This document shows, piece by piece, positions 1 through 64,000 of a DNA stretch of 64,000 nucleotides. The DNA comes from Candidatus Latescibacterota bacterium (GTDB taxonomy: Bacteria > Latescibacterota > UBA2968 > UBA8231), in contig CBDFJF010000002.1 of assembly GCA_965248265.1 (NCBI GenBank), forward strand, positions 800,001 through 864,000, in the 5' to 3' direction. Made by a program: the position numbers and the translations under genes. Below the pieces are notes generated by a model. It was not told where the DNA came from. It worked only from the letters and a program-made list of their open reading frames with translations, and made no database searches. The number at the start of each line of letters is the position of its first letter. Within the stretch, counting starts at the first letter, position 1.

Positions 1-1725
1 GATTTCGGAGGAGGGTCTCGGGTCGCCAGCGGGGATGCTGTCGGCGTCATCAACGGCGAAGAAATATCGCTGCGCTTTTTTCAGAGCGCCCTCAAGAATG
101 TTGCCAGGCAAACGAGCCGCGAAGAGAGGGCCGATGAGGGCAAGCTGATCCGCGACGTGTGGGACAAGCTGGTCGGAGATGCGCTTGTGCGTCAGGAGTT
201 GAACCGGCTTGGAATATCTATTTCCGACAAGGAGCTGGCGTATTACACGCGGGTGCAGCCGCCCGAGGCCGTGCAGGCGATGGAGGTATTTCAGGTCGAG
301 GGTGAGTTCGATCCGAATGTCTACAATCAATTCCTCAACGACCGCAATACCTACAGCGATCCCAATAGCAAAAACTTCGTTCTGCAGCTCGAGCAGTTGC
401 AGCGCAACCAGCTGCTCAACTTCCGGCTGCGACAAACCTTTCTGGAGTCGATCCAGGTGACTCCAGACGAGGTCCGCCAGCACTACGCCCAGAACAATGA
501 AAAGGTTAGCGTCGAGTACGTGTTCTCCCCGGCAACGGGCATAGCCGATTCAACGGTTGTCGTCTCTGAAGCCGATGTCGAGCAGTATTACGGCGAACAC
601 GCGGAGGATTACTTCCACCGCGACCAGATCAAACTCGCGTACGTGTTTTTTCCAAGGACTCCAACCAGTGCGGATTCTGCGGGGGTGCTGGCAGACATTC
701 AATCCCTCAGGGAGGACATCGTGGGCGGTGCGGATTTCGGCCAGATGGCAGCCGCCGTTTCGGAGGACGCGGGCAGCGCTGCCAACGCTGGGGACCTTGG
801 TGTATTCGGTCGCGGAGCCATGGTCAAGCCGTTTGAGGAGGTTGCCTTCAACCTGTCAATCGGTCAGGTGTCTGAGCCGGTACGCACGCAATTCGGACTA
901 CACCTGATCAAGGTCGAAGATAAGGTTCAAGAGGACGGCGAGGACAAGATTAGCGCTCGCCATATTCTGTTGAAATACAAGGCCTCGCCGGACACGGAGG
1001 AAGCCATTTTCGAGCGTGCCACGGCCTTCGCGGCCCTGGCAACCGAGCGTGGTTTCGACACGGCCGCGCAGATCGAAGGCGTGCAGGTTCGAACACCCGG
1101 GTACATCAGTCGCGCCGGCGTGATCCCCGGTCTCGGAGGCGGGACTACCTGGGTCGTGAATCAGTTTTTCGACAGCCAGCCCGGCACGATAAGCAGGGTC
1201 GGCTCAGCGGAGACCGGGTATTGGGTTGCCCACGCACTCGAGCACCGAGCTGAAGGGATTGCGCCTCTCGAGGATGCACGGCGGCGGGTGGAACAGAAGG
1301 TGCGCCAGGTGGAAAAAGCCGAAGTGGCCAAAGCGCCGCTCGAGCGCATCCGCGAGCAGGTGCTGGCCGGCACGAATCTGAATGAAGCGGCTCAAAGCGC
1401 CGGCCTGGAAGTCGTCGTTACCGAACCGTTCTCTCGGGCCGACTACGTGCCCGAAGTGGGACGTGGCAATCGTTTTGTCGGAGAGGCTTTTCGATTGCAT
1501 CGTGGCGATCTCAGCGAGGTCATCACCACGAACCTGGGCGCCTACGTCATGCGACTGGCGGACAGGCAGGACCTGGATGAATCGCAGTTCCTGGCGGACA
1601 GGCCGTCCGTGGAGCAGGAGTTGCTTCAACAGAGACAAACTGAGGCGCTGCAGCTTTGGCTCGTGAACATGTACGAATCCGCTGACATCGTTGATAACCG
1701 TCACCTGTTTGATTACAGATTCTGA
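1..1725 (+). CDS. PpiD/SurA-family peptidyl-prolyl cis-trans isomerase (5' end outside window)
   Basis: Frame is open from base 1 (DFGGG...VGVINGEEIS, SurA_N-like). Rotamase motifs SEDAGSAANAGDLGVF, MVKPFEEVAF, SEPVRTQFGLHLIKV, ARHILL. Confidence 0.85.
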   Translation, partial: DFGGGSRVASGDAVGVINGEEISLRFFQSALKNVARQTSREERADEGKLIRDVWDKLVGDALVRQELNRLGISISDKELAYYTRVQPPEAVQAMEVFQVEGEFDPNVYNQFLNDRNTYSDPNSKNFVLQLEQLQRNQLLNFRLRQTFLESIQVTPDEVRQHYAQNNEKVSVEYVFSPATGIADSTVVVSEADVEQYYGEHAEDYFHRDQIKLAYVFFPRTPTSADSAGVLADIQSLREDIVGGADFGQMAAAVSEDAGSAANAGDLGVFGRGAMVKPFEEVAFNLSIGQVSEPVRTQFGLHLIKVEDKVQEDGEDKISARHILLKYKASPDTEEAIFERATAFAALATERGFDTAAQIEGVQVRTPGYISRAGVIPGLGGGTTWVVNQFFDSQPGTISRVGSAETGYWVAHALEHRAEGIAPLEDARRRVEQKVRQVEKAEVAKAPLERIREQVLAGTNLNEAAQSAGLEVVVTEPFSRADYVPEVGRGNRFVGEAFRLHRGDLSEVITTNLGAYVMRLADRQDLDESQFLADRPSVEQELLQQRQTEALQLWLVNMYESADIVDNRHLFDYRF

Positions 1726-1755
1726 TTCCGATTTTCGAAACACAAAGGAGCAAAG

Positions 1756-2667
1756 ATGCCAGCAAGTCCCGGAAACACGAAGGTCGGCGTGGTGGGATTG
1801 GGAATCATGGGGGCGCCGATGGCGATCAATCTGAGCAAAGCCGGATACGCTCTCAGGGTCTACAATCGTACAGACCGGCCACGGGTCCAGGAAGTCATCG
1901 ACGCCGGTGCAGAACGCTGCGCCACTCCGAAGGACACGGCAGCGGGTTGCGATGTCATCATCACCATGGTGACGGATACCCCGGACGTGGAACAGGTAAT
2001 TTTCGGCGAGGATGGTGTCATCGAAGGGGCCGCAAAAGGGGCCACCGTCATCGACATGAGCACGATTTCTCCCAGCGCCACGAAGGACATGGCGGCGCGT
2101 CTCAAGGAGCGCGGAGTGGGCATGCTGGATGCCCCGGTCAGTGGCGGTGACGTCGGCGCGCAGCAGGGTACACTGTCGATCATGGTGGGTGGAGAGCAAA
2201 AGGTGTTCGATGAGTGCATGCCGGTGTTCGAGGCGATGGGAAAGAACATCAACCTCATCGGTGGCAATGGCGCTGGCCAGACGACCAAGGCTTGCAATCA
2301 GATCGGCGTTTCGGTGGCCAACCTGGGTATGGCCGAGGCGTTGATGTTAGCAGCCGCTTCAGGCCTGGATGTACAGCGTGTGCTGGACGCCATCAGCGGG
2401 GGCGCCGCCGGGTCATGGCAAATGAGCAATCTCGGTCCGCGCATTTTGCAAGGCGATTTCGCTCCCGGGTTCATGGTCAAGCTGCAGCAGAAGGATCTCA
2501 AGCTGGTCATAGAAGCGGCCAATGATGTCAATCTCGCCCTCCACGGGGTAAGCACGGCGCACCAACTGTTCAACGTAATCGAAGGGGCCGGATGTGGGGA
2601 TGAGGGCACTCAGGCGTTGATCAAGGCATACGAGGCGCAGGTCGGTACGCAGGCGCGAGCCAAGTAG
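1756..2667 (+). CDS. NAD(P)-dependent beta-hydroxyacid dehydrogenase (2-hydroxy-3-oxopropionate reductase / GarR-GlxR family)
   Basis: GLGIMGAPMA, DAPVSGG, GQTTKACNQ, FAPGF..LQQKDL motifs; AGGAG RBS. Confidence 0.9.
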   Translation: MPASPGNTKVGVVGLGIMGAPMAINLSKAGYALRVYNRTDRPRVQEVIDAGAERCATPKDTAAGCDVIITMVTDTPDVEQVIFGEDGVIEGAAKGATVIDMSTISPSATKDMAARLKERGVGMLDAPVSGGDVGAQQGTLSIMVGGEQKVFDECMPVFEAMGKNINLIGGNGAGQTTKACNQIGVSVANLGMAEALMLAAASGLDVQRVLDAISGGAAGSWQMSNLGPRILQGDFAPGFMVKLQQKDLKLVIEAANDVNLALHGVSTAHQLFNVIEGAGCGDEGTQALIKAYEAQVGTQARAK

Positions 2668-2715
2668 CCGTCACCGGCCGCGGCGGATGGTTTCCCGGCA
2701 GAGGGTGAGAGATCC

Positions 2716-3507
2716 ATGATCCAGTTGAGCAAAGTGGGTGTGCTGCTACGAGACGAGTCGCAGCAACATCCGTACGACGAACTGGCAGCTCTGCTCGACC
2801 AGAACGCGATCCAGGCAGTATTCCTCAGCTGGGACGGAGATCCACCCGCCGATCTTGATCTCATCATCGCCATGGGAGGCGACGGCACGGTACTCAAGGC
2901 TCTGGATGTGGGGTCGACGGTACCGGTGCTGGCTGTCAATTTCGGTACGGTCGGTTTCCTCACAGCCGGCGACCGCAGTGAGTTGACGACGATCGTAGAC
3001 CGTCTGATCGCAGGCGATTACATCGTCAGTGAACGACTCGTCCTCCAGTGCACCCATCCATCTGGTGAGATTCGCGCGATCAACGAGGTGATCGTGCGTA
3101 CCAGTAGCCGCTTCTGTTTCGTCGACGTCCACGTGGATGGCACCAAGATTCGCACCATTCAGGGAGACGGAGTCGTCGTCGGCACCCCGACGGGCAGCAC
3201 TGGTTTTCTGTTGTCAGCGGGCGCTCCCATTGTCATGCCCGACGTGCGCTGTTTCATCCTCGACGGCATCCACGAGCACAACTTCACTTCACGTACCCTC
3301 GTGGTGTCTCCGGATTCCAACATTCGCCTGAGTATCAGCCCCCAGACGCGGGATCCGCACGTTTACCTGACCGCCGACGGCCGCCAGGTGCGGGACCTCA
3401 TGCCCGGCGACGAGCTGCTGATCAAGCGCTCGGAAACCTCGGCGAAGCTCATCTATTTCGAGCCTCACTACTTCTTCCACAATCTGTCTTCGAAGCTCGA
3501 CTGGTAA
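2716..3507 (+). CDS. nadK: NAD(+)/NADH kinase
   Basis: GGDGT, NFGTVGFL, NE, GDGVVVGTPTGSTGFLLSAG signature motifs. Confidence 0.88.
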   Translation: MIQLSKVGVLLRDESQQHPYDELAALLDQNAIQAVFLSWDGDPPADLDLIIAMGGDGTVLKALDVGSTVPVLAVNFGTVGFLTAGDRSELTTIVDRLIAGDYIVSERLVLQCTHPSGEIRAINEVIVRTSSRFCFVDVHVDGTKIRTIQGDGVVVGTPTGSTGFLLSAGAPIVMPDVRCFILDGIHEHNFTSRTLVVSPDSNIRLSISPQTRDPHVYLTADGRQVRDLMPGDELLIKRSETSAKLIYFEPHYFFHNLSSKLDW

Positions 3508-3513
3508 GGCGGA

Positions 3514-5034
3514 TTACAGAATGCCGGTTCGGTTACTCGAGCCGTCTTCGAGCAGGTCCTCTGGCACGGCGATATTGAGCTGTTGAACCTCGCTCGGCGA
3601 CAGGGAGTTGAGCCGCTCTATCAGCGCTCTGAAGCGGTCTGTTTCGGAAGGCTGTGCCAGTCCTTCAGCAAGCGTAGTGAGCTTCTCGACATATTGCGCC
3701 CGAGCGAACGGGCGTGCACCCAGGATGTGGGCGTTGGGATTGTCCAGCGTCTCCAGGATTCTGGTTCCGCCGCCGTTCATTCGGATCTCGACTTCAGCGC
3801 CAAATTTCTTGCTGGCCGGATCAGGATCGTGATAGGCCTCCGTCCATGGGGCGCTCTCTTCCGTGCGAATTCGCTGCCACAGGCGTACTGTTGAAGCCCG
3901 GTGGGCGCGTTCGGCAGTGTAGCTGTCGACGTGATGCCAACTGCCGTCTTCCCAGGCAACGGCAAGGATGTACATGGCGCTATGATCGAGGGTCTCACGG
4001 GAGGCATCCGGGTCGAACTTCTGCGGGTCCTGCGAACCCGTGCCGATGACGTTGTGGGTGTGATGGGAAGTGCGGACGATCACCTCATCGACCTCGTCGA
4101 GCGGTAGATTGCGAGCGTGCAGGGCGAAGCCGATGTCGACGAGTGCCTGTGCCTGATATTCGGCGGAGTGTTCCTTGGTGTAGGAATCCATGATGGCGCG
4201 TAGACGGTTTCCCGGGGGCGGGAGTGCAACCTCATACTCGTGGTCGGGGCCGCTGAGCATCCAGGCGATGACGGCATCGCGCCCTTCATAGATCGGCGAC
4301 GGCGCACATTCGCCGAGAACGGCGCGGCCGACTGCTTCGATAGCGGTCTTTCCCGCCTGTGCAGGGGCGTAGGCCTTCCAGCTGGTGATGTCCCCCTTGC
4401 GGGACTGACGGGTGGCACAGGACAGATGGAGGCTCTGATTGATGGCCTGGAAGATGACCTCAGGCTCAAGGTGCAACAGGGTGCCCAGTCCGGCCGCCAC
4501 GGCCGGAGCGAGGTGGGCGACATGGTCGATCTTGTGTTCGTGTAGGCAGATTCCCGTGACCAGGGCCATCTGGGTCTCGTAGGCCGTCGCGATTCCGAGG
4601 GCCAGGTCCGCTCCCGCGCATCCCTTCTGCTGGGCAACCGCAAGCAAAGGTGGGATGGTGTCTCCCGGATGCGAGTAGTCGGCTGCCAGGTAACAGTCAT
4701 GCATATCGAGTTCGCGCACTGCGACTCCGTTGGCGAGGGCCGCCCACTCACAGTGGAACCGTGACTCGGAGGGCAGGCCGAACAGACAGGCGCCCTGCAG
4801 CGTAGGATGCGGGTACCCGAGCGCGAGAAGCCTGGCATGGCGGACCGGCAAGCGGTTGATGGCAGCGATGGCGACGGCGGCATTATCGATCAGACGGTTG
4901 CCGATCATCTCGCAAACGTCATCGTCGAGTTCTCGATTGGAGGCTGCCATGTTGGCCAGTCTCCACGCCAACTGGTCTTCCCGGGGCAGGACCGCGCCCT
5001 CTGGATGTGTGCGTACCGGGAAACGCTGCATCAT
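3514..5034 (-). CDS. prpD: MmgE/PrpD family protein (2-methylcitrate dehydratase)
   Basis: NGVAVRELDMHD, ADYSHPGD, HKIDH, RQSRKGDITSWKA, SRETLDHS. Start trimmed from the ORF-track 5202 to ATG at 5034. Confidence 0.85.
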   Translation of the reverse strand: MMQRFPVRTHPEGAVLPREDQLAWRLANMAASNRELDDDVCEMIGNRLIDNAAVAIAAINRLPVRHARLLALGYPHPTLQGACLFGLPSESRFHCEWAALANGVAVRELDMHDCYLAADYSHPGDTIPPLLAVAQQKGCAGADLALGIATAYETQMALVTGICLHEHKIDHVAHLAPAVAAGLGTLLHLEPEVIFQAINQSLHLSCATRQSRKGDITSWKAYAPAQAGKTAIEAVGRAVLGECAPSPIYEGRDAVIAWMLSGPDHEYEVALPPPGNRLRAIMDSYTKEHSAEYQAQALVDIGFALHARNLPLDEVDEVIVRTSHHTHNVIGTGSQDPQKFDPDASRETLDHSAMYILAVAWEDGSWHHVDSYTAERAHRASTVRLWQRIRTEESAPWTEAYHDPDPASKKFGAEVEIRMNGGGTRILETLDNPNAHILGARPFARAQYVEKLTTLAEGLAQPSETDRFRALIERLNSLSPSEVQQLNIAVPEDLLEDGSSNRTGIL

Positions 5035-5281
5035 GATTCCGAGTGGTAGACGGTGGAGGGGTGCATGAGGAACATCCGTCCTATTGAAAGGGAAGGAAAA
5101 TAGAAAGGCATGGAAAATGAACTCTGCGATTGCCAGGCTCAAAATAAGAGCTACCGGTCGAGCGGCAACAGGGCAACATCCGCGTTGAACCCGGGTGGTC
5201 AAACGCGTATGATCTATGGGATGCGACAGCTACATTCTGACATACACATTTTCACAACCTTGCATGGATGATTTCCCTCCG

Positions 5282-6568
5282 ATGAGCAAGACGACGCTGT
5301 TCGACGAACACTACACCCGTAGCAAGCACGACCTGTTGCAGCTGGTGGTGGAACGTCTGCGTCCGATCTACACACCCGAAGAGGCTGCGGCGTTGCGGAT
5401 CGATCCGGTGGATCCGGGTATTCTCTCCCAGCGGTCCGGGCGCGGGTTCGTCAATCGTGATATCCTGGAAACCGTACTGGGCAACTTGCTCGAGTGCGTC
5501 GCTCCTGGCTCGCACAACGCGCTGGACCAACAGGATGAGGGGGACTGTGACCTGACTGCTGCTTTAGGTGAGTTGGCGGATCAACTCTACGCCATGATCG
5601 CGCAGTCGTTTCAGGCGGTGGAGGAGGTGGAGAATTTGGAAGAGAAGTCGCTGAATGCGACGTTCTCGCTGTTGTGGAGCTTGCCCGAACTCAAGGTGCG
5701 CTCCATGTGGAATCGCTTCGCGGCGCTGAAGGACCCGGCGGTGTGGGACGCCTACCTGATGCATCGCTGCGGTCTGACGCCAGAAGAATTGTCGAGACTG
5801 GACTTCGGCGCACACGTGGATGAGACCATCAGGCGGCGCGACCTCGACCACTACCGCTCCTTCCTGCAGGAGCTCGACTGCTCCTATATCCTCAGTTACC
5901 AGATGCAACTGGTGATGAGTACCTATCCGGGATGGCGGGTGCTGCTGTATCACGAAGTCGCCAACGCGCTGACCAAGACGGGATCGGTCGACGATAGCGA
6001 CAACCTGCAGAGAATGCCCGTGCCGCTGTTATCGAGGGCCATCGCAGAACTAGGGGCGCGCTACTACCAGGCTGACATCCATCCGGAGACAGAGATCGGC
6101 GACGCCAATTTCCTCGACCACACCCACAGGGGACTGACCACCGGCCAGACCGGAGTCATCGGGTGCGGATGCCATATCATGCCGTGCACGCTCGGAGGCC
6201 TGACGCGAAGGCTGAGAAGACGGCATCCGCTCATCGGCGATTACGTGATCATCGGAACAGACGCCGACCTACTCGGTCCCGTCCGCATCGGCGACCGCTC
6301 GATAATCGGACCGAGTACGCAGATCTACGGGCTGGTAGAAACCGGTGCCGACTGTCGAATCGGCTCTTCCGTCGTCATCGGCACGGTTAAAACAGGGGAG
6401 ACGAAACCGGGTCGCATTCTCATCGGCAGCGGCGTGCAGGTAGGGGATGGCACGATCGTGGAGAACCGTTCCGAACTCGACCTGGTGATCCCGGACAAGG
6501 CTCAGATTCCGGCCCTCAGTCACCTCACCAACGACGGTAACAGCAACCCGCGTTTCGTGCGAGCATAG
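5282..6568 (+). CDS. Divergent serine O-acetyltransferase-like (CysE/EpsC-type) left-handed beta-helix acyltransferase
   Basis: LP..DPA..YPG..PLLSRAIAE..DIHP..IG..FLDH..TLGG..RHPLIGD..LLGPVRIG, plus hexapeptide repeats. Start uncertain (5216/5264/5282). Confidence 0.65.
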   Translation: MSKTTLFDEHYTRSKHDLLQLVVERLRPIYTPEEAAALRIDPVDPGILSQRSGRGFVNRDILETVLGNLLECVAPGSHNALDQQDEGDCDLTAALGELADQLYAMIAQSFQAVEEVENLEEKSLNATFSLLWSLPELKVRSMWNRFAALKDPAVWDAYLMHRCGLTPEELSRLDFGAHVDETIRRRDLDHYRSFLQELDCSYILSYQMQLVMSTYPGWRVLLYHEVANALTKTGSVDDSDNLQRMPVPLLSRAIAELGARYYQADIHPETEIGDANFLDHTHRGLTTGQTGVIGCGCHIMPCTLGGLTRRLRRRHPLIGDYVIIGTDADLLGPVRIGDRSIIGPSTQIYGLVETGADCRIGSSVVIGTVKTGETKPGRILIGSGVQVGDGTIVENRSELDLVIPDKAQIPALSHLTNDGNSNPRFVRA

Positions 6569-6613
6569 GGGCCGCGAGCAGGATAGGATAAAATACGAAC
6601 AGCAGAAAAGGAG

Positions 6614-6647
6614 AAGGGGCGCCTGCGAATCCGCTGGCGCCCCTTTT
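6614..6647. terminator. Rho-independent terminator between convergent genes (possibly bidirectional)
   Basis: AAGGGGCGCC...GGCGCCCCTTTT hairpin with purine-rich 5' flank and T tract. Confidence 0.75.
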
Positions 6648-6678
6648 GACGTTAACTCCGCCGTTACTGGGCGAGCCC

Positions 6679-7377
6679 CTACAGGCCGGCCACCAAGGTC
6701 ACCACGAGGCCGACGTCATCCTGCTTCGCGTCGCCGGCGATGCCGATGGTGATGCCGGCGTTGATGACGGCTTTCTCGTTCAAGGTGATGTCGACGTTGG
6801 GACCGAGGTTGATACCAAGGTTGTCGCCGAAGCTATCCGTGTTGGTGCCGACGAGGACGTCGAGGTAGCCCGTGAGCTTGTCTCCCATTGCCTTGGTGGG
6901 TTCGATCAGCAGGTTCAAGCCAATCCCGTCCGCATGATAGCCTTCCAGCAGGGTTGCCTGCAACCAGTGGTTAACAGACAGGCCCGAGTCCATTTCCTTC
7001 GTTTTCATAGCTCCAATGGAGATTCCGGGGTCATCCGCGTCTCCAGTGGGTAACAGTATCGCGCCGGTGAGAGCCATCATCTCATTGGTGCCGAACTTGG
7101 CTCCGACCTCGATCGTGGACAGATCATCCTTGTTGTCATTCATGACGCCGAGGACGGCTCTGGCACCGACTTCGAGGTTGTCGGACACCGAGTATTTTCC
7201 CAAAACATTCAGATCGCTGACGTCGCCGAGGCTACCGATGTCGGCGCTGGCGATTCCCACGTCCACGCCTTTGGTTCCCTTCTCGGCCGGCAGGACGTAA
7301 TACAGATCATAGTGTTGAGCCGCGGCTGGCGTGACCGCGATAGCCGTCAGTAACAAAACGGCAAGAGCGTTGCGCAT
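6679..7377 (-). CDS. Secreted, probable outer-membrane beta-barrel protein of unknown function
   Basis: Sec signal peptide (MRNALAVLLLTAIAVTPAAA), alternating amphipathic beta-strands, GGAGGG RBS. Confidence 0.65.
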   Translation of the reverse strand: MRNALAVLLLTAIAVTPAAAQHYDLYYVLPAEKGTKGVDVGIASADIGSLGDVSDLNVLGKYSVSDNLEVGARAVLGVMNDNKDDLSTIEVGAKFGTNEMMALTGAILLPTGDADDPGISIGAMKTKEMDSGLSVNHWLQATLLEGYHADGIGLNLLIEPTKAMGDKLTGYLDVLVGTNTDSFGDNLGINLGPNVDITLNEKAVINAGITIGIAGDAKQDDVGLVVTLVAGL

Positions 7378-7417
7378 GAGATCCCTCCCTAGTTGGATTC
7401 ATGAGATGTGCAAGGGC

Positions 7418-7436
7418 TGTGTGATTCGTTCACACA
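7418..7436. promoter_or_regulatory. Palindromic putative operator between divergent OMP genes
   Basis: Perfect inverted repeat TGTGTGA-ttcgt-TCACACA. Confidence 0.4.
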
Positions 7437-7627
7437 AATTCCAGCAAGCCAAAGATAGCAACAGGCAAACAGGTTGACAAAACGTCCGGAGCAAGACTGG
7501 GGGGGCGAAAATCGAGAAAGGGTGCTATACTTGAGTACTTAGTAATGAGGCGGGAACGCTAACCCCGTGCACCCTTTAGAGGATTTTTTTTATCCACCAT
7601 GCAAGTTACACGGGAGGTATACTTGCG

Positions 7628-8617
7628 ATGAAGAAGACTTTCGTAGGAGTCATGCTGATCTTCAGCATGCTCATGTTGATGTCGACGCTTGCGTTCGCCA
7701 GTGAACCGCGAATCAATGTGCTGACGGGCGGCAACAACCTATCGACGCCGGAAGACGATCTGGATGTCTACAATTTTCCTCACACCTTGGGCTCAAGTGG
7801 CTCTTTCGTGTACGCGGACGCGGGGGCTGACTATGTCGCCTACGCTGGTAGCAACTGGATCGCGGGTATCAACCGCAGCTCATCGGGCATGGATAACGTC
7901 GGTATCGCTCGCGAGCCGATCATCGATCTCGGCTACTCCAACGGTTCGACCGGTATCATCGGGACCCTCGGTCTGGAAGACGCTGGTGGCCGTCAGATCC
8001 TGAGTCTTTCCGCTCGTGGCAGCACCGGTTCGGACGGTCGCGCACTGGCAGCTGAAGTCTCCTTCGTCGACGACGAAGGCGGTGAAACCGGAATCAGGCT
8101 TGGTGTGGATGCTCGGATGGATCGCGATGGCGGTCACTTCAAGTACCTCATCGTCGGTGTGTCCCTGGCCAGCAAGGATGCATCTGGGAACATGATGAGC
8201 AATGGTGGGGGTACCGACATTGAGGCCAGTGCCCTGCTCGCGGACAACGATATGATCTCGGACAGCGTCCGCCTGTTGTACGGTGTCGGCGTGGGTGTCG
8301 AGTTGCTCGACGGCGAGACCACAGCGATCTCGATCCCGACCCATGTCGGTGCGGAGATCGATGCCAAGAAATGGCTGACGCTAAGGGCCGGCGGCATGCG
8401 CGAATGGCGCATGGACTCGTGGGACGCGGATGCCACCATGGGCGGTGTTCCGGATGAGACGACATACGCCACCAAAACGGCGGTGAACTTCGGACTGGCG
8501 ATGACGTCCGGTGACGTTGCTGTCGATGTTCATCTGCTGAACTCGTTTCTGCATGATGGTATCGTGTTCGAGAAGGGTGGTTTTTCCAGCCACACCTCCG
8601 TGACCTACAGCTTCTAA
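7628..8617 (+). CDS. Outer-membrane beta-barrel (porin-like) protein
   Basis: Signal peptide ending AFA, amphipathic strands, C-terminal BAM-type signal HTSVTYSF, GGAGG RBS, TAATAA double stop and strong terminator. Confidence 0.75.
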   Translation: MKKTFVGVMLIFSMLMLMSTLAFASEPRINVLTGGNNLSTPEDDLDVYNFPHTLGSSGSFVYADAGADYVAYAGSNWIAGINRSSSGMDNVGIAREPIIDLGYSNGSTGIIGTLGLEDAGGRQILSLSARGSTGSDGRALAAEVSFVDDEGGETGIRLGVDARMDRDGGHFKYLIVGVSLASKDASGNMMSNGGGTDIEASALLADNDMISDSVRLLYGVGVGVELLDGETTAISIPTHVGAEIDAKKWLTLRAGGMREWRMDSWDADATMGGVPDETTYATKTAVNFGLAMTSGDVAVDVHLLNSFLHDGIVFEKGGFSSHTSVTYSF

Positions 8618-8676
8618 TAAGAACCGGACCGGTTCTAAGGACCGGGTCAGAGTTCAATTCTGAAGCTGAAAAACTG

Positions 8677-8710
8677 AAGGCCGTCCGGCGTATGCCGGGC
8701 GGCCTTTTTT
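8677..8710 (+). terminator. Rho-independent terminator
   Basis: AAGGCCGTCCGGC-gtat-GCCGGGCGGCCTTTTTT. Confidence 0.85.
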
Positions 8711-8731
8711 CATTTCCCCCAACCCTGTTTG

Positions 8732-9706
8732 TCAGAAGCCGCAACGCGCGGCCGCGCGAAAAAACGGTTCTGCCATCGCCATAGCGCCCCGAAACGTGAA
8801 GTCGCTGGTCATCGGATGGACGCAAATTAGGCGCGCACCGTTGTCGATGGCGCGAACCATGTTGTCCTCGATATCCTTAGGGTCCTCCATCGAGCCGCTC
8901 CCGACCACCCGACCCAGGTGGACGCCACGTTCGGCCCCCGCCCGGAACAGAGCGTCCACGGCATCCTCGACTTCCGGGAGTTCGCCCTCGCGCAGGATGG
9001 CGTCGAAAGGACCCACGAAGCCGCAGGCCTTGTTGGGTCCCTGGGCAGCCATCAGGTCGAGGACCCGGTCCCTCAGGTCAGTGTCGATGATGTACTCGGC
9101 CGTCTCGAATTGGATCCATCCCTGAGTCTCCGTCTCCACGCCCCGTAGTTCATCCGGTGTGAACGCGAAGTTGCGGTCGCCATAGCGAATGGGATAGCCG
9201 CCACGGTCGTCCGCCGTGGCCTGTCCTGGAACCGGGAATTCAACCGAGCGGTAGTAGCGCTCCGCCTGCTCGTAGGTCGTACCGTACGGCTTCAGCGTCG
9301 CCCGGGCACCGATCTGAAACACGTCACCGTGAAAGCTGGCGGCCTCGCGGTGTAGCCGTTGGCAGGTCAGCATGCCGAGGCGGTTGATGGTCGCGTTCTG
9401 CTCCGTGCCGTACCAACCCTCCCACTGGCGGTGCTCCGCATCATTGACGATCCATGAAAACCCTGCCCGCGCCCAGGCATGGGCTTCGTTTTCGCGAAAC
9501 TGATGCCACGGAATATCGTTGAAGATTCCCAGCAGCGGTGGTGTCGCGGCGACGGAATCGGCCTTGTCCAGGATTTCCTTGAGCGCATTGCGGCTGGGAT
9601 TCAGTGTGTAGTCGTGGGCGCGTCTGGCAAACTCCTCCGTCTTTAGTGGACGGCTTCCGCCGATCGCGTCAATGGCACTCATCGGGGTAGTGGTTGGGGC
9701 AGTCAA
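8732..9706 (-). CDS. HpcH/HpaI aldolase family protein (divergent)
   Basis: GFSWIVNDAEH (cf. GFDWLLIDGEH), IQFET (cf. QIET), FVGPFD (cf. FIGPAD). TTG start after GGAGG. Confidence 0.65.
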   Translation of the reverse strand: MTAPTTTPMSAIDAIGGSRPLKTEEFARRAHDYTLNPSRNALKEILDKADSVAATPPLLGIFNDIPWHQFRENEAHAWARAGFSWIVNDAEHRQWEGWYGTEQNATINRLGMLTCQRLHREAASFHGDVFQIGARATLKPYGTTYEQAERYYRSVEFPVPGQATADDRGGYPIRYGDRNFAFTPDELRGVETETQGWIQFETAEYIIDTDLRDRVLDLMAAQGPNKACGFVGPFDAILREGELPEVEDAVDALFRAGAERGVHLGRVVGSGSMEDPKDIEDNMVRAIDNGARLICVHPMTSDFTFRGAMAMAEPFFRAAARCGF

Positions 9707-9808
9707 AAGATCCTCCCTGGTGTGGGGTTGCCGCACGCCAGGCGGCAACGATGCTTTTTCGGCACTAAAGCCTACTGGTGAGAGGCTGTCGCCGCAACAT
9801 GGGAGCCG

Positions 9809-10546
9809 CTAGTGAGGGGCGGTCGCCGCAACACGGGCGTGATCGCACATGCGCCGCAGGCAACAACTGGAGCACAACGGTGCGGGACGGCAGTGTTCAC
9901 CCGCATGTCGGACGATGAGCGCGTGGAACTCGTTGAAGAGGTCAGCATCACGGGGCAAGCCAGATACGAACAACGATTGCAGCGCCGGGTAGCTGACGCC
10001 CTCCTTAACCCATCCAAGACGGGCGCAGATCCGGCGCGCGAAGGCATCGATGACGAATGCGGGATAGCCTGCAGCATAGAGCAGGATGGAGTCGGCCGTT
10101 TCCGGTCCGATGCCGCGTTGGGCGAGTAATTCCGGGCGCAGTTCGTCATGCGGGCGGCAGAGCATGGCCGCAAGATCGCCGCGGTCGCGTTCGTCGACAT
10201 ACGTGGCCAACTCCTGCAGATGCCTGGCTTTCTGGTTGTAATAGCGTGCCGGACGGATCAGCTCTGCAAGCTCAGCGTGTGGCAGCCCGCGAATACCCTC
10301 CAGTGTCAGGCAGCCATGGCGGGAGAGATTCTCCAGAGCCAACGTCGCATTCGTCCAGTTCGTGTTCTGGGTAAGAATTGCTCCGACGACGATTTCCCAT
10401 TGTTGTATGGCGGTCAGTCGGCGCCCCGGCCTGTCCGGGAAGTATCGCGGGGTTGTGGCCCCGGGTGACGTGGTAGGCCACCAACCTTGAGGTCCGTAGC
10501 GTTCGAGCAGGCGGTCGTACACCCGGCGGATTCTTCTGCTATTCAC
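9809..10546 (-). CDS. HhH-GPD / endonuclease III-like DNA glycosylase with 4Fe-4S cluster
   Basis: GPQGWWP, GAILTQNTNW, GIGPETADSILLYA, FVIDA, C-x6-C-x2-C-x5-C. Start could be 10582. Confidence 0.88.
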   Translation of the reverse strand: MNSRRIRRVYDRLLERYGPQGWWPTTSPGATTPRYFPDRPGRRLTAIQQWEIVVGAILTQNTNWTNATLALENLSRHGCLTLEGIRGLPHAELAELIRPARYYNQKARHLQELATYVDERDRGDLAAMLCRPHDELRPELLAQRGIGPETADSILLYAAGYPAFVIDAFARRICARLGWVKEGVSYPALQSLFVSGLPRDADLFNEFHALIVRHAGEHCRPAPLCSSCCLRRMCDHARVAATAPH

Positions 10547-10620
10547 GAAGGGAAAATGTGGACTCAGACTCAGGGTGGTCAAGCTTTCTCAAACAGGGCG
10601 CCAGACTTAGATTGACCGTC

Positions 10621-11724
10621 ATGAATGCCATACCGAAAACTTATAGAGCTGTCGCCATCGGACACACGGACCACGGCGGGTACGGACACGGTATCCACCT
10701 GCCCTACGGGGGCCTCGACAACGTCGAGTTCACGGCCGTCGCCGATCCCGATGAGGCCGGGCGGGCTAAAGCTCAGGAGGAAACGGGAGCCCCACGTGCC
10801 TACGCCGACTTCGCTGACATGCTCCGATCCGAAGAACCGGATATCGTCAGCGTCTGTCCGCGTTGGACGGAGAAACGATCAGACATGCTGCTGGCGGCTC
10901 TCGACGTTGGCGCGCACGTATACTGTGAAAAGCCCCTGGTGTCGAACCTGCAGGAGGGGGACAGGATCGTTGCTCGTGCTCAAGAGCTCGGCCGCAAGAT
11001 AGCTGTCGCCCACCAGGCGGTGTACCTGCCCCGGGTGCAGTATGTGAAGGAGATTCTGCAACAGGGGGGAATCGGTGAGGTCCAGGCCATCCATGCTCAT
11101 GGAAAGCAAGACAGTAGGGGTGGTGGGGAGGACATGCTGGTGCTGGGAACTCACCTGTTCAACATGATGCGGTTTTTCGCCGGCGATGTCAGCTGGATCA
11201 GTGCCCATGTCGCGATGGATGGTCACGAGCTCGAGCAGTCTGATGTGCACGAGGCCACGGAACCAGTGGGTCTGGTGGCCGGAGACTGCGTCGATTCCTA
11301 TTACGCCTTCGAGTCCGGGATTGCCGGCTTCTTCGATTCCCGCAAGGACCAAGCCGGTGCGGGCGGCACGCCGTATGGCATGGACATCATCGGCTCGGAG
11401 GGCAGGATCTCGATGCGCGGCGGGGCGGGAGAGGCTCTGATGATCTATCCGCATTCGCTCTACGCGCCGGCCGAGTCGACACAACGCTGGGAGCCATTGG
11501 TTGAGGCACCCAAGAGCCGAATGAAAGATGGCAACCAGCTCGCAATCATCGACCTGATCGAGGCGGCTGAAGAGGATCGCAAGCCGCTGTCCGCCGATAC
11601 CGACGCGCTGGCTGCACTGGAGATGATTCTGGGTACCTATGCATCCCAGATAAGCGGTACCCGGGTGGAAGTACCGATCGCGGATCGCGTCCATCCACTC
11701 ACGCGTTGGACGAGTGAGACGTAG
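10621..11724 (+). CDS. Gfo/Idh/MocA family oxidoreductase
   Basis: AVADPD, HVYCEKP, GGEDMLVLGTH motifs. Confidence 0.88.
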   Translation: MNAIPKTYRAVAIGHTDHGGYGHGIHLPYGGLDNVEFTAVADPDEAGRAKAQEETGAPRAYADFADMLRSEEPDIVSVCPRWTEKRSDMLLAALDVGAHVYCEKPLVSNLQEGDRIVARAQELGRKIAVAHQAVYLPRVQYVKEILQQGGIGEVQAIHAHGKQDSRGGGEDMLVLGTHLFNMMRFFAGDVSWISAHVAMDGHELEQSDVHEATEPVGLVAGDCVDSYYAFESGIAGFFDSRKDQAGAGGTPYGMDIIGSEGRISMRGGAGEALMIYPHSLYAPAESTQRWEPLVEAPKSRMKDGNQLAIIDLIEAAEEDRKPLSADTDALAALEMILGTYASQISGTRVEVPIADRVHPLTRWTSET

Positions 11725-11730
11725 TCGCTG

Positions 11731-13182
11731 ATGCCGGAGCGCGACGTTCCACACGAGGTCATTCCGAGCCGTATTCTGCCGGCGCCCAAGTACCGCGATC
11801 TGCCGGAGGCGCCAAGCTGGCGCCGGCTTCTGGGACCCAGCATCCTGCTGTTGGGGCTCTCCATCGGCAGCGGTGAGTTCGTCCTGTGGCCCTTCATCAC
11901 CTACTAGTTCGGTTTCGTCGTGTTCTGGGCTTGCATGGTCGGGGTGACGACGCAGTACTTCCTGAACATGGAGATCGAGCGCTGGACCCTGGCCACAGGG
12001 GAGACTGCGGTGACCGGTTTCTGTCGCTTGTGGAAGCACTGGGCGTGGATCTTCCTGGCCTGCAACATCGTTCCCTGGATGTGGCCCGGGTGGGCATCTG
12101 GCGCTGCCACCATCATCACCTGGGAGTTAGGCGGCGGCGAGGGAGCGCGCGTCTTGTACTCCATCATCAGCCTCGTTCTCGTGGGGTTGGCGCTCACGCT
12201 GGGACCCGTCGTCTATAACACGGTCGAGCGCATACAGGTCGTCCTGATCGGTCTCGTCTTCATCGCCATGCTGACGATATTCGCTCTCGTCGTCGAATTC
12301 GGACACGTCGTCGACATGTTCAGCGGCATCGCCAACATCGGCCACATACCAGAGGGGATGGAGTTGCCCCTGTTGCTTGGAGCGCTCGCCTTTGCGGGCG
12401 CCGGCGGCACCATGAACCTGGTACAGAGTGACTTCGTGCGCGATAAAGGCTACGCCATGGGTCGCTACATCGGTCGCTTGACGAGTCCGCTCACGGGGAA
12501 GGAAGAGGTGGTGTCCGACATTGGCTACCATTTCGAGCACACCCCCGAGAATGAACGGCGCTGGCGCGCCTGGTGGAAGGCGGCCAATCGCGAACACGCG
12601 CTGAGTTTTTACCTGCTCTCGGTCGTCTCGCTGATGCTCCTGTCGCTGATCGCCTACGCGACCACCCGACACGCCCCCGGGCTCGAGAAGGGGATCGGAT
12701 TCATCCGACTGCAGGGTGAGTTTATCGGTCAGCAGTACGGCGGAATCTTTCAGCACTTCTTCTTGTGGATGGGTGTGGCCATCCTGTTGACGACGGAACT
12801 CGGTCTCCTGGACGCCTGTGCCCGCATCTCAACCGACATCATCAAGGTCAACTGGTTGCGGGACAACGCGCGTTGGACCGACAGCCGCCTGTACTTTCTG
12901 CTGCTGTGGATCCAGATCGGCCTCGGTTGCGTGATCATGCTGGTGGGTCTGGTGGTTCCCGGATTTACCCAACCACTGGTTCTGCTGGTGTTCAGTGCGT
13001 GCTTGAATGGCGGAGTGATGCTGATCTATTCAGTGCTGTTGTTGTGGCTGAACGTGCGGGTTCTGGGCGGTGGTTTGCGGATGCCGTTTGTCCGGCGCCT
13101 GGCGATCCTCTGGTCATGTGCCTTTTTCGGATATTTCACCGTGGTGACATTGATCGATCGCGTTCCCAAGCTGTTCGAATGA
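11731..13182 (+). pseudogene. Nramp-like (APC superfamily) transporter interrupted by in-frame TAG at 11905-11907
   Basis: ATG 11731 frame gives LGPSILLLGLSIGSGEFVLWPFITY*FGF and continues in frame into QYFLNMEIERWTLATGET; many TM helices. Confidence 0.75.
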
Positions 13183-13222
13183 ACATGACGGGTAAGCGCT
13201 CGAGCCGCGAGGAGGTTCAGTT

Positions 13223-13984
13223 TTGAGTGGTGCAATGAGAAAAGTCGCCATCGTAACGGGCGGGGGCTCCGGTGTGGGTAAGCGAACGGCCCTGGCGTTA
13301 AATGGCGATGGGTATGCGGTTGTCGTCGCCGGTCGCCGACCAGACGCTCTGGAATCGACGGTGGCAGATTCGGGGGTCGACGACGGTTCCGTCGTCGGCG
13401 TACCCACCGATGTCACCGACGCCGAATCGGTTCAAAGCCTTTTCGCCGTGACGAGGGAGGCCTTCGGGAGGCTGGATGTCCTGTTCAACAATGCCGGCAC
13501 CGGCGCACCCGGGGTGTTGCTGGAAGAAGTGACCCACGAACAATGGATGACGGTCGTCAATGTCAATCTCACCGGGTCGTTCCTGTGCACGCAGGAGGCA
13601 TTCAGGATGATGAAGAGTCAACTGCCGATGGGAGGGCGCATCATCAACAATGGCTCGATTTCAGCCCACATGCCGCGCCCGAACTCAGCCCCCTACACGG
13701 CGACCAAGCACGCAATAACCGGTCTCACCCGATCGACGTCTCTCGACGGGCGCAAGTACGATATCGCCTGCGGACAGATCGACATCGGCAACGCGGCGAC
13801 GGAGATGACACAGCGCATGAACGATGGAGTGCCTCAGGCCAACGGCACCTCCATGGTCGAGCCGCGGATGGATGCCGACAACGTGGCCAGGGCGGTCGTC
13901 TACATGGCGAGTCTGCCTCTGGACACCAACGTCCAGTTCATGACGGTCATGTCAACGAAGATGCCTTACATAGGCCGGGGGTAA
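13223..13984 (+). CDS. Short-chain dehydrogenase/reductase
   Basis: [23 protein letters not shown]. Confidence 0.92.
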
Positions 13985-14010
13985 AGGATGGGCAATCACC
14001 GGAGACTCCA

Positions 14011-15066
14011 ATGCTGATCGTAGATTCGCACCTGGACATCGCCTACAACGCCCTGGACTGGGATAGAGACCTGCTGCAGCCGATCAGGACGATTCGCGAG
14101 TCGGAGGCCGGCATGGGGCAGAAGGGCCGTGGGGCAGGGGTCGTCTGCTTCGACGAACTGCGTCGGGGCAACTTCGGACTCATCATCGTCACCGTCCACA
14201 GCCGTCTGGCCTCGTTGGGCAAGCGCTTCGCGGGAGTCCGGACGCAGGATATCGCCTACGCCAAGTGCAAGGGTGATTTGGCCTACTATCGCCTGATGGA
14301 GCGCAAGGGCGTACTGCGTCAGATCCGTGACGTCGCGCAACTCAATGCCCATCTGTCGGCATGGGAGGCGGACAGCGAATCCACGCCGATCGGGTACGTC
14401 CTCAGCATGGAAGGGGCAGACGGCATCGTCTCCGAGGACTTCGTCGAGGACTGGTGGGAGGAGGGGTTGCGGGTTGCGAGTCTATGTCACTACGGCGTCA
14501 GCTCCTACTCGCACGGCACCCAGGCTCCGGGCGGACTGACGCCGCGCGGGGCTCCACTGCTGAAGGCGTTGGATGCGGCCGGGATCATTCTCGATGTCAG
14601 TCACCTTGCCGAGCGTGCTTTCTGGGAAGCACTCGACCACTTCGGGGGTCGCGTGCTCGCCACCCACAACTGCTGCCGCGCACTGTGCGATGATGACCGT
14701 CAACTCGACGACGCCCAGGTGCAGGCGCTGATAAGCCGGCAGGGTGTCATCGGTACAGCGTTCGATGATTGGATGCTGTCCCCTGCCTGGGACCACGGCG
14801 CCATGGACAACACCGGAATCACCCTGGAAACGGTGGTCGATCACATCGACCACGTGTGTCAGATAGCCGGCAACAGCAACCACGCGGCCATCGGTACGGA
14901 CCTCGACGGCGGTTACGGGCGGGAGCAGGCGCCAGCCGACATCGATACCATCGCCGATCTCCAGAACATTCCCGCCATTCTCGATCAGCGTGGCTATTCC
15001 CAGGAGGATATTGCCAGTATCATGCACGGCAACTGGATCCGCACGCTGCGCGAAGCCTGGGCATAG
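14011..15066 (+). CDS. Membrane dipeptidase (peptidase M19) family
   Basis: DSHLD, SMEGAD, DVSHL, ATHN, IGTDLDG. Start at ATG 14011 after GGAG. Confidence 0.88.
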   Translation: MLIVDSHLDIAYNALDWDRDLLQPIRTIRESEAGMGQKGRGAGVVCFDELRRGNFGLIIVTVHSRLASLGKRFAGVRTQDIAYAKCKGDLAYYRLMERKGVLRQIRDVAQLNAHLSAWEADSESTPIGYVLSMEGADGIVSEDFVEDWWEEGLRVASLCHYGVSSYSHGTQAPGGLTPRGAPLLKALDAAGIILDVSHLAERAFWEALDHFGGRVLATHNCCRALCDDDRQLDDAQVQALISRQGVIGTAFDDWMLSPAWDHGAMDNTGITLETVVDHIDHVCQIAGNSNHAAIGTDLDGGYGREQAPADIDTIADLQNIPAILDQRGYSQEDIASIMHGNWIRTLREAWA

Positions 15067-15092
15067 CCCACGGCCGCGGATCTGAGATAGCT

Positions 15093-16862
15093 ATGTTTTC
15101 AAACGACGCGCTGTTTACGATCATCGTCGTCCTGGTGACCATGGCGGCGCTGGTTCCGCAGCGGTTTGCGCCAGATCTTGTTTTGATGGGTGCACTCACG
15201 CTGCTGCTCATGTCGGGGGTGTTGTCTCCAGCCCAGATGCTGGAGGGCCTGTCGAATCCTGGCCTGGCTACGGTAGGCATTCTGTTCGTGGTTACGGCGG
15301 GTCTAGTCGGAACCGGTGTAACCCGGCAGATCGGCGAGTGGTTCATGGGCAGGTCGCAATCTGTAGCGACCTCCCTGCTGCGGTTGATGGCTCCCGTGGC
15401 GGCGCTGAGCGCTTTTCTCAACAACACTCCCGTCGTGGCCATGATGGTACCGGCCGTCGAGGACTGGGCGCGCCGCCAGAATGTCGCGGTTTCCAAGCTG
15501 ATGATTCCCCTCAGCTACGCCGCGATTCTGGGGGGCACATGCACCATCATCGGCACCAGTACAAACCTCATCATCAACAGCCTGGCCATAGAATCCGGCA
15601 TCGAGTCCTTGAGTTTCTTCGAGATTGCTCAGGTCGGCTTGCCGTGCGCGCTGCTGGGAATCGCCTTCACGATCGTGTTCAGCAGGTGGCTGTTGCCGGC
15701 GCGGCATACGCTGGTATCTGCGCATCTCGATCCTCGCGAATACGCCGTGGAAGTGCTGGTGGATCCCACCAGTCCGATCATCGGACGCACGATCGAGGAA
15801 GCGGGTCTGCGCCAACTTCCTGGAGCCTATCTGGCAGAAATCGAGCGCGATGGAGAGGTGATGCCGGCGGTGGCACCGAGTGTTCGGCTGCGTGAAAATG
15901 ACCGTCTCGTCTTCGTCGGAATCGTCGAGTCCGTCGTCGACTTGATGAAGACGAAGGGACTGATTCCCGCTGCGGAACAGCTGTTCAAACTGGATGCTCC
16001 ACGCCAGAAACGCTGCCTGATCGAGGCCGTGGTCTCCGATCGATGTCCGATCGTCGGCCGCACGATTCGTGAGGGCCGGTTTCGCTCGAACTATGAGGCG
16101 GTCGTGCTGGCGGTAGCGCGCCACGGTGAGCGTGTGGCGGGCAAAATCGGAGACATCTCTCTGCGTTCTGGAGACACCCTGCTGCTGGAGGCGCGCCCTT
16201 CCTTCGTGAGGCAACACTACGACTCGCGGGATTTTCTGCTGGTGAGTGAAGTGGCGAGGTCGGCTCCGCCACGCCACGAACGTGCCTGGATCTCCCTCGG
16301 CATCCTTGCTGCCATGGTCGCCGGCGTCACCTTGGCGGGCATCTCGATGCTCAAGGCCGCTATGTTGGCCGCCGGGCTGATGGTGTTGACCCGCTGCACG
16401 ACTTCGGAGCGGGCAAGGCGAAGCATCGATTGGTCCCTGCTGACCGTCATCGCCGCTGCCGTCGGGATCGGCAAGGCCATGCAGGTCAGTGGCGCCGCGG
16501 AGGCTGTCGCACAGACATGGTTGAACCTGGCCGGAGAAGATCCATGGGCGACCCTGATGGTCGTTTACATCACAACCGCCTTGTTCACCGCCTTTCTGAC
16601 GAATATCGCCGCCGCCGTTGTCATGTTTCCGATCGCGTTGTCGGCGGCTGTGGGCATTCAGGTCAGTCCGTATCCTTTCATGATCGCCATCATGATGGCG
16701 GCGTCGACGAGCTTCGCCACACCGATCGGGTACCAGACCAATCTGATGGTTTACGGGCCTGGAGGATACCGCTTTGTCGATTACCTGCGCATCGGGTTGC
16801 CGCTCAATGTCGTAGTCGGAATCACTGCCATCCTCCTCATTCCTCGGGTATGGCCGTTTTGA
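15093..16862 (+). CDS. SLC13 / CitMHS family permease with two TrkA-C (RCK-C) domains
   Basis: SAFLNNTPVV, GGTCTIIGTSTNL, SFATPIGYQTNLMVYGPGGYRF; central RCK-C repeats. Confidence 0.88.
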   Translation: MFSNDALFTIIVVLVTMAALVPQRFAPDLVLMGALTLLLMSGVLSPAQMLEGLSNPGLATVGILFVVTAGLVGTGVTRQIGEWFMGRSQSVATSLLRLMAPVAALSAFLNNTPVVAMMVPAVEDWARRQNVAVSKLMIPLSYAAILGGTCTIIGTSTNLIINSLAIESGIESLSFFEIAQVGLPCALLGIAFTIVFSRWLLPARHTLVSAHLDPREYAVEVLVDPTSPIIGRTIEEAGLRQLPGAYLAEIERDGEVMPAVAPSVRLRENDRLVFVGIVESVVDLMKTKGLIPAAEQLFKLDAPRQKRCLIEAVVSDRCPIVGRTIREGRFRSNYEAVVLAVARHGERVAGKIGDISLRSGDTLLLEARPSFVRQHYDSRDFLLVSEVARSAPPRHERAWISLGILAAMVAGVTLAGISMLKAAMLAAGLMVLTRCTTSERARRSIDWSLLTVIAAAVGIGKAMQVSGAAEAVAQTWLNLAGEDPWATLMVVYITTALFTAFLTNIAAAVVMFPIALSAAVGIQVSPYPFMIAIMMAASTSFATPIGYQTNLMVYGPGGYRFVDYLRIGLPLNVVVGITAILLIPRVWPF

Positions 16863-16947
16863 ACGAGAATCCGCGTCGGTTCGGATGCGCAGGCGACCGA
16901 GGACAAGACTACGTTGACCTTTCAGGCGACGCTGGACCAGCCCAATC

Positions 16948-18360
16948 GTGATCTCGTCCTGCGGCGATTCCCGGATCTATTCTAGGCGTTCCTTTCTCAG
17001 GCACTCAGCAGCCGTTGCCGTCGGGTTCGCCGGCATGCGCTATGTCATTGCTTGCACCGATGGTTCAATGGAACCGGGCCCGAATAGCAATCCGTATGGG
17101 CCTCTCACGCTGATGCAGAGGGTATACTCGATCTACCCGAGGGATTTACCTACCGCATCATCTCGCGCGCAGGCGATCTCATGCAGGACGGCTTGCTGTT
17201 TCCCGGAAAACAGGACGGCATGGCGGCCTTTCCGGGACCAGGAGGCAAAACGATTCTGGTGTGCAACCATGAGGTGGATGTGGGGGGCTTCGACTTGGGT
17301 CCTTTCGGAACACAAAACGAGCATTTTGGCCTTGTCGATGCCGAGTTGTTGTACGACGCCGGTGGGGACAGCCCATGCTTGGGCGGTACTACAACCACCC
17401 TGTTCGATACCCGCTCAGGCCACGTCGAAGCGACGCTTCTGAGTCTAGCCGGTACCATCCGCAACTGCGCCGGTGGACGGACTCCATGGGGCAGCTGGAT
17501 CACGTGCGAAGAGACCGTGCGCAAGGTTGGTGACTACTGTGCCGTCGACCACGGTTACAACTTTGAAGTACCCGCGACCGAGCTTGCCGAGCTGACCCCG
17601 GCCGTGCCACTGACCGGGATGGGGCGATTCAACCACGAAGCGGTTTGTGTGGATCCGCGGACCGGAATTGTCTACCAAACAGAGGACCGCGGCGACGGAT
17701 TGATTTACCGGTATGTCCCTGACCGTCGAGCCCGCGCATATCTTGCAGAAGGGGGTCGGCTCCAAGCGTTGGCCGTGATCGACAGCCCGTCCCTGGATAC
17801 GAGAAATTGGGCATTCCCTCTGGTCACGGCTGACCAGCAACACGCCATCCAGTGGGTGGATATCGAAACAGTCCCCGGAGGATGATCTGCGCCACCAGGG
17901 TTTTGCTCGCGGGGCGGCGCGGTTCGCGCGGGGCGAGGGGATGTGGTTCGGCGACGGTGAGCTGTATTTCGCGTGCACCAATGGAGGTTTGAAGCAGAAG
18001 GGACAGATATGGAGGTACACACCAGGACCTCAAGAAGGGACGGCTGATGAGGGTAGGCAGCCGGGTATGCTCGAACTCTTCATAGAGCCGGATGATGCCG
18101 ATCTGGTGGAGAACGCGGACAATCTCGTTGTTTCTCCATGGGGTGACCTGATTCTGTGTGAGGATGGCCCGTTTGATCAGTATCTGGTCGGGGTCACGCC
18201 CCAAGGGTCTACTTACAAACTGGGACGCAACGCGCTTACCGGCTCGGAGTTTGCAGGGGCGACATTTTCCCCCGATGGCAGTACCCTTTTCGTCAACATT
18301 CAACATGCCGGGCTGACATTTGCCATCGTCGGGCCCTGGCTGCAGAGCAGAAAAATCTGA
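16948..18360 (+). pseudogene. phoX: PhoX (DUF839) alkaline phosphatase with Tat signal, split by two frameshifts (~17110 and ~17871)
   Basis: SRRSFL Tat motif; YGPL../DAEGILDLPEGF; NCAGGRTPWGSWITCEE; MGRFNHEA; /SPEDDLR..FARGEG; DNL..CED; SEFAGATFSPDG..LFVNIQ, spread over three frames. Confidence 0.8.
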
Positions 18361-18380
18361 GTAATTCCAGGAGGATGTAG

Positions 18381-19604
18381 ATGAGGTTTTTCATGGGTAT
18401 GCTGGCGGCGCTGTCGTTGGCGACGTGTGGAGTCAACGAAGTGACCATCCAGCTTGAGGGTGGGGACGGCAACAAGGTCAGACTGGATCTGGACACGCTC
18501 CAGTTGAAGAGCAACCGGCTGGTGGATGCCGGCTCCTTCAACTTCAAGGAAGTCAAGCAGGGATCCTACACCATCCGCGTGGTCGCCAACGAGTACGTGG
18601 GCAGCAGCACCCTGGAAGTTGACTCACCGCCGATCTCCGGCGTCCACACCTACGGCCTTGCCCTGAAAGTTCCCAGTGGCAGTAATCCCTCCTATCGGCC
18701 TCAGGGCACCATTCTCTACGCGGCTACCCCCACGAAGATCCGGGACTGGGAGCTGTACACGGTGGAGGCTACCGGTGGGAAGCCCGTTCAGCTCACCGAT
18801 ACCCGTGAGTTTGAGCAGCATCCGGCCTGGTCTCCGGACGGCAGCGATATCGTCTTCACCCGGGGAGAGGTCATGACGAACATCGACATCTATGTCATGG
18901 CCGCTGACGGCAGCGGCGAGAGACGACTGACCGAGCATGCCGAGCGCGACGAGCACGCAGCCTGGTCACCGGACGGCGCCAAGATCGCTTTTGACAGCCA
19001 GCGCGACGGCGACATATCCATCTGGCTCATGGATGCGGATGGCGGCAACAAGCGCAAGCTGGCGAACGGACGATATCCTGAATGGTCGCCCGATGGCAAG
19101 ACCATCGCCTTCACAAACTTCGTCGATGCCAGCGACGAGATCTTCACCATCGGCATCGATGGCTCCAACCTCCGTCGCCTGACGCAAAACAAGTACATCG
19201 ACTGGTTCCCATCGTATTCACCTGATGGCCGCCGCCTCGCCTTCAATTCCGAACGCTTTGGCGGTGAGGAACTCATTGTGGCAGACGTTGGAGGCGGCAC
19301 CCAGGTTCGGGTCACTGTGGCCAAACACACGTTCGAGCAGGATCCGGACTGGTCCCCTGACGGCCGGGGCATGGTCTATCAGGGGAAAATGAACTTCCGT
19401 GAGGATGGCGAACTGGACGTACACTTCAGCAACAAGACCGGCAAACATCGTCCGCAGGGCACCTTCGACATCTTTGTGATACCAGCCGTCGGTTTCGACT
19501 GGGATGACACGGATGAGCATCCTATCATGCCCATCAACCTCACCAACACCCCTGATCACGATGAGTGGTCGCCCAGCTGGAAGCCTAACCCGCCGCAGAC
19601 GTGA
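18381..19604 (+). CDS. Putative lipoprotein with TolB-like PD40 beta-propeller
   Basis: Lipobox-like LATC; repeated P.WSPDG..I.F units. Confidence 0.82.
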   Translation: MRFFMGMLAALSLATCGVNEVTIQLEGGDGNKVRLDLDTLQLKSNRLVDAGSFNFKEVKQGSYTIRVVANEYVGSSTLEVDSPPISGVHTYGLALKVPSGSNPSYRPQGTILYAATPTKIRDWELYTVEATGGKPVQLTDTREFEQHPAWSPDGSDIVFTRGEVMTNIDIYVMAADGSGERRLTEHAERDEHAAWSPDGAKIAFDSQRDGDISIWLMDADGGNKRKLANGRYPEWSPDGKTIAFTNFVDASDEIFTIGIDGSNLRRLTQNKYIDWFPSYSPDGRRLAFNSERFGGEELIVADVGGGTQVRVTVAKHTFEQDPDWSPDGRGMVYQGKMNFREDGELDVHFSNKTGKHRPQGTFDIFVIPAVGFDWDDTDEHPIMPINLTNTPDHDEWSPSWKPNPPQT

Positions 19605-19784
19605 CGCGGTCAGGCCATGCCGGGCTCCGCTCTGTCCTGTGACCGGAGGCGAAATTCCCGTTTTCGCACCGGCGTACGTGCGCGCGCAGGGAGACAAAGC
19701 CGTCTGTCTTAATGGATATCCGTCGCCTAGAACAATGTCAACGACTGGCGTCAAGACTGGTGTCATCGCTGTCGAATCAAATGC

Positions 19785-19813
19785 TTGGATGTTGGACTGG
19801 GGCTGCATATATT
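19785..19813 (+). promoter_or_regulatory. Putative sigma70 promoter of csp1
   Basis: TTGGAT-17 nt-TATATT, about 150 nt upstream of the csp ATG. Confidence 0.45.
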
Positions 19814-19819
19814 ATCCGG

Positions 19820-19960
19820 CACATCGTCTCCGCCATCGGGCGGGGATCCACCACGCGTCAGCAGTCGTTCTTCGCTGTACTGAGTAGATCCTACCCATGT
19901 TCGGTTCGAACGTTCTGCTAGCACCACAGTTCAACAGATCGAAATGGGAGGGTTCGCATC
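19820..19960 (+). ncRNA. Structured 5' leader of csp1 (candidate cis-regulatory RNA)
   Basis: Shares GCAGTCGT.CTT..GCTGTACTGAGT...TCCTA.CCC and AGCACC....TTCAAC with the csp2 leader; 19881-19906 can pair with 19937-19961 over the SD. Confidence 0.6.
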
Positions 19961-20170
19961 ATGGCTGACCGCCAGTCAGGAACAGTGAAGTGGTTCAACG
20001 ACTTCAAGGGCTTCGGTTTCATCGAGGTCGAGGGGGGCGGTGACGTCTTCGTGCACCACAGCTCGATCCAGATGGAGGGCTTCAAGAGCCTCGCCGAGGG
20101 TCAGCGGGTGGAATTCGAGGTCGTCCAGGGCCAGAAGGGTCCCGCCGCGGAGGCTGTCGTAGTAGTCTAA
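19961..20170 (+). CDS. csp: Cold-shock protein (CSD)
   Basis: GTVKWFN..KGFGFI (RNP1), DVFVH (RNP2); 69 aa. Confidence 0.95.
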
Positions 20171-20192
20171 GGCGGAATCAACTGATTTTGAC

Positions 20193-20230
20193 AAGAGGGC
20201 GGTGGCAGTTGCCATCGCCCTCTTTTTTTT
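20193..20230 (+). terminator. Rho-independent terminator
   Basis: AAGAGGGCGGTGGC...GCCATCGCCCTCTTTTTTTT. Confidence 0.88.
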
Positions 20231-20364
20231 CTGGACTGAGTGGGCTACCTTTCCGCTATTGGCGGCGACCTCTTCGCTGCTGGCTCTGGGCTGGATCCGG
20301 AGAAAATTGCGGTTCGCGGAGAGTGCAGAAGTCGCGGTGGCCGAAAGCGCTCAGTGACACGGCA

Positions 20365-21378
20365 CTACCTGTGCAAAGCTGCCAGTTTCGCCGCCAGGTT
20401 ATAGCCCATTTCGATCATGCCGTTGTCGCCGGGGTGGATGAGGTCACCGGTCAAGCCGCTGATGTCCGTGAGCAGCTCTGGACCCTCCACCAGGTGGGCG
20501 TTTCCATGGGGACAAGCCTCCAGTGCCCGGCGCAGTGCATGGCGGTACTCATCCGGAACGCCGCCGTACTCCCCCCCAACGTCCTGGCCGAAATCGCGGT
20601 AATAGGGATACAGCGTGATGCACGCGATCGGACGGCGGGTGTCAGCGCCGGCAATCGTGTTCACGAGGTAGGAAACGCGCGTGTAGAATTCGTCCAGCGG
20701 GAACCCCTGCATGTTGACGGACAGTCCGAGACTCGCGATATGCCAATCGTCTCGCGCTGCGATGTAGTCGGCCAGCTCCGCCTCGCAGTGAGCAGAGCCA
20801 CCCACACCAAGGTTGATTAAATCCGCCCCCAGCCGCCGCGCCGTTTGAGCCACGTAGTTGAGATGAGGACCCTCGGAGAAGAAGCCATGGGTGATCGAGG
20901 TGCCGTAGGACAGGTAGCGCAGAGAGGGGAGCTCGTCGGCTCGAGGCGGCCTGATACCCTCACCCTCGATGCCGTGCAGGTAGACGGGATCCCGCTGCGT
21001 TCCACCGAGTAGTACCCGGTAGACCTTCGGTGAAAAGCTCATGTCGGACCAGTACGCCTGATCCAGCTCTGCCAGACGCGGATTGGCTTCGAGTTCGAGC
21101 GTCTGCGGCTCGGGCCCGATCATGAAGCGCTGCATGTTGTCGAAGAGGCCACAGAAAATGGTGACCTTTGATTCGCCTTCCGACGACAGGGTCAGTCGTG
21201 GCGTGCCCTCGGCGACGAGGCGGATCTCGATGTTGTCCGGCTGCAGCATCCGCATCTGCGCGGTCTCGTTCAAATGTTGGCGGACTTCCTCGGGCACGCG
21301 TTGCAGTCGCAAGCCCGCGACACCGGGAACCGACTGTACATCACCGACGTTGTGCAATTCGATATTGTCGTGAATCAA
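20365..21378 (-). CDS. SGNH/GDSL hydrolase family protein
   Basis: YGTSITHG block I, NLGVGG, SVN, DLIHP (DxxH). Confidence 0.82.
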   Translation of the reverse strand: MIHDNIELHNVGDVQSVPGVAGLRLQRVPEEVRQHLNETAQMRMLQPDNIEIRLVAEGTPRLTLSSEGESKVTIFCGLFDNMQRFMIGPEPQTLELEANPRLAELDQAYWSDMSFSPKVYRVLLGGTQRDPVYLHGIEGEGIRPPRADELPSLRYLSYGTSITHGFFSEGPHLNYVAQTARRLGADLINLGVGGSAHCEAELADYIAARDDWHIASLGLSVNMQGFPLDEFYTRVSYLVNTIAGADTRRPIACITLYPYYRDFGQDVGGEYGGVPDEYRHALRRALEACPHGNAHLVEGPELLTDISGLTGDLIHPGDNGMIEMGYNLAAKLAALHR

Positions 21379-22496
21379 TGAGTGCCTTCCTGTGCGAATA
21401 TCGCTTGCATGGTGGTCTCATTCAGGGTGTTCTTGACCGTCAAGCCAAATTCAGTCAACACGGTCTGGGAGCGGCCCGCAAACATACGTGGGGTCCACTG
21501 GTGATCCCATACCCAGGCGGTCCATCCAAGCCCGCGTTCGTCGCAGTAGTCAATCAAGGGTTGCGCGTATCCACGCACCGTCGCCGGGTGTTCATCTCCG
21601 AAAGCCCATTCACCCACGAACACCGGATAGCTCTCCAGCAGTTCGTCGACGACGCTCATCCAGCGATCGGAGACCCAGGGATACGGGTGGATCTCGTAGA
21701 CGACGTTGGCGCGCCGCACAGGGTCGGCGGCGATGCCGGACAGGTCGCTGGCGAAATTGACCCCGGATACCGTGACCAGGGCGCGCGGATCAATATCGTG
21801 AATGGCGTCGACGAGTTCCTCCGCCACCGGGCGCCAGTCCCGCCAGCTGATGAAGGCGGGTTCGTTGAAGGAACCATAGATAACCCAATCCATGTCGTGG
21901 TAGCGGTTGATGATGGCGGTGAGCGCGTCGATGGCGAGTTCGCGGTCTGGGTTGTACGGGTTACCCTGCCACGGTGCCACGAAGGCCCATGGGGTGTCCT
22001 CGACCTCGAGCGTTATGGGATTGCCGTGCGCATGGTACCCCAGGAAGACGTAGATGCCGTATTCGCGACCCCAATCGACGATCGGATCGACGTACCTGCT
22101 GAGGTACAGCGGATCGGAAGCGTACAGCTCTGGATGGATTGGCACCCTGATGATGTTGGCGTTCCAGTCTTCGGCCAACTCCCGAAAGTGACTCTCGCCG
22201 ACACGACGGCTACCGAACCGGTAGTCGTGCCACAACAACGGATCGATGACGGCGACGCCTCGCAGGATTCGCACATTACCCTCGGCGTCGACAATCTGGT
22301 TGTCTTGGACACTGAGACGAGACAGGGTGCCCGCGTCCGGTGGAGAACCATTGAAGGGCCCCAGCCCTGCCGGGTTGGAAGAGTCGCAACCAGCTACTGC
22401 CAGAGGGGCCACCAGGCAGAGCAGCCGGCTGAAGATGGCACACTTCGCTACGCAAAGTGTGGTCTGGGTCACACATGGGGACGTGGCCAAGATCAC
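21375..22496 (-). CDS. Glycoside hydrolase family 5 (cellulase-like), probable lipoprotein
   Basis: LRGV, NIIRVP, NEP acid/base, YEIHPY, PVFVGEW nucleophile, GWTAW; lipobox VAGC. Start uncertain. Confidence 0.82.
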   Translation of the reverse strand: MILATSPCVTQTTLCVAKCAIFSRLLCLVAPLAVAGCDSSNPAGLGPFNGSPPDAGTLSRLSVQDNQIVDAEGNVRILRGVAVIDPLLWHDYRFGSRRVGESHFRELAEDWNANIIRVPIHPELYASDPLYLSRYVDPIVDWGREYGIYVFLGYHAHGNPITLEVEDTPWAFVAPWQGNPYNPDRELAIDALTAIINRYHDMDWVIYGSFNEPAFISWRDWRPVAEELVDAIHDIDPRALVTVSGVNFASDLSGIAADPVRRANVVYEIHPYPWVSDRWMSVVDELLESYPVFVGEWAFGDEHPATVRGYAQPLIDYCDERGLGWTAWVWDHQWTPRMFAGRSQTVLTEFGLTVKNTLNETTMQAIFAQEGTH

Positions 22497-22588
22497 AACA
22501 TCCTAGTGGCCCACGTCACTGCTCCCGGAGCCTCGAATCCGTACTCTCTCTGGGGTAGTTTGTTCATCGGTTTCCAGGAGAAAGAAAC

Positions 22589-24235
22589 ATGGACTGGATC
22601 ATTATCCTATTGATAGCCGCTGGTGCCGCGGCAGGTGGTTTCATCGTGTACAAGCGCAGGGCACCGAAAAAGAGCATGGTCCCCAGTCGAGTCGTCCAGA
22701 AGTTGGTCAAACTCGATCCGACTTCGGTATCGGTGGAAACGATCGCTACCAATGTACAAACTGACACCACCGCTGCGCATGGAAGCCGTGGCGGTGTCGA
22801 CCGCACGTCGGTCGGCTCAGCCTCACTGCTGCGCAGCAACCGCAAAATATACAGAGACAAGAAATACTTCTACATGACGACGCCGGACAAGCTCAAGTCA
22901 TCGGGCCAGGCGGACTTCAAGGCCGAAGGTGAGACGGTGCGCTTGAGCTTCGTGCGCCGGGGCGTCCCGCACTCGGTTTCTTGCCGCACGGCCGGCAGGA
23001 CCAAACTGACTCCAGAGCTGACTGAGTTGATGGATGCGCCGGTCAAGGTGGCCTACAAACTCTACCCGGTCGGGCGGATAACGAAGGAAGAGAAGCGCTC
23101 TTTCCTGCGGTATCTCGTCAATTCGACGGACGACAACGCCGCGGACAGCGCAGGAGAGACGACGTCATACGTTTCCTTCGACGTTTTTCTGCGACGCTCG
23201 GACAAGAGGGCAAGGAAGAGTACGAACACGGTGATCACCGATCTTCGAGTGGCCAATTTCAAGAATTCTGGCCGTTCGCACTTCAACGTCCATACCGTGA
23301 TCAATCAGTTTAGGGCCTACATGCTGATCAAGCCCTTCGATCAGCGCAAAGTCCAGGTCGAGAAATTGGCCGATCGGGAAACCCTGGTCGGCAAGATCCG
23401 GACACAGCTCCACCAGCCAGCGCCGAGCTGGACGGTCGAGTTGCTGGACCTGGAAGATGATGTCTCCCTTGACACGTTCTGTATCGAGCAACCCGGCTGC
23501 GGTGAGCGGCGAAGCGGACACCGGACAGCGCTCAATCCTGAGGACCGGGTCCGCATTTTTTTCCAGCGCAATGGCAAGCGTTACGAGATGGAAGGGGAAG
23601 TGGACCAGATCGGGGCTCAATACGCCGCCATCAGACCTGTTGGACCGCTGACCGAGGAGACCGGACTCGAGGTCTCCGTCATCGACTTCAGCGCCGGCGG
23701 TGCCCTTCTGCAGGGTAGCCGCAAGATGCTCGAATTCGTCCTCAACAAACGGATCAAGGCCAGGGAGATGTCGAGCGAGCATCCGGCTCACGAGGATCTG
23801 CTGCGCCGCTTCAAGCGGCAACTCATCCACTTCACATTCTATCCCAAGCTGCAGTTTCCGAATGTGGCCAAGCGCTTTCATCCTCGCATCCCCGAAAAGA
23901 TCTGTCTCCTCGGTCGAGTCATACGGTCGGAGTTCGTCCGCCGCCGAGGCAAGGAGGTGCTTCAGTACGGGATCCAGTTCGTCCATGATGCCCACTACGA
24001 CGCAGAGGCCGAGGGGTCGACTGCCTGGCAGCCGATCAGGGCAGGTCACGGAGAGCGCCATTTCAACGAGATCCATGCCAAGCTGGGACGGCTCAGTGGC
24101 TTTCTGGAAAGCCAAAACCGCGATGGCGGCAGCACCAGTGGATTGACCCAAGAGGTTCGCGATGACAGGGTCGCTCTAGTCGTGAACAAGGGAGCCTCAA
24201 CGGTGGAGCAGCGACGCAAACGCGCCAATTCCTGA
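22589..24235 (+). CDS. Membrane-anchored hypothetical protein with PilZ-like motifs
   Basis: N-terminal TM helix; EKRSFLRY (RxxxR), IDFSAGG (DxSxxG), GRVIR..YGIQF; AGGAG RBS. Confidence 0.55.
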   Translation: MDWIIILLIAAGAAAGGFIVYKRRAPKKSMVPSRVVQKLVKLDPTSVSVETIATNVQTDTTAAHGSRGGVDRTSVGSASLLRSNRKIYRDKKYFYMTTPDKLKSSGQADFKAEGETVRLSFVRRGVPHSVSCRTAGRTKLTPELTELMDAPVKVAYKLYPVGRITKEEKRSFLRYLVNSTDDNAADSAGETTSYVSFDVFLRRSDKRARKSTNTVITDLRVANFKNSGRSHFNVHTVINQFRAYMLIKPFDQRKVQVEKLADRETLVGKIRTQLHQPAPSWTVELLDLEDDVSLDTFCIEQPGCGERRSGHRTALNPEDRVRIFFQRNGKRYEMEGEVDQIGAQYAAIRPVGPLTEETGLEVSVIDFSAGGALLQGSRKMLEFVLNKRIKAREMSSEHPAHEDLLRRFKRQLIHFTFYPKLQFPNVAKRFHPRIPEKICLLGRVIRSEFVRRRGKEVLQYGIQFVHDAHYDAEAEGSTAWQPIRAGHGERHFNEIHAKLGRLSGFLESQNRDGGSTSGLTQEVRDDRVALVVNKGASTVEQRRKRANS

Positions 24236-24327
24236 GGCCTACGACGTCGGCCCCGTGACAGCTCCTTGCGGTGGGTCGCGCTTGAGACTAAATACTCACG
24301 CGATTGATAACACCACAGGGAGGAAGC

Positions 24328-26595
24328 GTGCTGCTGACGAGCGGACAGCCGGACAAGGCACAGATCCACCACAATCCGGAGATGTCCGACTCTGAACGGG
24401 CCCGGCGCTACGGGACAATCTCGTGTGATGGCCCATCCCGTCTACGCGTGGCGACCTTCACCACACTGCGATTCCTCTACAAGGCAGGAGACAGCGGAAT
24501 CGCATCAGGTGGACGCTTTCGAGTCGCCTGGCGGTGGCCTTTCGACTGGCATGAGCTGCAGACGGAGGAAGCAGCAGCAGCTGGTCACATGACGGTCCGG
24601 GTGTTGGGCGCATCCGGCGGCAGTAATAACTCATCTGTCGCCATCGCCCGCGAGCATACGTGGAATTTCGATCCGTGGAATCATTTTACAGAGGTCGTCG
24701 TCGATGAAGGTCGTCTCGAACCTGGCGATCGCATCGAATTGATATGCGGTGATCAGTCCCAGGGCAGTCCCGGCTGGCGGTCGCCGACGTTTGCGTGCAA
24801 GGCCGCACGTTTTCTGGTTGCCGTCAATTTGGACGGCGGGGATCGCGATTGGTATGAGCTGAACGAGTTGCCAGGTATCGCGGTCGAGCCGGGCGAGCCC
24901 ATGGCTCTCGAAGTCGTGGCGCCATCGCTGTGCATCGCCGGCGAGCACTTTGAGCTGCTGACGAAGGCCCTCGACGCGTGGGGCAACCCGACGGCCTTGC
25001 GTGGCGAGACCGAACTGTCGTTGGCGCCGGCGTTGGACTCCTGGTCTCATCAGTCGGTTGTTGAATCCAATCCCCCCGTTCGTCTACATCAAACCAAGAT
25101 TGACACCGCCGGCATCTTCCGTGTTTGCGCCAGGGCTGCCGGTGCCGCTGGTGATGAGCTCCTCGCTACCAGCAATCCGATCACGATCGAAGCACAGGCA
25201 CCCGATGGGCGACGACTGTTCTGGGGAGACATTCACTCCGGACAGACCGAGGTCGGTTGCGGCGCCGGGAGTCTGGCCGATCACTATCTTTATGCCCGCT
25301 ACGCCGCCGGTCTCCAGTTTACGACGCAGCAATCCAACGACCACTACGTGACCACACATACGTGGCAGCAGATCCATCGGGATACGCAGGAAGCCCACGA
25401 GGACGGTGCCTTCGTCACTTTTCTGGGATGCGAGTGGAGCCCGCTGACTCCTGTGGGTGGAGATCGCAACGTCATCTACAGGGATTTCGAGCAGGACCTG
25501 CACCGCTCGGGCCGGTTCTTCACCGAACGGGAGCCCGATCCAGTGACGGACCTGCCCACGGCCCCCGAATTTCACGAGATGATGAGAGAGCGGTCCGTGT
25601 TGGTGAACATGCATGTGGGTGGACGCCCGACCAACCTAGACTTCCACGAGCCGAAGATCGAGCCGCTGGCAGAGATCCACTCCACTCATGGCACCTCCGA
25701 GTGGTTCGTGGAGGATGCTCTGAACAGAGGCTACGTGGTCGGAATAACGGCCGGCACCGATGGAGTCACCGGGCGTCCAGGAGCTGATCACCCCGGGTGG
25801 CGCCAGTGCCGGAATCTGCACAACGGGCTCACGGGTCTGTATGCCGAAGCCCTGACCCGAGAAGCGGTATGGGAGGCGTTGTCGGCCCGGCGCTGCTATG
25901 CAACCTCGGGGGCGCGAATCCGGTTGTGGATGGAGGCCGACGGGCATTCGATGGGGGAATCATATGAGTCTGTTGAACCACCTACGTTGAAGGCATCGGT
26001 GGACGGCACGGCGGCGATCGAGCGGATCGATGTCCTGCGGGGCAGCGAGGTTGTGTCGCGGTACGCGTTCGCGGAACCCGGCCCGGTAGAGCGTATCAGG
26101 ATACTGTGGAGCGGCACCGAGACACTTGGCACGGCGCGACAGCAAACGGTCAGATGGGATGGCCGGCTCGAGATGACGGACGGATCCATTCTCGCACTGC
26201 GGCATGTTGGCGATCAGGCGGCCGATGATGAGTTCATGGTGGAGTCAGGCAGGTCTGTTTCATGGCGCACCGCCACCGCCGGGAATCGAGCCGGCATCGT
26301 GGTGGAGGTCGAAGGGCAGGAAGGGACAGAATTCCAGTTCAGGTCAGAGCAATGCGAATTCGCCTTTACACTGAGGCAAGCCCGTGAGGGTGTAGTCCAG
26401 CAAGCGGGGGAGTACCACAAGCAGGTCGAGGTGTCCACGGCTCCGCGTGAAGACGGTCCCAGTCATGCTGAGATAACGTGGAACGAAAGGGAAGACGTCT
26501 GGGGAACCCAACCGTACTGGGTCCGGGTCACGCAAATCGATCAGCAGGTGGCATGGAGCAGCCCAGTCTACGTGACTAGGGATCAATCTGAGTAA
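24328..26595 (+). CDS. DUF3604-like PHP-fold metallohydrolase
   Basis: FWGDIHS, NDH, GCEWS..GGDRNV, EIHSTHG, AGTDG..GRPG, TREAVWEAL.ARRCYATSG, YWVRVTQ..AWSSPV. Confidence 0.75.
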   Translation: MLLTSGQPDKAQIHHNPEMSDSERARRYGTISCDGPSRLRVATFTTLRFLYKAGDSGIASGGRFRVAWRWPFDWHELQTEEAAAAGHMTVRVLGASGGSNNSSVAIAREHTWNFDPWNHFTEVVVDEGRLEPGDRIELICGDQSQGSPGWRSPTFACKAARFLVAVNLDGGDRDWYELNELPGIAVEPGEPMALEVVAPSLCIAGEHFELLTKALDAWGNPTALRGETELSLAPALDSWSHQSVVESNPPVRLHQTKIDTAGIFRVCARAAGAAGDELLATSNPITIEAQAPDGRRLFWGDIHSGQTEVGCGAGSLADHYLYARYAAGLQFTTQQSNDHYVTTHTWQQIHRDTQEAHEDGAFVTFLGCEWSPLTPVGGDRNVIYRDFEQDLHRSGRFFTEREPDPVTDLPTAPEFHEMMRERSVLVNMHVGGRPTNLDFHEPKIEPLAEIHSTHGTSEWFVEDALNRGYVVGITAGTDGVTGRPGADHPGWRQCRNLHNGLTGLYAEALTREAVWEALSARRCYATSGARIRLWMEADGHSMGESYESVEPPTLKASVDGTAAIERIDVLRGSEVVSRYAFAEPGPVERIRILWSGTETLGTARQQTVRWDGRLEMTDGSILALRHVGDQAADDEFMVESGRSVSWRTATAGNRAGIVVEVEGQEGTEFQFRSEQCEFAFTLRQAREGVVQQAGEYHKQVEVSTAPREDGPSHAEITWNEREDVWGTQPYWVRVTQIDQQVAWSSPVYVTRDQSE

Positions 26596-26606
26596 GGCAG
26601 CGTCCT

Positions 26607-27542
26607 ATGGGGGAAACCATGCTGGCATCAACCGAGCAGATCGACACCGGAGAATTCAAGCGGCAGAAGGACCACTTCACGGGGTGGGTCAAGGCGGATG
26701 GCTCCACTGAGTATCCTGCCGAAGCCGGGCGATATCACCTATATGTTTCGCTCGCATGCCCGTGGGCACACCGTACCGTTATCGTGCGCAAGCTCAAGCG
26801 TCTCGAGGAGGTTGTCGGCATGACCGTCGTCGATCCGATCCGGGACGATGAGGGATGGGCTTTTCGCGACGGGGAGGGTTATTCGGAGGATCCGGTCAAC
26901 GGCTTCAAGTTTCTGAGTGAGGCGTACCGGTCGACGGCACCGGATTACCTGGCGCGTTTCACGGTACCGGTGCTGTGGGACGTGCAACAGGCTCGCATCG
27001 TCAGCAACGATGATGACCACATCATGCGCATGTTGAACAGCGAGTTCGATGCGTTCACGGACAGCGATCTCGATCTGTACCCGCAGGCCTTGCGGGTCGA
27101 AATCGATAGCGTCAACGACCTGGTGTTCCCGAACGTCAACGACGGAGTCTACCGGGCGGGATTCGCTACTACCCAGCCGGCTTATGAGCGCGCCGTGACC
27201 AGGTTGTTCGCTACCCTGGACGACCTGGAGGAGCGTCTTTCAAGCCAGCGTTATCTGGTCGGCAGTCAGATCACGGAAGCCGACTGGCGACTGTTCACGA
27301 CCCTGGTGCGCTTCGACGCCGTGTATTTTGTCCATTTCAAGTGTAACGTGCGGCGGATCTGTGACTATCCCAATCTGTGGGGTTACCTGCGGGACCTCTA
27401 CCAGCAGCCGGGCATCGCCCAGACCGTGAACTTCGATCACATCAAGCGTCACTATTACTTCACGCATGACGATATCAATCCGTATCGAATCGTTCCGGTA
27501 GGCCCGGTGCAAAATTTTCTTACACCTCACGGGCGGGGATAG
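26607..27542 (+). CDS. Glutathionyl-hydroquinone reductase (Xi/omega-class GST, YqjG/ECM4 family)
   Basis: RYHLYVSLACPWAHR, TVPVLWD, NDGVYRAGF, TLVRFD.VY, HIKRHY. Confidence 0.92.
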   Translation: MGETMLASTEQIDTGEFKRQKDHFTGWVKADGSTEYPAEAGRYHLYVSLACPWAHRTVIVRKLKRLEEVVGMTVVDPIRDDEGWAFRDGEGYSEDPVNGFKFLSEAYRSTAPDYLARFTVPVLWDVQQARIVSNDDDHIMRMLNSEFDAFTDSDLDLYPQALRVEIDSVNDLVFPNVNDGVYRAGFATTQPAYERAVTRLFATLDDLEERLSSQRYLVGSQITEADWRLFTTLVRFDAVYFVHFKCNVRRICDYPNLWGYLRDLYQQPGIAQTVNFDHIKRHYYFTHDDINPYRIVPVGPVQNFLTPHGRG

Positions 27543-27550
27543 CTTCGCTT

Positions 27551-27753
27551 TGGTGCCCTGTCACGGAAGTATTCTTGTATTCGGCCGCCGATTCATCCCG
27601 ACCTGCTGCGTGGGACCGAACTCTTAGAGTTCGGCCTCGTCCCTGAGCGCGCTCAATCGGCATATCCCACCGATATGCCTCACTCGCGCGCCTTGCAGGC
27701 CGGCCGACTCGGCGCCCTCATTTTCACAAGCCTACTTCCGTGACAGAGCACTA
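27551..27753. mobile_element. MITE-like element, 203 bp
   Basis: 21-bp terminal inverted repeats TGGTGCCCTGTCACGGAAGTA / TACTTCCGTGACAGAGCACTA (19/21 match); internal hairpins; no long ORF. Confidence 0.65.
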
Positions 27754-28497
27754 AAAGTTCAATCCAAGACTCGCGCCGATGTGCAGATCGTTTTTTTCGA
27801 CCCCGTCTGGTGGCTCGGTGTCGAGGCGGTAGCGTAACGAGGTCGTCTGCTCGAGCGGCCCGATGATGGTGGTCGAGACTTCGAAATCGCCCAGTACTCT
27901 GGCGTCGCTCGGTTCCCTTATATCAAACTGGACGTAACCGGTGAAACGTGCGGTGGCGTCACCCCGTGCGGCTTGCAGGTTGACGTAATTGCTCGAGCGG
28001 ATGACCGACGTGCCATCTGGATGACGTGCGAATTCGGGCACGTCGATCCGTTCGTACTCCCACATCAGGCTGTTTCCGATGGAAAGGGCGAAGGCTTCTT
28101 GGTTGCGGATCACGGTACGCAGTCCGCTGCCGAAGAGCACACGGCTGTCCAGTTGTCGGGGGGCGGCGTAATCCGACTGCGCAAAGATCTCCAGTTGAAA
28201 CCGGCGCGGCGCGATCCGGGAGTAGCGCAGGTGGCCGAGGCCCTCGTTGGAAAAACGCTCCCCGCTGGCGAAACCGAGCAACCCGCGCCCGACGAAGAGC
28301 AAGCTGTAGGTCCCGGTCGAGTAGGTGATGTTGGCGGTGGCGCCGCCATCGAAGAACTCGGAATTGCCAGTGGCACCACCTGAATGCACGTTGACCTTAC
28401 CTGTGACACCGGGTCTACCCCGGTACAGCTCGATGTTGACCTGAGCTTCAGCGGTCGCGACTATCCCCAGTGTGCAAGCGATCATTAGAGCCTTCAT
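27751..28497 (-). CDS. DUF481-like outer-membrane beta-barrel
   Basis: Signal peptide, QVNIE N-terminus, GNS..F, HLRY, C-terminal GLNF. Confidence 0.7.
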   Translation of the reverse strand: MKALMIACTLGIVATAEAQVNIELYRGRPGVTGKVNVHSGGATGNSEFFDGGATANITYSTGTYSLLFVGRGLLGFASGERFSNEGLGHLRYSRIAPRRFQLEIFAQSDYAAPRQLDSRVLFGSGLRTVIRNQEAFALSIGNSLMWEYERIDVPEFARHPDGTSVIRSSNYVNLQAARGDATARFTGYVQFDIREPSDARVLGDFEVSTTIIGPLEQTTSLRYRLDTEPPDGVEKNDLHIGASLGLNF

Positions 28498-28637
28498 ACA
28501 ACGACCTTCCTTCCGTGCTGTACATCGACGTTTACCGGAAACCTAAGGCATGGCGGTGGCCATGACACACCGGGTCCTCGTGACCCAGGCCGACCTGCCC
28601 ACATTGACGACCATCCCGTCTTCAAACGATCAAGCCA

Positions 28638-29933
28638 TTGGCACGTAACAGGGTGTTCTACGGCTGGTGGATCGTCACCGCCGGCGCTGTCGTGGAGATG
28701 TTGTCGGGTGCGCTGCTGTTCCATGCCTTCACCGCTTACGTGTTGCCGTTGCAGGCGGAATTCGGCTGGAGCAAGACCCAGGTAGCGCTGGCCTTCGCGC
28801 TACAACGCCTGGAGAGCGGAATCCTCGGGCCGTTACAAGGCTGGATGGTCGACCGCTACGGTCCGCGCCTGATGATGTCGATAGGCATCATCATCTTCGC
28901 CGGTGGATTCGCTCTGTTCAGCCAGGTACAGTCGCTGGCCGCGTTCTACATCGCCGCCCTAGTGCTGGCCCTCGGATCCAGTCTTGGCGGATGGATGCCG
29001 ATCATCGCCTCGGTGACTAACTGGTTCGTGCGCCGCCGGGCGACGGCCATGGGCATCGTCATGTGCGGAATAGGGGTCGGTGGCTTCACGGTCCCGGGCG
29101 TGGTGTGGGTCATCTCGAACCACGGTTGGCGTACCATGGCGCTGCTGTCAGCCGGGCTGATCTTGTCGCTGGGCCTGCCGATCGCGCAAATCATGCGACA
29201 CCGGCCCGAGCCTTATGGCTACGCACCGGACGGAGTCGAGGAGGCATCGACGCGGGGGTGGGAGGTGGAAACCGGGCAGCGGCCGGCCAGAGCTCCCAGG
29301 TTGAGCGAGCCCGACTTCACGGCGCGTGAAGCCATCGCGACGCGATCGTTCTGGATGCTGATGCTCATCCACAGTACGGCCGTCGTCTCAGTCACCTCCA
29401 TCCTCGTGCACCAGATTCCGCACATGGTAGAGGGCGTCGGCTTGAGCGATGCAATAGCCGCCTCGATCGTTGCCGTCATGCTGGCTTTCATGATCATCGG
29501 CCAGTTGTTGGGTGGGGTTCTCGGTGACCGCGTCGACAAACGCTATCCGATATTCGTCGGCCTGTGGATGCACATGGTAGGCCTGTTGTCGTTCGCCTAC
29601 GCCACCTCTGTCACGGGCGCGCTCGTTTTCGCCGTCCTCCACGGCCTCGCCTGGGGCACGCGGGGTACGGCCATCAACGCGATACGAGCCGAGTATTTTG
29701 GGCGCCGAGCCTTCGCCACTATCAGTGGTTACGCGTCGCTGCTTATCATGGTGGGTGCGACGGCCGGACCCCTGTTCTGCGGGGCCGTCTTCGACTACAC
29801 AGGCAGCTATCGATTCGCTCTTGTCGGACTGGGGATCATATCCGCAGCGGTATCGATTGCCGTGTTTTTTCTGAAGCCGCCTTTGCAGCCGATGAGGACG
29901 ATACTCAAAAAAAATCCCGCGCCCGTGTCCTAA
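28638..29933 (+). CDS. MFS transporter (OFA/MCT-like)
   Basis: FYGWWIV, GWMVDRYGPR, WFVRRR, YFGRRAF; 12-TM pattern. Confidence 0.9.
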   Translation: MARNRVFYGWWIVTAGAVVEMLSGALLFHAFTAYVLPLQAEFGWSKTQVALAFALQRLESGILGPLQGWMVDRYGPRLMMSIGIIIFAGGFALFSQVQSLAAFYIAALVLALGSSLGGWMPIIASVTNWFVRRRATAMGIVMCGIGVGGFTVPGVVWVISNHGWRTMALLSAGLILSLGLPIAQIMRHRPEPYGYAPDGVEEASTRGWEVETGQRPARAPRLSEPDFTAREAIATRSFWMLMLIHSTAVVSVTSILVHQIPHMVEGVGLSDAIAASIVAVMLAFMIIGQLLGGVLGDRVDKRYPIFVGLWMHMVGLLSFAYATSVTGALVFAVLHGLAWGTRGTAINAIRAEYFGRRAFATISGYASLLIMVGATAGPLFCGAVFDYTGSYRFALVGLGIISAAVSIAVFFLKPPLQPMRTILKKNPAPVS

Positions 29934-30006
29934 TCGGAGACCTCTTGTTCGTCATAGGGGTGAATACTCGCATACAGTACACGACACCACACCAGACAGG
30001 AGTAGA

Positions 30007-30372
30007 ATGATGACCGATTTTCTTATCATTTTCGAAGGTGGCGACAAGGAGTGGATGGAAACGGCGACCCCTGAACAGATGCAGGAAGTGATGCAGGAAT
30101 GGGGTGCCTGGTTCAAGCAGCTCGAGTCGACGGGTAATCTGCGCAACCCGGGGGCACCGCTGGCGAACAACGGCAGCATCTTGTCCCGGAACGGTGACGG
30201 CATCGCCACGGACACGACGATGTCTGAGGTCAAGGAGTTGATCGGTGGCTACTCAATTATCGCCGCTGAATCACTCGAAGAGGCGACCGAGTTGGCCAAG
30301 GGTGCTCCCTTTCTGGCCAGTGCGGATGGCGGCCGAGTTCATGTACGGCCGATCCTGGAAATGGGGGGGTAG
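30007..30372 (+). CDS. YciI/DGPF-like protein
   Basis: WGAWF, G.PL, EVKELIGGYSII.AESLEEA.ELAK..P, VHVRPI. Confidence 0.85.
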   Translation: MMTDFLIIFEGGDKEWMETATPEQMQEVMQEWGAWFKQLESTGNLRNPGAPLANNGSILSRNGDGIATDTTMSEVKELIGGYSIIAAESLEEATELAKGAPFLASADGGRVHVRPILEMGG

Positions 30373-30383
30373 GCTTCAGTCCA

Positions 30384-31652
30384 TCATCCCGCGGCTCGTT
30401 GGATCTGCAGTTCCAGCAGATGGCGCTCATGCTCCGTACGAGCGCGGGATAACGCTTCGTCCAGAAAAGCGCGGGCTGGCTCAGGTGAGCCGGCCCGCAT
30501 GTACAGGTTGGCGAGCACGGCAGCCACCGCGTGGGTGTGGGGCAGATTGCCGGCCCGCCGGATCTCCTCCACCAATGGGATGGCAGCGGCCGCGCCATCC
30601 CGGTAGGAAACGGCCACTGCCCGGTTGAGTTCTGCCAGCGGCGAGGGCTCTGCCTCTATCAAGCGATCATACAAATTGCAGATCGACGGCCAGTCCGTCT
30701 CCTCGAAATGGTCCGCGTCACAGTGCCGTGAGGCGATCGCCGCCTCCAGGTGATAGCGCCCCGCCCGCACCGTCTCCATTTGTGCCGTGCGTCCCAGGTA
30801 GGCCAATCCCTGATTGATCAACTGACGGTCCCAAAGTGAACGGTCCTGTCGATCGAGTGGAATCAAGTGGCCTTGAGCGTCCAGGCGGGATTCGAGTCGA
30901 GCAACGACCAGGCACATCAGCGCGAGAAGGGCTACGGTGTCGCTGTTGGATAGCGTCGGTTGGTCGACGAGGAGCCTGGTCAGCGACATGGCCTCGTGGC
31001 ACATCTCCTGCGAGATCGGCTGCTCACCCGTGGACAGGTAGCCTTCGTTGAACAGCAGGTAGAGGACGGCATGAACCGTCTCCAGTGCAGCCGGCAACGC
31101 CTCCGGCGTCGGCAAGGCGAAGTCCACGCCCTCGAGGCCCCGTCGTGTGCGATAGAGACGCTTGTTGATGGTCGATTCGGTTGTCAGCAAGGCGCGGGCG
31201 ATGGCGGGGACACTGAAACCACACAGGGTCTTGAGGATCAGGGTTATCCTGTTTTCCGGTGACAGCGTGTCATTACAACACATGAAAATCATCCGCAGCT
31301 GATCGTCGCGGATAACTTCCTCTTCGAAGGCTTCGTCGACGGTCGTGGACAAGGTCCACTCGCTGTCCAGGTACTTCTCCAGATCCTGTGCAAAGGTTCG
31401 TCGAGTGCGCTCGCGCCGGATGGCATCGATGGCGCGGTTGCGGGCACTCGTCAACATCCAGGCGGCGGGATTGTCCGGAATACCCTGCCCTGACCACGAG
31501 TCCATGGCGGCGATGAAGGACTCCTGCAACACGTCCTCGGCCAGCTCCAGGTTCTGGGGACCAAAGATGCGGGTGAGGACGGAGATCAGCCGTCCCGACT
31601 CGCGCCGGAAGAGGTGCTCGATCTCTGTTCGGATATCGGCAGGATTAGTCAG
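30384..31652 (-). CDS. ECF RNA polymerase sigma factor with C-terminal DUF6596/TPR extension (ECF42-like)
   Basis: EHLFRRESGRL, AEDVLQESF..A...W...GIPDNPAAW...ARNRAID, DDQLRMIFMCC, VLYLLFNEGY, LDRQDRSLWD, LNRAVA. Conserved frame extends to a CTG at 31652. Confidence 0.85.
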   Translation of the reverse strand: MTNPADIRTEIEHLFRRESGRLISVLTRIFGPQNLELAEDVLQESFIAAMDSWSGQGIPDNPAAWMLTSARNRAIDAIRRERTRRTFAQDLEKYLDSEWTLSTTVDEAFEEEVIRDDQLRMIFMCCNDTLSPENRITLILKTLCGFSVPAIARALLTTESTINKRLYRTRRGLEGVDFALPTPEALPAALETVHAVLYLLFNEGYLSTGEQPISQEMCHEAMSLTRLLVDQPTLSNSDTVALLALMCLVVARLESRLDAQGHLIPLDRQDRSLWDRQLINQGLAYLGRTAQMETVRAGRYHLEAAIASRHCDADHFEETDWPSICNLYDRLIEAEPSPLAELNRAVAVSYRDGAAAAIPLVEEIRRAGNLPHTHAVAAVLANLYMRAGSPEPARAFLDEALSRARTEHERHLLELQIQRAAG

Positions 31653-31926
31653 TGCGTTCCGTGATTTCCAAGAGGTGGTAACCGAATTGCGTTTTCACCG
31701 GTCCGTGTACGACGTTCAGGTCGCCGCTGAAAACGACATCGTCGAACTCCTTAACCATCTGACCGGGTCCAAACTCACCCAGGGCGCCACCCTCGCGGCC
31801 CGACGGGCAGCTGGAATGCTCGCGCGCGACATCCGCGAAGTCGGCACCCCCTTCAATCTCTCCCTTCAACTCCACACACTTCTCTTCGCTGTCCACGAGA
31901 ATATGCCGTGCGCTGGCTGTCGCCAC
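31645..31926 (-). CDS. ppiC: Parvulin-type peptidyl-prolyl isomerase
   Basis: ASARHILV, HSSCPSG..GG.LG.F..GQMV.EFD, PVKTQFGYHL; GTG start after GGAGG. Confidence 0.92.
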   Translation of the reverse strand: MATASARHILVDSEEKCVELKGEIEGGADFADVAREHSSCPSGREGGALGEFGPGQMVKEFDDVVFSGDLNVVHGPVKTQFGYHLLEITERTD

Positions 31927-31955
31927 AGGGACCTCCTTCACTTTTGAGTGTTCTG

Positions 31956-31973
31956 ATCGAAACGTGTTTCGAT
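31956..31973. promoter_or_regulatory. 18-bp palindrome between divergent ppiC and ggt
   Basis: ATCGAAAC-gt-GTTTCGAT. Confidence 0.35.
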
Positions 31974-32190
31974 AAAGCTACGTGATCGCCGAATTTTCAC
32001 CACCCGTACCGTGCAAATTCGCCCATGCAGGATCCGTTGTCTGCGTGCCTGCGTCCGAATCCGGCACAGGGGCGCAGTATCGCAACGTTACAACGTCGGT
32101 TGGCAGGCAATTCTGCAAGCAGCGATATTGATCGACCAGCAAGGCGCTCGAAACGAGCTCAGGCCACAACTCTATCAGAAATAAGCGTAT

Positions 32191-33837
32191 ATGACTGGTC
32201 CCTCTGCCTATCCTCCACCCACTCGCCCGGTCGTGATGGGTACGGACGGTATGGTCTCTGCCGGCAACATGCTGGCGACGATGGCCGGAGTGCGGATGCT
32301 GGCCGATGGTGGCAATGCCTTCGATGCGGCGGTCGCGGTGGGGACCACGCTCGGGGTCGTCGAGCCTTACCACTCAGGCCCTGGTGGGGTGGGTACCGCC
32401 ATTGTTCGCCTGGCAGGTGAAAGCAAATCGAGGATTCTGGATTTCACGGGCAGGAGCCCGGGTGCCGCCGACCCTGAACGCTATACAGCAGAGATGAGAG
32501 ATCTCGGAGTCCTGGCGCCTATGGTTCCCGGCAATGTCGCCGGCTGGCTCGAGTTGCACAGTAAGCACGGTGCGCTCGATCGGGAGCAGGTGTTCGGGCC
32601 TGCCATCGACTACGCCGAGAACGGGTACCCGACTACCTATCAGAACAGCTCGGTGATTGATGAGTTCGCCGATCGCTTGCGGCCGTTTACCAGTTCGGTC
32701 GAGGCGCTGTTGGAGGAGTCTTCGGGTCGAGCGTCCGCGCCCGGCACACGCCGCCGATGGCCGTTGATGGCGGCCTCGCTGCGGCTGATTGCTCAGCAAG
32801 GTCGAGACGCCTTTTACACCGGTGAGCTGGCCGAGCGCATGGTAGGAGATGTTCAGAAGTTGGGGGGCATTCTGACCCTCGATGACTTCGCCCGGTACGA
32901 AGCTGAGTGGCAGGATGCGCTCAGTGTCGACTACCGCGGCTACCAGGTCTTTGCGCCGCCATTGCCTTCGTGCGGTTTCCAACTCCTGCAGCATCTCAAG
33001 TTGATGGAGTGCTTCGATCCGAGTGAACTGGAATACCAGAGCGCGGACACCGTACACGCCACGGTCGAAGCGGCAAAGCTCTCCATCGCTGACCGCATCG
33101 CCCTGGCAGGAGACCCGGACTACATCGCGCCCCTGCCGCTTGAGAAGCTGCTCTCGTCTGAGTACGCGGCGCAGCAGAAGGAACGGATCGAAATGAACGC
33201 GGCAGCGGCGGTTGCTGGTGAGAGCTATGTCTCGGATCCACCCGCGGACGCGTTGATGCCGGGCAGCCGATCTAACGGAGGCAACACCACCCACTTCGAG
33301 GTAGCGGATCGCGACGGCAATGCCATCGGTATCACGCAGACGCTGGGAGGATACTTCGGATGCGCCGTCGCCGTGGGGGGTACCGGATTCTTCCTGAATA
33401 ACATGACGCTTTTTGCCGATTCGGATGAGTCAGCCCCAAACCGCTACGGACCAGGACGCAAGATTGCCACCGCACTGGGTCCGAGCCAGACCTTCAAGGA
33501 TGGTCGCTTCGTCCTGACACTGGGCATGCCGGGGGGCTGGGCTATCCTGCAGCGGACGGTGCAGATCATGCTCCACCTCATCGATTTCGGCATGGACGTG
33601 CAGCAGGCGATCGAGGCACCGCAGTTTCGCCAGTATGCCGGGCGCGATCTTCACTTTGAGGATCGCCTGCCGGTGCAGGTGCGGCGAGAACTCGAGGCCC
33701 GCGGTCACCAACTCACCAATCTGGAGTCGTGGTCGTTGCGGGTATCGGGTGCCCACGGAATTCTCGTCGACGAGGAGTCGGGCACCTACATGAGCGGCTG
33801 TTGCACCCGCCGCGAAGGGTACGCCATCGGCTTGTGA
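32191..33837 (+). CDS. Gamma-glutamyltransferase family (Ntn hydrolase), copy 1
   Basis: GGNAFDAAVA, VPG.VAGW, GDPD, N|TTHF nucleophile, G.PGG. Confidence 0.88.
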   Translation: MTGPSAYPPPTRPVVMGTDGMVSAGNMLATMAGVRMLADGGNAFDAAVAVGTTLGVVEPYHSGPGGVGTAIVRLAGESKSRILDFTGRSPGAADPERYTAEMRDLGVLAPMVPGNVAGWLELHSKHGALDREQVFGPAIDYAENGYPTTYQNSSVIDEFADRLRPFTSSVEALLEESSGRASAPGTRRRWPLMAASLRLIAQQGRDAFYTGELAERMVGDVQKLGGILTLDDFARYEAEWQDALSVDYRGYQVFAPPLPSCGFQLLQHLKLMECFDPSELEYQSADTVHATVEAAKLSIADRIALAGDPDYIAPLPLEKLLSSEYAAQQKERIEMNAAAAVAGESYVSDPPADALMPGSRSNGGNTTHFEVADRDGNAIGITQTLGGYFGCAVAVGGTGFFLNNMTLFADSDESAPNRYGPGRKIATALGPSQTFKDGRFVLTLGMPGGWAILQRTVQIMLHLIDFGMDVQQAIEAPQFRQYAGRDLHFEDRLPVQVRRELEARGHQLTNLESWSLRVSGAHGILVDEESGTYMSGCCTRREGYAIGL

Positions 33838-35480
33838 AAACCTGGAAGGATCATCCGCCTCCGAGCCGGCCTGTTGCCATGGGCGTCAATGGCATGGTCG
33901 CCGCGGCCCACCCGATGGCCTCTGCGGAAGGGGTTCGCGTACTGGCAGACGGGGGCAACGCCTTTGACGCAGCGGTAGCGACTGCGGCCACCCTCAATGT
34001 AGTAGAGCCCTACATGTCCGGAGTCGGCGGCATCGGCATCGCCCTGGTATACGTCGCCAACGAGGGTCGGGTGCGGGCTCTGAATTTCTCCGGCCGGGCG
34101 CCGCTGGCAGCCGAACCGGACCGCTTCACGGATGAAACGCAGAAAACCGGCCTGCTGGCACCCCTGGTTCCCGGCAACGTCGCGGGTTGGCTGGCGCTGC
34201 ACGAGGCGTATGGCAGCATGGAACGCCAGCGGTTGTTTGCACCGGCGATCGGCCACGCCGAGCGCGGGGTTCCCGTAACACACTGGAACAGCCAGATCAT
34301 GGCCACCAGCGTCGAACGGCTGTGTCAGTTTGAGTCTTCCGCGGCCATCATCCTGGACGCGGATGGCAATGCGCTCTCGCCAGGCAAGCGGCTCCCCATG
34401 CCTCAGCTGGCTCAATCGTTGCGGACGATCGCCCATGACGGAGCGGATTCCTTCTACCGCGGTGAGTTGGCGCAGCTGCTGGTCGATGGTGTCCGCAGCA
34501 TGGGTGGGTTGCTGACGGCAGATGACCTCGCCGACTACCAGGCCGAGTGGGAGGAACCGATCAGCACCCAGTACCGCGGTCACGAAGTCTTTGCCAATCC
34601 GCCCAATTCCTCGGCCTTCCAGGTTTTGCAGACGCTCAATTTGATTGAGGGCTTCGACCCACATGAGCTGACTTCACAGGATCCTCGGACGCTTCATCTG
34701 TTCATGGAATCGATGAAGCTGTGTATCACCGACCGCATTCAGTACGCCGGCGATCCCGATTATGTGCAGGCGCCGCTGGCGGCTCTGCTCTCCAAGAAAT
34801 ACGCGGCCAGTCAACGTGCTCGTATCGACGAAGCACGGGCGGCGGCCGTATCCGGTGAGCATTACAATCTGACTGTACCCCCGGATTCGCTCACATCGGG
34901 CAGTCTGGAGGACTTCGAAGGGGGTATGACGACGCACTTTGCGACGGCCGATCGAGACGGCAACGTCGTCACCGTGACGCAGACGTTGGGCGGCGCTTTC
35001 GGGTCAGCCGTGGCCATCGGCGATACCGGCATTTTTCTAAACAACATGGCCGGCTGGTTTGACCTCGAAGAGGGGAGTCCGAATCTCATCGGGCCGGGGA
35101 AGCGCGTTGATTTCTGCGTGGCACCCACGCAGACCTTCCGCGACGGCGAGTTCGTGCTCAGTGCCGGTACGCCTGGCAGTTGGGGCATCCTGCAGACGAC
35201 GCCGCAGATACTGTTGAATGTTCTAGAGTTCGGGATGAACCTGCAGCAAGCGATCGATGCGCCCAGGTTCAGGTGTTACGGGGGAACGCACGTCGCCATG
35301 GAGGAGCGTTTTCCGATCGAGACCCGGCGTGCCCTGACGGAACTCGGACACGAAGTGGAAGTGCTGGACCCGTGGTCGGCCACTCTCGGGGGTGCCCAGG
35401 CCCTCGCGGCTGACGCGCAACAGGGCGTGTTTCAGGGCGGTGCTGATCCCAGAAGAGACGGATTCGCCTTCGGTTTGTAA
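33834..35480 (+). CDS. Gamma-glutamyltransferase family, copy 2
   Basis: GTGA overlap with copy 1; GGNAFDAAVA, M|TTHF, GTPGS, GGADPRRDG. Confidence 0.9.
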   Translation: MKTWKDHPPPSRPVAMGVNGMVAAAHPMASAEGVRVLADGGNAFDAAVATAATLNVVEPYMSGVGGIGIALVYVANEGRVRALNFSGRAPLAAEPDRFTDETQKTGLLAPLVPGNVAGWLALHEAYGSMERQRLFAPAIGHAERGVPVTHWNSQIMATSVERLCQFESSAAIILDADGNALSPGKRLPMPQLAQSLRTIAHDGADSFYRGELAQLLVDGVRSMGGLLTADDLADYQAEWEEPISTQYRGHEVFANPPNSSAFQVLQTLNLIEGFDPHELTSQDPRTLHLFMESMKLCITDRIQYAGDPDYVQAPLAALLSKKYAASQRARIDEARAAAVSGEHYNLTVPPDSLTSGSLEDFEGGMTTHFATADRDGNVVTVTQTLGGAFGSAVAIGDTGIFLNNMAGWFDLEEGSPNLIGPGKRVDFCVAPTQTFRDGEFVLSAGTPGSWGILQTTPQILLNVLEFGMNLQQAIDAPRFRCYGGTHVAMEERFPIETRRALTELGHEVEVLDPWSATLGGAQALAADAQQGVFQGGADPRRDGFAFGL

Positions 35481-35488
35481 GGAGACAG

Positions 35489-37513
35489 TTATAGCACTGT
35501 TTCCTTACCCGCCGCCATCGCCTGTCGCAACATCTGGCTGACAATGCTGTCCGCATCATGCTGCTCGAAGTAGGCGACGTCCGCTACAATCACCAGCTTT
35601 CCGCGCGCCCTCGAGATGCTGACGTTGATGAGGTTGCGGGCCGAAGATCCTGGTCCCTTGCCGGCCAGCAGCACGCCTGGAGGCAGTGGCGCGGCATCCA
35701 CGGTGTCGAGGATGACCATGTCCCGCTCTCCGCCCTGAAAACGGTGCACGGTCCGGCTCTCGACCCGTTCATCCAGATTCCGGTCAGCGGAGAGCAAGCG
35801 CCTGATCAACCGTGATTGTTCGGTATACGGGGTGATGATGGCGACGGATTCGATTCCGTCAGAAACGGCTTCCTGCGCCAATTCCACGCAGGTCTGCGCT
35901 GTCATTTCATTGTAGCGGGAATAGCTTCCATCGGGTGTGGCACATTGCGTCTGGCCGTGGGTATCCACGACGACGAGCGGCTGGCCCGGGTGCGGAGCGT
36001 GGGCGGCGATGTGCTCAGTCTCAACAGTACTGCCGCCATGCTGCAGCCGGCCTTCGTAAAACAACCCACCCACCAAATCGCCGATCCTTGGGTTCATCCG
36101 GTACTGAGTATCCAACATCACAACCAACTCACTGTCGTGAGGCTGTGGTACTGTAACGGCAAAGATGCTGCGGCCCATGGCCCGATAGACGTAGGGCTCT
36201 CTCGACTGAACGATTGGCGGCAACTGCTGCGGGTCGCCGACCATGACGGCACCCTGCCCCAACGCGGCGCAATAAAACAGCGATGGCAGCACGGCCATGC
36301 CCGCCTCCTCGACGATGACGACGTCGAAACGCTGTGGTGCCATCAGACTGCTGATGTAGACATTCGTCATGGTCGCGAAGACGACACAGGCGCCATCGAC
36401 GGCGCCTGCTTCCCGCTTGATCAGCTCGCCTCGCAAATCCCGGGCTCTCTGCGCGCAAAGATCGCGGCAACGTTGCAGCCGGTCTCGCCGGTGGGTGACT
36501 ACCATGATCTGTTGGTCGATTTCTTGCGTGGTCAGCTGCAGTGCACGTTTCGCCGAAAACACTGACGCGAGGCTGCCTTCATCAAGAACAGATGCCGGAG
36601 CATCGCCGAACAGTCCCAGCTGATTGGTCGGGGTCGCGCCGTCGAGTTCAACAAGAAGCTCATCACACTTGGTCAGGAGTTGGCGCACTTCCAGTTGGCG
36701 TTCTTCTAGGAGAAGGAGACGAGATCGCAGGCGCGTGTTCAGTCGCTCGACTACCTCGCGGATGCTGGCTCCATGAGTCTCACCCTGCGCTTGCCCGAGT
36801 CGCACAACTTCTCCCCGATCCAGCGCTTCCTTCCCCGGGTCTAACTCGACGAGCTTGGCGAGGGCTTGATCGATCGCGGCGTGCGTCGTCGAGGTGACGA
36901 GGATTCTCTTGCTCTGCTGCAGCAAGGCGGTGATGATATGCCCGAGGGTCGTCGTCTTACCCGTGCCTGGCGGCCCCAACACGAAGGCGGGTGTGCGCTG
37001 GCAACTCAGCTCAATCGCCTGGAGTTGGCTGTCATTGAGTGGAGTATCATCGATTACCGTGATCGTCGGAGCCTCGGGGAGTGACCGAGACGGGAGCTTT
37101 CCGAACAACTCCAGCGCGGTGTCGGTGCGAAAGCTGTCCCCATCGATCAGTAACTGCAGGGCCGCTTTCAATTTCTCATACAGAAACCACGGATAGATGA
37201 CCAACGTCACAGGACCAGCATCGAAATCTATCTCGCGATCACAACGCACAACGATCTGGTCCTTGTCGATGCCGGTAATCTCGACCAGATGCTCACCGCC
37301 GTTGCCGGTGATCAGGCTGCACTCCCCTCCCAGCGTCAGCTTGTCGTTGGCTTGCAGTACCTTGAACTGGTATAGGCGCCGGCCATTTTCATCCGGGTCA
37401 TCGAGCTGGCCACCTTGACCAAGCGGCACCTCAAAGGGTCCCATGCGGGCACGCATGGCATCCATCTCCATGGACACGGCCTTTTTGAAGCTATCGATGA
37501 ACCGCGTGAGCAT
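35489..37513 (-). CDS. SF1 helicase, DNA2/NAM7 (UPF1-like, AAA_11/AAA_12) family
   Basis: LNDSQ, GPPGTGKT, EEAG, VGDPQQLPP, LDTQYRM, FYEG.L, ITPY..Q, TVHRFQGGE, NVSISRAR. Confidence 0.88.
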   Translation of the reverse strand: MLTRFIDSFKKAVSMEMDAMRARMGPFEVPLGQGGQLDDPDENGRRLYQFKVLQANDKLTLGGECSLITGNGGEHLVEITGIDKDQIVVRCDREIDFDAGPVTLVIYPWFLYEKLKAALQLLIDGDSFRTDTALELFGKLPSRSLPEAPTITVIDDTPLNDSQLQAIELSCQRTPAFVLGPPGTGKTTTLGHIITALLQQSKRILVTSTTHAAIDQALAKLVELDPGKEALDRGEVVRLGQAQGETHGASIREVVERLNTRLRSRLLLLEERQLEVRQLLTKCDELLVELDGATPTNQLGLFGDAPASVLDEGSLASVFSAKRALQLTTQEIDQQIMVVTHRRDRLQRCRDLCAQRARDLRGELIKREAGAVDGACVVFATMTNVYISSLMAPQRFDVVIVEEAGMAVLPSLFYCAALGQGAVMVGDPQQLPPIVQSREPYVYRAMGRSIFAVTVPQPHDSELVVMLDTQYRMNPRIGDLVGGLFYEGRLQHGGSTVETEHIAAHAPHPGQPLVVVDTHGQTQCATPDGSYSRYNEMTAQTCVELAQEAVSDGIESVAIITPYTEQSRLIRRLLSADRNLDERVESRTVHRFQGGERDMVILDTVDAAPLPPGVLLAGKGPGSSARNLINVSISRARGKLVIVADVAYFEQHDADSIVSQMLRQAMAAGKETVL

Positions 37514-37522
37514 GGTGTGAGG

Positions 37523-38821
37523 TCAATCGCCAGTCGGCGGCTCTCCGGGAGGTCTGCAAAACAACAGGCAGGCGATTCCGAGGGTGAAGGGTAAGGCAGC
37601 GAAGCCGATGAGGACCGTTGAGTAGCTGCCCAACAGGTCGCGGGCAATGCCGAGGGGCATGGGGCCGAGGGCGGAGCCGGCTATCCCAATGGTCGCGGCC
37701 AGACCCGCAATACTGCCAAGGTGTTGGCGGCCGAAGTAGTTGGCGTAGACGACGCTGATGACGAGCGTCTCGATGCCACCCTGCACACCCATGACGACGC
37801 CGAAGCCGTACGCCATCTTCGCCGAACTCAAGGTGGTGGCCATGATCAGAATCAACGCGTTGAGAAACAACGCCAACGCCTGCAGCACGTGAAGAGGCAC
37901 CCGGCCTACGGCTATGCCGCTGGCCAATTGCATTGCCGCCCCGGTTGCCGCGATAGGAAGGAAGACAGAGGCCGCCACCGTCTTGGAAAGGCCGCTGTCG
38001 GCGAAAATGCTGAAGAGGTGGAAGGACAGGCCGGTGTTGAACATGCTCATGATGACCGCGCCGACCGTCAACAGCCAGAACGCGGAAGTTCTGGTAGCCT
38101 GAGCAAGGGTCCAGTTCGCTTCGAGGGGTTGCTGGGGCCGGTCGTCTGAGTCATCTGACTGAGTGACGCCATCAGGCAGCAGGCCGTGGTCCTCGGGTCG
38201 GTCGCGAGTGAATATCCAGCCGATAGGTAACATGAACAGGATAAGCGCCGCACCCAGGATGATATAAGTCATGCGCCAGCCATAGATGGGAATCATCGAG
38301 TTGATCATGTAGGGAAAGAGGCCGCCCAACAGGGCTCCGGCGACGCCGGAGATTCCCATGACCACGCCGCGGCGGCGCACCCACCAGAGGTTGATGACGT
38401 TCTTGCTGACCAGGCTCAGGCTACCCTGTCCGAACTGGCGCATCATGAAGAAGCCGATGCCGAGCATGAGGGCACCTTGCACGAAGCCCATGTAGATGCA
38501 GGCCAAGCCCAGCAGCAGGCTCATTAGGGTGATCATGACGCGTGCGCCGCGTTTATCGAACTGGCGGCCGACGAACGGCAGGATGAAGCTGGCTGTGAGA
38601 GTGCCGGCGGTGTAGAGGGTGCTGACCAGGGATCGGCTGAGTTCCAGGTCCTCGATGAAATAGTCAAGGAAGGTCGAGAACACATACGTCTGACCGGGGC
38701 TGGTCATGACGCCGCCCAACGATCCGACGATGACGATGACCCAGCCGTAGTAGACGGGTGAGGCGGAGACGAGGCGGCTGGCGCGGGTGGCGTAGCGGAT
38801 GACTGGCCCTCCAGAGAGCAC
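37523..38821 (-). CDS. MFS transporter
   Basis: YYGW, SPGQT, G..FDKRGAR, WVRRRG, YFGRQHLGSI. Confidence 0.9.
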   Translation of the reverse strand: MLSGGPVIRYATRASRLVSASPVYYGWVIVIVGSLGGVMTSPGQTYVFSTFLDYFIEDLELSRSLVSTLYTAGTLTASFILPFVGRQFDKRGARVMITLMSLLLGLACIYMGFVQGALMLGIGFFMMRQFGQGSLSLVSKNVINLWWVRRRGVVMGISGVAGALLGGLFPYMINSMIPIYGWRMTYIILGAALILFMLPIGWIFTRDRPEDHGLLPDGVTQSDDSDDRPQQPLEANWTLAQATRTSAFWLLTVGAVIMSMFNTGLSFHLFSIFADSGLSKTVAASVFLPIAATGAAMQLASGIAVGRVPLHVLQALALFLNALILIMATTLSSAKMAYGFGVVMGVQGGIETLVISVVYANYFGRQHLGSIAGLAATIGIAGSALGPMPLGIARDLLGSYSTVLIGFAALPFTLGIACLLFCRPPGEPPTGD

Positions 38822-38988
38822 CTCGGGAAAGCGCCCGATGCGCGACTATCCAGCCGAGCCGCTCATGCGAGGGCCAACCAAGAGTCAGCGGCAAAGATAA
38901 GTACGTTGTGCCGAGAGCCGCCCGTGGCGTTCAACCGGTGAACCCATTCCGGTTATGATGACGGCTCGAATCGACGTATTTTGCCGAC

Positions 38989-40329
38989 ATGGGTACTCCA
39001 CGACACAAAGTCGTCATCCTCGGAGGAGGCTTCGGAGGGCTGTACGCGGCCAAGCAGCTAGGTGGACGGCGGGGGATCGATGTGACGGTAGTCGATCGGC
39101 GCAACTTCCATCTTTTCCAACCACTCCTCTACCAGGTCGCTACCGGAGGCCTTTCCCCAGGTGATATCGCTTCTCCGATCAGGGCGGTGCTGGCCCGGCA
39201 TGCCAACATCCGCGTGCTGACTGGCCACGCGAGCGGTTGCGATCTTGCCGGAAAGCGGCTGATTCTGAAGGACGGTGAGGTACCCTACGATACCCTGGTC
39301 GTCGCCGCCGGCGCACGCTATCACTACTTCGGCAATGATGCCTGGGCGTCCCACGCGCCGGGGTTGAAGACGATTGAGGATGCGCTCGAGATCCGGCGAC
39401 GGGTGTTCATGGCCTTCGAAGCTGCCGAACGCGAAACAGATGCCGATCGGCGTACCGCCTGGATGAGGTTCGCAATCGTGGGTGGTGGGCCAACCGGAGT
39501 TGAGCTCGCCGGGGCAGTCGCCGAGCTGTGTCACAGTACGCTCAAGGGTGATTTTCGCGCCATCGACACACGCGATGCCGAAGTGGTCTTGCTGGAGGGA
39601 ACGGTCCGCGTTCTGCCTCCCTATCCCGAACGGTTGTCAGCGAAAGCCAAGACTGCGCTCGAACGGCTCGGGGTGTCCGTGCTCACGAACGCGATGGTGA
39701 CGGAAATCGATGAGGACGGAGTGTCATACCGGATGGAGGAAGAAGAGGTGCGGATGCTCGCACGAACGAAGCTGTGGGCGGTTGGGGTCAGTGCCTCGGA
39801 GTTCGCTCAGGTCCTGGCGGATGGTACGGGTGCATCAACGGATCGAGGTGGCCGCATCGTCGTTAACGAGGACCTGACCATACCCGGTTATCCGGAGATT
39901 TTCGCGATCGGCGACCTTGCCAGTGTTGCAGGGCCGTCCGGCGAGCCGCTGCCCGGCGTTGCCCCCGTGGCAATGCAACAAGGCCGTTTCGTGGCGCGGG
40001 CGATTCGCGCCAGGTCAGCAGGCCGGGTGCCCGGCCTGTTCAGGTACGCGGACAAAGGCAGTCTGGCCGTTATCGGTCGCAACGCGGCTGTCGCCTATTT
40101 CGGCCGATTCGGCATCAGCGGGTTCCCGGCGTGGTTGACCTGGGTGTTCATCCACATCGCCTATCTCATCGAGTTCGACAACAAAGTGTTGGTGATCTTT
40201 CAGTGGGGGTGGAACTACCTGACCCGGAAGCGCGGCACGCGCCTGATAACAGGTGATGAAATTCTTCCAGTGCCCGACTCGGGTACGGATTTGCAGGACC
40301 TGACCAATGACAGAAAGGACCAATCATGA
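38989..40329 (+). CDS. ndh: Type II NADH dehydrogenase (NDH-2)
   Basis: GGGFGG, RRNFHLFQPLLYQVATG, GGGPTGVELAG, IGD, PGVAPVAMQQG, YADKGSLAVIGR. Confidence 0.92.
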   Translation: MGTPRHKVVILGGGFGGLYAAKQLGGRRGIDVTVVDRRNFHLFQPLLYQVATGGLSPGDIASPIRAVLARHANIRVLTGHASGCDLAGKRLILKDGEVPYDTLVVAAGARYHYFGNDAWASHAPGLKTIEDALEIRRRVFMAFEAAERETDADRRTAWMRFAIVGGGPTGVELAGAVAELCHSTLKGDFRAIDTRDAEVVLLEGTVRVLPPYPERLSAKAKTALERLGVSVLTNAMVTEIDEDGVSYRMEEEEVRMLARTKLWAVGVSASEFAQVLADGTGASTDRGGRIVVNEDLTIPGYPEIFAIGDLASVAGPSGEPLPGVAPVAMQQGRFVARAIRARSAGRVPGLFRYADKGSLAVIGRNAAVAYFGRFGISGFPAWLTWVFIHIAYLIEFDNKVLVIFQWGWNYLTRKRGTRLITGDEILPVPDSGTDLQDLTNDRKDQS

Positions 40330-40400
40330 CAATGGCGGTGGACATAGCCTTTCTCGGTACATAGTCGGGCAGACCTACACCATCGACGGTGGACAGATGA
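40326..40400 (+). pseudogene. Relic N-terminus of an RNase Z / MBL-fold gene
   Basis: ATGA overlap with ndh stop; MTMAVDIAFLGT*SGRPTP resembles RNase Z FLGTSSGxPT, with a TAG at 40362. Confidence 0.4.
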
Positions 40401-40557
40401 GCAACCTGTACGAAACGGGATCCTTCAAGGAACGAAGGTCCGAGCGCTTCGGAAAGGGGTACGTGGAGGGGATATAAGAGCGCTGGAAGCAGCCGGTTGG
40501 GAGACGGCTGCCTATTTCGTCGCACTCTGGGGCTCGTCCGCCGGCCGCTTTTTGAGC

Positions 40558-40586
40558 TTGCCGTAACTGCTTCCAGTTCAGATACT
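40558..40586 (+). promoter_or_regulatory. Putative sigma70 promoter
   Basis: TTGCCG-17 nt-GATACT; same -35 hexamer as the csp2 promoter. Confidence 0.35.
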
Positions 40587-40684
40587 TATTAGCTCTTCCC
40601 CAGAATTTCAGAATGGGGACGCCGTCGAGGGAACACCGGCGGGAACATGAATGATACGATTGAATTCAATACGGGAGTGGCCTG

Positions 40685-41677
40685 ATGAGTGAAGACACAC
40701 AACGTGAGCCGGTAGCTGAGTGGTTGTCATACCGCGAGGAGATTCGCGTTCTGGATTGCACGATCCGGGATGGCGGGTTGATGAATAACAGCAAGTTCAG
40801 CGACGAAGTCGTCCGCGGCGTGTACGACGCCTGTGTCGCCGGTGGCGTTGACTACATGGAGATGGGGTACATCAACTCGCTGGAACAGTTCCCGCCAAAG
40901 GAATACGGTCCGTGGCGCCACTGCAAGGAAGAGGACATGAGGCGAATCGTCGGCGACAACGACACGCCGTTGAAGCTGATGGCGATGGCGGATGCCGAGA
41001 AGAGTGACTACAAGACGGACATTCTTCCGGCAGAGCAAAGTGTCCTCGACATGATTCGAGTAGCCACATACATCCACCAGATCCCACTGGCACTGGACAT
41101 GATCAAGGACGCTAACGACAAGGGGTATGAGACGACGCTGAATCTGATGGCCGTGTCCACGGTACCAGAGAGCGAGGTCGATGAGGCGCTGGCGCTGTTG
41201 GCCAAATCGGAAACGCAGGCGGTCTATGTCGTGGACAGTTTCGGCTCGCTCTACATGGAGCAGGTTGACGCGCTCGTGGGCAAGTTTCTCGGTTACATGA
41301 AAAGTGCCGGTATCGAAGTCGGTATACACTGCCACAACAACCAGCAACTGGCTTTCGCCAACACCATCCAAGGGATCGTCAAAGGTGCCAACATGCTGGA
41401 TGCCAGCATGGCGGGATTGGGTCGCGGTGCCGGCAACTGTCAGCTGGAGCTGCTGATCGGTTTTCTGCACAATCCCAAGTACCGCCTGCGTCCGGTGCTG
41501 GAGTGCATTCAGGAGCACATCGAGCCGATGCGGGAGAAGCTGGGTTGGGGCTACGACTATCCCTACATGATCACGGGCAACCTGAACGAGCATCCACGCT
41601 CGGGGATGGCCTACAACGAGTCAAAGGACAGGGGGGACATCGTCAAGTTCTACGATCAGATGACGGAAGAGGACTGA
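40685..41677 (+). CDS. DRE-TIM metallolyase (HMGL-like / 4-hydroxy-2-oxovalerate aldolase-like)
   Basis: LDCTIRDGG, DSFGS, GIHCHNNQQLAFANT, GLGRGAGN. Confidence 0.85.
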   Translation: MSEDTQREPVAEWLSYREEIRVLDCTIRDGGLMNNSKFSDEVVRGVYDACVAGGVDYMEMGYINSLEQFPPKEYGPWRHCKEEDMRRIVGDNDTPLKLMAMADAEKSDYKTDILPAEQSVLDMIRVATYIHQIPLALDMIKDANDKGYETTLNLMAVSTVPESEVDEALALLAKSETQAVYVVDSFGSLYMEQVDALVGKFLGYMKSAGIEVGIHCHNNQQLAFANTIQGIVKGANMLDASMAGLGRGAGNCQLELLIGFLHNPKYRLRPVLECIQEHIEPMREKLGWGYDYPYMITGNLNEHPRSGMAYNESKDRGDIVKFYDQMTEED

Positions 41678-41680
41678 CGG

Positions 41681-42676
41681 ATGAAAATCTACACGGACGC
41701 AGACGCTTCGTTGGAGCCCCTGAAGGGGCAGACGGTCGCGATCTTGGGGTATGGCAATCAGGGCAGCGCCCAGGCCCGGAACCTGAGAGACAGCGGCGCC
41801 GACGTCGTCATCGGCAATCGCGAAGACAGCTATGCGGAGCAGGCCCGCACCGACGGCTTTGAAACCCTGTCGATAGCCGATGCGGCCAGGGCCGCCGATT
41901 ACGCGCTGGTGCTGACGACGGACGAGTCGCAACCGCTGATCTGGGAAGAGCAAATCGCTCCGGGAATCGAAGCGGGCAACACACTGGTATGGGCCAGCGG
42001 TTACAACGTCGCTTATGACCTAATCAAACCTGCCGCCGATGTTGATGTCGTGATGGTAGCGCCACGGACTACCGGCAGCATGGTGCGCCTGTTGTTCGAA
42101 AACGGCAAGGGAGCCATGGCGCAGGTCGCCGTGCACGAGGATTCCTCTGGGAAGGCATGGGAGAGGATGATGGCGATCGCTATGGGAATCGGTGCCACTA
42201 AAGGTGGCGTCTTCGAATCCTCATTCCGCGAAGAGGCGGAGCTGGATCTGTTTGCCGAGCAGGTGGTCTGGGCCGGATTCGTCGCCTGGATCCGGGAGTG
42301 CTTCGATCTGGGTGTGGAGCAGGGTTTTTCACCCGAGTTACTCGTGCTCGAGCTCTACGCTTCGCAGGAGGCGTCTGAGATCTTCGGCCTGATGGCACAG
42401 CACGGTTTCTTCAAGCAGATGGCGCATCACTCGACGACCAGCCAGTACGGCACGCTGTCCCGGGCACCGCTTGTTCTCAACGATGAGGTGCGAGCCCGTA
42501 TGCGTAGCAGCCTTGTAAAAGACATCAAGGGTGGTGGATTCGCCCGGGAATGGAGCAGCGAGCAGGCCGCCGGGTCGAAGGATCTTGCCAAGCTAAAGGA
42601 AGCCGCCTTCGCCAGCGCCATGGCCAAGGCCGAAGAGACGGTTATCGAGCTGGTACAGCAGGCTCACTCGGTCTGA
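41681..42676 (+). CDS. Ketol-acid reductoisomerase-like protein (IlvC family, divergent)
   Basis: ILGYGNQG.AQA.NLRDSG, DE, VVMVAPR, E..LDLFAEQ, HSTTSQYG. Confidence 0.8.
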   Translation: MKIYTDADASLEPLKGQTVAILGYGNQGSAQARNLRDSGADVVIGNREDSYAEQARTDGFETLSIADAARAADYALVLTTDESQPLIWEEQIAPGIEAGNTLVWASGYNVAYDLIKPAADVDVVMVAPRTTGSMVRLLFENGKGAMAQVAVHEDSSGKAWERMMAIAMGIGATKGGVFESSFREEAELDLFAEQVVWAGFVAWIRECFDLGVEQGFSPELLVLELYASQEASEIFGLMAQHGFFKQMAHHSTTSQYGTLSRAPLVLNDEVRARMRSSLVKDIKGGGFAREWSSEQAAGSKDLAKLKEAAFASAMAKAEETVIELVQQAHSV

Positions 42677-42783
42677 GTTTATTCCAAAGAGCAAATAACA
42701 GCTGTCGCGTGGCGTGGCCGGTTCGCGAAGACACCGCCGCCGCCCTTCGAGCAGGACAGTTGCGGCGCACCGGCATCGCGGCC

Positions 42784-43887
42784 TCAGGCAGAATCCACCA
42801 CCGACGGACCTCCGATTTCATCCTCTGAAGCGTAGATCCGCGCAACGCGTTGTGCGATGTCTTCCCAGCCAAATTCCAGCGCCCGGCGGTAAGCCGCTTC
42901 GCTCGCCGCTTCCAGATCGAACAAGTGGATCTGCGAAAGGGCTCGCTCCAGCCCGTCGTCTTCATCGGGGTCGAAGAGGATGCCCATCGAGTCGTCGATG
43001 AGCTCGGGCAGGCATCCTCGCCGCGGCAGGATCACCGGGGTGCCGAATGACAGAGCCGTGATCGCCGAACCTGATGTGAGAACTTCGGCGAACGGTAAGA
43101 CGACGGCGTCGGCAGCGTTCAGATAGATCTGAAAGTCCGACTCGGGAAAATAGGGGTTGGTGAAGACGAGAATCCTGTCGTCACCGACGGCCTGTCGTTC
43201 CAACTCGGCGGCATATTCCGGGTTGAAGGAGGAGCGCAGCATCAATAAGAGTACGGCGTCAGCGTCTGCCGCTCGGCCGAAGGCGGAGATCAGGGATTCG
43301 ACCGACTTGTAGGTGCGGGCATTACCGAAGAACAGGTAGACGAAGCGGGCTTCATCTATGCGCAGCTGAGCTCGGGCCTCAGTGCGGGAGATCTGGTTCG
43401 GAAACGCATTGATGAAATGGCCGTGCGGGATGATCTCGACGCGATCGCGTCGACCGAAGTGCTCAGCCGCCAGCTGTGCCGCATGCCGGCAGTGGGTGAT
43501 GACGACGTCGGCGTGCTCGCACACCAGGAGACGGGCGGCACGGTCTACCTGTGGGAAGGGGCGTTCGTGTGGGTAGAGGTTGTGTAGCGTCCAGATGATG
43601 CGATAGCCGAGTTTGCGTGCGTAGAACAGGTTCGCGGCGAAATGGTCGTAGCGTTCCTGCGTTGCGGCGAGACTATCTTCGCGGTAAAACTGATGCAGCC
43701 AGTTAAAGTGGAGGACGCTGAACTCCTCCCGGTTGTCGCGCAGCCACTCCCGTGAAAAGGCGTAATCGCCCAGTTCCAGTTGGATACCACGGTGGGCAAG
43801 GGCCAGTGCAAGCAGGCCGGCGTACGGATTGCAGCGATGTGCCAGGGTCAGGCCGCCGACGTCCTCCCAGAAAAAGAAGACCTTCAC
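42784..43887 (-). CDS. GT4 (GT-B) glycosyltransferase
   Basis: NPY, WTLHNLYPHE, IPHG, FFG....YK, AADAVVLPF...LTSGS...ALSFG.PV; GTGA overlap with upstream gene. Confidence 0.85.
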   Translation of the reverse strand: MKVFFFWEDVGGLTLAHRCNPYAGLLALALAHRGIQLELGDYAFSREWLRDNREEFSVLHFNWLHQFYREDSLAATQERYDHFAANLFYARKLGYRIIWTLHNLYPHERPFPQVDRAARLLVCEHADVVITHCRHAAQLAAEHFGRRDRVEIIPHGHFINAFPNQISRTEARAQLRIDEARFVYLFFGNARTYKSVESLISAFGRAADADAVLLLMLRSSFNPEYAAELERQAVGDDRILVFTNPYFPESDFQIYLNAADAVVLPFAEVLTSGSAITALSFGTPVILPRRGCLPELIDDSMGILFDPDEDDGLERALSQIHLFDLEAASEAAYRRALEFGWEDIAQRVARIYASEDEIGGPSVVDSA

Positions 43888-46016
43888 GATCGGCCGTCGG
43901 TACACACAGGGGTGCGAGCATAGCTGAACACACGGTCAGCCTCCGCTTCCCCCGGCAGGGTCACTTGCTGTTGCGTCGACAGCGCCACCAGGTGGCGTTC
44001 GCCGTCAGCTATGTGTACCCAAAATGCCAGGGTGCTCTCTGGCATGGTTCCCACGACGGGACTGATCCGGTCAATTCGACACTCGCTATGCCATCCATGG
44101 AACACGGCGACGTACGTCGTCGACTTGGCCGTTCGGCGCCGCAAAACGATATCGCTCGTGCGCGAAGTCGGGTTGTAGGGCACATGGCCCAGGACGACGG
44201 TGGTGCCGCTTTCGAACGGCAGGAATAACGACAGGTGGCCCTGTCGCAGACGCCAATCCAGGCGAGGACTGAGATCATTCGCAGGCGATTCGGGCAGGAA
44301 GAAGGACGCCGCATCGACATGACCATAGCCGTCGCCATCCATGGCTACCGGCTCGTCCGTTACGAATCCCAGGGGGTCGAGCAGGTCGCCATCGACGCGA
44401 CAGGCCCAGTCAAGTCGGCGTTCGCGGCTGGCCTCCACGGTGAAGAAATCGACGAAGTACTCCCCTTCTGCACATTGGAGTATGGTCCGCCGCATCGAGA
44501 TGCCGTCATACGGTTCCTGCTGCCATTCGACCCAGGCATCTGCCGTGCCCGCCAATGGGTCGCTGCCTTCAGCGAGAATTCCGTGCGCCCGGGGTTGTGA
44601 GTATCCGTCGACGATGACGGTATTGTGGCTGAGGGTCTGACGGAACCACGAATCATTCAGGGGAATGCCATAACCAGGAGTGCCAAGGTCAGGCGACGTG
44701 GGGTGGCCTCCGACGTAGAAGGAGATCGCTAGCTTGTCGGGATGGCCGTGGCCTCCGCCGTGGGGTCCGTGTTTGAGGAGAAGGCTGGTTTGGGTGGACA
44801 GCGGATCGCTCGACCGCAATAGGGAAATACCCGCCGTCGGCAGCAGGCAGCCTGTGGGGGCGAATTTGGTGTCTGCCGCTGGCAGATCGACCCCATATAG
44901 CAGCGCTTCGATCGAGTCCCGGCGCGATGGGGAAGTGTAGTTCTGCTGCAGGATCCAGACAAAGCGCCGGTCATCGAACCAGGCATGCGCGACTTCATAC
45001 AGTGCCGCCGCCGTTGGCACGCCGTGGCAGACCTCACCCAGCAACGACGTCGAGAACCAGCAGTCATTCGTGGCCGGCAGTCTTCCGTCCGGTTGCATCA
45101 ACTTGACGGCAACCGAGAACATTCTTTCCAGCCGGGGCTCCTTTCCTGGCAGTGAGTCGTCGGCACATTCACACAACTGTGCCAGCGAGACCAGGGCGGT
45201 TAAGGCGTAGAAGTGGTAGCTGGACGAGCCCTCCCACCACCATCCATCGTCATCGACACCACCACGCAGCTGTTGCCAGAAGCCGAATTCGCTTTTGAGT
45301 GCTTCGTCCTGCCAAGCGGTCTCGCCGAGGCAGAGACCGACGGCGGCGATGGCGGCGTTGTGCCAGCACTCGATGTTGTGAATCTCGAGGAAGCGCTCCC
45401 GTAGCAGGTGCTCGGCGGCCGGGCGCAACAACGCATTCTCGATCTGCTGACGCGCGTCGGTGCCCAGTGACTCCCGCAACAAATCGTAGGCTCGCACCAG
45501 CGGGATCAACCACACCGCCTCGTCCAGAGACTGAAAGGTGGCTTTGCCGCCGCCACCACGTCGTCCGTTGCGGGTCTTTCCGACTTCGGGTCGGGAGCCC
45601 TCATAGTGTGAATAGCGTTCGGCGTACCCGCGCAGGATGTCGTGGCATCGCGAGCGGCAGGCCTCATCGTCGTCCAGACTCCACAGAATGGCGAGTTGAA
45701 AAGCCGTCGTTGACAATCTGTCATTGACGAACCAGCGCCAGGCCGCGTCATACGGCTCACCCACGAATTCGCGTCCATCCTCCGGACAGCGGTGCCTGTA
45801 GGGATCAGCGGGATCGAAGCGGAGTTGCTGAGCGTGATCGGGGCAGAAGTAATCGTGATAGAAGCCGGCAGTCTTATCGGGTGGAGCCAGAGAAGCATTC
45901 GACGATAGAAAGGCTTCGGCCTCGTTTCGGACTCTACTATACGCGGGTTGGAATGCAGGTGTCCGCGAGCGGCTGCGAGCCAGCTCCATACGGCTGGGAC
46001 TCATGATTCGAGACAT
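43884..46016 (-). CDS. Heparinase II/III-family polysaccharide lyase (oligoalginate lyase-like)
   Basis: FQSLDEAVW, HN...W.N, DG.WWEGS.SYHFY, P..ND, GGGHGHPDKL, DLGTPGYG, LSHNTV. Confidence 0.8.
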   Translation of the reverse strand: MSRIMSPSRMELARSRSRTPAFQPAYSRVRNEAEAFLSSNASLAPPDKTAGFYHDYFCPDHAQQLRFDPADPYRHRCPEDGREFVGEPYDAAWRWFVNDRLSTTAFQLAILWSLDDDEACRSRCHDILRGYAERYSHYEGSRPEVGKTRNGRRGGGGKATFQSLDEAVWLIPLVRAYDLLRESLGTDARQQIENALLRPAAEHLLRERFLEIHNIECWHNAAIAAVGLCLGETAWQDEALKSEFGFWQQLRGGVDDDGWWWEGSSSYHFYALTALVSLAQLCECADDSLPGKEPRLERMFSVAVKLMQPDGRLPATNDCWFSTSLLGEVCHGVPTAAALYEVAHAWFDDRRFVWILQQNYTSPSRRDSIEALLYGVDLPAADTKFAPTGCLLPTAGISLLRSSDPLSTQTSLLLKHGPHGGGHGHPDKLAISFYVGGHPTSPDLGTPGYGIPLNDSWFRQTLSHNTVIVDGYSQPRAHGILAEGSDPLAGTADAWVEWQQEPYDGISMRRTILQCAEGEYFVDFFTVEASRERRLDWACRVDGDLLDPLGFVTDEPVAMDGDGYGHVDAASFFLPESPANDLSPRLDWRLRQGHLSLFLPFESGTTVVLGHVPYNPTSRTSDIVLRRRTAKSTTYVAVFHGWHSECRIDRISPVVGTMPESTLAFWVHIADGERHLVALSTQQQVTLPGEAEADRVFSYARTPVCTDGRS

Positions 46017-46065
46017 CGTGATCCGTGTTGGCCAAATCGCGGTGACTGAAGAGCGAGCCGATCGG

Positions 46066-47007
46066 CTACTTTTCTTGGGATACCCTTTTGCTGTCCAGGG
46101 TGGTTTTGACCAGCTCGCGCAGGTCTTCGACGCTGACCGGTTTCATCAGGTAGCCGTCAAAGGCATGGGTTTTGAGTTCTTCTTCTTCCATGTAGCCGGT
46201 CACCGCCAGCACTGGAAGCTTCGGGTGCTTGGCTCGCAGCTGCTTGAGTAGACCGATGCCATCCAGCTCCGGCATCTGGATATCGGTCACGACCAGGTCG
46301 GGTGATTCAGCCTTGATCACATCCAGGGCCTGCTTGCCGTCCGCCGCTTCTGATACAACGTACTGGTCCAGCCCTTTGGCGAGGAGTTTGCGTGCGGCCG
46401 GCTCATCGTCGACGACGAGGATGCGTGGCTCATTGGCGCGGGTCTCGATCTCGGCTTCGGCGTCTTTCCGCGGCATACCCTTTTCGGCCAACAGGTCCAA
46501 GGCAATGTTCAGGCGCCGTTCGAGCCGGCTTCCATCTTCGGCGAAACGAGCCTTCGCCGACAGGAAGTCGCGCATGCGGACATTGTCCTGCACCAGCTTT
46601 TCCGAAAGCATGCGGATGACGTTCTCGAAGATCTTTGACTTGAGCTCGCGCTGTCCGCGCAAGATGATGTCGAGTTTGGCTTTCTGGATTATCAGTATTC
46701 GGCTTGGGCTGATGGCTTCAACTGTTGCCGACCGGGGTTGCCCTGTGATCGCTCCCATTTCCCCTACCGTGGTCACCGGACGAATCGTGGCGACTCGGAA
46801 CGAGTTGTCGGCGACGATGGCCAGCTTGCCGGTGAGCAGGACATACATCTCATCACTGGGTTTGCCGCGCACGCACACCTTGGTACCGGGATCGACGCTC
46901 TTGGCCGTGCATTGACCCAGTATCAAGCGGATCTGTGTGGGGGAGAGGCCATGAAAAAGTGGGATCTTCTTCAGGACCTCGACCAGCTCTTTGGTTCTAT
47001 CCTGCAT
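46066..47007 (-). CDS. Cyclic-nucleotide-binding plus receiver-domain regulator
   Basis: KIPLF.GL, VGEMGAITGQPRSATV (CNB); ILVVDDE, DLVVTDIQMP..DG, KP (REC). Confidence 0.85.
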   Translation of the reverse strand: MQDRTKELVEVLKKIPLFHGLSPTQIRLILGQCTAKSVDPGTKVCVRGKPSDEMYVLLTGKLAIVADNSFRVATIRPVTTVGEMGAITGQPRSATVEAISPSRILIIQKAKLDIILRGQRELKSKIFENVIRMLSEKLVQDNVRMRDFLSAKARFAEDGSRLERRLNIALDLLAEKGMPRKDAEAEIETRANEPRILVVDDEPAARKLLAKGLDQYVVSEAADGKQALDVIKAESPDLVVTDIQMPELDGIGLLKQLRAKHPKLPVLAVTGYMEEEELKTHAFDGYLMKPVSVEDLRELVKTTLDSKRVSQEK

Positions 47008-47194
47008 ACAACCTGCTCTCCCGCTTCGACGATCCGCTCCATGATTGCGGACAACCGTACAGAATAGTGGAAGTCTTTCTCGGGTTTCTGTCAACGATGA
47101 GCAAACGCCGGTCGCTTGACAGGGTGCGCGGCCGCGATGTACCGTGCCTGCCAACGCGGACCATTCTCCGAACACGGGGAGAGAGAGTGAGATT

Positions 47195-48241
47195 ATGGCT
47201 GTAACATGGACATCGACGAAACGGCTGCACGTGATTCTCGCCGCTGGCGTTTCCTGCATGATCGCGGGCGGCGTTGCCGCTCATGCTCAGAGACCACCGG
47301 CGCCCGTTATCGTATCGGAAGTACTGGCGCAGGAAGTCGTTGACGCGATCACCCTGGTAGGCACCGTCCAGGGACGCCGCAACAGCACGGTTGCCAGCGA
47401 GACGGATGGCAAGGTTGTGGGCGTGCTGAAGGAGGCCGGCCAAGCGCTGCGCGCCGGCGACCCACTGATTCGCCTTGAGAATGATCAGCTTCGCGCGGCG
47501 TTGATCGAGGCGCTCGCCGACGTCAAGTTGCGCCGCTTCAACTCACAACAAAGCGCTGCGTTGTTGCGCGAGGAAGCTGTGTCGGAACAGTCGCAGCGCG
47601 ACAGTGACTATGAGTTTGACCGGGCGCAGGCGAAGCTGACGGATTTGCGCAACCAGGTTGAGGATCTCGAAATCAAGGCCCCTTTTGACGGCTACGTCGT
47701 CCAAACCACGGCCGAGCTGGGAGAGTGGATTGACCGTGGAGAAGGCGTGGCACAGGTCATCTCCATCGACACGGTTCGAATCAGGGTTGACGTGCCCGAG
47801 CATTACGTTGACGGGCTGCGCCTTGGAGCATCGGCCAGCCTCTATATCGATGCCCTGAGTTCCAGTCAATTTGAAGGGCGTGTCGTCGCCATTCTGCCCC
47901 AGGGCCTGCCGGACTCTCGCACCTTCCCCGTCATCGTCGAAACCCTGAATCCGCGCCACCGCATGCGTGGCGGTATGTCGTCGCGAGTGACGCTGGATAT
48001 CGAACGCCCCGGCACGGCCCTTCTCGTGCACAAGGATGCGCTCGTGAGCGGACCCATGGGCCACATGGTCTACCTCGCTCAGCAGGAGCAGGCTGCGGCC
48101 AGACCAGTGACTGCAGGAATGCCGCACAAGGGATACGTCTCCGTCCAGGGTGACCTTGCAGCTGGTGACCTCGTCATCGTCCGCGGCAACGAGCGCCTGC
48201 AAGACGGCCAGACGATTCGGGTCATCCGCCGACAGGAATGA
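47195..48241 (+). CDS. RND efflux membrane-fusion protein
   Basis: VASETDGKV, IKAPFDG.V, VPE, SRTFPV, GDLVIVRG...L.DG. Confidence 0.88.
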   Translation: MAVTWTSTKRLHVILAAGVSCMIAGGVAAHAQRPPAPVIVSEVLAQEVVDAITLVGTVQGRRNSTVASETDGKVVGVLKEAGQALRAGDPLIRLENDQLRAALIEALADVKLRRFNSQQSAALLREEAVSEQSQRDSDYEFDRAQAKLTDLRNQVEDLEIKAPFDGYVVQTTAELGEWIDRGEGVAQVISIDTVRIRVDVPEHYVDGLRLGASASLYIDALSSSQFEGRVVAILPQGLPDSRTFPVIVETLNPRHRMRGGMSSRVTLDIERPGTALLVHKDALVSGPMGHMVYLAQQEQAAARPVTAGMPHKGYVSVQGDLAAGDLVIVRGNERLQDGQTIRVIRRQE

Positions 48242-48242
48242 G

Positions 48243-51200
48243 ATGAAGCTCGTCCAGTCCTCCATTCAGCGTCGTCGTCGGCATCATTTTCGTTGCCTTG
48301 TTCGGCCTCATCTCGCTGTTCCGTATTCCCGTACAGTTGACGCCGGATGTCGATCGTCCCGTGGTGACGGTTACGACCACCTGGGCGGGTGCCAGTCCAG
48401 AGGAGATCGAGCAGGAGATCGTTCAACGCCAGGAAGAAAAGCTCAAGAGCGTTGAGGGATTGGTGAAGATGACGAGCGAGTCCACGGACAGTCGCGGCGT
48501 CATCAACCTGGAATTTGCCGTGGGCAACAATCCTGAGGCCTCGCTGTTGACGGTATCGAATAAACTGGAGCAGGTCACCGGCTATCCATTGGATGCGGAT
48601 CGTCCTAACGTGGCCAGCGGCAGTGCTTCCAACACCAACTGGATCACCTGGATCATCCTCGACGTCATGCCCGGTCACGAGGAGGATATCGACGTCGAGT
48701 TGTTTCGCGATCTGGCTGACGATGTTATCAAGGCCGAACTCGAGCGGGTCCCGGGTGTGGCTCAGAGCAACGTGTACGGCGGTTACGACCGTGAACTGCA
48801 GGTGGTCGTCGATCCGGTTGCGTTGGCCGCGCGGGGCATCACCGTCGACGAGATGGCGACGGCGATTGCCAGCGAAAACATCAACATCAGTGCCGGTTCG
48901 TTCGATGAGGGCAAACGTCGTTACATCGTTCGCACCGTAGGCCAATTCCAACGACCCGAGGACATCGAGGCCGTTGTCATTCGAGCGAGCGGAGAACGGG
49001 TCACCGTCGGAGACGTGGCGCGGGCGAAGCTGGGGTACAAGCGTTCCGAAGCGACGGTGCGCGTCAAGGGTCGCCAGGCCATCGCCATCAACGCCACGCG
49101 TGAGACCGGCGCCAACGTGCTGGTAGTGATGGAAGGGATCCGCGAGACCATTGTCGCACTCAACGCAGGGCCACTGGCTGCCGAACACCTGTTCCTGGAG
49201 CAGGTTTACGATGAGACCGAGTACATCTCCTCGGCCATCGACCTGGTGCGCAGCAATATTTTCATCGGCGGACTGCTGTCAATCTGTGTGCTGCTGCTGT
49301 TTCTGCGCAGCGCCAGCAGCGTCCTCATCATCGCCACGGCGATTCCGATTTCGATCGCCGAGACGTTTCTGGTGATGTCGCTGATGGGCCGCAACATCAA
49401 TGTGATCAGCCTGGCTGGGATGGCCTTCGCCATCGGCATGCTCGTCGACAATGCCATCGTTGCCCTGGAGAATATTTTTCGCCACCTCGAGATGGGCAAG
49501 AGTCGCACTCAGGCTGCCTACGATGGCGTCGTGGAGGTGTGGGGCGCATTGCTCGCAAGCACCTTGACGACGGTGGCGATCTTTCTGCCGATCGTCTTCG
49601 TCGAGGATGAAGCAGGACAGCTCTTTCGTGATATCGCCATCGCAGTTTCGGCCTCTGTGACCCTCAGTCTGATCGCGGCGATCACGGTCATACCGATGAT
49701 GGCGAACAAGATCATGCGCAGGCGGGATGCCAGAGAGCGTGACGACAGCCAAGCTGGCATGCTGGCTTTTTTGGATCGTTTTGGGGAGCGAGCCAAAGAC
49801 GGCATCACCAACAGCGTATACAGCATAAGCGGCAGCACCTTCGCCCGTCTTGCCGTCGTTATCCTGCTCGTCGGCAGCTCGGCGTTACTCGTGCGATGGC
49901 TGGCACCAAAAGCGGAATACCTTCCCACCGGAAACCGCAACCTGATTTTCTCGATCCTGCTGCCGCCACCCGGTTACAACCTGGATGAGCTGATCTCCGT
50001 GGGACAGGGGATTGAGGAGGTGCTGCGTCCGCGCTGGGAAGCCGAACCCGGAACGCCAGCTGCAGATGCTATCGAGGGACCATTGATGAAAAACATGTTC
50101 TTCGTGGCTTTTGGCAGAACAGCCTTCATGGGGGCGCGGGCGCAAGATCACGACCGTGCGCGCGAGCTCATCCCCATCATCCAAGGGCCGCTCTTCGGTG
50201 TGCCCGGGATGATCGCCATCGTCATCCAGTCCGGCCTGTTTCAGCGTGGCGGACGAGCCATCGATATCGAGATTACCGGACCGGAACTGGAGCGTCTCGT
50301 CGGTCTCGGAGGTCAGATATTCGGCCAGGTGATGCAGGTGGTTCCCGGCAGTCAAGCCCGACCCATCCCCAGCCTCGACATCGGCAACCCGGAAGTGCGA
50401 GTCATTCCCGATCGCATTCGCGCGGCCGAGGTCGGTCTGTCCACCCGCGAAATCGGAGTCGCCGTGAACGCGCTGATGGACGGGGCCTTGATCGACGGGT
50501 ACCAGTATCGCGGCGAGGAGATCGATCTGGTACTGAAGGGCATGGAGGACTGGTTCCGAACCCAGGACATCGGCAACCTGCTCATCCACACTCCACAGGG
50601 ACGTTTGATTCCACTCAGCTCGGTGGCCGAGGTGATAACGACGACGGGCCCCGAGCAGATCAATCACATCGAGCGCACACGGGCCATCACGATTCAGGTG
50701 ACGCCGCCCGAATCGATCGCGCTCGAGACCGCCATCGATGATATCAGGCAGCAGATCATCGAGCCGTTTCAGGCCAGCGGGCAAGTCAACGCGCCGTTCT
50801 CCATCCAGCTCTCGGGCACCGCCGACGATCTGAGCCAGACCAGGGATGCTCTGCAATGGAACTTCCTGCTCGCCCTGGTCATCACCTTTTTGCTGATGGC
50901 GTCTCTGTTCGAGAGCTTCCTCTATCCTCTCGTCATCATGTTGAGCGTACCTGCTGCAGCCGCCGGCGGGGTGCTGGGATTAGTTGCCGTGAATGCGGCG
51001 GGGACCTTTCAGGCCATGGATATCCTGACGATGCTGGGTTTCGTCATTCTCATCGGCGTTGTCGTAAACGCCGCCATCCTGATCGTGCACCAGACCCTGA
51101 ACATCATGCGAGCCGAGCCCGAGGTTGATCCCCGAGATGCGATTCGCCGCGCCGTGGACAGTCGGGTGCGGCCCATTTTTATGTCGGTGATCACGAGTGC

Positions 51201-51396
51201 CTTCGGCATGATGCCGCTGGTGGTCTTTCCCGGGGCCGGCTCCGAGCTCTACCGTGGGTTGGGGAGCGTCGTCATCGGCGGTCTGCTGCTGTCGACGGTA
51301 TTCACTCTGTTTTTGGTGCCAACGATCTTGAGTCTGGCCATGGATGCCCGTGCCTGGGCTCGCGGGATGAGCCGGCAAGCTAAGGCGGCTCAGTGA
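48243..51396 (+). CDS. RND efflux permease (AcrB family) with a frameshift at ~48272 near the 5' end
   Basis: MKLVQSSIQR / VVGIIFVALFG lie in different frames; GASPEEIE, GMLVDNAIV.LENI, ASTLTT, RPIFM, GG...ST..TL. Confidence 0.85.
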
Positions 51397-52724
51397 TGGG
51401 GGAGCGGCATCGGCACACGATCGTGGTGACTGCAATGGCTGTCTCTTGTTGGTTGGCGCCTGCCGGTGGGGAGGATGCGCTGGTGTTGACGACGGAGTCC
51501 GGCGTACGACTCGCCCTCCAGCACAACGAGCGCATCATGATGGCGCGTTCGGACCGGATCAAAGCGGATGAGAATGCCAGGGAAGCACGGGCAGATGGAC
51601 TGCCACAGCTGGACGCCCATGTCGATTACGATCGCAACTGGCTGTTGCCGTCTTTCGTCTTCAACGACAACCGGTTTTCTATTGGCAATGACAACAATCT
51701 GACGGGCTCATTGCGGCTGACGCAGCCGCTGTACCGGGGGGGAGGCATTCGAGCACAGGTAAAGGCTGCCCAGCTGGAGGTACAATACGCCCGTGAAGTC
51801 GAAAGGGCCGTTCGCCAACAGCTCACGGCTGAGGTTGAGGCTATGTTCTACGAGTACCTGCTGGCTGCCGAGTTGGCCAGAGTGAGTGACCTGTCTGTCG
51901 CGCGCGCGCGCTCCAACCTGACGCGGGTCGAGGCTCTACGCCGGGCCGGGCAGGTCTCCGAATACGACCTGCTGCGGGCGCGGGTCCAGGTTACCGTGGT
52001 CAGTACGGACTCGCTGAGCGCGCGCACCGATGTCGCCAAGGCGAAGGTCAGGCTGCTGGATCGGTTAGGGCTGGATCTGCAGCGCGCGGTCAGGATAGAA
52101 ACCCGGTTCCGAACCGAAAGTGGGCTCGCCGGTACAGCCATGGACAGCCTGCTGGGCGTCGGCGTCAGGCGCAGGCCGGAAGCGCTACAACTGGCTCAGC
52201 TGATAAGATCTCGCGAACGCCAGATCCAGGTTGAGAAGGCCGAAGGGCGTCCCCGGGTTGATCTGGTGGTGGATGGTCAGATGCAGTATCAGGAAGATGA
52301 TCTGGATTTGAGCGACCCGGATCAGTGGCAGCGCAGTTGGTCGACCGGTGTCAGGGTGGAAGTGCCGATTTTCGACGGAAAACGGTCCGGGGCCCGCACG
52401 GCGCAGGCGAGGGAGGAAACCGTGCGATTGGGCTACGAGCGGCGCCAGCTGGTGCGCGGTATCGAGCGTGAAATCACCGAGGCCTGGATGGATTGGCAGG
52501 AGTCGTTGGCGCGAGAAGGGGCCAGCCGCGGGACGGTTCAGCAGGCGACCTCCGGGCTGGGTGTCGCCCAATCCCGCTATCAGGCCGGGGCTGGCACCCA
52601 GCTGGAGATTCTCGACGCCCAACTGCTGCTGGTGCAGGCCGAGTCAGACCTGGCTGTGGCCCAGCGCGACCGGGCTCTGGCGATCGTCGAACTCGAGCGC
52701 GCCGTCGGTGTCCTGGGGGAGTAG
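51396..52724 (+). CDS. TolC-family outer-membrane efflux protein
   Basis: ALQHN, LPQL, LTQPLYRGG, RRPE, VPIFDG, RYQAG.GTQLE.LDAQ. Confidence 0.88.
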   Translation: MGERHRHTIVVTAMAVSCWLAPAGGEDALVLTTESGVRLALQHNERIMMARSDRIKADENAREARADGLPQLDAHVDYDRNWLLPSFVFNDNRFSIGNDNNLTGSLRLTQPLYRGGGIRAQVKAAQLEVQYAREVERAVRQQLTAEVEAMFYEYLLAAELARVSDLSVARARSNLTRVEALRRAGQVSEYDLLRARVQVTVVSTDSLSARTDVAKAKVRLLDRLGLDLQRAVRIETRFRTESGLAGTAMDSLLGVGVRRRPEALQLAQLIRSRERQIQVEKAEGRPRVDLVVDGQMQYQEDDLDLSDPDQWQRSWSTGVRVEVPIFDGKRSGARTAQAREETVRLGYERRQLVRGIEREITEAWMDWQESLAREGASRGTVQQATSGLGVAQSRYQAGAGTQLEILDAQLLLVQAESDLAVAQRDRALAIVELERAVGVLGE

Positions 52725-52740
52725 GCCGGCTATTTTTTCG

Positions 52741-52769
52741 TTGCCGATAACCCGGTGAGCCCCTATACT
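52741..52769 (+). promoter_or_regulatory. Sigma70 promoter of csp2
   Basis: TTGCCG-17 nt-TATACT. Confidence 0.65.
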
Positions 52770-52774
52770 ATACG

Positions 52775-52930
52775 CCATCGGCCTCGGACCATTTTGGCCG
52801 GGGCAAAACCACAAGCTCCACAAGTTGGCAGTCGTACTTAAGCTGTACTGAGTTAGTCCTAACCCCAGTCCAGTGTAAGCACCCTGTTTCAACGTTGCAC
52901 CCTGCACAAGGGGAAAGGATAGACTCAGCT
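52775..52930 (+). ncRNA. Structured 5' leader of csp2 (candidate cis-regulatory RNA)
   Basis: Shares a motif with the csp1 leader; CTGAGTTAGTCCTAACCCC (52848-52866) can pair with GGGGAAAGGATAGACTCAG (52910-52928). Confidence 0.6.
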
Positions 52931-53140
52931 ATGGCACGTGAAACCGGAACCGTAAAATGGTTCAATGATGCCAAGGGTTTTGGATTCATCGAGCGTGGCG
53001 ACGGTGGCGACGTGTTCGTCCACTTCAGCGCCATTCAGGGCGAGGGCTTCAAGACGCTGACCGAGGGTCAGCAGGTCGAATTCGACGTCGTCGAAGGGCA
53101 GAAGGGTCCTGCCGCCGAGAACGTTTCGGCACCTGCGTAG
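52931..53140 (+). CDS. csp: Cold-shock protein (CSD)
   Basis: [24 protein letters not shown]; 69 aa. Confidence 0.95.
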
Positions 53141-53166
53141 ATCGATCCGAAGTAAAGCTGTAACTG

Positions 53167-53198
53167 GGCGATGTGTGGAAACGCACATCGCCTTTTTT
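53167..53198 (+). terminator. Rho-independent terminator
   Basis: GGCGATGTGT-ggaaac-GCACATCGCC-TTTTTT. Confidence 0.88.
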
Positions 53199-53651
53199 GT
53201 TCTGGATTGCGGTGGGTGGCTCGGTCTGCACTGCGCTGGGTGGCCTATGTTCGGGCCCCGGAGCCTGCGGCACATCCAAGCAACTCGGGGCCATCACTCA
53301 ACCTGACAGCTGAGGGGGGATCGACCGCAGGGGATCTCAACTCAAGAGATCCGCGTAGACTTTGCGTGTTTGAGTAGCCGGATGGCAAGTGATGATGGAG
53401 GCCAGAACGGTCACCGTCCATCACGGCAGATGGCATGGCACCGGGGAAGCATCTATCGCGGTGCGTGGGACAAAGAGCTGGCGTGTGAAGGAATTGACAC
53501 ACCACTGTAGGCTGGCAGATACACTCATGGAGCAGCCGCGCAGGAGGGGCCAGATGGAGGGCAAGTGTGGACCGTTGCTTGCTCACCAGCAGGCACGCCA
53601 GCCCAAAACACGCTCTCGACAACACAATCCGCCCCATCTAAACTAGCGATA

Positions 53652-55025
53652 ATGTGCGTTATTTTTCCTATCCGTCCTCAAACGCAAAGGCACTGCTGGC
53701 AACGGCTGTTCGACCCGGTCGACTGCTCGTCGCTGGTGGTTTTCCGGATTCTGTTCGGCGCCATCATGGTCTGGGAGGTCTGCCGCTACTTCAGCAAGGA
53801 CTGGATCCGCAAATACTACATAGCTCCAGATTTCCATTTCAAGTACTACGGTTTCTCCTGGGTAGAGGCATGGTCCGGAGACGGCATGTATTGGCAATTC
53901 GCCGCGCTGGGCGTGCTGGCGCTGCTGCTGACCGTCGGCTTTCTGTACCGGGCTACTGCGGTCCTGTTTTTTCTCGCGTTCACGTACGTGTTCCTCCTCG
54001 ACCAGACGCGCTATCTCAACCATTTCTACCTGACCAGTCTCCTGTTGTTCCTGCTCGCGATCATACCCGCTCATCGGGGTGTGTCCGTGGACGCTCGTTT
54101 GTGGTCCGGACTGCGCGGGCAAACCGTTCCGCGCTGGTCGGTCTGGCTGCTGCGCTTTCAGATCGGTCTCGTCTACTCCTACGCGGCGGTGGCCAAGATG
54201 AACCCGGACTGGCTCCGTGGCGAGCCGATGGGGATGTGGCTGGCCGAGCGCTCGGACTACCCGATCCTCGGAGAGCTGTTCGTTCACGAATGGGCCGGTT
54301 ACGTGGCAGCTTACAGCAGCCTGGCGTTCGACTTGATGATCACACCGCTCATGCTCATGCGCAGAACAAGGCTCATCGGCTTCGTGTGGGCTGTGTCCTT
54401 CCATTTGATGAACGTCTGGCTGTTCTCGATCGGGATTTTCCCGTGGATGGCGATCGTCGCCACCACCGTGTTCTTCGAACCCGGCTGGCCGCGCCGGATC
54501 ATCCCATGGCTCTCGCGGGCTGAACGGCCCGAATCCGCGCCACGGCAGGCCACCCCGCGCCTGCGCGAGACTGCGATCAAAAGTTTCCTCGCATTGTGGG
54601 TCGCACTTCAGACCCTGGTGCCCCTGCGGCATTTTCTGTACCCCGGCAACGTCAATTGGACCGAAGAGGGCCATCGTTTTGCGTGGCACATGAAGCTGCG
54701 AGACAAAAGTTCGCGAATAGAGCTCACTGCGACGGATTCCGCCACCGGCAAGGATTGGAAAATCGACCTAAGTGAGTACCTGACGCGAAAACAGAAATCA
54801 AAGATGTCCAGGCGTCCGGATATGGTCGTCCAGATCGCCAAGCACATCGCTGCGGATTACGAAGAGCAGGGAGTGGCGGATATAGGGATAACGAGCCGAG
54901 TCATGGTCTCACTCAACGGACGTCGGCGGCAGCTGCTCATCGACCCCGAGGTCGACCTGACGAAAGTCGAGCGCTCACTCGCTCACAAGAAATGGCTGGT
55001 GCCCCTCACGGAGCCGTTGCGGTAG
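53652..55025 (+). CDS. HTTM-domain protein, vitamin K-dependent gamma-glutamyl carboxylase-like
   Basis: L..FRILFG, F.FKYYGFSWV, YLNHFYL, VY.YAAVAKMNPDWLRGEPM, FHLMN..LF.IGIFP, WTEEGHRFAWHMKL, SLNGR..QLLIDP.VDL. Confidence 0.85.
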   Translation: MCVIFPIRPQTQRHCWQRLFDPVDCSSLVVFRILFGAIMVWEVCRYFSKDWIRKYYIAPDFHFKYYGFSWVEAWSGDGMYWQFAALGVLALLLTVGFLYRATAVLFFLAFTYVFLLDQTRYLNHFYLTSLLLFLLAIIPAHRGVSVDARLWSGLRGQTVPRWSVWLLRFQIGLVYSYAAVAKMNPDWLRGEPMGMWLAERSDYPILGELFVHEWAGYVAAYSSLAFDLMITPLMLMRRTRLIGFVWAVSFHLMNVWLFSIGIFPWMAIVATTVFFEPGWPRRIIPWLSRAERPESAPRQATPRLRETAIKSFLALWVALQTLVPLRHFLYPGNVNWTEEGHRFAWHMKLRDKSSRIELTATDSATGKDWKIDLSEYLTRKQKSKMSRRPDMVVQIAKHIAADYEEQGVADIGITSRVMVSLNGRRRQLLIDPEVDLTKVERSLAHKKWLVPLTEPLR

Positions 55026-55239
55026 TTTCTACGTTGCTGCCTAGCCTGGACACAGGAGAATTCCACACACACATGCCAAGGCCAGTGTCCATACCCGGGA
55101 TGACGACTGTCTGCTCGATCTGGCCCTGCAACAGTGGAACTCAAGCACTCGCATCAACGACGACAGAATTTCCCATCGTGCCAAGCATCAGGAGTTTTGA
55201 GATACCGGTGCCGTTCCAGACTGGGAATCTACAACCAGC

Positions 55240-55776
55240 ATGAGTGACTTCGCAGTCTCTCAGATTCTGGCAGCGATCGCCTTCATGCTCGGGCTGGCGT
55301 CGGTCCAGTTCAAGACGCGGCGGGCCATACTTCTGTGTCTCGTTGTCTCCGCTGTATTCAACAGCGCCCACTTCTTTGTCCTGCATCGGCCCGGGCCGGG
55401 GGCGCTGCTGCTGTTGACCGGGATGCGTCAATTCGTGGCCGTCCGCACCATCGACCGCAGGGTTCTCCTGTTTTTTCTCGTCGCTACAGCTGCCGCTTTT
55501 CTTTCCACCTTCGAAACACGACTCAGCTTCGTGGCGCTTTGCGGTACCCTGTTGGGGACGTTCGGCTCCTTCCAGCCGGCGGGGCGAAAAGTCAGGCTGT
55601 TCTTCATGGGGGGTGGCGTCGCCTGGCTGATTCACAACATTCTGGCGTGGACGCCCGTGGGGATCGTCATGGAGGCGTCGCTGCTGGCCAGCAGCATGGT
55701 GGGGTACTGGCGTCATGAACGCGGCGGGCAGAGCGGTCAGAAGGTCGGTGGATCCAACGTCATTCAAGGTGATTGA
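55240..55776 (+). CDS. YgjV-family inner-membrane protein
   Basis: SQIL, S.QFK.RR, AHF..L....GA, R, WLIHN...T..G...E. Confidence 0.7.
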   Translation: MSDFAVSQILAAIAFMLGLASVQFKTRRAILLCLVVSAVFNSAHFFVLHRPGPGALLLLTGMRQFVAVRTIDRRVLLFFLVATAAAFLSTFETRLSFVALCGTLLGTFGSFQPAGRKVRLFFMGGGVAWLIHNILAWTPVGIVMEASLLASSMVGYWRHERGGQSGQKVGGSNVIQGD

Positions 55777-55799
55777 TTAAGAGACCGCAGGGCAACGAT

Positions 55800-56144
55800 A
55801 TGAGACTGACGGCAGAGCAGCTCAACCATTTTGAGACATTCGGCTTTCTGATTTTCCGACAGCTGCTCACAGGAGAGGAGATGGCGCTCTACGGCCGCGA
55901 GTTCGACACGGCACTTGATTCTTGGACGGACGAAGGCCAGCACGATCGCAAGAAGCGGCATTACGCTTCGCTGATGGAGCAGGAGTCGCCGTTCATCGCC
56001 TCCCAGGCCGATGACTCGCGCTTCGGTGACGTCGCCGAGCACCGCCCGCTGACGCGTGAGGGAAAATCAGCTCCAGCTCGACACAAAGTCGGCGGCCTCG
56101 ACAGGTTCCAGTACATCCTCGAAGAAGTACTACATCGGACCTGA
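55800..56144 (+). pseudogene. Truncated phytanoyl-CoA dioxygenase (PhyH)-like N-terminus
   Basis: MRLTAEQLNHFETFGFLIFRQLL is a typical PhyH start; family-like sequence ends at ~56040, before any HxD motif. Confidence 0.55.
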
Positions 56145-56411
56145 CTGGTACCCGGGAATGAAATACTCCTCCGTGTGCAACAACCGGGCGTCGATGATAG
56201 CTTGTCGTGGCTAGGAGGTGGCCACGCTAGTCACTGACGGCATTAATTCGTGAGTCCTGAGGTGTCCTGGCTGGAACAACCGTGCCACGCAGAATTCCGG
56301 GCATTGGTCTTCCAATGCGATGGGCGCCAATGGTGGTCACGCAGTCAAAGGAGCCGGGCGTCGAACACCTGGAGATTAACTGGGAAGGAGAATCCGATCA
56401 CCCTTTATCGA

Positions 56412-56444
56412 GCAGGTCGGTGCATCGGGAGTGGACCGACCTGC
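56412..56444. terminator. Hairpin downstream of the metallohydrolase gene
   Basis: GCAGGTCGGT...ACCGACCTGC 10-bp stem; no clear U tract on the minus strand. Confidence 0.4.
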
Positions 56445-56453
56445 AGGTTTTCC

Positions 56454-57896
56454 TCAACTCAAGAGGTCCGCGTACACCTTGCGGCCCTCGGCGAACAAAT
56501 GAAGGACCTCTTCCCGCTGTTCGTCCTTGGTGAAGCGGGCGTAGGCTTTGATCTGCACGTGGGCGTCGTCGATGGCTTGCTGGAAGAAGATGGCGGCCTC
56601 CTTAGCTGCGGATGGAGGCATGCCCGAGCCGATGTAGACGGGGCTGGTGTGGGCGTAGACGGGTTGGTCGAAGCTGTCACGGGACTCGCCGTAGGCGCGG
56701 GCGGCCAGCCAGCCGTCTCGCTCTGAGGGGATGTCTATTTCCAACGTGCCCTTGCGTTGTTCGGTCTGCTCTGATAGCACCCTGCTGTGAACGACCTGGC
56801 CGTCGGCGACTACCTCAATTCGATTCAGCGGGTAGTGGGAGGTCCACTCTACTTTAGTGGACAGCCGGCCTGATGATGGCGCGGCATTCAGCGTGCTGCC
56901 CGGTGCCTGGCCTTCCACTTCGAACAGCAGTGCTGGGCCGTTGGTGATGAAAGTTCTGCCGGCCTGCAAACCACGTAGCCAACTCTCGTAGTTGAAGGAT
57001 TCCCCCGTCTGCACGTAGACCCGGTTGTTGGAGCAGATGAACCAGTCCGACCCTGTCGAAGCGGGCAAATGGATGCCGCAGTTGAGTAATAGGTACCAGG
57101 TGTCGTACTCCTTCTCTTTCCAGCAGGGGTCGAACAGATTGAAGGCGTCGAGCTTTCCGAGAGCGGCGGCAACCGGTACTTCCATGCCGCGCCCATTGTG
57201 GCACCATATCACCACGCCTCCCTGGGTGCGGGCGTCGTCGCAGGCGTAGCACAGGGGTGGGTAGTCGGGATCGAAGGCGCTGATGAGATCGCCACGGCTC
57301 ACCGGTTCGACCAGGTTTCTCAGATTCAGCAGCATGACGTGTCCGTAGCCGCCGCCGTGGCTGGAATTGTGGCGGGTCTCCTCGCCGCATATCACCTGCC
57401 GGTGGTCGGTGGAGAAGTCGGTCATGAAGCCGACGGGGTACTTGTTGCTGGCGTAGGGGATTTCGCCGCGTTGAAGTACGCTGATGGCGGTGACGCTCAA
57501 GTCGTGAACGGCCGGGTCGAGTTGCAGGCGCAGGTCCGGGTTTGCCTCCAATTCGTTGTAATGGATGTGGGTGTTGCCGGGGTACCACTGGCGTGAGGGT
57601 AGATCAATCCAGCGCTCGAGGAGCATCTCGACTTCGATTGTGCCTTTGGCGGGCATGGAAACGACGCGTCGCAAGGGGCGGTACTCGGTGCCGCGCTCGG
57701 CGATGACATCGGTGGAGCCGCGTTGGGCGTTTAGGCTGAATTCACCAGGGCAATAGAAGAACGGCATGCCGGGACCGACCTTGCAGACGCTGTCGGCGGG
57801 TTGCAGAAAGCGCCCGCCGGAGCTCAGCACGTGCACCTTGGCTTCGATGGGAGCGCCTGAGACGGCGTCGCGGATGGTGACCTTCAGCGTAGCCAT
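56454..57896 (-). CDS. CehA/McbA-like PHP-domain metallohydrolase
   Basis: ERGTEY, W..GNTHIH, GEE.RH..YGH, WCH, WY..LNCG...PASTGSD, GRTFITNGP, AHTSPVY. Confidence 0.78.
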   Translation of the reverse strand: MATLKVTIRDAVSGAPIEAKVHVLSSGGRFLQPADSVCKVGPGMPFFYCPGEFSLNAQRGSTDVIAERGTEYRPLRRVVSMPAKGTIEVEMLLERWIDLPSRQWYPGNTHIHYNELEANPDLRLQLDPAVHDLSVTAISVLQRGEIPYASNKYPVGFMTDFSTDHRQVICGEETRHNSSHGGGYGHVMLLNLRNLVEPVSRGDLISAFDPDYPPLCYACDDARTQGGVVIWCHNGRGMEVPVAAALGKLDAFNLFDPCWKEKEYDTWYLLLNCGIHLPASTGSDWFICSNNRVYVQTGESFNYESWLRGLQAGRTFITNGPALLFEVEGQAPGSTLNAAPSSGRLSTKVEWTSHYPLNRIEVVADGQVVHSRVLSEQTEQRKGTLEIDIPSERDGWLAARAYGESRDSFDQPVYAHTSPVYIGSGMPPSAAKEAAIFFQQAIDDAHVQIKAYARFTKDEQREEVLHLFAEGRKVYADLLS

Positions 57897-57965
57897 ATGC
57901 TACTCCTGTCCTGGTGACTGCTCGATCATCAATCGGCTGTCGCGCTCTTGTCGATGCAGACGCTG

Positions 57966-58217
57966 CTAACGCCACAGCTCCTGGTCTATGTGCTCAAAAA
58001 TCCGGGTGTGTTCGTCGAACTCATCGGATTCCTGCGCACTCCACGTGCCAGCGATCGCTGAAAGATCGCGCTTCTTCTGATCTAAGCGGTCGAGCCCTAC
58101 CGTTTGCTTTAACAGCCTGATCACCGTCTTGTTCATGCTCTCTCCCGCCAAACTGGCACGCGACTCGATTCCCTGCTGAAGATCATCGGGATTCGAGCAA
58201 ATCGTCATCTGCCTCAT
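57966..58217 (-). CDS. Ribbon-helix-helix antitoxin-like protein (FitA/VapB type), orphan
   Basis: M..MTI...PDDL....RA...G.SMNK.VI.LL...DLS.IAGTWS..EF.....ID.ELWR pattern. Confidence 0.6.
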   Translation of the reverse strand: MRQMTICSNPDDLQQGIESRASLAGESMNKTVIRLLKQTVGLDRLDQKKRDLSAIAGTWSAQESDEFDEHTRIFEHIDQELWR

Positions 58218-58426
58218 CTTGTGTCTTCAAAGTGCACGCAAACGTGCTGTCGTTCAATATACCAACACTCACTCGTTAGTAATGCCGTCCTCGCCGGATT
58301 CCAGAAAAGGAGGCGAATGAGTGCGGGCTGCCATTGCACTGGCAGCGACATGGTTGATGTTTAAGGGCTGTTTTCCGTTTCCGCTCATGACAGCTACTCA
58401 ACCAACATCGAAGGGCATGAATCACT

Positions 58427-59620
58427 ATGGCACAGGTCAGCATCATCCGTCACAATCCGATCGCGATTTTTTCCAATCCCACCGAGGTCATCGTTAAGGA
58501 TGACCACAATAACGTCTTCCGCCTGGTGGAGCCGAGTGGCAATGTCGGCACCCAGTACCCCGCTGAGGTTGGTTCTGAATGGTTTGGCACGATCGAGAAT
58601 CTGAACGCAGGCCTGGAAGCGTGCGGCCTGAACTGGTCCGACGTCTACAAGACCGACGTCATGTGGACGACTCCCTCCAGCGATTTTGACGAGTGTGACG
58701 AGCGCAAGAACGCCTTCAACGCGGTGTACGGGGCGATGATCAGAGCGGCTACGGTTGGACCGATGGGTTCCAATCGCATGGCGCGGTTCACCCATCCTGA
58801 GGGATTCCCCGATCCCAGAGCGTTGTTCGAGGTGCAGATCAAGGCGATCAGGGGCGCCAATGTGACGTTTTCGGGGGGGACCATCGACTATGGCTACTGG
58901 GTCGATCACCAACCCGGCGGCAAGACCGTCATGCATAAGAAAGGGGACGAGTTGATCGACACTCTGGGTGGAGACCTCACTGAGGAGACGAGGTTCGTTC
59001 TGGAGCAGCAGTTTGAGCAGCAGTTCGCTGAAAACGGCGTCGACATGAGGAAGCAGACCGCCTGGATTGAAATACTCGTTGCCGCCGATCTCGCTCCCGA
59101 CAAGATCTGGGAGAACATCGAGACTGTTCGAGCATTGACCTCAGAATTCTACGGGGATCATCCCCCAGCCGGGATCATCTATCCGGTTTCTCGCCTGCCC
59201 AATCTGCGGGGATATATCGAGATCCAACCGCGCATGGTATCTGGGGACATCGAGATCGTGCGTTCAGGTGAGCAAGCGGATGGGTTCAGCACCTGGACAG
59301 CCCTCAAGTACGGTGGCGTTACTGAGGTAATGCTGAGTGCGGTTGGCGGGGATGACGCCAGCAAGATTTTGAGCACCCTCGACGCCCGCATCGTGGAAGC
59401 GGGCGGCACCGGTCTCAAGGAAGATGCCATCTTCAACAACGCCTACATCAGCGCCGGCGACGATTCAACAGCAAATCGGGCGTGGATTCAGGAGTTCAAC
59501 GGTTCGTTCAGCGCCTACTACGAGGGCACGGCGCCCGCCGGGCGCACGGCGCAGTTCGTCGGGGGTGTGCAGCAGCCTGACCACAAGTCGGGTATCTCCA
59601 GCAGGGCCATTTTCGCCTAG
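58427..59620 (+). CDS. Hypothetical protein with three tandem Rid (YjgF/YER057c/UK114)-like domains
   Basis: SGNVG..IENL.AGLEACG...SDVYKT.V..AFNAVY..MAR...P...LFEVQ.KA; DLTEETRFVL..FYGDHPPA...VSRLP...IEI; MLSAVGG..IL......EAGG..EFN.....Y....PAGRT...V. Confidence 0.55.
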   Translation: MAQVSIIRHNPIAIFSNPTEVIVKDDHNNVFRLVEPSGNVGTQYPAEVGSEWFGTIENLNAGLEACGLNWSDVYKTDVMWTTPSSDFDECDERKNAFNAVYGAMIRAATVGPMGSNRMARFTHPEGFPDPRALFEVQIKAIRGANVTFSGGTIDYGYWVDHQPGGKTVMHKKGDELIDTLGGDLTEETRFVLEQQFEQQFAENGVDMRKQTAWIEILVAADLAPDKIWENIETVRALTSEFYGDHPPAGIIYPVSRLPNLRGYIEIQPRMVSGDIEIVRSGEQADGFSTWTALKYGGVTEVMLSAVGGDDASKILSTLDARIVEAGGTGLKEDAIFNNAYISAGDDSTANRAWIQEFNGSFSAYYEGTAPAGRTAQFVGGVQQPDHKSGISSRAIFA

Positions 59621-59636
59621 TACAGACGGTTTACCG

Positions 59637-59665
59637 CCTACCCGTCTGTCCCGCAGGCGGGTAGG
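59637..59665. terminator. Stable hairpin after the Rid-like gene
   Basis: CCTACCCGTCTG...CAGGCGGGTAGG inverted repeat; no U tract. Confidence 0.45.
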
Positions 59666-59757
59666 TACACGGCGCTTCAGCCCGTAGTTATTCCCCGGAA
59701 TACACTGGCTTCTATTCCAGAAGCACCTATACCCACTGTTGACTATCCGTACCAAAT

Positions 59758-59899
59758 TGGCAACTGTTACTAGCACATGTTGCTGAATCCAGGTGTGCGA
59801 GGCAAAGACCCCGACACCCGGATAAAACTTCAAGTCTTGTAATTTCAATAGATTAGGAAAAAACTCTGGCGAATTTCAGCATCCGGCATTCCACTTGCC
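59758..59899 (+). promoter_or_regulatory. Sigma54 promoter with IHF-like site and upstream activator motif
   Basis: CGGCATTCCACTTGC (GG 59885-6, GC 59897-8, 10-nt spacing); TTTCAATAGATTA at 59843; 25-bp motif at 59758 shared with 63424. Confidence 0.7.
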
Positions 59900-59974
59900 T
59901 TAGTTTCTTCTGCAGGTGACGCATATGGATTGAGTGCGTCACCTTCTCCAGTCTCACCCTAACACAGAGACATC

Positions 59975-61333
59975 ATGACTGCAAACACCAGCCTCAACGT
60001 GTTACTCGTCGATGACGAGGACATCATTCACCAGACCATCGGCGACTACCTTCACGATCTGGGGCATACCGTCGACAGTGTCCATGACGGCTCCTCAGGT
60101 GTGAAATCGCTGACCGACCAGGAGTACGACCTGGCGCTCGTCGACATCCGCATGCCGGGAATGGATGGGCTCTCGCTGCTCTCTCGGGTGCGCGAGGTCC
60201 GTCCGGAGCTTTTGATCGTCATCATAACCGGTCACGGCGATATGGAAACGGCCATTCACGCGCTGCGTCTGGGAGCGGCTGATTTCCTGCCGAAGCCGAT
60301 AAAGCTACTCGATCTGGATGCCGTGCTGGAAAAGGCGAAGCGTCTCCGGGAGCTGCATACGGAAAGCTCGCAACTGCGAGAAAAAATTCGCGGCTTGCAG
60401 GAAGTCAATGAGCAAAAGGCCAAACTCCGCTTCGTCGGAGAGAGCCAGGCAGTAAGCGAGATTCGAACGCAGATAAAACATGCGGTAGAGGGAGCAGCAG
60501 AAACCGTGCTGGTAACTGGTGAGACGGGCGTTGGCAAGGAACTCGTCGCCAAGGAGATCCACTCTCAATCTCAGGATGCTGACGGTCCGTTGATCGCCGT
60601 CAACTGTGCCGCCATGACCGAATCACTCGTGGAAAGCGAGCTCTTCGGTCACACCAAGGGGGCTTTCACCGGGGCCACGAATGACCGCGCCGGGTACTTC
60701 GAGCTCGCCGACGGCGGAACCCTGTTCCTGGACGAGATCGGTGACCTGTCGCCCTCGGCGCAGGCAAAGATGCTGCGGGTGCTCGAGACGCGCAGTGTGC
60801 GTCGGGTCGGTGGTACTTCGGAGATCAGCGTGAAGGTGCGAGTCGTGGCCGCCACCAACGCGTCGCTGGAAGAGCGGGTGGCGGCGGGAGATTTCCGTCA
60901 GGATCTGTTTTACCGCCTGAACATGTTCACCATTCACGTTCCTCCACTGCGCGACCGGCGTGCCGACATCGAACTGCTGGCACAACACTTTCTGTCCGAC
61001 TACGCCACCCGGAACGGTTTCATCTGTCCTGGATTCGAGGCCTCGGCTGAAGAGGCAATGATGGCCTACGACTATCCGGGCAACGCCCGTGAGTTGCGCA
61101 ATCTGGTCGAGCGTGCGGCCATTCTCGCGCGGGGCGAGTTGATCCGGGCCGAGCATCTGAACCTATCCTCGCCCGGACAGGCACCTACGCAGAGGACTGC
61201 GCCAGAGGGTGAAGAGGCCAAGATTACGTGGGCTCTGGAGGAGACCAAGTGGAATCGCCGCGCTGCTGCCCAGCTGCTGGGGATGCCGTATTCGACATTG
61301 CGCTACAAGATTCAGCGATTGAGGATCGGCTGA
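59975..61333 (+). CDS. Sigma54-dependent response regulator (NtrC/AtoC family; REC-AAA+-Fis HTH)
   Basis: REC domain; GETGVGKE, ESELFGH.KGAFTGA, LFLDEIG, FRQDLFYRL, YPGNAREL, AAQLLG...STLRYK. Confidence 0.95.
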   Translation: MTANTSLNVLLVDDEDIIHQTIGDYLHDLGHTVDSVHDGSSGVKSLTDQEYDLALVDIRMPGMDGLSLLSRVREVRPELLIVIITGHGDMETAIHALRLGAADFLPKPIKLLDLDAVLEKAKRLRELHTESSQLREKIRGLQEVNEQKAKLRFVGESQAVSEIRTQIKHAVEGAAETVLVTGETGVGKELVAKEIHSQSQDADGPLIAVNCAAMTESLVESELFGHTKGAFTGATNDRAGYFELADGGTLFLDEIGDLSPSAQAKMLRVLETRSVRRVGGTSEISVKVRVVAATNASLEERVAAGDFRQDLFYRLNMFTIHVPPLRDRRADIELLAQHFLSDYATRNGFICPGFEASAEEAMMAYDYPGNARELRNLVERAAILARGELIRAEHLNLSSPGQAPTQRTAPEGEEAKITWALEETKWNRRAAAQLLGMPYSTLRYKIQRLRIG

Positions 61334-61335
61334 TC

Positions 61336-63096
61336 GTGAGTTCCGTCGAAAGCCAGGACCACGACTCTACCGCCGAGGGTGCGGTCGGCACCCTTCAGAT
61401 GGTCGCTCTGGCGTTGAGTTCAGCCGCAGACCTGCCAGGCGCCCTGGTAGAAATCAAGGAAGCCATCGGCAGGGCGGGATTCGCGCCCAGTCGACTTCAC
61501 GTCGATGTCATGGACGAGGACACGAAGCGGTTCGAAAGCTATCCAATCATTGTTGAAGAGAGTCGTTGGCACGACGACCCCATAAACGAGGTGATCAAGT
61601 CCGAGACCCACGGCGACCAGCGACCCCGGCGTTGGGCAATCCAGCAATTGCACGGCTCGTACACATCGATTGCAGTGCCGACCACGCATGGTGTTGCGAC
61701 GGCAGTTGTGCCTGGTCGCGATTCCGTGGGTACCGACTTCGAGGATTTTCTGGGCGCCGCGTCACCGTGGTTGCAGTTGATCGCGATGCGGGCACGTGAC
61801 TGGCAGCGCCAGGAGGACGCCACGCAGGCGTTGGAGCGAGGCGTCGACGAACGCACGGCGGAGCTCTATGAGGCATTGATGATGGTCAGGAAGGAAGTGG
61901 AGGAGCGGCGGATCGCTCAACGGGAACGGAGCAGGGCGCAACAGTTTCTCGAGCACGTCATCCGGTCGAGTCCAGCCGTCGTCTATAGCTGTAAAACAGA
62001 GCGCGGCTTTCCGATGACCTTTGTCAGCGACAACGTCGCGATGTTGAGCGGCTTCACGCCTCAGGAGATCATCGACGATCCCGGGCTATGGCTGAGTCTG
62101 GTCCATCCTGACGACGTGGCCAGACTCATCGACGAAACCTCCGATTTTCTTGAAACCGGCAGCCTGGTATGCGAGTACCGGCTGCGTCACAAGGACGGCA
62201 GCACGAGGTGGATCCACGATGAAATGAGGTTGATTCGCACTCGCGGTCCCCGGCCCGAAATCATGGGCTCGTGGCTCGACATTTCCGAACGCGTGCAGTC
62301 GGAGGCGGCCCGGCGCCAGGTGGAACAAGAACTGGAGTCCCAGCGGGCACAGCACATGCGCTCGGATCGATTGCGTTCGCTGGGTGAGATGGCGGCTGGT
62401 ATCGCCCACGAGCTCAACCAACCTCTCGTTGGGGTCCGTGGCAAGGCCGAACACATAATTCTGGGCTTGGAGCGGGGATGGGATTTGAGTCCGCAGACGC
62501 TGAAAGATCGTGTCACCGGAATCGTCGAGCAGGCCGATCGCATGGAGCATATCATCGAACATGTGCGCATGTTCGCCCGCGAAGCCGGCAACCCCAAGAT
62601 GTCCCGCGTGCAGCTGAACGACGTCGTGAACTCGGCGATCGAGCTGCTGGGCGCGCAATTTCGATCACACGGCGTGGATCTGGCGACGGAACTGGCATCG
62701 GATCTTCCGTTGGTGATGGCGAATCCTTTTTCACTCGAAGAGGTGCTGCTCAATCTGCTGGCGAATGCGCGCGACGCCGTCGAGGAGGCCTATCCAGGCG
62801 CTGGCACGAACGAGGGAAAGGTCAGTATCAAGACCGGTGTGCGCGAAGGCGAGACGCGGCGGCGTGTTAGCATCGAGCTAACCGACAACGGCAACGGAGT
62901 ATCACGCGATCATCTCGAACGCGTGTTCGAACCCTTTTACACGACGAAGGATCCAGACAAAGGAACTGGACTGGGTCTGTCCGTTTCGAGGTCGATCGTG
63001 GAACAGTTGGACGGGCGCATCTGGATGGAGTCCGCTCCCGGAAATGGAACGAAAGTCAGCATCGTGTTCCCGGTTGCTGAGGATACCGGGTCCTGA
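61336..63096 (+). CDS. PAS-domain sensor histidine kinase
   Basis: PAS (VHPDD, EYRL.HKDG..RWI); [16 protein letters not shown]-box; [27 protein letters not shown]. Confidence 0.93.
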
Positions 63097-63309
63097 TCAA
63101 GGTCGTCGACAGCGGTGCGGGTATTCCAGATGACACAGCCTCAAAGGTCTTCGATCCCCTCTTCACGACGAAGGATCCCGACAAGGGAACGGGCCTCGGC
63201 TTGGCCTCGAAATCGACTGTAGAAGAATTCGGCGGTACCCTGTCCCTGGAAACCTCCGTCTGGTAACGGAACCACCATTACCGTGGCATTGCCGGTCCTT
63301 CAGGACTGA
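63093..63309 (+). pseudogene. Relic HATPase C-terminus of a paralogous histidine kinase
   Basis: [12 protein letters not shown]....[36 protein letters not shown] / [11 protein letters not shown] with a frameshift and no start codon. Confidence 0.8.
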
Positions 63310-63423
63310 GCAGAACCCAGCTTTCTGGCTCAACGGCTACTCGACCGATTCCACTGATTCGATCCCTCTCATCCCAGTGGTTTCACCTACATCCCACAGC
63401 TCCTGATCAAGTTCAACCGCTCC

Positions 63424-63552
63424 TGTCAAATGTTGCTAACAAAAGTTGACAACAAACGCAGGCTCTCGACACTCTTTTTGTGGAACAAGTGGTGTAAATA
63501 AAATACAAACAATGAGTTAAAAATCGTTGATAGAACAGGCATGGCTCTTGCA
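63424..63552 (+). promoter_or_regulatory. Sigma54 promoter with IHF-like site and upstream activator motif
   Basis: AGGCATGGCTCTTGCA (GG 63538-9, GC 63550-1); AAACAATGAGTTA at 63507 in an AT-rich tract; 25-bp motif at 63424. Confidence 0.72.
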
Positions 63553-63613
63553 TTGCATAGTGCAGCATCGAGAGACACAGGAATCGACGAAAGGAATCAA
63601 GGGCAACATAGAC

Positions 63614-64000
63614 ATGGAACGAGCACTGAAGGTACTCCTCGTAGATGACGAGGAAATCGTGCACCTGACACTGGGAGACTACCTGTCCGACTGCGGCTAT
63701 CAGGTGGAAAAGGCGGTGGATGGGGTCCAAGCACTGCGGGCCATTGAAGCCGGCACACACGATCTGGTGATCGCTGACGTGCGCATGCCCGGTCTGGATG
63801 GACTGACCCTGCTGGCGAGGGTCAGAGAGAGGGACGCGGAGCTTCCCGTCATCATGATCACCGGCCATGGAGATGTGGACATGCAGGATCAGGCGGAGGG
63901 AATGGGGGCTACCGGATTTCTGCTGAAACCGATCAAGCTGCGGCACCTGGATGAACTTATCAGGCAACTGGTCGAAGGAGTCGGGTCATGCAGCTGCTGA
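63614..64000 (+). CDS. Single-domain response regulator (REC)
   Basis: VLLVDDE, DLVIADVRMPGLDG, MITGHG, FLLKP; TGA at 63998-64000. Confidence 0.88.
   Translation: MERALKVLLVDDEEIVHLTLGDYLSDCGYQVEKAVDGVQALRAIEAGTHDLVIADVRMPGLDGLTLLARVRERDAELPVIMITGHGDVDMQDQAEGMGATGFLLKPIKLRHLDELIRQLVEGVGSCSC

Follow-up and report, generated by a model that had tools for sequence, protein, structure and literature searches.

A putative cis-acting leader element of cold-shock protein mRNAs in one Latescibacterota family, and a possible two-state switch in two of its copies

We propose that the 5' leaders of csp1 and csp2, two cold-shock protein genes in a 64,000-nucleotide stretch of a Latescibacterota genome (the window), represent an undescribed cis-acting element of csp mRNAs in one family of this phylum, and that the two window copies form a two-state switch. 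We assign this reading a probability of about one half. The element consists of a 5'-proximal hairpin (P1), a long-range helix (P2) and, within P2, a run of units of the form GUAG-loop-CCUACC, present once in each window copy and 0–6 times in relatives. The Shine-Dalgarno sequence (SD) and AUG follow about 20–35 nt downstream of P2. Rfam scans and full-text literature searches returned no description of this csp leader element. Relatives are csp loci (L numbers) from GTDB family f1, the host's own family.

Results

Two csp leaders share an ordered core

csp1 (19961..20170, + strand) encodes a 69-aa cold-shock domain (PF00313 match, 95.7 bits), and csp2 (52931..53140, + strand) matches PF00313 with 107.9 bits; the 7.3-Mb genome contains six cold-shock-domain matches. 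A consensus scan called the csp2 promoter (52741..52769, +; TTGCCG, 17-nt spacer, TATACT), with transcription predicted to start at ~52776. The putative csp1 promoter was read by eye (19785..19813, +; –35 TTGGAT, 17-nt spacer, –10 TATATT; predicted start ~19820), and we consider it tentative because the consensus scan did not call it. The AAATGCTT..GGAT...CATATATTAT arrangement is also found upstream of the csp1-type leaders of L046 and L047. Judged by the promoter-to-ATG distances, the csp1 and csp2 leaders would both be about 140–155 nt long. Intrinsic terminators lie downstream of csp1 (20193..20224, +; a 14-bp stem followed by a U run) and of csp2 (53166..53193, +). TTG 52895, which the ORF tool had taken as the start of csp2, was rejected, as alignment with relatives placed the start at ATG 52931. 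The TTG-extended reading frame (52895–52930) would swallow the SD and part of the leader.

P1 appeared in the minimum free energy (MFE) folds of both window copies, at 19826..19847 in csp1 (+; GUCUCCGCC-AUCG-GGCGGGGAU) and at 52781..52804 in csp2 (+; z = –2.38). The cores that follow, each made up of P2 and one unit, extend over 19855..19928 (+) and 52822..52897 (+). P2 joins a 5' box (GUUGGCAG.CGUUC) to a 3' box (GAACG..CUG..CCAAC) through about 11–20 bp. Its 5' strand in csp1 (19859..19870, +; CAGCAG.CGUUC) has its partner at 19908..19921 (+; GAACG..CUGCU(A)G), and this helix was the MFE structure of nascent transcripts ending at 19925–19945, with a probability of about 0.9. The corresponding 5' strand in csp2 (52824..52844, +; GUUGGCAG..GU.CUUA.GCU) formed 17 pairs with the 3' strand (52872..52893, +) in the MFE folds of 52822–52897 and of nascent transcripts (P 0.95–0.97). 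The single csp1 unit (19884..19896, +; GUAG-AUC-CUAC-CC, GUAGAUCCUACCC) fits the family unit GUAG-N2-6-CCUACC. The csp2 unit (52853..52866, +; UUAG-UC-CUAA-CCCC, UUAGUCCUAACCCC) is a doubly changed variant of GUAG...CUAC, its outer pair being altered on both sides.

The initial annotation had reported ordered blocks common to the two leaders, and these were recovered: GCAGTCGTTCTTCGCTGTACTGAGTAGATCCTACCC at 19861–19896 has its counterpart at 52828–52865. MAFFT alignments of the csp1 and csp2 leaders gave mean column identities of 69% and 74%, and a degenerate 24–26-mer of the core had exactly two sites in the 7.3-Mb genome (reversed control, 0). The block AGCACC....TTCAAC is the region of the P2 3' strand. 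CGCCATCGG also occurs in both leaders (19831–19839 in csp1, 52773–52781 in csp2), but since it lies inside P1 in csp1 and at the predicted start, before P1, in csp2, its homology is doubtful.

A small GCAGU/GCUGU hairpin had been put forward as a further conserved structure. It was weak (–4.1 kcal/mol in csp1 and –2.6 kcal/mol in csp2) and is not conserved, because GCAGU belongs to the P2 5' strand, where it pairs with the block on the AGCACC...TTCAAC side. The GCUGU arm falls in a block limited to this genome (20-mer with ≤1 mismatch, 132 class genomes). Beyond csp1 and csp2, the 20-mer of the unit block had two matches, one at another place in this genome and the other in genome G107, neither of them upstream of a csp gene. 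Of these two matches, L014 lies, judged by eye, inside coding sequence on the opposite strand, and L012 lies upstream of an unrelated gene. When 41 relatives were searched at the DNA level with a BLAST-type tool, the csp1 leader as query gave nothing useful and missed csp2 itself, and RNAalifold applied to the two window leaders alone returned an uninformative structure.

P2 pairing is retained through sequence change

The csp leaders of relatives contain, in this order, a 5' box (G)UUGGCAGUCGUUC, tandem GUAG-N2-6-CCUACC(C) units, a 3' box GAACGCUCUGUUCCAAC, the SD and the ATG. P2 was present in the MFE folds of nearly all relatives and spanned 50–165 nt. When 24 leaders were aligned with MAFFT, blind to structure, 83.7% of the P2 cells were paired, compared to 25–46% with a slid partner, and 6 of the 16 P2 pairs were changed on both sides. 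We built a covariance model, R1, on 12 short-run seeds (77 positions, 20 pairs), free of SD and coding sequence. The R1-based alignment (A5; 46 matches, 44 distinct) is fitted to the model and had 84.3% of its cells paired versus 33–51% when slid, with double-sided changes at 10 of 20 pairs and a covariation score of 0.156 versus 0.119 (0/500 shuffles as high). The modest covariation reflects the high conservation of the P2 sequence, and the many G-U pairs in P2 fix the sense strand.

In most representatives, 8–25 nt separated P1 from the 5' box downstream of it; P1 stem sequences varied widely, and the mean z was –1.5 (z < –2 in 9 of 24). Whole-leader folds had modest z-scores, –1.6 for csp1 and –2.3 for csp2.

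The 5' box (UUGGCAGUCG; window 19858–19870 and 52825–52836) is nearly identical to the start region of most csp genes of the family (AUGGCAGAUCG). By this resemblance, the 3' box could in principle pair with either of them.

The element accompanies csp genes within one family

When the window was searched with R1, only the csp1 and csp2 sites were found (64.3 and 66.3 bits). Both were among the seeds, so their own scores arise by construction and the independent support comes from relatives. R1 matched 49 of 132 class genomes, all from f1, namely this genome (G000) and 48 of the 75 other f1 genomes; no match was found in the 56 genomes of families f2, f3 and f4. A phylum-wide sample gave matches in 37 of 63 f1 genomes and in 0 of 87 genomes from 13 other families. 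Reading of the coordinates placed all 56 of the listed R1 matches about 20–35 nt upstream of a csp coding sequence and on the same strand. Among metagenomic csp loci encoding the best relatives of Csp2, none of 80 matched R1. The earlier claim of a lineage-specific, conserved and structured csp leader is thus borne out, with R1 matches in f1 only and coverage by no Rfam family.

Scanning 185,579 species genomes for an exact pattern yielded 23 loci, all in metagenome-assembled genomes, titled Latescibacterota/Latescibacteria (18) or Gemmatimonadota/-etes (5); one record with the latter title shares its leader, letter for letter, with a Latescibacterota-titled record. The strict filters used for many genomes miss long unit runs (G008 and G016 were positive by eye), and the prevalence in f1 is therefore underestimated. 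Conservation of the element extends over at least 13 genera.

This spread bears on the explanation that the two window leaders are alike for passive reasons, through recent duplication or gene conversion of csp loci, or as parts of an upstream sRNA gene or attenuator. The 12-mer GCTGTACTGAGT, identical in csp1 and csp2 and not found in relatives, would fit gene conversion at that place. However, conservation over so many genera with P2 pairing kept through sequence change, and R1 matches that all abut a csp start on the same strand, argue against passive similarity. Neither leader contains a terminator-like hairpin followed by a U run, the only such sites being downstream of the two coding sequences. 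We consider this explanation very improbable.

Three further observations concern other csp loci. The third csp gene of this genome (L003, contig C1 at about 1683830–1683990, outside the window) has a divergent leader with about three GUAG...CUAC-type units; GUUGGCAG is present on its 5' side, CUGCAAC could close a short P2, and the R1 E-value was 0.15. In genus g13 (L031, L038, L044, L045) two tandem csp genes lie ~340 nt apart, each with its own leader copy. A tRNA-like sequence, noted by eye, apparently follows directly after the sixth, divergent cold-shock-domain gene of this genome (L006, contig C2 at about 3559700–3559825, outside the window).

Units vary in number within P2

In 63 leaders the commonest unit hexamers were TCCTAC (102) and CCTACC (97). 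In some units (L018, L030, L044) the hairpin lacks an intact closing pair. The computed energy of the unit hairpin was –1.2 kcal/mol at 37°C and –4.6 kcal/mol at 5°C in csp1, and –0.3 and –2.4 kcal/mol, respectively, in csp2.

One way to read these features is as a platform for a trans-acting factor, held out by the P2 clamp. Csp might bind the pyrimidine-rich UCCUACC, the run might serve as a standby site or enhancer for S1/30S, or another RNA-binding protein might be recruited, with unit number setting the affinity or threshold. In favour of a platform, the units are conserved mainly in sequence, a leader may have anything from 0 to 6 of them, csp leaders are the only places with tandem runs (13 of 14 matches, in the genomes of 5 relatives) and complementarity of the units to the SD is not general. 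On the other side, the partners are candidates only, the 16S rRNA stretch examined contained no complement to the units, and some members (L035–L037, by eye) keep P2 without a unit, making units dispensable for the core. On balance we hold the platform explanation to be unlikely, but deserving of attention.

Inspected by eye, the leaders of L035–L037 (genera g18 and g8) retain the outer P2 GUUGGCAG ... CUCUGUCCAAC and have no GUAG/CCUACC unit; these loci are below R1 detection at E ≤ 0.01. The clamp helix P2 may be older than the units.

A modular regulator could also be imagined, in which P2 acts as the clamp, the unit mini-hairpins serve as cold-stabilised decoys over pyrimidine-rich anti-RBS or Csp-binding segments, and the number of units (0–6) tunes the temperature or Csp threshold for expressing csp genes in different Latescibacterota. 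We regard this model as distinctly doubtful. Its decoy part, by which mini-hairpins that are marginally stable at 37°C would gain about 3–4 kcal/mol at 5°C, seems to us just as speculative.

Two other candidates were rejected. Unit spacings of 16, 17 and 25 nt rule out the conserved reading frame of a leader peptide. Complementarity of the units to 16S rRNA and clustering of units elsewhere in the genome were looked for, and neither was found.

SD pairing competes with P2 in the predicted folds of the window copies

An SD-sequestering stem had been proposed for csp1, and folding calculations upheld it there. The anti-RBS arm (19881..19906, +), which overlaps the unit and lies inside P2, faces an RBS arm (19937..19963, +) that contains the SD GGGAGGG (19946–19952) and the start codon (19961–19963). 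The pairing of 19881–19906 with 19937–19961 was computed at –23.3 kcal/mol (z = –3.7), and only 2 of 1000 dinucleotide shuffles were as good. An equivalent was found in csp2, where 52842–52867 pairs with 52905–52936 at –32.7 kcal/mol (z = –6.2; 0/1000 shuffles). Its anti-RBS arm is 52842..52866 (+) and its RBS arm 52908..52936 (+), which includes GGGG (52910–13), the SD AAGGA (52915–19), ACUCAG (52923–28) and AUG (52931–33). Both SD-sequestering helices appear in the MFE folds of the window copies.

For each of 26 non-redundant leaders of the family, we compared the energy of the duplex between that leader's unit run and SD region with the energies of 200 shuffles. SD pairing was significant (p ≤ 0.03) in 8 of the 26 (csp1, csp2, L015, L018, L019, L029, L032, L050), so the proposed stem, strong in both window copies, did not hold family-wide. 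The remaining 18 leaders were not significant, including those of the closest csp1-type relatives, L046 (z = +0.93) and L049 (z = –0.13), and z was above 0 in the large g14 group (L058, L077). Units acting as general anti-SD mimics throughout the family were rejected on this result. In L015, the csp2 ortholog, complementarity is retained with altered sequence (–23.5 kcal/mol, p = 0.015), and in L029, L050 and L054 units and SD regions differ in matching ways, as seen by eye. Sequestration of the RBS is enriched and not universal; the conserved core is P2 plus units.

Since the anti-RBS arm is inside P2, the two helices cross. P2 and the SD-sequestering helix (11–19 bp and about 20 bp, with 0–9-nt connecting loops) would be mutually exclusive on geometric grounds. 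Predicted folding of nascent csp1 and csp2 RNA supports this exclusivity. Transcripts that stop short of the SD region had a P2 probability of 0.89–0.97; extending them through the SD and AUG brought it to 0.00 and left the SD paired, at 15 as well as at 37°C. The unpaired probability of the SD in the full-length csp1 fold was 0.00–0.01. The closed fold was favoured by 9.2–9.9 kcal/mol from 10 to 45°C, that is, with no equilibrium shift with temperature, and any temperature effect must thus be kinetic or factor-assisted. P2 persisted in the full-length ensemble of 12 of the 26 representatives, figures that are sensitive to the assumed 5' end.

A block preceding the unit in csp1-type leaders (CUGUUCUGAG in the L046/L049 type, CUUCGCUGU in csp1) is complementary to codons ~6–10 of the coding sequence (CAGGAACAG / ACAGUGAAG). 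In full-length MFE folds window positions 19870–19879 pair with 19982–19990, and loci L046 and L049 behave alike. By this pairing with early csp1-type codons, the coding region may join the closed state.

A possible sequence of folding events

On our preferred reading, the window leaders would work as a two-state translational switch. P2 would form first during transcription and leave the RBS open (ON). Once the SD region had been made, a more stable fold would pair the unit block with the SD-to-AUG segment and break P2 (OFF). Cold could slow the refolding of P2 into the closed state, a kinetic effect of the kind proposed for E. coli cspA. Instead or in addition, Csp that has accumulated might, as an RNA chaperone, catalyse refolding and so exert negative feedback. 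We infer this order for csp1 and csp2, along with the resting state and the control by cold or Csp, from the folds described above. Thermosensing and Csp autoregulation, both suggested by the initial annotation, may be regarded as candidate roles of these leaders.

The same helix can be read as a determinant of processing or stability, with a double-strand-specific RNase such as RNase III cutting the long, imperfect P2, Csp melting or masking it so that mRNA processing would be autoregulated, and RBS pairing of secondary importance in the window copies. It is P2, not the RBS helix, that is conserved family-wide, and in single-unit leaders P2 and the unit form one long irregular stem-loop, as this alternative would lead one to expect. 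There is also a precedent, since PMC5815144 describes S. aureus CspA as binding its own 5' UTR and disrupting a hairpin that is an RNase III target. However, inspection by eye did not reveal in P2 any U-rich internal loop resembling the CspA site of S. aureus, and cleavage by RNase III leaves the highly significant unit:RBS complementarity in csp1, csp2, L015, L029 and L050 unexplained. We believe that processing is an unlikely main role of P2, though one with something to be said for it. Processing of P2 and a protein-binding platform made by the units need not exclude each other or the switch.

RNA contigs at the csp2 locus

A near-identical csp2 locus is covered by RNA-library contigs from 4 studies. 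Whole contigs from three of them correspond to 52789–53169, 52796–53132 and 52804–53103, and another covers 52733–52906. The starts of the whole contigs (52789, 52796, 52804) are only a weak hint at the predicted start at ~52776, as contigs prove neither transcript ends nor strand and the start sites are predictions. Contig coverage is confined to 52733–53169, and a gap between contigs proves nothing. Among environmental contigs from close relatives, the listed variants included none within 52789–52930 (142 nt of leader), compared to 8 variable places in the 210-nt coding sequence; several runs have variants in common, so these counts are not independent. Taken together, the contigs hint weakly that the csp2 leader is transcribed together with its gene and is constrained. 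The csp2 leader may be more constrained than synonymous sites.

The Rfam cspA model matches coding sequence and terminator

RF01766 (cspA) was the sole Rfam family to reach threshold in the window. It did so on csp2 with 81 bits (gathering score 78), and it scored 31 bits on csp1 and 17–55 bits on the loci of eight relatives, with nothing on their leaders. The alignments begin at 52891 in csp2 and at 19895 in csp1, leaving the conserved blocks upstream and unmatched. They skip 110 UTR positions of the model in csp2 and 90+11 in csp1, the matched columns being coding sequence and terminator. A match to an existing family, which the initial annotation had proposed to look for, was thus obtained for csp2, but as its score derives from the coding sequence and terminator it does not identify the leader. 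A caution follows for other users of the model, as RF01766 can reach threshold from coding sequence alone.

Discussion

What is understood of csp gene control by long leaders comes largely from E. coli and, to a lesser extent, from S. aureus. If our reading is correct, the element would be an independent and structurally unrelated solution, used in an uncultured marine and sediment phylum without genetics. It is a candidate new Rfam family, and the covariance model R1 and two stems whose opposition can be tested, P2 and the anti-RBS helix, are now at hand. The natural series of 0–6 units offers a way to ask how RNA switches are tuned. Should the kinetic-trap model be true, the same logic would have arisen convergently in two csp leaders that are unrelated.

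The closest functional comparison is E. coli cspA, for which PMC13271884, citing Giuliodori 2010, presents a two-conformation model of the 5' UTR. The window leaders resemble it in having a csp 5' UTR of about 140–155 nt and two alternative folds, one giving better access to the start than the other; as in that model, the more translatable fold would be expected to come first or to persist in the cold. Two exclusive folds of this sort, the open one first, were obtained in silico for csp1 and csp2. Unlike RF01766 cspA, however, the leaders show no homology to it, P1, P2, the units and the boxes are without counterpart there, and the host belongs to Latescibacterota and not to the enterobacteria.

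The S. aureus cspA 5' UTR likewise has a long leader hairpin, comparable to P2 alone or to P2 capped by the unit hairpin, and by analogy with PMC5815144, P2 would be a plausible site for an RNA-chaperone product on its own mRNA. The leaders are not similar in sequence, however, a U-rich CspA site was not recognised here and cleavage is putative only; the helix here encloses variable repeated units and competes with an RBS-pairing fold.

ROSE and fourU thermometers open on heating by melting. The window leaders resemble them in that a pyrimidine-rich segment further upstream pairs with the SD. Unlike in those thermometers, the closed fold is favoured by about 9–10 kcal/mol from 10 to 45°C, and a response would be cold-ON and kinetic. 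Rfam scans of csp1, csp2 and the loci of relatives gave no match to thermometers of the ROSE or fourU type.

CsrB/RsmZ-type RNAs are independent sRNAs that carry GGA motifs and titrate proteins. The only match to the Csr family was CsrC, with 15 bits, on the terminator. Tandem short hairpin units of conserved sequence and variable copy number are common to these RNAs and to the csp leaders, but here the CCUACC units reside in an mRNA leader, are closed by a helix and occur upstream of csp genes only. We class the element as a new RNA family belonging to a functional kind already known, the regulatory csp leaders, and its unusual feature is the run of units, variable in copy number, inside a clamp helix.
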